DNA of 4,537 nucleotides from a virus. Lineage: Duplodnaviria; Heunggongvirae; Uroviricota; Caudoviricetes. How positions within the stretch are numbered: the stretch's first letter is position 1; the number at the start of each line of letters is the position of its first letter. Below the pieces are notes generated by a model. That model did not search any database and was not told where the DNA came from. It saw only the letters and a list, made by a program, of their open reading frames with translations. The position numbers and the translations under genes were made by a program. Below, piece after piece: positions 1 to 4,537 of this stretch. The DNA lies in IMG/VR virus record IMGVR_UViG_2724679058_000010; one strand, given 5' to 3'.

Positions 1-33
1 TTTTGAACATTTCAGGCTATTTTTCTCGCGTTA

Positions 34-68
34 GGTTCCCGCACAGGTTCCCACGATTTATGGGAACC
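34..68. promoter_or_regulatory. Perfect inverted repeat GGTTCCCA (46-53) / TGGGAACC (61-68) around a 7-bp spacer CGATTTA, plus a third direct copy of GGTTCCC at 34-40; candidate recombinase core-type site or operator upstream of int
   Basis: Read directly from the sequence. Two 8-bp arms flanking a 7-bp spacer is the geometry of tyrosine-recombinase core sites. It lies 20 bp upstream of the int start codon. No T-run follows on either strand, so it is not a terminator. Confidence 0.4.
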
Positions 69-88
69 CGAAATAACGAGGTCGTGTA

Positions 89-1186
89 ATGGCGTACTAT
101 AACATAGAGAAACGACTAAAATCCGATGGCACACCACGCTATCGCTGTAATGTGATTATCAAAGAAAAAGGTGTTATCACTTACAGGGAAAGCAAAACAT
201 TCCCTAAACATGCCCATGCCAAAACATGGGGTACACAGAAAGTGATGGAATTAGATCTATATGGCATTCCATCATCAAATGCAGTTGACGGACTTACAGT
301 CCGTGACTTACTACACAAATATTTAAATGACCCAAATGCCGGAGGTAAAGCAGGTCGTACTAAAAGATATGTGCTGGAACTGCTTATGGATAGTGACATC
401 TCCGCGATCAAACTATCCGAACTGACAGAAAATGACGTAATTGAACATTGTAGGCTAAGAAACAACGCTGGTGCAGGTCCAGCAACAGTCAGCCACGATG
501 TTAGTTATCTTGGCAGTGTTCTGGATGCGGCCAAACCTGTATACGGAATTAATTACACATCAAACCCGGCGAAAAGCGCTCGTCCATATCTACTTAAACT
601 TGGTTTGATTGGTAAATCAAACCGTCGTAATCGTAGACCAGCATCTGATGAACTGGACATGCTCATTGAAGGCCTTCAACAACGATCTACTCATAAATGC
701 TCAAAAATTCCGTTCGTTGATATCCTCAAATTTTCTGTGTGGTCCTGTATGCGAATCGGAGAAGTATGCCGGTTACGATGGGAAGATCTCGACCAAGAAC
801 AAAAATCTATACTCGTAAGAGACAGGAAAGATCCACGCAAAAAGGAAGGCAACCACATGAAAGTAGCCTTGCTTGGGGAAGCCTGGGATATCGTCCAACG
901 ACAGCCCAAAAAATCGGAATTCATTTTTCCATATAACAGCACTTCTGTTACTGCGGGATTTCAGAGAGTAAGAAGCAAATTAGGTATTAAAGATCTGCGA
1001 TACCATGATTTGCGTAGAGAAGGGGCAAGTCGCTTATTTGAGGCTGGCTTTAGTATTGAGGAAGTCGCCCAAGTTACAGGGCATCGTTCATTAAACGTGC
1101 TATGGCAGGTATATACCGAACTGTATCCGAAATCTTTACATAATCGTTTTGAAGAGCTCCAAAAGAGCAGAAATAAGACCTCTTGA
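89..1186 (+). CDS. int: Tyrosine-type site-specific recombinase / phage integrase
   Basis: 365-aa ORF with a GAGG Shine-Dalgarno at 78-81, 7 nt before the ATG. The C-terminal region has the catalytic-domain pattern of tyrosine recombinases (LRYHDLRREGASRLFEAGFSIEEVAQVTGHRSLNVLWQVYTEL, i.e. HxLR ... GHxS ... Y), most reminiscent by eye of Rci/XerC-type catalytic domains. Which integrase subfamily it belongs to is not resolved. Confidence 0.88.
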   Translation: MAYYNIEKRLKSDGTPRYRCNVIIKEKGVITYRESKTFPKHAHAKTWGTQKVMELDLYGIPSSNAVDGLTVRDLLHKYLNDPNAGGKAGRTKRYVLELLMDSDISAIKLSELTENDVIEHCRLRNNAGAGPATVSHDVSYLGSVLDAAKPVYGINYTSNPAKSARPYLLKLGLIGKSNRRNRRPASDELDMLIEGLQQRSTHKCSKIPFVDILKFSVWSCMRIGEVCRLRWEDLDQEQKSILVRDRKDPRKKEGNHMKVALLGEAWDIVQRQPKKSEFIFPYNSTSVTAGFQRVRSKLGIKDLRYHDLRREGASRLFEAGFSIEEVAQVTGHRSLNVLWQVYTELYPKSLHNRFEELQKSRNKTS

Positions 1187-1212
1187 CACTGTTTATCCAT
1201 ACAGTTAAAAAT
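1183..1212 (+). promoter_or_regulatory. Putative sigma70 promoter for the DinI-like gene, overlapped by a weaker upstream LexA-like box
   Basis: Consensus -35 TTGACA at 1183-1188, overlapping the int stop codon. The -10 is less clear; the best candidate is AAAAAT at 1207-1212 with an 18-bp spacer. A second, weaker CTGT-N8-ACAG motif lies at 1189-1204. Confidence 0.4.
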
Positions 1213-1214
1213 AA

Positions 1215-1234
1215 TACTGTATACAAACACAGTA
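1215..1234 (+). promoter_or_regulatory. LexA (SOS) box TACTGTATACAAACACAGTA
   Basis: Matches the E. coli LexA consensus TACTG(TA)5CAGTA at all positions of both half-sites (TACTGT ... ACAGTA) with an A/T-rich spacer. It sits 14 bp upstream of the start codon of a DinI-family gene, and dinI is a classical LexA-regulated gene. Confidence 0.7.
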
Positions 1235-1247
1235 TAGAGGGACTTTT

Positions 1248-1496
1248 ATGCGTATTGAAATCTGTATAGCCAAAGAAAAAATGACTAAAATGCCAACCGG
1301 TGCTGTGGATGCGTTAAAGGAAGAATTAACCCGACGCATCAGTAAACGTTATGACGATGTAGAGGTGATCGTAAAAGCCACCAGCAACGATGGCCTTTCT
1401 GTTACGCGCACCGCCGATAAAGATTCAGCTAAAACTTTTGTTCAGGAAACTCTGAAAGATACCTGGGAGTCTGCTGACGAGTGGTTTGTTCACTAA
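1248..1496 (+). CDS. dinI: DinI-family protein (DNA-damage-inducible protein I homolog), phage-borne
   Basis: 82-aa ORF beginning [11 protein letters not shown] and ending [16 protein letters not shown], which closely parallels the start and the C-terminal ETWESADDWFV signature of E. coli DinI. Shine-Dalgarno AGAGGGA at 1236-1242, and a LexA box immediately upstream. The gene symbol denotes a homolog, not the chromosomal locus. Confidence 0.85.
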
Positions 1497-1562
1497 TTAG
1501 CACGTAAAATCAGTAACGGCTGGAAATCATTCAATACTCGCACTATCGAAAGTTAACCAGCC

Positions 1563-1610
1563 AGCCGCAGTATCCTATCATGACAAGTTACTGCGGCTTT
1601 TTACTTTTTA
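1563..1610 (+). terminator. Putative intrinsic terminator in the convergent intergenic region
   Basis: Perfect 10-bp stem AGCCGCAGTA (1563-1572) / TACTGCGGCT (1589-1598) followed by TTTTACTTTTT. The 16-nt loop is unusually large for an intrinsic terminator, hence moderate confidence. On the minus strand the stem is preceded by an A-tract but not followed by a T-run, so it would be weak in that direction. Confidence 0.5.
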
Positions 1611-1613
1611 TAT

Positions 1614-1901
1614 TTAACGGATCAACATCCAGATCAGCAGACACGCCACCACCGGCACAGCAAAATCCATCAGGCTTGCCACATCCCACGCGCGCGGATC
1701 AAAACCGCCCCACCACGGCATATTCATTCGCTTGCCATGCCCGAACATTTCAATCCAGCGATATTCTGCCTGGGTGTGTTCACGCGCAATGAAGAACGTA
1801 CAACCGGCTATCGCTCCGTAAGCCCAGTTTCCGGTAAAAAGACCAACCAGTATCTGCGCAGCCACAGCACAAAGTGCATGAAGTAAGGGGCTTATATCCA
1901 T
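1614..1901 (-). CDS. Hypothetical small membrane protein (95 aa, about three predicted transmembrane helices), moron candidate
   Basis: ORF preceded by a near-perfect Shine-Dalgarno AAGGAGG (minus strand, 1905-1911), 3 nt before the ATG. Three hydrophobic stretches (LLHALCAVAAQILVGLF, WAYGAIAGCTFFIA, VASLMDFAVPVVACLLIWMLI). No lipobox. GC-rich relative to its flanks. I do not recognise its family. Confidence 0.7.
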   Translation of the reverse strand: MDISPLLHALCAVAAQILVGLFTGNWAYGAIAGCTFFIAREHTQAEYRWIEMFGHGKRMNMPWWGGFDPRAWDVASLMDFAVPVVACLLIWMLIR

Positions 1902-1913
1902 TATTTCCTCCTT

Positions 1914-2192
1914 TCAGCTCCATTCCCGAAGCGGTGTTTCCAGCTCCACGACATAATCAGAGAATACAGAAACATCAAACAAGTCATCAAGAATGCGAAT
2001 GTTGACAAAATAACCATCATTCCGGATACAGACAGGTTCTCCCTCTTCTGTTACCCCTGTTTCTGTGTAGGTGAAACCAATTTCATCAACTAACAGTTTA
2101 TTCTGGAGGTCTTCATCTTCCGCCCAGCCAAGAGATGACAGGAAGGCCTTAAACTGCAGTTTGTCATGAAACTTCAAAGTTAAATCTTTCAT
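1914..2192 (-). CDS. Hypothetical acidic protein (92 aa), translationally coupled to the tail fiber C-terminal segment; possible fiber chaperone/accessory
   Basis: Its ATG (2192-2190) overlaps the stop of the upstream fiber ORF in an ATGA arrangement. The protein is rich in D/E. It has no obvious resemblance to lambda Tfa, which normally ends with a PDIEWPAVP-type motif. Confidence 0.65.
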   Translation of the reverse strand: MKDLTLKFHDKLQFKAFLSSLGWAEDEDLQNKLLVDEIGFTYTETGVTEEGEPVCIRNDGYFVNIRILDDLFDVSVFSDYVVELETPLREWS

Positions 2193-3391
2193 ACGACCTC
2201 TTTTAATTGCCTGTCATTTAATTCTTTATGCCATATGCGGAAATTGCGAATATGGCCAAACAGATGTCGTTCTCCAGTATTCGTCTGCCCTCCAAATCGG
2301 ATATTTTTATCAGCGGTCACGCCATTATATTCACAATAAACTTCATTAACCGCTTTACCATTTGTCACCACATGAAAGTGACCATCAGCTTTTGCAATAC
2401 ATCCAAATGTGGTTTTCTCTGTAAATACATCTGTCGCTGCGCTATTAACATACGAGCCTGAAGGGTTTGACAGACTCATATATAACTTACCACTACCTCT
2501 GTTGATTGCTGCAATTGCTGATTGCCCGGTATTGGCTGCTGCTATATCCCACACGCGGGGTGCGGCGTTTGGTGCAATATCCCAGTTTTTATGAATCTCA
2601 AGTAAAAAAGTAAATGGTAACTTATAAAGATTATTTCTGGTGGGGATACTAACCAAATCACTGGCTCTTGTCGTTGCGCTGCCTCCTGAAATAATAAATG
2701 ATGATACACACGGCCCATTCTCTACTTGTGGGGTGGCAAGATAAATATAGTCACCAGATACTGTTGCCCCACCCTGCTCAGGAGAATACTGTATCTGAGA
2801 GCCTATTTTTAACTCACCATCAATTGCCTGAATCGTTGCCTCTGCAAAAATCCAGCCCGTGGTCTTATCCTTCCTGACTCGTGCCGTAATTCTGCCGGCA
2901 GCACCACCTGTCATATTAATTTCAAGCGTTTGCGTATCAATGTACGCATCGCCAAGAAAAGTTGTTGCACTACCATCATACTTATCAAACCGTATACGTA
3001 ACCTTACCTGTCGTTCTGTTTTAAAACGGCATGAGGTTGTCACGTACTTGTTATCGCCTGAGACATCAACTGACTTTGTTGCAGCAATTGATGCCATATT
3101 AATAGCCGAAGTTTGCCCAACCAGAGAATCGTTGCAGACAAACTTTCCATAAGTAAAACCAAAACTATCCGTCCCGGTTTCGGGCACATCCATGTTTGAT
3201 GACTTCCCCCAGCTGGCTGGACTTTCCGAATTGAGCATGTAGTTCGTTCTTTGTCCCTCAATAAGCAGGCCATCACACTCAAATCGCGGCTCATTAATTT
3301 CCGCCGTTTTCAGTTCGCCAGATTTGTTGATATATGTTGCCGTTGATGCGCGACTGAAATTAACCTGTTTATCACTGGCGACCTGAACCAC
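2189..3391 (-). CDS. Side tail fiber, C-terminal (receptor-binding) segment, with a probable LamG/ConA-like lectin-fold domain at the extreme C-terminus
   Basis: 400-aa ORF. Its frame is open upstream to 3412 (KIAIGDDVV...), and the nearest start is a GTG at 3391 with no convincing Shine-Dalgarno, consistent with a frameshifted continuation of the upstream fiber rather than an independent gene. The C-terminal tail (NIRFGGQTNTGERHLFGHIRNFRIWHKELNDRQLKE) follows the typical LamG closing pattern (F-G-x-I-D-E-V-R-I-Y-N-R-A-L-S-x-x-E-I). Confidence 0.75.
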   Translation of the reverse strand: MVQVASDKQVNFSRASTATYINKSGELKTAEINEPRFECDGLLIEGQRTNYMLNSESPASWGKSSNMDVPETGTDSFGFTYGKFVCNDSLVGQTSAINMASIAATKSVDVSGDNKYVTTSCRFKTERQVRLRIRFDKYDGSATTFLGDAYIDTQTLEINMTGGAAGRITARVRKDKTTGWIFAEATIQAIDGELKIGSQIQYSPEQGGATVSGDYIYLATPQVENGPCVSSFIISGGSATTRASDLVSIPTRNNLYKLPFTFLLEIHKNWDIAPNAAPRVWDIAAANTGQSAIAAINRGSGKLYMSLSNPSGSYVNSAATDVFTEKTTFGCIAKADGHFHVVTNGKAVNEVYCEYNGVTADKNIRFGGQTNTGERHLFGHIRNFRIWHKELNDRQLKEVV

Positions 3392-3405
3392 ATCGTCACC
3401 AATAG

Positions 3406-4251
3406 CTATTTTTTATAGCCCGGAGAAAAACCCGCAATCATATCCAGTGAATCGTTAAACGGTATCCACACATCAGGCAGCGGCGGCACTATATTCGCAT
3501 AGGGCTCTGCAGTCACTTCCGCTGCGGCTTCTGCGCGGTCTGCCGCCTTTTCAGCTCGTGTCGCTGCCGACAGAGCCTCATCCTTTTTCTGCCCGGCCTT
3601 TGTTGCGTCTGCTGCAGCCTCCCGCGCTTTTGTGGTGGCGACTCCGGCATTTTCAGCGGCTGACTCTGCATTACGGCGGGAAGCCTCTTCACTGTCTGCG
3701 GAGGCTTCTTCTGACGCACGGGCATTTGTCTCTGAACGTTCTGCCGCTGTTGCTGCGTTTTGTGCGGCTGTTTTTGAAGAAGCTGCCGCTTTCGCGCTGT
3801 TACCTGCATTCGTCTCTGATGTTTTCGCCGCGTTCCTGGACGATGCCGCTGCTGTTTCTGATTTCTTTGCTGCCGCTGCGCTCTGAGAGGCGGCTTCAGC
3901 GTTGCGTGCCACATCCTCCACCATTACCTCAAAACGACGCAATGCCTCCGGCATGACATCCTCTTCCGTCATGGCACCCAGAAAATCATTCAGCGTCCCC
4001 GGCTTAGAATCCTCATACACGGTGATGGTCCCGGCATGTGAAGGCGGAAAACCTTCAACCAGCAGGATAACGCTGTACTGGCCATACTCGACATCCATGC
4101 TGTAACGTCCGGCTTCATCCGGATTTTCTGAGGCCACCGTGTTCACCACAACCGTGGTGCTGTTACGTTTTGCTTTGAGCTGAATGGTGCAGTTCTGTAT
4201 CGGTTTTCCTGCACCGTCTTTCAGCACACCTGAGATTTTTACTGCTGCCAT
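3406..4251 (-). CDS. stf: Side tail fiber protein, N-terminal anchor domain plus Ala-rich shaft (lambda Stf-like)
   Basis: The translation from the ATG at 4251 (MAAVKISGVLKDGAGKPIQNCTIQLKAKRNSTTVVVNTV...EAGRYSMDVEYGQYSVIL...FPPSHAGTITVYEDS.PGTLNDFL) is nearly collinear with the lambda Stf N-terminus. It is followed by the Ala/Ser/Thr/Glu-rich shaft (AAKTSETNA..., AAERSETNARASE) also found in lambda Stf. The ORF track starts at a GTG at 4257 (MDM...), but the ATG at 4251 is preferred because it has a GGAG Shine-Dalgarno 5 nt upstream and matches the lambda start. Confidence 0.9.
   Translation of the reverse strand: MAAVKISGVLKDGAGKPIQNCTIQLKAKRNSTTVVVNTVASENPDEAGRYSMDVEYGQYSVILLVEGFPPSHAGTITVYEDSKPGTLNDFLGAMTEEDVMPEALRRFEVMVEDVARNAEAASQSAAAAKKSETAAASSRNAAKTSETNAGNSAKAAASSKTAAQNAATAAERSETNARASEEASADSEEASRRNAESAAENAGVATTKAREAAADATKAGQKKDEALSAATRAEKAADRAEAAAEVTAEPYANIVPPLPDVWIPFNDSLDMIAGFSPGYKK
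3409..3414 (-). other. A6 homopolymer (T6 on plus strand) at the frame junction between the two tail-fiber segments
   Basis: Minus strand reads CCG GGC TAT AAA AAA TAG. The downstream frame is offset by -1, so one extra A would fuse the two ORFs. Confidence 0.6.
3486..3900 (-). repeat. Low-complexity Ala/Ser/Glu/Thr-rich coding repeat region (fiber shaft)
   Basis: Protein-level repetition of AAxxSETNA / AAxxAxxAA units. The GCN-rich DNA produces long spurious ORFs in other frames and on the opposite strand. Confidence 0.6.
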
Positions 4252-4262
4252 ATCCACTCCAC

Positions 4263-4289
4263 AAAAAAGCCCGCCTGAACCGGCGGGCT
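4263..4289 (-). terminator. Putative intrinsic terminator downstream of the lom-like gene
   Basis: On the minus strand: 8-bp GC-rich stem AGCCCGCC / GGCGGGCT with a 6-nt loop, followed by TTTTTT (plus-strand A-run at 4263-4268). It lies between the lom stop and the stf ribosome-binding site. Confidence 0.55.
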
Positions 4290-4315
4290 GTCATAACACT
4301 GTGTTACCTGGCTAA

Positions 4316-4537
4316 TCAGAATTTATAACCGACACCCACGATGAAACCGTCAGTGCGCCAGTCACCACTGCCGGAACCTTCATAAGCAAGGTCAATGGCC
4401 ACGGATTCGGTCGGGTTAAACTGCACGCCAGCCCCCCACGCCAGAGACGTGTTGCTGTGGCGACCGTCATCACTTCCGGTCAGCACATCGTGCGTTTTCC
4501 CCTTGTTGTCAGTTACGCGGAGATAATCCCCGGAGAA
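4316..4537 (-). CDS. lom: Lom/Ail/PagC/OmpX-family outer-membrane beta-barrel protein, C-terminal part (gene continues beyond the window)
   Basis: The minus-strand translation from the window edge ends ...ESVAIDLAYEGSGSGDWRTDGFIVGVGYKF with a stop at 4316-4318. The terminal aromatic residue and the EGSGSGDWRTDGF motif are typical of lambda Lom-type barrels. Its position immediately upstream of stf matches the lambda J-lom-stf order. Confidence 0.85.
   Translation of the reverse strand, partial: FSGDYLRVTDNKGKTHDVLTGSDDGRHSNTSLAWGAGVQFNPTESVAIDLAYEGSGSGDWRTDGFIVGVGYKF

Follow-up and report, generated by a model that had tools for sequence, protein, structure and literature searches.

The window analysed here, i.e., the whole stretch of 4,537 nt, is the left-hand end of a ~43.6-kb lambdoid prophage resembling mEp460, which is located in the 5′ end of Escherichia coli dusA. 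Positions 1–1250 show 100% identity to several E. coli chromosomes, and the int region is matched in 1363 of the 5426 complete E. coli genomes searched, about a quarter of them. In strain SCU-484 (coordinates with the prefix L002), the dusA start codon lies at the base immediately before window position 1, with dusA on the minus strand and divergent from int. The int gene occupies 89–1186 on the plus strand and encodes a dusA-specific tyrosine integrase of 365 residues (Pfam PF00589, E = 1e-20), which is 98–100% identical to the integrases of phages mEp460 and mEp460_4F5. Its codons at 89–265 (plus strand) specify the N-terminal domain, residues 1–59, predicted to consist of three β-strands and one helix and to be followed by a flexible linker; this domain is the proposed reader of the sites described below. 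A Shine–Dalgarno-like GAGG, as read from the sequence, is found at 78–81 on the plus strand, 7 nt before the ATG at 89. The gap between int and dusA, which the two adjoining genes leave at only 88 bp, starts with a phage-supplied leader (1–33) between the rebuilt dusA start codon and the first site. A T-rich block within this leader, TATTTTT at 18–24, is conserved in enterobacterial relatives. A consensus scan of the gap for the int and dusA promoters found no sigma-70 consensus on either strand. At the far end of the prophage, a pyocin activator PrtN family protein is annotated at L002:42816–43097, beside attR.

Three copies of one short motif are located within the int–dusA gap, at 34–68. 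The first direct repeat is GGTTCCC at 34–40 on the plus strand (AGGTTCCCG in context), and the second, GGTTCCCA, lies at 46–53 on the plus strand, 12 bp from the first when measured start to start. This second copy is also the left arm of a palindrome, the right arm of which is the inverted third copy at 61–68, TGGGAACC (i.e., GGTTCCCA on the minus strand). Between these two head-to-head copies lies an AT-rich 7-bp spacer, CGATTTA, at 54–60. The cluster ends 20 bp before the integrase ATG. The initial annotation had described this element as an inverted repeat with 8-bp arms and a 7-bp spacer accompanied by a third GGTTCCC 12 bp upstream, and its sequence and coordinates are exact. It was also right that neither a T-run nor a tRNA is involved: ARAGORN found no tRNA or tmRNA in the window, and consensus scans detected no intrinsic terminator or consensus sigma-70 promoter overlapping 34–68, with no T-run after the palindrome. 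Judged against chance, the 8-bp palindrome by itself is unremarkable, as a perfect 8-bp inverted repeat with a 3–12-bp spacer occurs in 46% of Markov-resampled windows and the real window has four. Three copies of one 7-mer within 35 bp are uncommon, having been obtained in 26 of 3000 Markov resamples. Exact GGTTCCC matches the window three times, always inside the 34–68 cluster, and matches a 49.9-kb lysogen stretch five times, of which four are in the two att arms. The real proof that the cluster is not a product of chance comes, however, from the comparison with relatives.

The three motif copies hardly vary across 73 close relatives, copy 1 being unchanged in 71 of them. Variation in the 88-bp region is found mostly at positions 55–60, and the spacer reads CGTTTTA in 53 of the 73. 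The full palindrome, GGTTCCCA-N7-TGGGAACC, was found in 82 viral contigs, and in 79 of these it lies directly upstream of this int with an extra copy 12 bp upstream, while the remaining three are unrelated hairpins. Thus, the element is not a generic operator standing upstream of unrelated genes, which the initial annotation had considered. A near-identical element in Escherichia sp. MOD1-EC7003 (L087, upstream of int) has both palindrome arms changed alike, to GGTCCCCA and TGGGGACC, with the upstream direct copy still GGTTCCC despite this paired change, suggesting that motif position 4 is tolerant.

The site of strand exchange was mapped by comparing the lysogen with free phages and with an empty locus. 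Homology to free mEp460-group phages stops at L002:1019–1023, ~100 bp left of window position 1. The empty K-12 locus and the lysogen are homologous but diverged as far as this point, past which their sequences are almost the same. At this junction, the mEp460 attP (L004) contains a separate palindrome, TCCTAT-CGAGC-ATAGGA, with the core at ~L004:2493–2509, and the core overlap common to the att sites is TC(A/G)AGCAT. As attL and attR have a core of just 8 bp in common, attR could not be recognised as a long direct repeat and was located by a motif match at L002:44542, where the phage DNA ends with ...CCTATC/AAGCAT... (the slash marks the boundary) and is followed by the displaced native dusA 5′ end. 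The attL and attR sequences, CCAGTCAAGCATAGGAGC and CCTATCAAGCATCGGGGC, both contain TCAAGCAT and represent a semi-conserved att repeat inside dusA at both junctions (compare TCCAGTCGAGCATGGGAGC in PMC6328086). This location agrees with the sequenced junctions of phage 1720a-02 (Balasubramanian et al. 2019, PMC6328086), the int region of which is ~97% identical in DNA to the present one: integration takes place 100 bp into dusA with a 7-base core, and Int is required for excision. Because the junction comparison places the exchange inside dusA, the palindrome at 34–68 is not the core, contrary to the first proposal made for it. It is, as a whole, phage DNA in attP and attL alike, and no GGTTCCC is found within 9 kb of the empty K-12 site. 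The related suggestion that the prophage junction lies at the left edge of the window was correct in that this end of the prophage is close by, but the junction is ~100 bp further left and not at the palindrome.

The same comparison bears on the history of dusA itself. The DusA N-terminus of K-12 (L003:4670–4790) resembles the phage-borne dusA 5′ mimic, and the displaced native dusA 5′ end of SCU-484 (attR, L002:44600–44680) encodes a shorter, different N-terminus, MPAESHTVYPAYRFSIAPML. From these sequences, an element may once have inserted in dusA of K-12 and left the present 5′ end behind as a relic; a tblastn search nearby found no int remnant upstream of K-12 dusA.

With the core placed, the remaining copies of the motif fall into order around it. 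On the distal arm of the mEp460 attP, a pair of copies, GGTTCCCA-ATA-GGCTCCCA, lies at L004:2437–2455, ~45–65 bp from the core, and on the int side GGTTCCC, GGTTCCCA and TGGGAACC lie at L004:2635–2669, ~135–170 bp from the core. The attP in total thus contains five GG(T/C)TCCC(A) copies in a 2 + 3 layout over ~235 bp, as in lambda attP, and the motif differs from the core half-sites TCCTAT and ATAGGA. The lysogen shows the same split, attR carrying the distal pair and attL the three proximal copies. Hence, the expectation that a second copy of the site would mark the other prophage end holds insofar as the motif recurs in attR, but it recurs there as arm sites and not as a core. The broader assignment of the site to the integration machinery is supported. 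Between the distal arm sites and the core, mEp460 also has an IHF-consensus-like sequence with one mismatch (AAACAAATAGTTA, L004:2465–2477), and Yersinia phage YeP1 has a perfect one at the corresponding place (TATCAGTAAGTTA, L005, about 1275–1290); the count of IHF-consensus matches across the mEp460 locus is not above chance.

Elements with other motifs retain this arrangement. YeP1, the Int of which is 69% identical to that of the window, shows the full 2 + 3 layout with the motif GCACCCC. Morganella phage IME1369_02 has three proximal GGACACC copies and a mixed distal pair, GGACACCA and GCACCCCG, and both Klebsiella phage Kp4884-1 and a Vibrio PM2-like (Vinavirales) prophage carry a pair on each arm without the inverted copy. 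A pair on each arm is therefore present in all four of the diverged elements with both arms readable, and their motifs differ (GCACCCC, GGACACC, GTACCCC and others). The types to which these elements belong are unrelated, and their obvious common feature is the int/att module. The layout was further surveyed in 74 diverged loci from species-representative genomes. A C-rich direct pair, 11–12 bp apart and just upstream of int, is found in 68 of the 74. The direct pair together with an inverted third copy is found in 38 of the 74, a few of which are T-rich chance pairs, whereas shuffles gave 1.9 on average and 6 at most. The inverted copy is missing in about half of this diverged family; where relatives have it, its changes parallel those of the direct copies. 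The motifs fall into at least eight classes, including GGTTCCC, GCACCCC, GTACACC, GGACACC, GGATCCC, GTATCCC, GTGCCCC and CTGCCCC.

Marine members of the family (Vibrio prophage 1F53_PE004, L169:70–150; also L139, L141, L147 and L154) carry a second repeat family upstream of int, GAATTNC, which is situated between the dusA mimic and the arm sites in three or more copies spaced by ~10 bp. In the Vibrio PM2-like prophage, a LexA-box-like sequence, TACTGTACAAACATACAGT, is found in the same upstream region. These sequences may be sites for another protein, or may place int under SOS control.

The protein that would read the motif was examined in AF2 models. The integrase is predicted to have an N-terminal domain of three β-strands and a helix at residues 2–58 with a pLDDT of about 90, followed by the flexible linker, a core-binding domain and a catalytic domain, and the best structural matches to the model are full-length lambda Int and Tn1549 Int. 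The motif class tracks Int residues 21–36, which lie in the predicted β2–β3 hairpin of the N-terminal domain. Motif distance is correlated with N-domain distance when the rest of Int is controlled for (partial Mantel r = 0.39, reached in 0 of 2000 permutations). The converse correlation, of the motif with the rest of Int controlling for the N-domain, is negligible (partial r = 0.07, 315 of 2000 permutations). A further comparison is provided by Xenorhabdus hominickii DSM 17903, which contains two dusA-type integrases (L107 and L119). Their motif classes differ, being GTACACC and GCACCCC, and each corresponds to the N-domain class of the integrase concerned. The proposal that the repeats are the site of a host factor was rejected because one strain holds these two elements with different motifs, each matched to its N-domain class.

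Arm-type sites are a classical feature of lambda-type integrases, and in lambda attP the arm-type sites P1, P2 and P′1–P′3 are bound by the N-terminal domain of lambda Int. We propose that the three GGTTCCC(A) copies at 34–68 are likewise arm-type Int-binding sites, forming part of the int-proximal att arm of attP in the free phage and of attL in the lysogen, and we put the probability of this reading at roughly 0.7. It is favoured because the core lies elsewhere, the same motif occurs on both arms and the layout is kept while the motif changes. It is also favoured because the motif tracks the N-domain of an integrase that has a confidently predicted, separate N-terminal β3-α domain and linker. 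Finally, the copies are invariant and the spacer variable among the 73 relatives, and 79 of the 82 viral palindromes precede this int, both of which argue for the same assignment. Int would then bind these copies physically, and recombination would be expected to need them.

The likeness to lambda is considerable: five copies of a short non-core motif are distributed over ~235 bp, two on one arm and three on the int side, and a separate RDF is present. The predicted Int resembles lambda Int in its extra small β-sheet and helix domain, attached at the N-terminus by a linker, and full-length structures align with the model. However, the two systems differ in several respects. The motif is unrelated to that of lambda, and one proximal copy is inverted here, which creates the palindrome. 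The present int is transcribed away from attP, so that the sites lie upstream of it, and ~130 bp of dusA-mimicking coding sequence is interposed between the core and the proximal sites. In addition, the RDF gene lies across attP from int, and the N-domains of the two integrases show no detectable sequence similarity.

Among other explanations, one is that the repeats are bound not by Int but by the PrtN-like RDF (RdfN), in which case they would still be att arms, for excision control and int repression. RdfN, the gene for which lies at the far end of the prophage, is the dusA-specific RDF (PMC8409611), and RDFs are known to repress int promoters overlapping attL (KplE1 TorI, PMC2951348). RdfN could also covary with the motif, since it is only ~50% identical among three phages with differing motifs, about as diverged as the Int N-domain; RDF divergence in these phages is uninformative for excluding the RDF as the reader of the motif. 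However, RDF sites are usually clustered on one arm, beside the core, whereas this motif is found on both arms in a lambda-like 2 + 3 layout. Moreover, the motif diverges along with the Int N-domain to an extent not accounted for by the rest of Int, and integration needs no RDF, so that Int would be left without arm sites despite its predicted extra N-terminal domain. We therefore regard binding by RdfN alone as unlikely.

An operator for a regulator other than Int or the RDF, e.g., a CI-like repressor, would act on the promoters of int and/or the replacement dusA and take no part in recombination. It would suit a palindrome, a shape typical of operators, that is located between two divergent genes only 88 bp apart and ends 20 bp short of the int ATG. 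It would not explain why the same motif recurs on the other arm, at a distance of 43 kb in the lysogen, while no motif cluster occurs in the immunity region or elsewhere in the prophage, nor why the layout is kept in phages of unrelated types, the obvious common feature of which is the int/att module with its RDF. Such an operator, which had been offered for a phage repressor in particular, is thus very improbable. The perfect 8-bp stem with a 7-nt loop, both arms of which change together in relatives in a manner resembling compensatory change, might also be taken for an RNA or DNA hairpin, such as one that stabilises or attenuates the transcript from within the 5′ UTR of int or dusA. However, folding is no better than that of shuffles (z = −0.5), there is no T-run, and Rfam returned no credible family, its sole match being a sub-threshold microRNA model at 134–197, inside int (22 bits, with a threshold of 53 bits). 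A hairpin would also leave unexplained the direct copy at 34–40 and the two distal copies, which change in step, and the inverted copy is missing in about half of the family; we give this explanation hardly any weight. Least tenable is the att core itself: the 8-bp arms, the 7-bp spacer and the position adjoining int do have the geometry of a crossover site, but this is outweighed by the junctions inside dusA and by the K-12 empty site devoid of the motif. The spacer at 54–60 was rejected as the overlap region as well, being the most variable segment in the 73 close relatives when an overlap must match attB. We consider this possibility practically nil.

If the copies are arm-type sites for Int, a lambda-like mechanism can be outlined. 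Each Int protomer would hold an arm site by its N-terminal domain and a core site by its core-binding and catalytic domains, and the bridging of arm and core sites across bent DNA would fold the ~235 bp into a recombination complex. The possible IHF site on the distal arm could bend the DNA between arm and core, and the PrtN-like RDF from the other prophage end would shift the reaction toward excision. An additional operator role for Int is proposed because the sites fill the int–dusA gap and because there is a precedent in KplE1 (CPS-53), where the intS promoter overlaps attL and is negatively autoregulated by IntS and the RDF TorI (Panis et al. 2010, PMC2951348). Int bound in the 88-bp gap would probably dampen int transcription, and possibly that of the replacement dusA too; in a related element, Durand et al. 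2021 (PMC8409611) demonstrated a replacement dusA promoter, the strength of which is below that of the native promoter. Autoregulation by Int through an operator, which was among the original suggestions for this site, would fit its position. As in KplE1, int reads away from attL, the upstream region is an att arm with sites that are putatively those of recombination proteins, and the RDF gene is at the other prophage end. Unlike in KplE1, the integrase family and the target gene are different, and the same region must also drive the rebuilt dusA in the opposite direction.

The locus is a member of the dusA-associated integrase (DAI) elements, for which the int/dusA arrangement was described by Farrugia et al. 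2015 (PMC4482086), PrtN-like RdfN was identified as the excision factor by Durand et al. 2021 (PMC8409611), and phage 1720a-02 is an example (PMC6328086). It shares with them an int divergent from dusA, insertion in the dusA 5′ end with a new 5′ end supplied by the element, a semi-conserved core, and a PrtN-like RDF gene at the far end, across attP from int. A text search of these three papers returned the 21-bp att motif, the 7-base core, the RDF, and the int and replacement dusA promoters, but no arm sites or repeats, and a literature search for dusA plus 'arm-type' gave incidental mentions only. Arm-type sites are known as a kind, and for the dusA integrase family the proposal of such sites appears to be new; its main practical yield is the family-wide collection of motif classes with their corresponding N-domain classes.

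The dusA-specific integrases are widespread and move Stx phages, PM2-like phages and mobilisable islands. Descriptions of the attachment site they use have not, to date, gone beyond a 21-bp core. If the present reading is true, the five-site arm architecture would define the minimal functional attP and would explain specificity between elements sharing one target, and the matched classes would constitute a panel of potentially orthogonal integrase/att pairs. The region at 34–68 is also DNA that probably controls int and the phage-supplied dusA promoter. More speculatively, the diversification of arm motif and N-domain classes on one shared dusA core might be an adaptive insulation between co-resident or tandem elements, all of which compete for that core, so that one would not excise or recombine with another. 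As the proximal sites lie in the control region common to int and dusA, it would also couple expression of the rebuilt dusA, a host gene for tRNA modification, to the Int level. This idea, which we hold only tentatively and think doubtful, is based on the shared conserved dusA core, the at least eight matched classes and the coexistence of two of them in one genome.

The remainder of the window contains several other features. Two tandem LexA (SOS) boxes, CTGT-N8-ACAG, are found at 1189–1204 and 1217–1232 (region 1183–1232), against a chance expectation of 0.09. A promoter-like TTGACA-18-AAAAAT overlaps with these boxes, which are placed after the int stop codon and before a DinI-like gene (1248–1496). 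This suggests that the gene, at the end of the prophage, is a dinI homologue under SOS induction. The side tail fibre gene (2189–4257, minus strand) is split into an N-terminal ORF at 3406–4257 and a C-terminal ORF at 2189–3391, and the matching pieces in SCU-484 are pseudogene fragments in RefSeq; this prophage copy may be without a complete side tail fibre. Finally, the minus strand has a strong terminator-like hairpin at 4268–4289, AGCCCGCC...GGCGGGCT with a T-run after it. This hairpin is situated between a Lom-like ORF (stop near 4316) and the tail fibre ORF (start 4257), and by its sequence matches the pattern of an intrinsic terminator following lom.

Follow-up and report, generated by a model that had tools for sequence, protein, structure and literature searches.

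The locus

The window, by which is meant the whole stretch of 4,537 nucleotides analysed here, is the integrase and tail-fibre end of a lambdoid prophage that sits at dusA of E. coli, and the region forms the distal end of the late operon of that prophage. The closest chromosome, from E. coli O2:H6, is 99.9% identical to the window and carries, in this order, dusA, int, dinI, orf95, orf92, stf (intact, 687 aa), lom and J. The open reading frames had been placed correctly by the initial annotation.

At the left end lies int, a tyrosine integrase gene (89..1186, plus strand; Pfam PF00589, E 1e-20). The RefSeq annotation of the 99.9% identical chromosome puts dusA immediately to the left of the window, with int adjoining its 5' end; the two genes diverge, and 88 nt separate the dusA start codon from the int start. 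A family of dusA-specific integrases has been described (PMC4482086), and int occupies the place expected of a member, directly beside the 5' end of dusA. A dinI-like gene follows (1248..1496, plus strand; Pfam PF06183, E 1e-19; PHROG 189). At the right end the window cuts through lom and retains the 3' part of this gene for an Ail/Lom outer membrane protein (4316..4537, minus strand, by the RefSeq annotation of the 99.9% identical prophage).

Three genes on the minus strand lie between. The first, stf (2189..4251), is a side tail fibre gene of the phage 21 type, annotated in that phage as "side tail fiber"; the intact homologue has 687 aa, and here a 1-nt deletion splits the gene into 3406-4251 and 2189-3391. 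Then come orf92 (1914..2192; 92 aa, PHROG 1361), which overlaps the stop codon of the fibre gene, and orf95 (1614..1901; 95 aa, PHROG 1443, function unknown), with three predicted membrane helices. Just upstream of stf, a G+C-rich hairpin with a T run (4268..4289, minus strand) resembles a terminator, and phage 21 has a terminator annotated there. A promoter and terminator scan of the window gave no enrichment over shuffles, and this hairpin was the only credible site.

Phage 21 offers the closest known system. Its side tail fibre gene CPT_21_22, followed by CPT_21_23 and CPT_21_24, is 97.9% identical in DNA to the window over 1623-4268; the three genes and their order are shared, as is the terminator ahead of them. 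Phage 21 differs in having seven A residues where the window has six, an intact fibre of 686 aa, no lom, and sitABCD beyond the 95-aa gene where the window has dinI and int. A literature search on phage 21 stf or sitABCD found no paper.

Modules of the side tail fibre gene

Two features mark stf as a gene of the lambda type. One is an N-terminal PF08400 domain that has a structurally resolved homologue. The other is its place behind J (and lom) where the late operon ends: the 99.9% identical prophage has the genes in the order J-lom-stf, and phage 21 has J-stf. The initial annotation saw two halves in the fibre. The proximal and distal relatives do indeed differ, but two halves are too simple a picture: by homology, the gene is a patchwork in which at least five modules differ in their relatives. 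An identity map in steps of 30 codons gives separate sets of partners for aa 1-150, 151-240, 241-330, 331-510, 571-660 and 661-687.

The N-terminal anchor domain (aa 3-132; 3856..4245, minus strand) matches PF08400 with E 2e-68 and 229 bits, against a cut-off of 26.6. Within it, aa 3-95 match PDB 9e7m, "Tail fiber protein", with E 5e-51, an entry that we take to be the Stf of Ur-lambda. Homology of the anchor and the position after J and lom are thus shared with lambda Stf. In DNA, the anchor is about 85-93% identical to lambda, Stx and other lambdoid phages, and lambda is about 85% identical to the window over 3899-4443, a segment that includes lom. The band of 80-90% identity holds 264 phage records, and the matches listed from this band stop near nt 353-356 of the gene; the match to lambda and Stx phages extends only to about nt 356. 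Beyond this, lambda differs: its distal part is unrelated to that of the window, and it has a Tfa of 194 aa where the window has the 92-aa gene. The distal part of lambda Stf is similar to T4 gp37, with OmpC as its suggested binding partner (PMC12617516).

The anchor is followed by an Ala-rich shaft (aa 111-256; 3484..3921, minus strand). Homology breaks occur inside it at 3722, 3782 and 3899, and a search of the shaft for tandem repeats found none. Next comes a conserved joint (3242..3483, minus strand), recognised in a protein alignment of nine fibres by the pattern PLPDVWIPFNDSL...GYKKI...FSRASTATYINKSG...EPRFE and common to the fibres of lambdoid phages, Drexlerviridae and T5-like phages. 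The distal module starts at the joint, which is the likely crossover zone, and many homologies end close together at 3483-3510.

The distal core (2546..3241, minus strand) contains a domain like that of the RcGTA head spike fibre (aa 330-530; window 2663-3265), with a match to NCBIfam NF048003 over aa 330-530 (E 1e-14; 55.3 bits, cut-off 36) and, by phmmer, a match of fibre aa 298-544 to aa 44-285 of Rcc01080 in PDB 6tb9 (E 1e-9). From 2813 to 3262 the DNA is about 90% identical to the virulent phage tunus and to 2G7b. The likeness to RcGTA is one of sequence in the core; there the domain sits on a capsid spike, whereas here it belongs to a tail side fibre. The ligand of the RcGTA head spike fibre is extracellular polysaccharide (PMC10218006, PMC7296036). 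By analogy with RcGTA alone, the stf core may also bind a surface polysaccharide (PMC10218006).

A sharp and recurrent homology break at 2545 opens the C-terminal domain (2192..2545, minus strand). This lectin-like part resembles a concanavalin A-like, LamG-like domain (PF13385, Concanavalin A-like/Laminin_G_3, aa 561-682), a resemblance only, since its 24.6 bits lie under the cut-off of 27.6. KarlJaspers is the only relative of the domain, at about 78% DNA identity. In all compared fibres the final 27 codons are conserved.

Relatives of the distal cassette

That the distal fibre and the 92-aa gene form an exchangeable cassette, as had been proposed at the outset, is supported by the origin of their relatives, since those of the anchor and those of the distal part come from different phages. 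In both DNA and protein, the relatives of the distal part are lateral tail fibres of virulent Drexlerviridae, T5-like and Dhillonvirus phages, with matches to tunus, ESCO3, 2G7b, KarlJaspers and the T5-like VSe12, and they carry N-terminal parts unrelated to that of stf. The relatives of the anchor, in lambda and Stx phages, carry different distal parts.

The likeness to the lateral fibres of Drexlerviridae (tunus, KarlJaspers), T5-like Markadamsvirinae (VSe12) and Dhillonvirus takes in the joint, the core and the C-terminal module, with DNA identity reaching about 90%, and extends to the 92-aa gene, which follows the fibre gene in the loci inspected. The N-terminal attachment parts, in contrast, are unrelated to the lambda-type anchor; several of these loci also have a third gene after the 92-aa gene, and the phages are virulent and of lower GC. 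Their lateral tail fibre loci are hypervariable, and probably target O-antigen (PMC8594841).

Homologues of orf92 occur in 143 phage records (tblastn). Of the 40 matches listed, every one in an annotated record adjoins or overlaps a tail fibre gene. In the exchangeable cassette, to which it belongs, orf92 is a constant companion of this type of fibre. Similarity to a Tfa-type chaperone of lambda was sought in Pfam and NCBIfam and not found, and its PHROG has no known function. An AF2 model of orf92 (pLDDT 90) had no PDB match with E < 0.03 (the best was 0.035), and its matches in BFVD are all uncharacterised proteins. It is linkage to the fibre gene that makes orf92 a candidate for a fibre-related role.

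These observations suggest how the locus may have been assembled. The anchor docks the fibre on the tail tip, and the distal part presumably binds the receptor. The distal modules, with orf92, circulate among temperate lambdoid phages and the lower-GC virulent siphoviruses (Drexlerviridae, T5-like, Dhillonvirus), being exchanged, we infer, through recombination within short stretches of conserved sequence: the joint, the border at 2545 and the last 27 codons. Which way the modules moved between virulent and temperate phages can at most be inferred. Taken as a whole, the locus is very probably a mosaic stf of the phage 21 type with a swapped distal cassette, in which a separate, recent and private frameshift has arisen. 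Swapping of modules in the side tail fibre genes of lambdoid phages is, of course, already known, and in this respect the locus is ordinary.

The 95-aa gene

A further proposal, compatible with the mosaic reading and concerning orf95 alone, is that this gene is an independently mobile, moron-like accessory beside the fibre cassette. The AF2 model of orf95 (pLDDT 93) has three long helices; a fold search gave E 2.1 as its best PDB match and only uncharacterised proteins in BFVD, and searches of Pfam, NCBIfam, PHROG and folds returned no function for orf92 or orf95. The family comprises over 568 clusters and shows an invariant AREHTQAEYRWI...NMPWWGGFD loop. Compared with the family of orf92 it is much broader, extending to Aeromonas and Comamonas, and its sites include one after gpJ (a Comamonas prophage), one between tailspike genes (Salmonella) and one outside phages (Aeromonas). 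The gene also has homology borders of its own, at 1623 and 1912-1914, and it accompanies other fibre types in PhiR55_1 and 2G7b.

Base composition, by contrast, does not set orf95 apart. Its GC3s (the GC at synonymous third positions, computed per gene or segment) is that of the lambdoid backbone, represented by anchor and lom (p = 0.42), and is not significantly off that of orf92 alone (p = 0.28). The 63% GC on which its separate acquisition had been argued is a local peak, and the gene averages 53%. Moreover, the block 1623-4268, which holds orf95 and the fibre and has its right border at the foot of the hairpin 4268..4289, is 98-99% identical in most of the 37 IMG/VR loci that were fetched, and neither a promoter nor a terminator belonging to orf95 itself stood out above chance. 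The idea of a separate insert is thus weakly supported: its own borders and wider distribution speak for it, but its backbone-like GC and its travel with the fibre block do not, and independent mobility of this gene is possible though somewhat doubtful.

Base composition along the window

All seven counts of GC made by hand on 60-nt samples in the initial annotation reproduce exactly (0.633, 0.517, 0.45, 0.40, 0.383, 0.633 and 0.433). Along the fibre, GC and GC3s are 0.515 and 0.53 in the anchor, 0.587 and 0.46 in the Ala-rich shaft, 0.458 and 0.41 in the joint, 0.443 and 0.36 in the distal core, and 0.407 and 0.29 in the C-terminal domain, where GC3s is lowest. The neighbouring orf92 has 0.42 and 0.40, and orf95 has 0.53 and 0.49. 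Both values are low in int (0.42 and 0.33), dinI is likewise of low GC (0.44, with GC3s 0.38), and lom is a GC-rich backbone gene (0.58 and 0.59 in its 3' part). Around orf95, the pieces that are odd in composition are the flanking ones of low GC and not orf95 itself. This heterogeneity exceeds chance; the observed change-point statistic was reached by none of 1000 permutations.

Total GC and synonymous GC change in different places. The step in total GC, at about 3484-3530, lies within the gene 70-120 nt upstream of the frameshift and is carried by codon positions 1 and 2, which fall from 0.65 to 0.475 where the Ala-rich shaft ends. The maximum-likelihood change-point of GC3 falls after codon 361 (window about 3169), 240 nt beyond the frameshift and on its opposite side. 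The coincidence of the change in composition with the frameshift, once suggested, is thus not exact. GC3s itself declines gradually along the fibre with no single step, and neighbouring modules do not differ significantly in it (anchor against shaft, p = 0.25; joint against distal part, p = 0.24). Composition alone therefore places no borders, and those given here come from homology.

Could the contrast be a mere by-product of protein composition, that is, of the Ala-rich shaft, with no signal of foreign origin? In the shaft the GC is concentrated in codon positions 1 and 2 (0.65), while GC3s is only 0.46, and the fall in total GC near 3500 is therefore mostly an effect of amino acids. The hump in total GC over the shaft is owed to Ala codons. 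The contrast in GC3s is another matter. Anchor and distal part differ in it (p = 3.5e-4), and uniformity after masking of Ala, the outcome that would have spoken against acquisition, was not found: without Ala codons the values are 0.54 and 0.34 (p = 5e-4). The modules of the fibre also have different sets of relatives, and a purely protein-based origin of the contrast is very unlikely.

Module exchange accounts for the drop in synonymous GC from a backbone-like anchor to the distal part. The backbone gene J has a GC3 of 0.65, against 0.25-0.37 in the fibres of Drexlerviridae and T5-like phages, and the GC of the distal cassette matches those phages of lower GC. Since lambda's own stf and tfa also drop in GC, from 0.58 to 0.49, the low GC of receptor-binding parts could in part reflect something besides foreign origin.

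The A run and the frameshift

The deletion lies in a run of six A residues at 3409..3414 (minus strand), where the near-identical prophage, strain 1290 and phage 21 have seven; this is the sole length difference in their alignment. The shorter run creates a TAG stop at 3406-3408 and shifts the frame, and in the window the reading frame from anchor to tip is broken there. The run has seven A residues in 575 of 577 E. coli records, as well as in 37 contigs from IMG/VR and 36 from metagenomes, and six in none of the more than 640 other copies in these collections. Among full-length copies in loci fetched from IMG/VR and metagenomes, the frame is intact in 43 of 44. An exact look-up of both truncated fibre products, allowing for either possible start, matched no recorded gene. 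A second and different frameshift, considered for the RefSeq entry of strain 1290, was rejected; the fibre frame is intact there, and its split is a choice of annotation.

The run of six A residues is either a private mutation or a homopolymer sequencing error. In the mosaic reading, the frameshift would be a separate and recent event in which one A was lost from a run of seven inside the joint, truncating the fibre after the shaft to 281 aa ending in GYKK. Lambda PaPa provides a parallel, in that a one-base frameshift, at another position, splits its dispensable side fibre gene into orf401 and orf314 (PMC12617516). That frameshift abolishes the side fibres, according to a passage in PMC12617516 that cites Hendrix & Duda 1992.

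One might instead see in the run a functional slippage site, used for programmed frameshifting or as a phase-variable switch of the side fibre. The context, AAA AAA followed by a stop codon, is indeed slippery; on our reading of the sequence, a Lys tRNA slipping by -1 would yield ...GYKK-IAIG..., exactly the wild-type protein; and side fibres are dispensable in lambda, where they were lost through a frameshift (PMC12617516). Against this, the absence of six-A alleles elsewhere gives no sign of switching, with only the longer run seen in nature where a phase-variable homopolymer would show both lengths (0 against 37, 36 and 575). A programmed site would be conserved in diverged homologues and would yield two products. 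The run varies in 4 of 9 fibres, divergent homologues having AAA AAG, AAA ACA or AAA AAA GTG, and the zero frame of the normal seven-A allele gives the full fibre with no need of a second product. A slippage function is accordingly most improbable, and it is just as hard to credit the specific forms it might take, in which six A residues are a reversible "off" state or, through a slip at AAA AAA UAG, still allow a trace of wild-type fibre.

That the frameshift is the scar of an imperfect recombinational join between an anchor half and an acquired receptor-binding half, as the initial annotation had suggested, is almost certainly wrong. It is true that the distal module starts, and total GC falls, no more than about 100 nt away. 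But the module border (about 3484) is 25 codons upstream, the shift sits in a homopolymer within a joint that is in frame and conserved in all fibre types, and no further copy with six A residues exists in any collection searched. Nor is the join itself out of frame elsewhere: it keeps the frame in 575 E. coli records and, as collinear homologues with the same pattern of composition, in the 99.9% identical prophage, phage 21 and those 43 of 44 full-length copies.

Significance

Tail fibre genes of mosaic build, and side fibre genes put out of action by a frameshift, belong to the textbook picture of lambdoid phages, and the allele of stf seen here was already annotated in phage 21; the locus matters little beyond housekeeping. 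For annotation, the split fibre is better entered as a single gene with a homopolymer indel than as a pair of genes or as the scar of a recombination. Were the deletion real, the virions would presumably lack functional side fibres, as do those of lambda PaPa. With its module borders (about 3484, 3240, 2545 and 1914) and its DNA identity of about 90% to a virulent Drexlerviridae phage, the locus is a clean example of host-range modules common to temperate and virulent coliphages, and as such could guide the swapping of fibres in engineered phages.

Identity of the locus

By its ORF list and database matches, the window belongs to one end of an E. coli lambdoid prophage. The best match, E. coli O2:H6 PG20180057, is 99.9% identical across all 4537 bases. 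Here, RefSeq gives the gene order dusA, tyrosine integrase, DinI-like protein, two hypothetical proteins, a 687-aa fibre (labelled "prophage tail fiber N-terminal domain-containing protein"), Ail/Lom, and gpJ. The window's first base lies just outside the start codon of dusA. Phage mEp460_4F5 carries window DNA 1-4268 contiguously, and phage 21, whose large gene is named "side tail fiber" in its annotation, is 97.9% identical to window 1623-4268. In phage 21 and several "Lambda_" isolates, however, the same fibre block is followed by sitABCD (L001 1-2394; L006 1-2894), replacing dinI-int. These are iron/manganese transporter genes, a bacterial cargo operon aboard the phage.

In the integrated state, the integrase gene (window 89-1186) and the tail fibre genes share one prophage end, with int transcribed away from dusA; the attachment site thus seems to be upstream of int. 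In lambda, in contrast, int and J finish at opposite prophage ends. Between dinI and the 95-aa membrane gene, RefSeq records a pseudogene fragment of 81 nt, interrupted by a stop and labelled "capsid protein" (window 1493-1573, minus strand). Homology to other phages is patchy around it. Two IMG/VR loci match 1506-1569 at 86%; the mobile block begins at 1623.

Base composition along the fibre

The initial annotation drew on seven 60-nt GC counts made by hand, all of which were exactly reproduced. Total GC and GC3s (GC at synonymous third positions) were then tabulated for each segment. These are, respectively, 0.58 and 0.59 in lom (3' part), 0.515 and 0.53 in the fibre anchor, 0.587 and 0.46 in the Ala-rich shaft, 0.458 and 0.41 in the joint, 0.443 and 0.36 in the distal core, 0.407 and 0.29 in the C-terminal domain, 0.42 and 0.40 in the 92-aa gene (orf92), 0.53 and 0.49 in the 95-aa gene (orf95), 0.44 and 0.38 in dinI, and 0.42 and 0.33 in int. 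At synonymous sites the anchor differs from the distal part with p = 3.5e-4 (p = 5e-4 with Ala codons excluded), and the observed change-point statistic was reached by 0 of 1000 permutations. Thus, the compositional heterogeneity is real, and the shaft alone does not account for it. The caveat that an Ala-rich shaft is GC-rich by codon necessity holds for the shaft itself, where the excess comes from codon positions 1 and 2 (GC 0.65).

The change had been said to coincide with the frameshift that splits the fibre gene, stf (window 2189-4251, minus strand). It does not, since the best GC3 change-point follows codon 361 (window ~3169), while the frameshift is at codon 283 (window 3409-3414). Total GC falls at ~3484-3530, the end of the shaft, and GC3s declines gradually along the fibre with no single step. 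The composition change only loosely brackets the frameshift.

A fibre of many parts

The mosaic was mapped by separate searches of the two fibre halves, by a local BLAST comparison of the window and twelve fetched loci, and by a per-30-codon identity map of nine fibres. Each part of the fibre has a distinct set of relatives. The anchor (aa 1-150) shares 0.8-0.98 DNA identity with other lambdoid fibres (~85% with lambda up to window 3899), is unrelated to the virulent phages compared, and finds 264 phage records in the 80-90% identity band; among the matches listed, this homology ends near gene nt 353-356. Among the fibres compared, the shaft (aa 151-240) is common only to phage 21 and Lambda_2E9. 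The joint (aa 241-330), where homology ends cluster at 3483-3510, is kept in every fibre compared, including those of Drexlerviridae and T5-like phages. The core (aa 331-510) is ~90% identical in DNA to 2G7b and to tunus, a virulent Warwickvirus phage. A sharp, recurrent homology break follows at window 2545. The C-terminal domain (aa 571-660) has as its sole relative, among the fibres compared, that of Hanrivervirus phage KarlJaspers (~78%), and the last 27 codons are conserved in all of them.

The companion gene orf92 (window 1914-2192, minus strand) overlaps the fibre stop codon. A total of 143 phage records have a homologue. In those rows and loci that were inspected, it lies directly behind a gene for a tail fibre or lateral tail fibre, in lambdoid phages, Drexlerviridae, Dhillonvirus, and Seuratvirus-like and T5-like phages. 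A confident AF2 alpha/beta model matches uncharacterised phage proteins only. Because of the gene linkage, orf92 may act as a fibre-specific helper, and is a candidate new one.

Composition agrees. Drexlerviridae and T5-like fibres have GC 0.40-0.44 and GC3 0.25-0.37 (the lambdoid J gene has GC3 0.65), and the distal cassette is in line with these lower-GC phages. Hypervariable lateral tail fibre loci are described for exactly these groups, Dhillonvirus included (BASEL collection; PMC8594841). Separate relatives for each part, orf92 linkage, composition and this hypervariability together make exchange of the distal fibre with its companion gene, a known phenomenon, well supported. The proposal that the two form an exchangeable cassette was right, yet understated.

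Two records named for other hosts, OR847733.1 ("Listeria phage LM 4-11-1") and MG065692.1 ("Campylobacter phage C13"), match this fibre and orf92 of an E. coli phage, and mislabelling or contamination is the probable cause.

The 95-aa gene

The initial annotation also took orf95 (window 1614-1901, minus strand) for a separately acquired, GC-rich insert. PhiR55_1, with a different fibre, is 98.6% identical over window 1-1914, and 2G7b is 94% identical over window 1623-1912. The family exceeds 568 clusters, reaches Aeromonas and Comamonas, and has no Pfam model. Its members share a nearly invariant loop of 30 residues, AREHTQAEYRWI...NMPWWGGFD, between helices 2 and 3 of this membrane protein. 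The AF2 model is confident (pLDDT 93), and no structural relative was found for it. Relatives follow gpJ in a Comamonas prophage, are flanked by tailspike genes in Salmonella, and in Aeromonas occupy a non-phage site; the family is often found inside phage host-recognition loci. With its own homology borders, wide family and varied sites, orf95 to that extent behaves as a separate unit.

However, its GC3s of 0.49 equals that of the backbone (p = 0.42 against anchor plus lom) and is not significantly above that of orf92 (p = 0.28), and most of the 37 IMG/VR loci fetched have the stretch 1623-4268 as a single 98-99% identical block. The GC of orf95 arises in part from a protein with many W, G, A, R and P residues (GC 0.52 at codon positions 1 and 2). 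The case for an insert is weak; orf95 is better described as a backbone-like gene between low-GC modules.

A private frameshift

In an alignment of the window, the 99.9% identical prophage, phage 21 and a second E. coli chromosome, the sole difference in length lies in one run, of six A's in the window (A6) and seven in the others (A7), GGC TAT AAA AAA [A]TA GCT. With A7, stf is a single frame of 687 codons; with A6, it stops at a TAG directly after GYKK. Both alleles were sought with exact patterns and 67- and 68-nt queries. A6 was found in no IMG/VR viral contig (A7 in 37), no metagenome contig (A7 in 36), no species-representative genome (nor was A7), and none of the 577 complete E. coli genome records with this stretch (A7 exact in 575). 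The truncated fibre products have no entry in the gene-position collection, and the frame is intact in 43 of 44 full-length copies from loci fetched from IMG/VR and metagenomes.

A maintained slippery site was rejected, since more distant fibres do not conserve the run and have AAA AAG, AAA ACA or AAA AAA GTG; to judge from these sequences, the run is simply a chance coding of Lys-Lys-Ile. The suggestion that the cassette had been joined imperfectly is wrong. The distal module border lies at ~codon 256 (window ~3484), the missing A is 25 codons past it, within the conserved joint, and elsewhere this join is always in frame; whole-fibre homologues are collinear and have the same composition pattern, which the initial annotation itself had named as grounds for refutation. 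What separates A6 from A7 is a private one-base homopolymer deletion, which is either a recent mutation or a sequencing/assembly error. Save for the claimed coincidence with the frameshift, the original observation was accurate.

In strain 1290 (L003 3189-5252, corresponding to window 2189-4251), RefSeq gives a pseudogene N-terminal piece and a 574-aa "phage head spike fiber domain-containing protein", although the 687-codon frame is actually intact. The same label is carried by most of the E. coli matches listed across this stretch, and so looks like a systematic annotation artefact.

What the fibre would do, and its loss

Residues 3-132 are a prophage tail fibre N-terminal domain (PF08400) and match the 94-residue "Tail fiber protein" chain of PDB 9e7m, which we take to be Ur-lambda Stf. 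Residues 561-682 resemble a concanavalin/LamG lectin fold, with a score below the Pfam cut-off. Residues 298-544 are homologous to Rcc01080, the head spike fibre of RcGTA and a binder of extracellular polysaccharide (PMC10218006, PMC7296036). The intact protein would be a side fibre anchored on the tail tip, binding a surface glycan and speeding adsorption. The A6 allele would leave a 281-aa stump without the binding domain, and a phage without functional side fibres. Such loss would be tolerable because lambda side fibres are dispensable and were lost from lambda PaPa through a frameshift (PMC12617516).

A mobile element sits in the C-terminal domain at the same point (window ~2322-2329) in Lambda_4C10, 4A7, 1W, 3W, D2 and at least one IMG/VR contig. 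It carries three transposase ORFs of 141, 116 and 537 aa (L053 1038-3454, also L035 and L041, all fetched loci), a layout that looks like that of IS66. The matches on either side share an 8-bp overlap, which suggests a target duplication. Insertion of this element is a second route to fibre inactivation. Nothing at this locus departs from known phage biology.

Follow-up and report, generated by a model that had tools for sequence, protein, structure and literature searches.

PHROG 1443, a family of small predicted membrane proteins encoded almost always at the end of phage receptor-binding-protein blocks

Results

Gene organization around orf95

The window analysed here, a whole stretch of 4,537 nt of tailed-phage DNA, contains on the minus strand at 1614–1901 a 95-aa reading frame with an ATG start (ORF listing of the window), which we call orf95. 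The listing, a profile match and an AlphaFold2 model describe its product as a small, three-helix, predicted membrane protein of PHROG 1443. The strong Shine-Dalgarno sequence noted in the initial annotation is present: AAGGAGG at 1907–1913 on the minus strand, 5 nt (AAATA) before the ATG and directly preceded by the TGA of orf92 (1914–1916). The latter gene (1914–2192, minus strand) encodes a 92-aa acidic soluble protein of PHROG 1361, whose label is function unknown, and its start overlaps the stop of the side tail fibre gene, stf, by 4 nt. The C-terminal part of stf (2189–3391, minus strand) carries GTA head-spike-fibre and ConA-like/Laminin_G_3 domains, with matches to positions 393–793 of phrog_1419 (E=2e-179), to NF048003 (E=2.6e-15) and, under the gathering score, to PF13385 (E=9e-6); the N-terminal part (3406–4257, minus strand) matches PF08400 (E=3e-69). 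Between the two parts a homopolymer has lost 1 nt: it is T6 at 3409–3414 on the plus strand but T7 in mEp460, where stf aligns as a single 2061-nt gene. In strain TUM13754, stf is flagged as a pseudogene by PGAP. Upstream of stf is a lom gene, and between the two a terminator scan and folding located a strong intrinsic terminator (4268–4289, minus strand) with an 8-bp stem containing seven G-C pairs, followed by TTTTTGTGGA.

On the other side of orf95 are a tyrosine integrase gene, int (89–1186, plus strand; PF00589, E=1e-20), and a DinI-like gene of the int-side module (1248–1496, plus strand; PF06183, E=1e-19; phrog_189). In this window orf95 occupies the originally described slot, flanked by the last tail gene and by the integration module, with the convergent DinI-like gene standing between orf95 and int. 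The spacer between these convergent genes contains a hairpin at 1563–1598 (inverted repeat I2; folding energy −18 to −23 kcal/mol, z about −2.6). Since a U-run follows this hairpin on the plus strand only, with none on the orf95 strand, it terminates dinI. An Rfam scan of the window returned nothing, and a Pfam scan found no endolysin in it. In the annotated context of an identical E. coli genome (TUM13754), the prophage adjoins dusA.

The composition of orf95 had been described as unlike both flanks, and this is what we find: its GC content is 52.8%, against 39–43% in the immediate flanks (41.9% in orf92, 39.3% in the downstream spacer, 43.4% in dinI, 42.3% in int), and its third-position GC is 55%, against 35–42% in orf92, the stf C-terminal part, dinI and int. 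The N-terminal part of stf has a GC content of 54.6%, close to that of orf95, and the E. coli genome average of about 51% is near the same value. Because orf95 lies near both of these, it is the flanks that are AT-rich.

orf95 encodes a predicted three-helix membrane protein

The AlphaFold2 model of orf95 has helices at residues 4–23, 26–53 and 74–94, with a mean pLDDT of 92.3. By Kyte-Doolittle hydropathy, helices 1 and 3 are clearly membrane-like, while the hydrophobic part of helix 2 (residues 27–39) is marginal. The three transmembrane helices first proposed for this protein are mostly supported, by the number of helices in the model and by the hydropathy of two of them, though less clearly for helix 2, and the record of the phage 21 orthologue carries the depositors' remark 'TMHMM: 2 TMDs'. 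On the model, orf95 is predicted to be a membrane-embedded three-helix bundle.

Between helices 2 and 3 lies a nearly invariant 36-residue segment (R40-E41-x-x-Q-A-E-Y-R-W-I ... M-P-W-W-G-G-F-D ... W72). Conserved polar residues (H8, Q16, R40, E41 and D79) lie within the helices or at their ends, and there are two GxxxG motifs (G20-G24 and G29-G33). Lysines and arginines are concentrated in the loop between helices 2 and 3, which has 5.5–5.9 of them; loop 1 has 0, and the C-terminal tail 0.6. This distribution suggests an N-in/C-out orientation, in which the K/R-rich loop, H8, R40/E41 and D79 would be at the cytoplasmic face. The two-helix reading cited in the phage 21 record would instead place the conserved loop in the periplasm. 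A lipobox-like I-A-G-C at residues 31–34, with C34 invariant among close relatives, raised the possibility of a lipoprotein. This was rejected: the N-terminus is acidic (MD...) and without a basic n-region, and the cysteine is 34 residues in and not conserved family-wide.

A conserved family without a named relative

The match of orf95 to phrog_1443 is full-length (E=1.7e-57, residues 1–95 against positions 1–95 of 97), and the database label of this family is function unknown. All 70 of 70 diverse homologues match the same profile. Among the 38,880 PHROG families scanned, the sole other match was phrog_34165, a 46-residue C-terminal fragment family. Sequence searches gave 568 clusters at 90% identity (E≤1e-3), and the profile matched 435 clusters at 50% identity among 1.84 billion representative proteins. 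This last search and a word-indexed profile search returned just unnamed single-domain proteins of 60–150 aa, with no informative fusions or names, and the family members listed are all single-domain and of similar size. Apparent orf92–orf95 fusions of 190–194 aa occur in metagenome gene calls; of the two inspected neither is real, P0323 having an in-frame TGA read as Trp and P0332 being a frameshifted call with a scrambled junction. The hosts are all Gram-negative, sphingomonads among them, and large Aeromonas phages (about 235 kb) carry divergent members.

Comparison of orf95 with the copies in P22-like phages gave a dN/dS of ~0.16; synonymous sites are saturated against other genera. Conservation and dN/dS exclude a chance ORF, and judging by these comparisons orf95 is a genuine gene under strong purifying selection. 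The initial annotation took it to be real and very likely expressed, and its reality is borne out by the Shine-Dalgarno sequence, the family clusters and the dN/dS.

Searches for characterised relatives were negative. No match to orf95 was found in Pfam or NCBIfam, or among the PADLOC-DB 2.0 defence models (0 families at E≤0.1). The 70 homologues gave only scattered, non-significant Pfam matches to transmembrane families (PhoR N-terminal, TctB, Phage_holin_8). A sequence profile search of the PDB returned a single match at E=0.46, and a BFVD fold search returned none at E≤0.001. The remote-homology search proposed for this gene thus led to PHROG 1443 and its fragment family only, with no structural, lysis or defence match. 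Our search of the literature on the tail-fibre regions of phage 21 and mEp460 and on exclusion, tailspike and small membrane proteins found no paper on orf95.

The family gene lies at the end of the receptor-binding-protein block

The position beside int had been taken as the telling one. Across phage types, however, the constant neighbour of the family gene is a receptor-binding-protein (RBP) gene, including inside tail operons. In lambda-like, P2/HP1-like, P22-like, P1-like and multi-tailspike phages, the PHROG 1443 gene is almost always the last gene of the RBP block, on the same strand as the RBP genes and often close-coupled to the preceding gene. These RBP genes are not homologous, and the family gene follows them in at least six tail architectures. 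In the lambda-like context, with phage 21 and mEp460 among the carriers, it comes after stf and orf92; in another, an orf92-like gene and a second short fibre-tip gene stand between stf and the family gene. In Comamonas it follows a gpJ-like central fibre, and in a Leclercia P2/HP1-like element a fibre with an S74 domain, with zero spacer between the fibre stop and the gene start. In phiHAP-1 it lies after tfa, with a 4-nt overlap, and before the sheath gene. A P22-like tailspike gene precedes it in JEP4 (4-nt overlap) and in Gally, both of which carry it in the slot between tailspike and int. In a P1-like phage-plasmid it follows two lectin-type fibres and directly precedes a LydA-type holin gene, then LydB, and in Salmonella it lies between two pectate-lyase tailspike genes. 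At further loci, the ORFs upstream of family genes carry PHROG tail annotations.

The upstream gene orf92 tracks the fibre type one-to-one and is duplicated with each lectin-type fibre, while orf95 is present once per RBP block; orf92 is likely the fibre-specific partner of lectin-type stf. The virulent phage ZCEC08 has a decayed fragment of the family gene after an intact endosialidase gene, which argues that the family gene is not needed for fibre function. The RBP-terminal placement, together with the mosaic boundaries, abundance and lone chromosomal copies described below, is new in this analysis.

Expression and module boundaries

A consensus scan, which could miss a weak or other-type promoter, covered the 1 kb or so upstream of orf95 on its own strand (1901–2912) and found no sigma-70-like promoter there. 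The gene begins 12 nt after orf92 on the same strand, within the stf operon. Given this spacing, the lack of a visible promoter and the terminator upstream of stf, expression of orf95 is most simply late, with the tail fibre. In this prophage the late-operon transcript would carry orf95 along with the tail-fibre genes, and there may be some expression in the lysogen. The P22-like phage Gally has a terminator and a promoter-like site ahead of its family gene.

Alignments place two junctions around orf95. Homology to phage 21 and its relatives stops at 1623, just past the orf95 stop, and homology to PhiR55_1/PhiR47_1 stops at 1912–1914, at the orf95 ribosome-binding site. By these alignments orf95 is an independent mosaic module bounded by the two junctions. 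The gene had been placed in a moron position, and part of this stands: it appears as a separate, cargo-like module of distinct composition. The remainder is not supported: the consensus scan showed no promoter of its own, it shares an operon with stf, the hairpin downstream has no U-run on its strand, and the int slot does not define its position. With no own promoter found, a start 12 nt after orf92 and an RBP gene as constant neighbour, orf95 does not appear to be a classical moron in this window.

Abundance and lone chromosomal copies

A gene of the orf95 family is present in about 35% of complete E. coli genomes, often in several copies and in up to seven. In these genomes orf95 occurs in 3936 places and orf92 in 1198, making orf95 3.3 times commoner. 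Copies also exist outside RBP blocks. Lone chromosomal copies are syntenic across species in Aeromonas (five species), Leclercia (five) and Silvania/Leclercia (three), with dN/dS values of 0.04–0.23. In two alphaproteobacterial MAGs the family gene adjoins ligA. The Silvania copies occupy the ttcA-ompN site, which in E. coli is the integration site of Rac, and may be prophage remnants. E. coli B strains (BL21, C41) retain a decayed Rac remnant in which an intact family gene sits beside a truncated stf. The chromosomal loci of lone copies have no shared functional neighbourhood, and no regulatory motif was recognisable upstream of the chromosomal copies.

Since selection maintains lone copies in several genera, an orf95-type protein works without a phage partner. 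Their conservation points to orf95 being cargo of an accessory kind and not a component of the virion or of fibre assembly. The syntenic lone copies and the intact copies of the Rac remnant behave like cargo that benefits a cell, in keeping with the initial placing of the gene in a cargo slot.

Discussion

Possible protection of the envelope or exclusion of other phages

What might such a protein do? We tentatively put forward a generic inner-membrane effect, either envelope protection or superinfection exclusion, that is not specific to one receptor; we consider this possible rather than probable. The protein would insert in the inner membrane N-in/C-out with the conserved loop cytoplasmic, would pack or oligomerise through the GxxxG motifs G20-G24 and G29-G33, and would bind a conserved host inner-membrane component, acting via the invariant loop. 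The beneficiary would be the infected or lysogenic cell, as for Lom and for small inner-membrane exclusion proteins.

The orf95 family resembles Lom (Ail/OmpX family) and Bor of lambda in being an envelope family with phage and chromosomal members, encoded among tail-fibre genes, non-virion and forming a distinct mosaic unit. Lom is an outer-membrane beta-barrel with its own promoter in lysogens. The orf95 protein, unlike Lom, is predicted to be helical and in the inner membrane, with no promoter detected here and no sequence relationship. Cor (phi80/N15/HK022) and T5 Llp are small receptor-blocking envelope proteins encoded beside RBP genes that serve the infected or lysogenic cell; both are FhuA-specific lipoproteins that travel with FhuA-binding RBPs. 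The orf95 product is likewise a small envelope protein encoded next to RBP genes, but it is nearly invariant across unrelated RBPs and has no basic n-region, conservation of its lipobox-like IAGC does not extend to the wider family, and it has no PHROG match beyond 1443 and the fragment family. HK97 gp15, a moron inside the tail gene region, and T4 Imm are small helical inner-membrane proteins of temperate or virulent phages that block phage DNA entry and are active alone when expressed. P22 SieA is described in a published report as a small inner-membrane protein that blocks phage DNA entry (PMC10883804). Each of these three is specific for one ejection machinery, whereas the orf95 family is unchanged in sipho-, myo- and podoviruses and is also a stable chromosomal gene. 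No sequence similarity to Imm, Sp, SieA/SieB, Cor, Llp or HK97 gp15 was found in the scan of 38,880 PHROG families, which is taken to include these proteins.

Several points weigh against protection or exclusion. As a rule, a known exclusion protein is specific for a single receptor or ejection machine, but this family is nearly invariant across siphovirus, myovirus and podovirus contexts. Pfam, NCBIfam, PADLOC, PHROG, PDB and fold searches turned up no known exclusion, defence, holin, chaperone or conversion protein resembling orf95; exclusion and abortive infection, both proposed at the outset, have no PADLOC match and no PHROG match beyond the two families, and stand as candidates. Late-operon expression alone would not protect a lysogen, and lysogenic conversion is unlikely in the ~235 kb Aeromonas phages that carry members.

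Alternative functions

Long-term vertical retention and strong purifying selection in Aeromonas and Leclercia fit a physiological membrane role at least as well as they fit defence. The family could be a physiological inner-membrane protein, involved in ion or metal handling, membrane homeostasis or the regulation of a membrane enzyme or sensor, that phages picked up to adjust the host envelope in infection or lysogeny, with no direct anti-phage role. We rate this as unlikely, although it accounts for the lone syntenic genes that purifying selection maintains in Aeromonas, Leclercia and Silvania, and for those beside ligA in the two alphaproteobacterial MAGs, and is consistent with the conserved polar helix residues (H8, Q16, R40, E41, D79), the GxxxG motifs and the uniform, single-domain architecture of the listed members. 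It leaves the consistent placement of phage copies at the end of the RBP cassette unexplained, the chromosomal loci lack a common functional neighbourhood, the Silvania copies at the Rac site may be prophage remnants, and no characterised membrane family resembles it.

The nature of the partner RBPs suggests an effect on surface polysaccharides. Most of them bind or cleave glycans (ConA-like/Laminin_G_3, head-spike-fibre, pectate-lyase and P22-like tailspikes, S74/endosialidase fibres), and by analogy orf95 might modulate or inhibit a conserved undecaprenyl-phosphate-linked step of glycan synthesis (O-antigen, capsule, ECA), altering the receptors of the adjacent fibres or tailspikes. Serotype-converting phages carry small hydrophobic polymerase inhibitors and gtr/oac genes beside tailspike genes, and as with P22 gtrABC, Sf6 oac and the epsilon15/D3 polymerase inhibitors, a predicted membrane protein occupies the slot between tailspike and int/att in the P22-like phages JEP4 and Gally. 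That all hosts are Gram-negative also agrees with this. Serotype-conversion genes are, however, serotype-specific and have their own promoters, while orf95 is conserved whatever the serotype, the protein being nearly identical in hosts whose O-antigens differ widely. In several carrier records the host is given as K-12, which is rough, without O-antigen; sphingomonads carry members and, to our knowledge, have no LPS. A gpJ-type central fibre is also a partner. Neither orf95 nor the 70 homologues matched GtrA, acyltransferase or Wzy families in Pfam or NCBIfam, and similarity to Gtr, Oac, Wzy or Wzz was likewise lacking in Pfam. We consider a role in glycan conversion quite unlikely.

The constant place right after RBP genes or chaperones, often with overlapping stop and start codons, recalls lambda Tfa, T4 gp38 and Mu U, which are encoded right after the fibre gene and translationally coupled; Tfa/gp38-type chaperones normally hold the position just downstream of the fibre gene. 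A membrane-anchored assembly or maturation factor for tail fibres or tailspikes, co-translated with the RBP, is nevertheless improbable. Tfa, gp38 and Mu U are soluble and co-vary with the fibre tip, whereas orf95 is a predicted membrane protein also found without a fibre, its partner RBPs are not homologous to one another, and S74 fibres and P22-type tailspikes need no separate chaperone. Copies without an RBP are under purifying selection on chromosomes, the gene has decayed beside the intact endosialidase gene of ZCEC08, and it is intact beside truncated or frameshifted stf. The fibre type is tracked one-to-one by orf92, not orf95, so a chaperone role fits orf92 (PHROG 1361), and no tail-fibre chaperone family in Pfam or PHROG matched orf95.

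A holin, antiholin or lysis-timing factor is very improbable: class I holins have about 95 aa and three helices, a size and shape like those of orf95, the family gene directly precedes the LydA-type holin gene and LydB in the P1-like element, and one of the 70 members weakly matches Phage_holin_8 (E=0.0036). With 70 scans made, however, this match lacks significance, and apart from it no holin family was matched in PHROG or Pfam. The C-tail is only 1–5 residues with ~0.6 K+R, and the conserved part is the long inter-helix loop. A lethal pore former would not be expected to persist as a stable lone gene on chromosomes, and no context except the P1-like one has an adjacent endolysin.

A possible companion of exchangeable RBP modules

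Returning to envelope protection, we offer a wider and frankly speculative proposal, itself unlikely: PHROG 1443 would be an unrecognised, widespread accessory class, a universal companion of RBP cassettes that moves with or bounds exchangeable fibre and tailspike modules in sipho-, myo- and podoviruses, gives tail-type-independent protection from incoming phage or damage to the envelope via a conserved inner-membrane target, and has been repeatedly domesticated as a stand-alone gene, for example by Aeromonas and Leclercia.

The host-range region of temperate phages is otherwise hypervariable, and the family is among its most conserved proteins, but we found no Pfam family, name or paper for it. 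Should it be protective or envelope-altering, phage resistance in clinical E. coli would have a very common contributor that has gone unnoticed, one of interest for phage therapy and for designing host-range cassettes. Should it mainly mark or stabilise the boundaries of exchangeable RBP modules, it would serve as a landmark for predicting and swapping them. The classic phages 21 and mEp460 and E. coli BL21 and C41 carry a gene of the family, which makes it experimentally tractable.

The orf95 gene and its surroundings

The window covers one end of a lambdoid prophage. Positions 1-4268 are 99.3% identical to phage mEp460_4F5, and positions 1500-2300 match a prophage next to dusA in TUM13754, a uropathogenic E. 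coli strain, at 100% identity. On the plus strand, a tyrosine integrase gene (int, 89-1186) is followed by a DinI-like gene (1248-1496) convergent with orf95. The minus strand carries, in order of transcription, the 3' end of lom, a strong intrinsic terminator (4289-4268), the side tail fibre gene stf in two parts (N-terminal, 3406-4257; C-terminal, 2189-3391), a 92-aa ORF (orf92, 1914-2192) beginning in a 4-nt overlap with the stf stop, and the 95-aa ORF studied here (orf95, 1614-1901). The split in stf is due to a 1-nt deletion in a homopolymer: six Ts are present at 3409-3414 on the plus strand (within 3406-3415), where mEp460 has seven and stf is a single 2061-nt gene. In strain TUM13754, the N-terminal part is a pseudogene according to PGAP. 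The split recalls the stf frameshift of laboratory lambda, and both orf92 and orf95 are intact downstream of it.

The initial annotation described orf95 as a GC-rich gene with a strong Shine-Dalgarno sequence, encoding three transmembrane helices, and apart from the number of membrane spans the gene exists as described. AAGGAGG comes right after the orf92 TGA, in the 12-nt in-frame spacer between the two ORFs, and is spaced 5 nt from the orf95 ATG. The contrast in composition is also real: orf95 has 52.8% GC (GC3 55%), against 41.9% in orf92, 39.3% in the downstream spacer, and 42-43% in the C-terminal part of stf, the DinI-like gene and int. The GC content of orf95 is nevertheless close to the E. 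coli average, and the AT-richness lies in the flanks.

AlphaFold2, run with a 35-sequence alignment, gave a confident three-helix model (pLDDT 92.3) with helices at residues 4-23, 26-53 and 74-94; GxxxG motifs are present on helices 1 and 2 (G20-G24 and G29-G33). While the model agrees with the three helices proposed initially, the number that span the membrane (two or three) is not fully settled: helices 1 and 3 are clearly membrane-like by hydropathy, the hydrophobic part of helix 2 is marginal, and the orthologue in the phage 21 record is annotated with a two-TM prediction. Lysine and arginine residues concentrate in the conserved loop joining helices 2 and 3 (5.5-5.9 of them, against about 0 in the first loop and 0.6 in the C-terminal tail). 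Under the positive-inside rule the protein is predicted to insert N-in/C-out and to place this loop at the cytoplasmic face, which conflicts with the two-TM reading.

Expression

A consensus scan, which is weak evidence either way, found no sigma-70-like site on the orf95 strand between 1901 and 2912; the nearest one lies inside stf, at 2940-2913, and the strong terminator that follows lom is just upstream of stf. A hairpin downstream of orf95 (1563-1598) has its U-run on the opposite strand and thus terminates the convergent DinI-like gene. The simplest reading is that orf95 is co-transcribed with stf and orf92 from the antiterminated late operon. The initial annotation placed orf95 in the moron position between the tail-fibre module and int; by these scans the window lacks a classical moron layout. 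Such a layout is present in the P22-like phage Gally (locus L069, 3789-3855), where the tailspike gene is followed first by an intrinsic terminator (3789-3809), next by a promoter-like site (3826-3855) and then by the family gene, suggesting that some family members may be autonomous in expression.

orf95 belongs to a constrained, uncharacterised family

The orf95 protein aligns with PHROG 1443 over its whole length (E=1.7e-57) and is by sequence a member of this existing, uncharacterised family; the gene as such is already known as a "hypothetical protein". Relatives numbered 568 among 90%-identity clusters and 435 among 50%-identity clusters (1.84 billion representatives searched), and all those listed are nameless single-domain proteins of 58-146 aa. 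A second search returned gene calls of up to 194 aa. orf92 and orf95 share a reading frame, with only a TGA and four codons between them (1902-1916), and some metagenome gene calls of 190-194 aa join the two. The two joined calls inspected are not real fusions: protein record P0323 translates the TGA as Trp, while P0332 comes from a frameshifted call whose junction is scrambled. Such calls look like gene-calling artefacts and provide no evidence of readthrough.

Relatives occur in Escherichia, Shigella, Salmonella, Citrobacter, Enterobacter, Leclercia and Pantoea, and further in Aeromonas, Halomonas, Comamonas, Acidovorax, sphingomonads and Desulfovibrio. E. coli copies are 55-68% identical to those of Aeromonas, Comamonas or Leclercia, with synonymous sites saturated, and dN/dS is 0.16 against the copies in the P22-like phages JEP4 and Gally. 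In a set of 70 sequences reaching down to about 31% identity, R40, E41 and W72 never vary and H8, Q44, A45, E46, R58 and P83 hardly do; in closer relatives there is almost no change in the segment AREHTQAEYRWI...G.GKR.NMPWWGGFD.R.W. orf95 is a real, strongly constrained gene.

No match to the orf95 protein was found in Pfam, NCBIfam or PADLOC, no Pfam family was found for any of the 70 homologues, and PHROGs gave nothing beyond 1443 and a 46-residue fragment family. A Cor/Llp-type lipoprotein was rejected on two grounds: the N-terminus is acidic, and the lipobox-like IAGC (residues 31-34) lacks family-wide conservation.

A module at the end of receptor-binding cassettes

In related loci, the family gene is co-stranded with and directly follows receptor-binding protein (RBP) genes, in phages with unrelated tails. 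It is preceded by stf and orf92 in lambda-like phages (phage 21, mEp460 and many E. coli phages); by stf, an orf92-like gene and a second short fibre-tip gene in other E. coli prophages; by a gpJ-type central fibre (2520 aa) and a 72-aa ORF in a Comamonas prophage; and, with zero spacer, by a 939-aa fibre with an S74 domain in a P2/HP1-like Leclercia prophage. In Halomonas phiHAP-1 it overlaps tfa by 4 nt and a sheath gene is next, while in JEP4 (4-nt overlap) and Gally it lies between the tailspike gene and int. A P1-like Leclercia phage-plasmid has it between two Laminin_G_3 fibres and a LydA-type holin, and a Salmonella element between two pectate-lyase tailspike genes. PHROG scans of further loci from GTDB genomes assigned the upstream ORFs to tail or tail-fibre families.

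Homology to one phage set stops at 1623, just beyond the orf95 stop, and homology to PhiR55_1 and PhiR47_1 stops at 1912-1914, at the orf95 ribosome-binding site. Among 5426 complete E. coli genomes, orf95-like DNA was found at 3936 places in 1909 genomes (at most 7 per genome), compared with 1198 places in 1131 genomes for orf92. These junctions and frequencies show that orf95 is its own module. The exact junctions at its borders also fit a non-exclusive evolutionary reading, in which the gene, being conserved and lying at the distal edge of the hypervariable RBP genes, would act as the downstream homology arm when cassettes are exchanged. Selection nevertheless acts on the product itself, as the constraint at the protein level shows.

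Copies maintained outside phages

Lone chromosomal copies were found at sites that are conserved between species: downstream of a pirin gene in Aeromonas (5 genomes, 4 species), between prlC and a urea-transporter locus in Leclercia (5 genomes), and at the ttcA-ompN site in Silvania/Leclercia (3 genomes). These are loci L003 (8001-8309); L013, L015, L016 and L020 (from 6001); L014, L017, L018, L019 and L022 (from 6001); and L012, L021 (both from 6001) and L023 (from 1358). As ttcA-ompN is the Rac integration site in E. coli, the copies there may be what is left of very old prophages. In every group pS rises to 0.3-0.5 and dN/dS is 0.04-0.23, except for a near-identical A. media strain pair with too few differences to inform. 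H42 is usually Q in lone copies. The family gene also adjoins ligA in two alphaproteobacterial MAGs.

In the E. coli B strains BL21-Gold(DE3) and C41(DE3), a decayed Rac prophage between trkG and pinR (L072, 4565-6013; L073, 3856-5280) retains a truncated C-terminal stf fragment, a fragment of tfa, and intact homologues of orf92 and orf95, the latter of 97 aa (WP_000355360.1). The gene is thus already present in common laboratory strains. The virulent siphovirus vB_Eco_ZCEC08 has only an unannotated, decayed fragment (...RRRANIPWWGGFDWRAWDLPSLLD*; L068, 3465-3620) directly after an intact endosialidase fibre gene, and the same match occurs in the virulent siphoviruses HC6, 6947, ST1UNAM and PBM-3. 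In such phages the gene was apparently carried in with the fibre module and subsequently lost.

Possible functions

The analysis establishes a conserved small membrane protein that terminates RBP cassettes, is inherited as a module and is maintained independently of phages. In kind it is similar to the envelope accessory proteins known from phages. Our preferred, though tentative, reading is that it gives the infected or lysogenic cell some generic protection or has an exclusion-type effect there. The analogy is one of role: to Lom and Bor as envelope morons with chromosomal relatives, and to HK97 gp15, T4 Imm and P22 SieA as small inner-membrane exclusion proteins; the protein belongs to none of these families. 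It would be expressed late together with stf and orf92, inserted N-in/C-out and oligomerised via its GxxxG motifs, and its invariant loop would bind a conserved host partner at the inner membrane or its cytoplasmic face. The chief difficulty for this reading lies in specificity: known exclusion proteins are usually dedicated to a single receptor or ejection machine, whereas the orf95 protein stays the same in all tail contexts.

A less probable explanation is that the phages carry, as an auxiliary gene, an ordinary membrane protein with a physiological role. A glycan-pathway conversion factor is somewhat less probable again; it is suggested by the RBP partners, predominantly glycan-binding or glycan-cleaving, and by the P22-like tailspike-to-int slot. 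Selected lone copies, an intact orf95 beside a broken stf and decay beside an intact endosialidase together argue for an autonomous function of benefit to the cell and against a virion or fibre-assembly role, so that a membrane-anchored RBP assembly factor appears unlikely; a lysis-related protein is more improbable still. A better candidate for a fibre-specific assembly factor is orf92 (PHROG 1361), as its occurrence mirrors that of the lectin-type fibre: both fibres of this type in the P1-like element have an orf92 homologue behind them. The predicted alpha/beta fold of orf92 gave no decisive match.

Our literature search found nothing on the orf95 gene, nor any description of the linkage of its family to receptor-binding cassettes across morphotypes, its abundance in E. 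coli or its repeated fixation as a lone chromosomal gene. PHROG 1443 is a common, highly conserved and experimentally tractable family that is completely unstudied.

The region beyond orf95

Two LexA-box-like sequences (CTGT-N8-ACAG, identified by eye) lie between int and the DinI-like gene on the plus strand, at 1189-1204 and 1217-1232. They suggest that the DinI-like gene is probably SOS-induced, with transcription running towards orf95 and ending at the 1563-1598 hairpin. On the minus strand of the spacer between this gene and orf95, PGAP annotates a short, partial "capsid protein" pseudogene fragment with an internal stop (about 1493-1573, from 5994-6074 of the related locus L071), which overlaps the beginning of the hairpin region. 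In phage 21 (L001, 445-3894), the sitABCD iron/manganese transporter operon lies beyond the orf95 homologue on the opposite strand, replacing dinI and int, and illustrates the variability of the cargo past orf95.

Follow-up and report, generated by a model that had tools for sequence, protein, structure and literature searches.

Background

Among the closest described counterparts of the gene analysed here is the Tfa/Caudo_TAP family (PF02413; lambda Tfa, Mu U/U' and P2 G). There, too, a small gene lies right after the side-tail-fibre gene and is co-expressed with it, and its product is presumed to aid folding of the fibre tip and possibly to stay bound to it. The intramolecular chaperones (Peptidase_S74; K1F endosialidase, T5 pb1 and rV5 gp41) fill the same functional slot and are found at the same loci. 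In three-gene loci our gene lies between the proximal and distal fibre genes, where the gene for a joint component would be expected, and this recalls the branched fibres of DT57C (LtfA/LtfB) and the T4 gp35/gp36 hinge. Finally, cor and llp are examples of small accessory genes that adjoin receptor-binding genes in T1- and T5-like phages.

The gene studied here follows the side-fibre gene in a stretch of phage DNA of 4,537 nucleotides, hereafter the window. Its family is already catalogued (PHROG 1361, listed function unknown) and is not peculiar to the window prophage. The initial annotation had described the product as an uncharacterised protein; this holds in that no characterised family matches it, although the family itself had been catalogued.

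Results

Gene order in the window

The window covers the right end of a lambdoid prophage of E. coli, integrated beside dusA. Full-length matches at 98-99.9% are present in eight complete E. coli genomes, and strain 1290 shows the neighbouring genes. In the matching genomes the integrase lies directly beside dusA, and the element is therefore a dusA-inserting prophage. The features used below are as follows.

89-1186, plus strand: tyrosine integrase (Pfam; dusA adjacency, L001 4963-6000).
1248-1496, plus strand: DinI-like gene, after the integrase (Pfam).
1614-1901, minus strand: gene for a 95-aa hydrophobic protein, PHROG 1443 (listed function unknown), 12 nt after the small gene.
1914-2192, minus strand: small gene, PHROG 1361 member with a 92-aa acidic product (ORF list, ATG start).
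2189-2192, minus strand: ATGA overlap of the small-gene start with the fibre-gene stop (direct sequence reading).
2197-2202, minus strand: Shine-Dalgarno-like AAGAGG within the end of the fibre gene, 4 nt 5' of the small-gene ATG.
2189-3391, minus strand: fibre-tip module, the C-terminal ~400 aa of the fibre and upstream partner of the small gene (Pfam, NCBIfam, PDB and PHROG profiles).
3406-4257, minus strand: fibre N-terminal ORF of 283 aa, with a lambda Stf-type anchor and an Ala-rich coiled-coil shaft (Pfam phage_tail_N, E 3e-69; Perceval alignment).
3409-3414, minus strand: A6 homopolymer, one base short, which splits the fibre into ORFs of 283 aa and 400 aa.
4316 onward, minus strand: end of the Ail/Lom gene.

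The order is J, lom, stf and then the small gene, which agrees with the initial placement of the gene where lambda has tfa. Between the lom end and the fibre start lies a strong terminator-like hairpin (4268-4289, minus strand), the 8-bp stem of which has 7 G-C pairs and is followed by a T-run. PGAP annotation of near-identical genomes also shows an 81-nt remnant of a capsid-protein pseudogene at about 1493-1573 on the minus strand. The gene for the 95-aa hydrophobic protein, which has no Pfam or PADLOC match, closes the fibre operon in two- and three-gene lambdoid loci and is absent from virulent phages, which makes it a candidate for a membrane moron associated with lysogeny.

The small gene and its product

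The small gene is on the minus strand, a point on which the initial annotation was silent. Its ATG occupies 2192-2190 and the TGA of the 400-aa upstream ORF occupies 2191-2189, which is the overlap with the fibre stop codon that had been described initially. The product has a mass of 10.7 kDa and was rightly called strongly acidic, with a pI of 4.17 and 20 Asp and Glu residues against 8 Lys and Arg; the pI of 26 other members of the family ranges from 4.05 to 4.8.

The ORF is a genuine gene and a chance ORF is ruled out, because four observations agree. The protein matches the PHROG 1361 HMM with E 3.2e-42 (residues 1-91 on profile positions 1-91 of 92), homologues were found in 143 phage records (first tblastn query), pairwise dN/dS is ~0.3 both among two-gene lambdoid alleles and between distant lineages, and the AlphaFold2 model is confident (pLDDT 89.9). 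The model is a small alpha/beta fold with strands at residues 2-8, 33-39, 42-47, 53-57 and 61-67 and helices at 11-20, 27-32 and 74-77. We had considered a disordered conserved C-terminal tail that would serve as a docking motif, but the mean pLDDT of 85 over residues 81-90 led us to reject it.

The tip module and the frameshift

The fibre had initially been called LamG-tipped. A LamG-like match to module residues 274-395 does stand, at a borderline level (Pfam Laminin_G_3, E 9e-6, 26.3 bits vs a cut-off of 27.6), but a frameshift of the fibre gene had been missed. Residues 12-257 of the module resemble the RcGTA head-spike fibre Rcc01080 (PDB 6TB9, E 2e-9). The module also matches NCBIfam NF048003 (GTA_spike_fiber, E 3e-15), and its ORF matches profile positions 393-793 of PHROG 1419, listed as 'tail protein'. 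In RcGTA there is one Rcc01080 subunit per head spike, and the head fibres enable attachment to capsule polysaccharide (PMC7296036). The BASEL passage on IrisVonRoten Gp22 calls the domain that corresponds to the LamG-like part 'galectin-like' (PMC11990801). Found in 208 phage records, the module is carried on varied anchors, namely the lambda Stf N-terminus, the T5 Ltf N-terminus, a T1-like N-terminus and a 1478-aa rV5-like fibre.

The A6 tract of the window is A7 in 35/35 other related loci that carry the tract, among them Perceval, which has an intact fibre of 688 aa. The window fibre gene is frameshifted by the loss of one A; a true inactivating mutation, slippage at the homopolymer and a sequencing error are all conceivable causes. 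Since the fibre gene is broken, coupled expression of fibre and small gene may not occur in this particular prophage.

Breadth of the family and database searches

Proteins of the PHROG 1361 type range from 85 to 110 aa. They are present in lambdoid, T5-like, T1-like, Nonagvirus and rV5-like phages, that is, in at least five phage groups, and in prophages of Chromobacterium, Aeromonas and Plesiomonas; the named relatives stem, besides these three genera, from E. coli and Shigella, the taxonomic breadth being taken from cluster names. Across 26 diverse members D3, L6, D36, N64, R66 and R89 are invariant, and the signature reads MxDxxLxF ... DxIG ... G[YW]xVNxR ... PxRxW, the last element lying close to the C-terminus.

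The initial annotation held that the protein is not a Tfa and named a clear match to Tfa or another known family as the finding that would overturn its view. No such match emerged from Pfam, NCBIfam or the profile search of PDB sequences. In Pfam neither the window protein (E up to 1) nor 25 diverse relatives had a match, and Caudo_TAP (PF02413) and Peptidase_S74 (PF13884) in particular matched none of the 26 proteins. PADLOC likewise gave no match for the window protein. At this level of comparison the protein has no homology to known chaperones. The model is also without a convincing fold relative: Foldseek against the PDB returned nothing at E below 0.001 and a weak resemblance to trimeric PII-type ferredoxin-like proteins (TM about 0.4), and in the BFVD fold search only uncharacterised phage proteins of similar size matched.

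A profile search of 1.84 billion representative proteins returned only 80 clusters. A few long proteins with PKD and TPR repeats came up as apparent relatives and were discarded as artefacts, with 2-13 bits per repeat and a significance that arises from summing. These matches being repeat-inflated, there is no natural fusion of the small protein to a fibre protein in that library. No function for the family is mentioned in the BASEL, DT57C, rV5, AKFV33, SIA3lw and Cronobacter Drexlerviridae papers or in the Eligo preprint.

Linkage of the small gene to the module

In 66/66 loci the small gene either shares bases with the stop codon of a module-ended fibre gene (4-nt ATGA or 1-nt TAATG overlap) or directly adjoins it; these loci are the window, 52 IMG/VR prophage contigs, E. 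coli genomes and 12 phage genomes. EmilHeitz, FFH1 and PhiR47_1, which carry the module and are not among the small-protein matches listed, have a divergent family member in the same position, and four distant members in public assemblies (P0089, P0109, P0115 and P0102) each follow a module-ended protein. The genetic linkage to the module is obligate: in the 66 loci and the four divergent contexts the small gene was never found away from a module-ended fibre gene.

A prophage contig of Chromobacterium amazonense (L072, 1691-5297) has two tandem module-ended proteins of 679 and 416 aa. A single small gene comes after the second and none lies between them; holin and amidase genes directly follow. 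This arrangement is consistent with a placement rule of 'after the last module' rather than 'between two fibres', and it fits a factor that acts on modules in trans.

One locus is interrupted. In phage 4A7 (L062 4571-7237), deposited as a complete genome, an IS element with three transposase ORFs lies between the fibre gene and the small gene and has cut off the last ~43 codons of the fibre gene; this fits side fibres being dispensable in the laboratory.

Covariation and allele replacement

The small proteins of the window and Perceval are identical, and those of Perceval and 1H12 are 90% identical. The 1H12 module is only ~40% identical to that of the window. The variable cassette spans fibre residues ~275 to ~660 and continues into the small gene for its first ~25 codons, and between the Perceval and 1H12 types only boundary boxes and the last ~35 residues of the module are conserved. 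Since small proteins that are 90% identical accompany modules that are ~40% identical, the small protein tracks the conserved boundary boxes and core and is independent of the variable receptor-binding parts. KarlJaspers combines a 1H12-like first domain with a window-like LamG half, and its small protein is 52% identical to that of the window.

The rV5-like phages provide a second comparison. The rV5 locus (L077, gp41-gp40) encodes a 1272-aa fibre, gp41, with an intramolecular chaperone at its C-terminal end (PMC3606486), and no small gene follows. At the same locus EmilHeitz (L060, bas49_0026-0028) has a 1478-aa module-ended fibre (gp26) and a 110-aa family member (gp27), which is without the usual C-terminal RxW motif. 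The module together with the small gene replaces the chaperone-ended fibre allele, in a natural swap. Phage rV5_ev146 resembles EmilHeitz in having a module-ended fibre and a small gene. The 'ev' phages come from an infant-gut coliphage study, and we take them to be natural isolates more probably than laboratory-evolved recombinants; the latter reading of the name was set aside, and no argument here rests on directed evolution.

Presence and absence of a distal fibre

Most virulent phages and some lambdoids have a second (distal) fibre gene downstream, which the window does not have. It starts 9-12 nt downstream in T5-like phages (IrisVonRoten and FFH1), Nonagvirus (JenP1) and T1-like phages (tunus and KarlJaspers), as well as in the lambdoids 2G7b and PhiR47_1 and the E. 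coli E1 and BCE049 prophages, the last two occupying the same dusA site as the window prophage. The distal fibre has a conserved N-terminal peptide of ~26 residues (M-x-T-x-T-x-IP-x-DI-x-x-LK) and an S74 intramolecular chaperone at its C-terminus.

The small gene is independent of this distal fibre. It is kept where the distal fibre is absent in the window and in the lambdoids Perceval and 1H12, as well as in the Chromobacterium prophage L072. The rV5-like phages likewise keep it without a distal fibre, no ORF with the docking motif having been found in the 50-kb structural region of EmilHeitz, and contig L074 has a small gene and no S74 fibre within its 2.5 kb. Purifying selection preserves the gene at loci that lack a distal fibre, and the primary partner is therefore the module.

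Discussion

Proposed role of the small protein

We propose that the small protein is a dedicated accessory protein of one type of tip module, the GTA-spike-like plus LamG-like type; we hold this tentatively, as a reading that could well be right but falls a little short of an even prospect. The suggestion in the initial annotation of a new kind of chaperone for the fibre is, after the comparative analysis, the best-supported reading. The protein would be made together with the fibre through the overlapping start codon and its own Shine-Dalgarno sequence and would remain a separate polypeptide. It would act on the conserved core of the module, in folding or assembly, and may stay bound, while the variable receptor-binding surfaces would not be acted on. 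Its job would then be that of Tfa for lambda Stf or of the C-terminal chaperone of the T5 and K1F type, carried out by an unrelated alpha/beta fold. Both the folding or assembly activity and the conserved-core target are inferred.

We favour this accessory role because the small gene is retained without a distal fibre, because of the allele swap at the rV5 locus, because of the gene order in L072 and because the small protein tracks the conserved boxes. Three points count against it. The 1:1 coupling and the position between fibre genes would suit a structural subunit equally well. The RcGTA fibre is single-subunit and no small partner is mentioned in the paper on it (PMC7296036). Finally, RefSeq labels the IrisVonRoten orthologue, as a matter of annotation, 'tail fiber protein'.

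A structural joint or socket

Instead of aiding assembly, the small protein could be retained in the virion, where together with the module core it would form the socket for the ~26-residue N-terminal peptide of the distal fibre. The outcome would be a branched fibre with two receptor-binding units, of which the distal one is interchangeable. The small gene does lie between the proximal and distal fibre genes, with the fixed spacing of 9-12 nt, in T5-like phages, Nonagvirus, T1-like phages and some lambdoids, and this makes the joint role a serious rival, even though we consider it rather unlikely. Among the records listed, T5-like phages are the only ones with homology to the distal fibre that starts at residue 1 and so takes in the first ~26 residues, which also agrees with a joint. 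In EC100, VSe12 and phiAPCEc03, T5-like phages with such matches, the module or the small gene was confirmed; in DT571/2, ManiWeber and the Gordonclarkvirinae the homology starts at residue 27-49. The gene overlap suggests stoichiometric co-expression, the RefSeq label of the IrisVonRoten orthologue points the same way, and the weak resemblance to PII-type trimers would, speculatively, suit a three-fold axis.

However, purifying selection acts on the small gene where there is no distal fibre to be joined (the window, Perceval, 1H12, the rV5-like phages and L072), and in L072 the gene comes after the last module protein and not between both fibre proteins. The BASEL passage on the predicted Gp22-Gp24 fibre complex of IrisVonRoten also presents it without mention of Gp23 (PMC11990801). 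Virion proteomics of SIA3lw covered gel bands of 19 kDa or more only (PMC12752171) and that of AKFV33 covered four gel bands of 32.6-121 kDa (PMC3326045); a 10.7-kDa protein lies below the first range and outside the second.

The two roles could also be combined. The module core and the small protein would then be a plug-in socket, of a kind not described before, for interchangeable distal fibres, common to siphoviruses and lambdoid prophages, and the small protein would be essential for tip assembly also where the tip stands alone; the glycan-binding tip would double as the docking platform for the ~26-residue peptide. Taken as a whole, docking platform included, this reading is doubtful.

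Other readings

The small protein could otherwise be a cofactor retained at the tip, bound to the LamG-like and GTA-spike-like domains, that shapes or masks the glycan-binding site. In this it would be like the gp38 adhesins of the T2 type or Mu Tfa bound at the tip. Its partner module has a homologue that binds capsule polysaccharide (PMC7296036) and makes up the hypervariable, host-range-like portion of the fibre. A specificity cofactor or adhesin would be expected to diversify, whereas the small protein shows no covariation with the variable module parts: proteins that are 90% identical serve modules that are ~40% identical, and the window-like LamG half in KarlJaspers is paired with a small protein that is only 52% identical. 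We consider this role improbable.

A function unrelated to the fibre is very improbable, whether as a moron, as a superinfection-exclusion or immunity protein (the initial annotation had allowed for an immunity or anti-receptor protein) or as a regulator carried along in the fibre operon. Such a role has a precedent of position in cor and llp. By eye, however, the sequence shows neither a signal peptide nor a lipobox or membrane segment, and PADLOC gave no match. The gene belongs to the late fibre operon also in strictly virulent phages, its start overlaps or abuts the fibre gene, and it was never found apart from a module-ended fibre gene in the 66 loci and four further contexts.

Significance

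Tips of this module type are the hypervariable part of the lateral fibres of many coliphages and Salmonella phages, and are therefore probably directed at O-antigen or capsule. Phages used for biocontrol and for engineered delivery vectors are among those with such tips. Should folding of the tip, or its carrying of a second fibre, depend on the small protein, swaps of receptor modules would fail unless the 0.3-kb gene is moved as well. An accessory role, if true, would add a new, sequence-unrelated family beside Tfa, gp38, gp57A and the intramolecular chaperones, and an informed label could replace 'hypothetical protein' in about 200 phage records and in many E. coli prophages. Confirmation would give a new sequence family of a known functional kind; the small gene is a modest, testable lead and not a surprise.

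Comparison with known systems

The small gene shares with tfa its place immediately downstream of the fibre gene (66/66 loci), and differs in that the protein has no match to PF02413. At 92 aa (85-110 aa in the family) it is about half the size of Tfa, as had been pointed out initially, compared with about 175-195 aa for the latter. Moreover, Tfa pairs a conserved N-terminal domain with a C-terminal domain that is specific to the tip and covaries with it, whereas the small protein is 90% identical across divergent modules.

The small protein differs from the Peptidase_S74 chaperones in being a separate polypeptide, with no homology to them and no autoproteolysis motif; the S74 domain is instead carried by the optional distal fibres of the same loci. 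Although the position in three-gene loci recalls the branched fibres of DT57C, no small gene lies between ltfA (gp108) and ltfB (gp107) in that phage (PMC10713586). Unlike the T4 hinge proteins, the small family persists without a distal fibre, and it has no homology to gp35 or gp36. The lipobox or membrane segment that marks the Cor/Llp lipoproteins is absent by eye from the small protein, the N-terminus of which (MKDLTLKFHDK) is charged and has no hydrophobic stretch. With PHROG 1361, finally, there is no difference, the window protein being a full-length member of that family.

Follow-up and report, generated by a model that had tools for sequence, protein, structure and literature searches.

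Does a side tail fiber gene (stf) that is broken into two reading frames at a run of six A residues represent two genes, a recoding site, an inactivated gene or a flaw in the sequence? The question is raised by a 4,537-nucleotide stretch of viral DNA (hereafter, the window), which forms the left end of a lambdoid prophage at dusA.

Results

Genomic setting

Position 1 of the window aligns, in three complete E. coli genomes, with sequence directly next to the dusA start codon. The plus strand carries a tyrosine integrase gene (89-1186) and a gene for a DinI-like protein (1248-1496). In these genomes, the DinI-like gene is followed on the minus strand by genes of 95 and 92 aa, the fiber gene, lom and J. 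The 92-aa gene (1914-2192, minus strand; identified from the ORF listing and a match to phrog_1361) overlaps the TGA of the fiber gene with its own ATG, as ATGA, and is always found with a fiber C-terminal module of the type seen here. Upstream from stf, the end of the window cuts lom, the gene for an Ail/Lom outer-membrane protein, whose 3' part is present (4316-4537, minus strand). The order of these genes is J-lom-stf in strain PG20180057 and J-stf in phages 21 and mEp460. As is typical of a lambdoid stf, the fiber gene lies downstream from J (and lom) and closes the block of tail genes. Phage mEp460_4F5 is 99.3% identical to the window across 94% of its length, and phage 21 carries the same fiber cassette with 98.2% identity. 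A literature search on phage 21, side tail fiber and sitABCD returned no match.

A fiber gene divided at an A6 run

The break occurs at positions 3409-3414, where the plus strand reads T6 and the coding (minus) strand of stf reads A6; alignments, together with the genome and contig counts given below, identify this run as A7 in all relatives. Across the junction the coding strand reads ...TTT TCT CCG GGC TAT AAA AAA TAG CTA TTG GTG ACG ATG TGG.... The frame that opens at ATG 4251 extends for 281 codons, ends in ...MIAGFSPGYKK and is closed by the TAG at 3408-3406, a premature stop put in frame by the contraction of the run. This N-terminal segment (3406-4251 with the stop codon, minus strand; ORF listing, translation and Pfam) comprises the tail-attachment domain, an Ala-rich stalk and the linker PLPDVWIPFNDSLDMIAGFSPGYKK. 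Its start at 4251 agrees with the annotated CDS start in E. coli PG20180057; the ORF listing offers an alternative start at GTG 4257, which would give 283 aa. The C-terminal segment (2189-3412, minus strand), identified as the receptor-binding module from the ORF listing, Pfam and PHROG, lies in the -1 frame. This frame is closed on its 5' side by a TAA, is open from 3412 (K-I-A-I-G-D-D-V-V-Q-V...) and reaches its stop at 2189. Its first start codon is the GTG at 3391-3389, from which 400 aa would be made. Insertion of one A turns the two frames into a single ORF of 687 codons without internal stop, reading ...SPGYKKIAIGDDVVQVASDKQ. The first-pass annotation had placed the split at the A6 run, which proves accurate to the base, and had predicted a continuous fiber upon changing A6 to A7; the continuity is borne out, with a length of 687 aa rather than the approximately 688 proposed.

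The repaired protein is identical, residue for residue, to a catalogued E. coli prophage tail fiber that is found on 46 contigs and belongs to a 90% cluster with 2,232 members. Pfam analysis of the repaired fiber revealed the PF08400 "prophage tail fibre N-terminal" domain at residues 3-132 (E = 1.9e-68) and a weak concanavalin/LamG-like match at residues 561-682. The phrog_1419 profile spans the junction (residues 195-687), and the fiber matches tail-fiber PHROGs. Both the match to a known 687-aa protein and the profile crossing the junction indicate that the two frames are not juxtaposed by chance. Conversely, none of the 281-, 283- and 400-aa fragments was found in a gene-position index or in a collection of approximately 15 billion proteins that includes assemblies of public sequencing runs.

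The junction in related prophages and phages

The run is A7 and the fiber gene a single ORF of 686-687 codons in phage 21, mEp460, E. coli PG20180057, strain 1290 and FDAARGOS_536; the phage 21 gene is annotated as one CDS of 2,061 bases. In Lambda_4C10 the run is likewise A7 and the frame continues through the junction; an IS element truncates the C-terminus, so that the annotated CDS has 642 codons. GU2018_CL13 also has A7 at the junction, its fiber copy being broken elsewhere (see below). In a multiple alignment of the gene, the missing A is the only indel of the window's fiber relative to these copies. The dusA prophage of PG20180057, 99.9% identical, differs from the window by four substitutions and this missing base over 4,537 bases.

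The survey was extended to complete E. coli genomes. An 80-base junction query carrying A6 matched 577 records in 576 of 5,426 genomes, all in the 95-99% identity band; the exact A6 80-mer was present in none of the 577 records. The corresponding 81-base query with A7 was found exactly in 575 of them. In strain 20595, the one record examined among those not matching A7 exactly, the junction has undergone a 2-nt TA deletion, giving GGGCTAAAAAAATAGC; this is not a tract-length change. Contigs were searched with a junction pattern allowing A5 to A8. All 72 matching contigs (37 from IMG/VR and 35 from metagenomes) have A7 and a frame open across the junction, typically for 410 codons downstream. 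No match to this pattern was obtained among GTDB species representatives. The peptide PGYKK-IAIGDD is contiguous in every homologue examined, an alignment suggested by the first-pass annotation, and none of these homologues carries the C-terminal part as a separate gene. Since the window's fiber gene is broken at codon 282 and is one continuous ORF in all relatives, the window, on comparison of these sequences, carries a disrupted allele of a lambdoid Stf family gene, essentially the stf of phages 21 and mEp460. Many RefSeq records annotate a "phage head spike fiber domain-containing protein" alongside an N-terminal pseudogene. A natural two-gene arrangement suggested by these records was considered and rejected: copies L002 and L005 translate as an uninterrupted ORF of 686-687 codons, which identifies the RefSeq split as an annotation artefact.

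A single private difference

Comparison with 85 related loci revealed no private substitution in the window. The only 17-mers absent from all 85 loci fall at 3399-3424, that is, at the contraction site; the 38-mer that spans the A6 junction is CTCCGGGCTATAAAAAATAGCTATTGGTGACGATGTGG. The finding is thus one of one gene and one missing base, in an allele private to this sequence. The A7 of the relatives is the longest homopolymer of the region, other runs not exceeding six. Elsewhere in the window, runs of 6 occur six times and runs of 5 nineteen times, all concordant with the relatives, indicating that the source consensus is not generally poor at homopolymers. A single private loss in the longest run is what would be expected from replication slippage and from a homopolymer miscall alike.

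Other fiber copies are disrupted at other places: L049 has lost 8 and 2 bases, L053 11 bases, and GU2018_CL13 one base from a G5 run at fiber nucleotide 1042. The disruptions in L049 and L053 are unlikely to be consensus errors. These deletions, together with that of strain 20595, indicate that stf decay does occur in lysogens. The length of the A run itself is unchanged in about 650 other copies, suggesting that spontaneous change at this tract is infrequent.

The GTG codon and its upstream motif

The first-pass annotation had noted that the downstream segment has only a GTG and no credible Shine-Dalgarno sequence. The GTG stands; the second statement was too strong. The 18 nt upstream from GTG 3391 contain the motif GGUGA (3400-3396, minus strand), separated from the GTG by a 4-nt spacer, whose calculated pairing with the 3' end of 16S rRNA (-7.2 kcal/mol) is comparable to that of real starts: -6.9 for the true start of the fiber gene and -7.0 for the 92-aa gene, against a strand-wide mean of -3.7. 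The site ranks in the top 10.6% of positions on the minus strand. Judging from the conservation of IGDD, the motif is incidental, a by-product of the conserved Gly-Asp codons (GGUGAC). Some re-initiation at the GTG, 14 nt past the TAG, is conceivable; a C-terminal fragment devoid of the PF08400 domain would have no evident way to join the tail.

The A run as a possible slippage signal

Five distantly related fibers, from lambdoid 2G7b, Drexlerviridae tunus, Nonagvirus ESCO3, morffagbaw and PhiR41_1, are each encoded by one ORF and have in common the peptide PLPDVW(I/V)P(F/L)NDSLDMI(A/T)G(F/Y)SP(G/S)YKK(I/V)xIGD. The nucleotides specifying the two lysines and the start of the next residue are AAAAAAA in 2G7b and morffagbaw, AAAAAGA in tunus and ESCO3, and AAAAAAG in PhiR41_1. 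The peptide is kept while the lysine codons vary; selection thus acts on the two lysines and not on a slippery homopolymer.

In the zero frame the site reads UAU AAA AAA UAG. The site lacks a canonical X XXY YYZ heptamer, as a U precedes AAA AAA; in a tandem slip, the P-site tRNA would have to re-pair with UAA. While the stop codon occupies the A site, it is physically possible for a single tRNA-Lys to slip from its AAA onto the AAA that overlaps it, which could allow low-level bypass; AUA (Ile) would then enter the A site, and the peptide made would be exactly that of the wild type. A hairpin begins 2 nt 3' of the TAG and was considered as a frameshift stimulator. The 90 nt downstream have a folding energy of -18.1 kcal/mol, compared with a mean of -17.5 for shuffled sequences (z = -0.24), and 75 of 200 shuffles fold equally well or better, so that the fold is not distinguishable from that of shuffled sequence. 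An Rfam search over the whole window produced no family reaching its gathering score. Efficient transcriptional slippage usually takes about nine A's, as seen in studies of IS elements and Thermus dnaX; the run has six here and seven in the relatives. Neither the two-frame arrangement nor the slippery sequence is conserved in homologues, as would be expected of programmed -1 frameshifting, and the tract shows no length polymorphism among strains of the kind that marks a contingency locus (A7 in 575 of 577 genome records and in 72 of 72 contigs). We conclude that the frameshift is not a programmed one and that background slippage would be the only source of any full-length product.

Discussion

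The interpretation that we favor, with a probability of about one half, is that the window records a real and very recent A7 to A6 replication-slippage mutation in the prophage lineage. The single lambdoid stf of a dusA prophage akin to mEp460 and phage 21 would have lost one A from its A7 run. Translation would then halt at the TAG after residue 281, yielding a product that keeps the tail-attachment domain and the stalk and lacks the 406-residue receptor-binding part. If, as we infer, the base is missing from the DNA and not from the consensus alone, particles made by this prophage would lack functional side fibers, like those of laboratory lambda (PaPa) relative to Ur-lambda. The change would amount to a one-base deletion relative to the intact gene of all relatives, the very form of a lambda PaPa-type inactivated stf. 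The side fibers are dispensable for laboratory growth of lambda, common lambda having a frameshifted stf in comparison with Ur-lambda (PMC12617516). Against this reading, the window carries no private substitution, so that a real mutation would have to be extremely recent, and the run length is unchanged in about 650 other copies. A real deletion might also be leaky, a measurable minority of full-length fiber giving particles with side fibers in sub-stoichiometric amounts; this we regard as quite improbable. Read-through of this sort could come about by a -1 slip of the P-site tRNA-Lys on A AAA during a pause at the weak stop UAG-C, perhaps aided by the hairpin 2 nt downstream, or by the addition of an A by RNA polymerase.

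The serious competitor, to which we would grant somewhat less than an even chance, is a homopolymer error in the assembly: the real DNA would have A7, the fiber would be intact and the split would exist only in the consensus. It would account for the fact that the one indel among 4,537 bases, also the one private difference, affects the run that would be the longest homopolymer, that the repaired protein is a known allele on 46 contigs and that A6 occurs in no other public copy examined. Long-read and flow chemistries err most typically by dropping a single base from the longest homopolymer, an observation that tells against a real deletion. The same can be said of the missing truncated products: as the collection covers assemblies of public read sets, their absence weakly suggests that A6 is supported by no short-read data. 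Against a miscall, the runs of 6 and of 5 elsewhere in the window are without exception as in the relatives, and the same error appears in none of the 577 complete-genome records. Furthermore, consensus errors at A7 are rare in short-read assemblies. Judged by the letters alone, a real deletion and a miscall look the same. The first-pass annotation had left a sequencing error and a lambda PaPa-like frameshift side by side as indistinguishable from sequence alone, and both still stand. Its third option, slippage on the A run, finds no support as an evolved feature, since functional phages have an in-frame A7, the run is not conserved among divergent fibers and its length is invariant in about 650 copies. 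Evolved recoding would require that programmed -1 frameshifting or transcriptional slippage set a ratio of truncated to full-length fiber. It could draw on the slip of tRNA-Lys, physically possible and yielding the wild-type peptide, and on the hairpin past the TAG. We consider it exceedingly unlikely, as the two-frame arrangement is found in no homologue, including the propagated phages 21 and mEp460, the run is interrupted (AAAAAG) in tunus and ESCO3, and the heptamer, a significant fold, an Rfam match and a run of the length needed for efficient transcriptional slippage are all missing. A contingency tract, in which A6 would be an "off" state switching reversibly with an A7 "on" state and side-fiber production would vary within the population, seems very doubtful. 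Slippage from A7 to A6 and back is mechanistically reversible, and strain 20595 provides a second, independent indel at the junction; that indel is not a change of tract length, however, and the length does not vary among the genome records and contigs counted above (A7 in 575 of 577 and in 72 of 72). A run of seven bases is short beside those of known contingency loci, and a G interrupts the run in divergent homologues. The least probable reading is that of two genuine genes, one for a stalk protein and one for a receptor-binding protein translated on its own. GTG 3391, with its SD-like GGUGA and its position 14 nt after the TAG, could serve such an arrangement; yet every homologue has one ORF with a contiguous peptide, the GGUGA is nothing other than the conserved Gly-Asp codons, and the C-terminal piece, lacking PF08400, would be without evident means of tail attachment. 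The comparative data and the results on recoding features thus lead us to reject both programmed frameshifting and the two-gene reading.

The value of these observations is mostly practical, and the split stf raises no new biological question. In annotation, one frameshifted stf should be entered for the two ORFs, with a warning that the break may be a sequencing error; neither a pair of genes nor a recoding site should be recorded. Should the deletion be true, the particles would be without side fibers, and adsorption rate and host range would be affected as in lambda PaPa.

Comparison with known systems

The closest counterparts of the window's fiber gene are the stf of phage 21 (OL657228, CPT_21_22) and that of mEp460 and the dusA prophages (WP_148885940.1, PG20180057), which are the same gene, with 98-99.9% DNA identity over the whole fiber. 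The downstream 92-aa and 95-aa genes are common to the window, phage 21, mEp460 and the dusA prophages, and the DinI and integrase genes of the window also match in mEp460 and the dusA prophages. On the upstream side, the immediate neighbor of stf is lom in the window and in E. coli dusA prophages, and the J-type tail fiber gene in phages 21 and mEp460. The distinguishing feature lies in the junction: the phage 21, mEp460 and dusA prophage copies have A7 and an ORF of 686-687 codons, whereas in the window the run is A6 and codon 281 is followed by a stop.

The disruption itself finds its parallel in lambda PaPa, whose stf frameshift, relative to Ur-lambda, was reportedly described by Hendrix and Duda in 1992. 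In both lambda PaPa (orf-401/orf-314) and the window, a frameshift splits a lambdoid stf into two ORFs. The N-terminal domains are homologous, as indicated by PF08400 and by the phage 21 annotation, which cites a BLASTp match to lambda orf-401. The two cases differ in the position of the frameshift within the gene and in the C-terminal module, which is concanavalin/LamG-like in the window, of a type common to Drexlerviridae and Nonagvirus fibers, and a T4 gp37-like tip in lambda. In addition, the lambda PaPa case is experimentally verified, whereas that of the window is known from a single sequence and could be artefactual. In both, loss of the side fiber would be expected to occur without loss of viability (PMC12617516).

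With the programmed sites of dnaX (A AAA AAG), IS911 and lambda G/GT, the window shares a run of A's in lysine codons on which tRNA-Lys could slip by -1. Unlike those sites, it has no conserved two-frame layout, no in-frame heptamer, no significant stimulatory structure and no conserved run. Measured against these systems, the case is an ordinary pseudogene or error of a known kind and not a new expression mechanism.

Sequence context of the fiber frame break

The interruption of the side tail fiber frame in the window falls inside a conserved linker, PLPDVWIPFNDSLDMI(A/T)GFSP(G/S)YKKI, at about 3410-3480 (fiber nt 775-840). This linker marks the boundary between the lambdoid N-terminal stalk and a receptor-binding module that the fiber, from about nt 775 on, has in common with unrelated virulent siphophages (78-85% DNA identity). 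The break site looks like a mosaic recombination joint. Two further putative frameshifts, both sporadic and both in complete genomes, are found in the same gene. In E. coli strain 20595 (locus L008, about 2526-2560), a TA dinucleotide appears to be deleted precisely at the GYKK junction, where the window's own frame breaks (GGGCTAAAAAAATAGC); in strain GU2018_CL13 (locus L006), one base is apparently missing from a G5 run at fiber nt 1042, corresponding to window 3206-3210.

Hundreds of E. coli genomes in RefSeq show a different kind of split, with PGAP presenting the fiber as two overlapping features: an N-terminal pseudogene labeled "missing C-terminus" and a 574-aa "phage head spike fiber domain-containing protein". 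This double annotation, which could pass for a natural split of the fiber, is seen in related loci L002 (3313-5373) and L005 (5189-7252), in the segments corresponding to window 2189-4251. A natural split was rejected for these copies, as their ORF runs through 686-687 codons with no interruption; the two-feature fiber is an annotation artefact.

Downstream genes and integration site

The fiber gene is followed by a 92-aa gene (1914-2192, minus strand; phrog_1361), the ATG of which overlaps the fiber's TGA in an ATGA sequence. No Pfam match was obtained for its product. Lambdoid phages, Drexlerviridae (tunus, morffagbaw) and Nonagvirus (ESCO3) have a gene of the same size 3' of the same fiber C-terminal module. 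The 92-aa protein is a candidate fiber assembly chaperone, moving together with the receptor-binding module.

In related genomes, the dusA start codon directly adjoins the point that aligns with position 1 of the window, and a gene for a 365-aa tyrosine integrase (89-1186) lies next to this end. On this basis, the element is a lambdoid prophage of the mEp460 type that integrates at dusA. At the position of window 1493-1573 (minus strand), between a DinI-like gene and a 95-aa membrane-protein gene, PGAP calls in near-identical prophages a pseudogene fragment of 81 nt, labeled "capsid protein" and interrupted by an internal stop.

The fiber, the 92-aa gene and the membrane-protein gene form a cassette also carried by phage 21 and many extraintestinal E. 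coli strains (including CFT073, UTI89, 536 and Nissle), where the genes of the sitABCD iron/manganese transporter come after it (5731-8058 in related locus L001; 6046-8312 in L002). In the window, the genes after this cassette are dinI and int.
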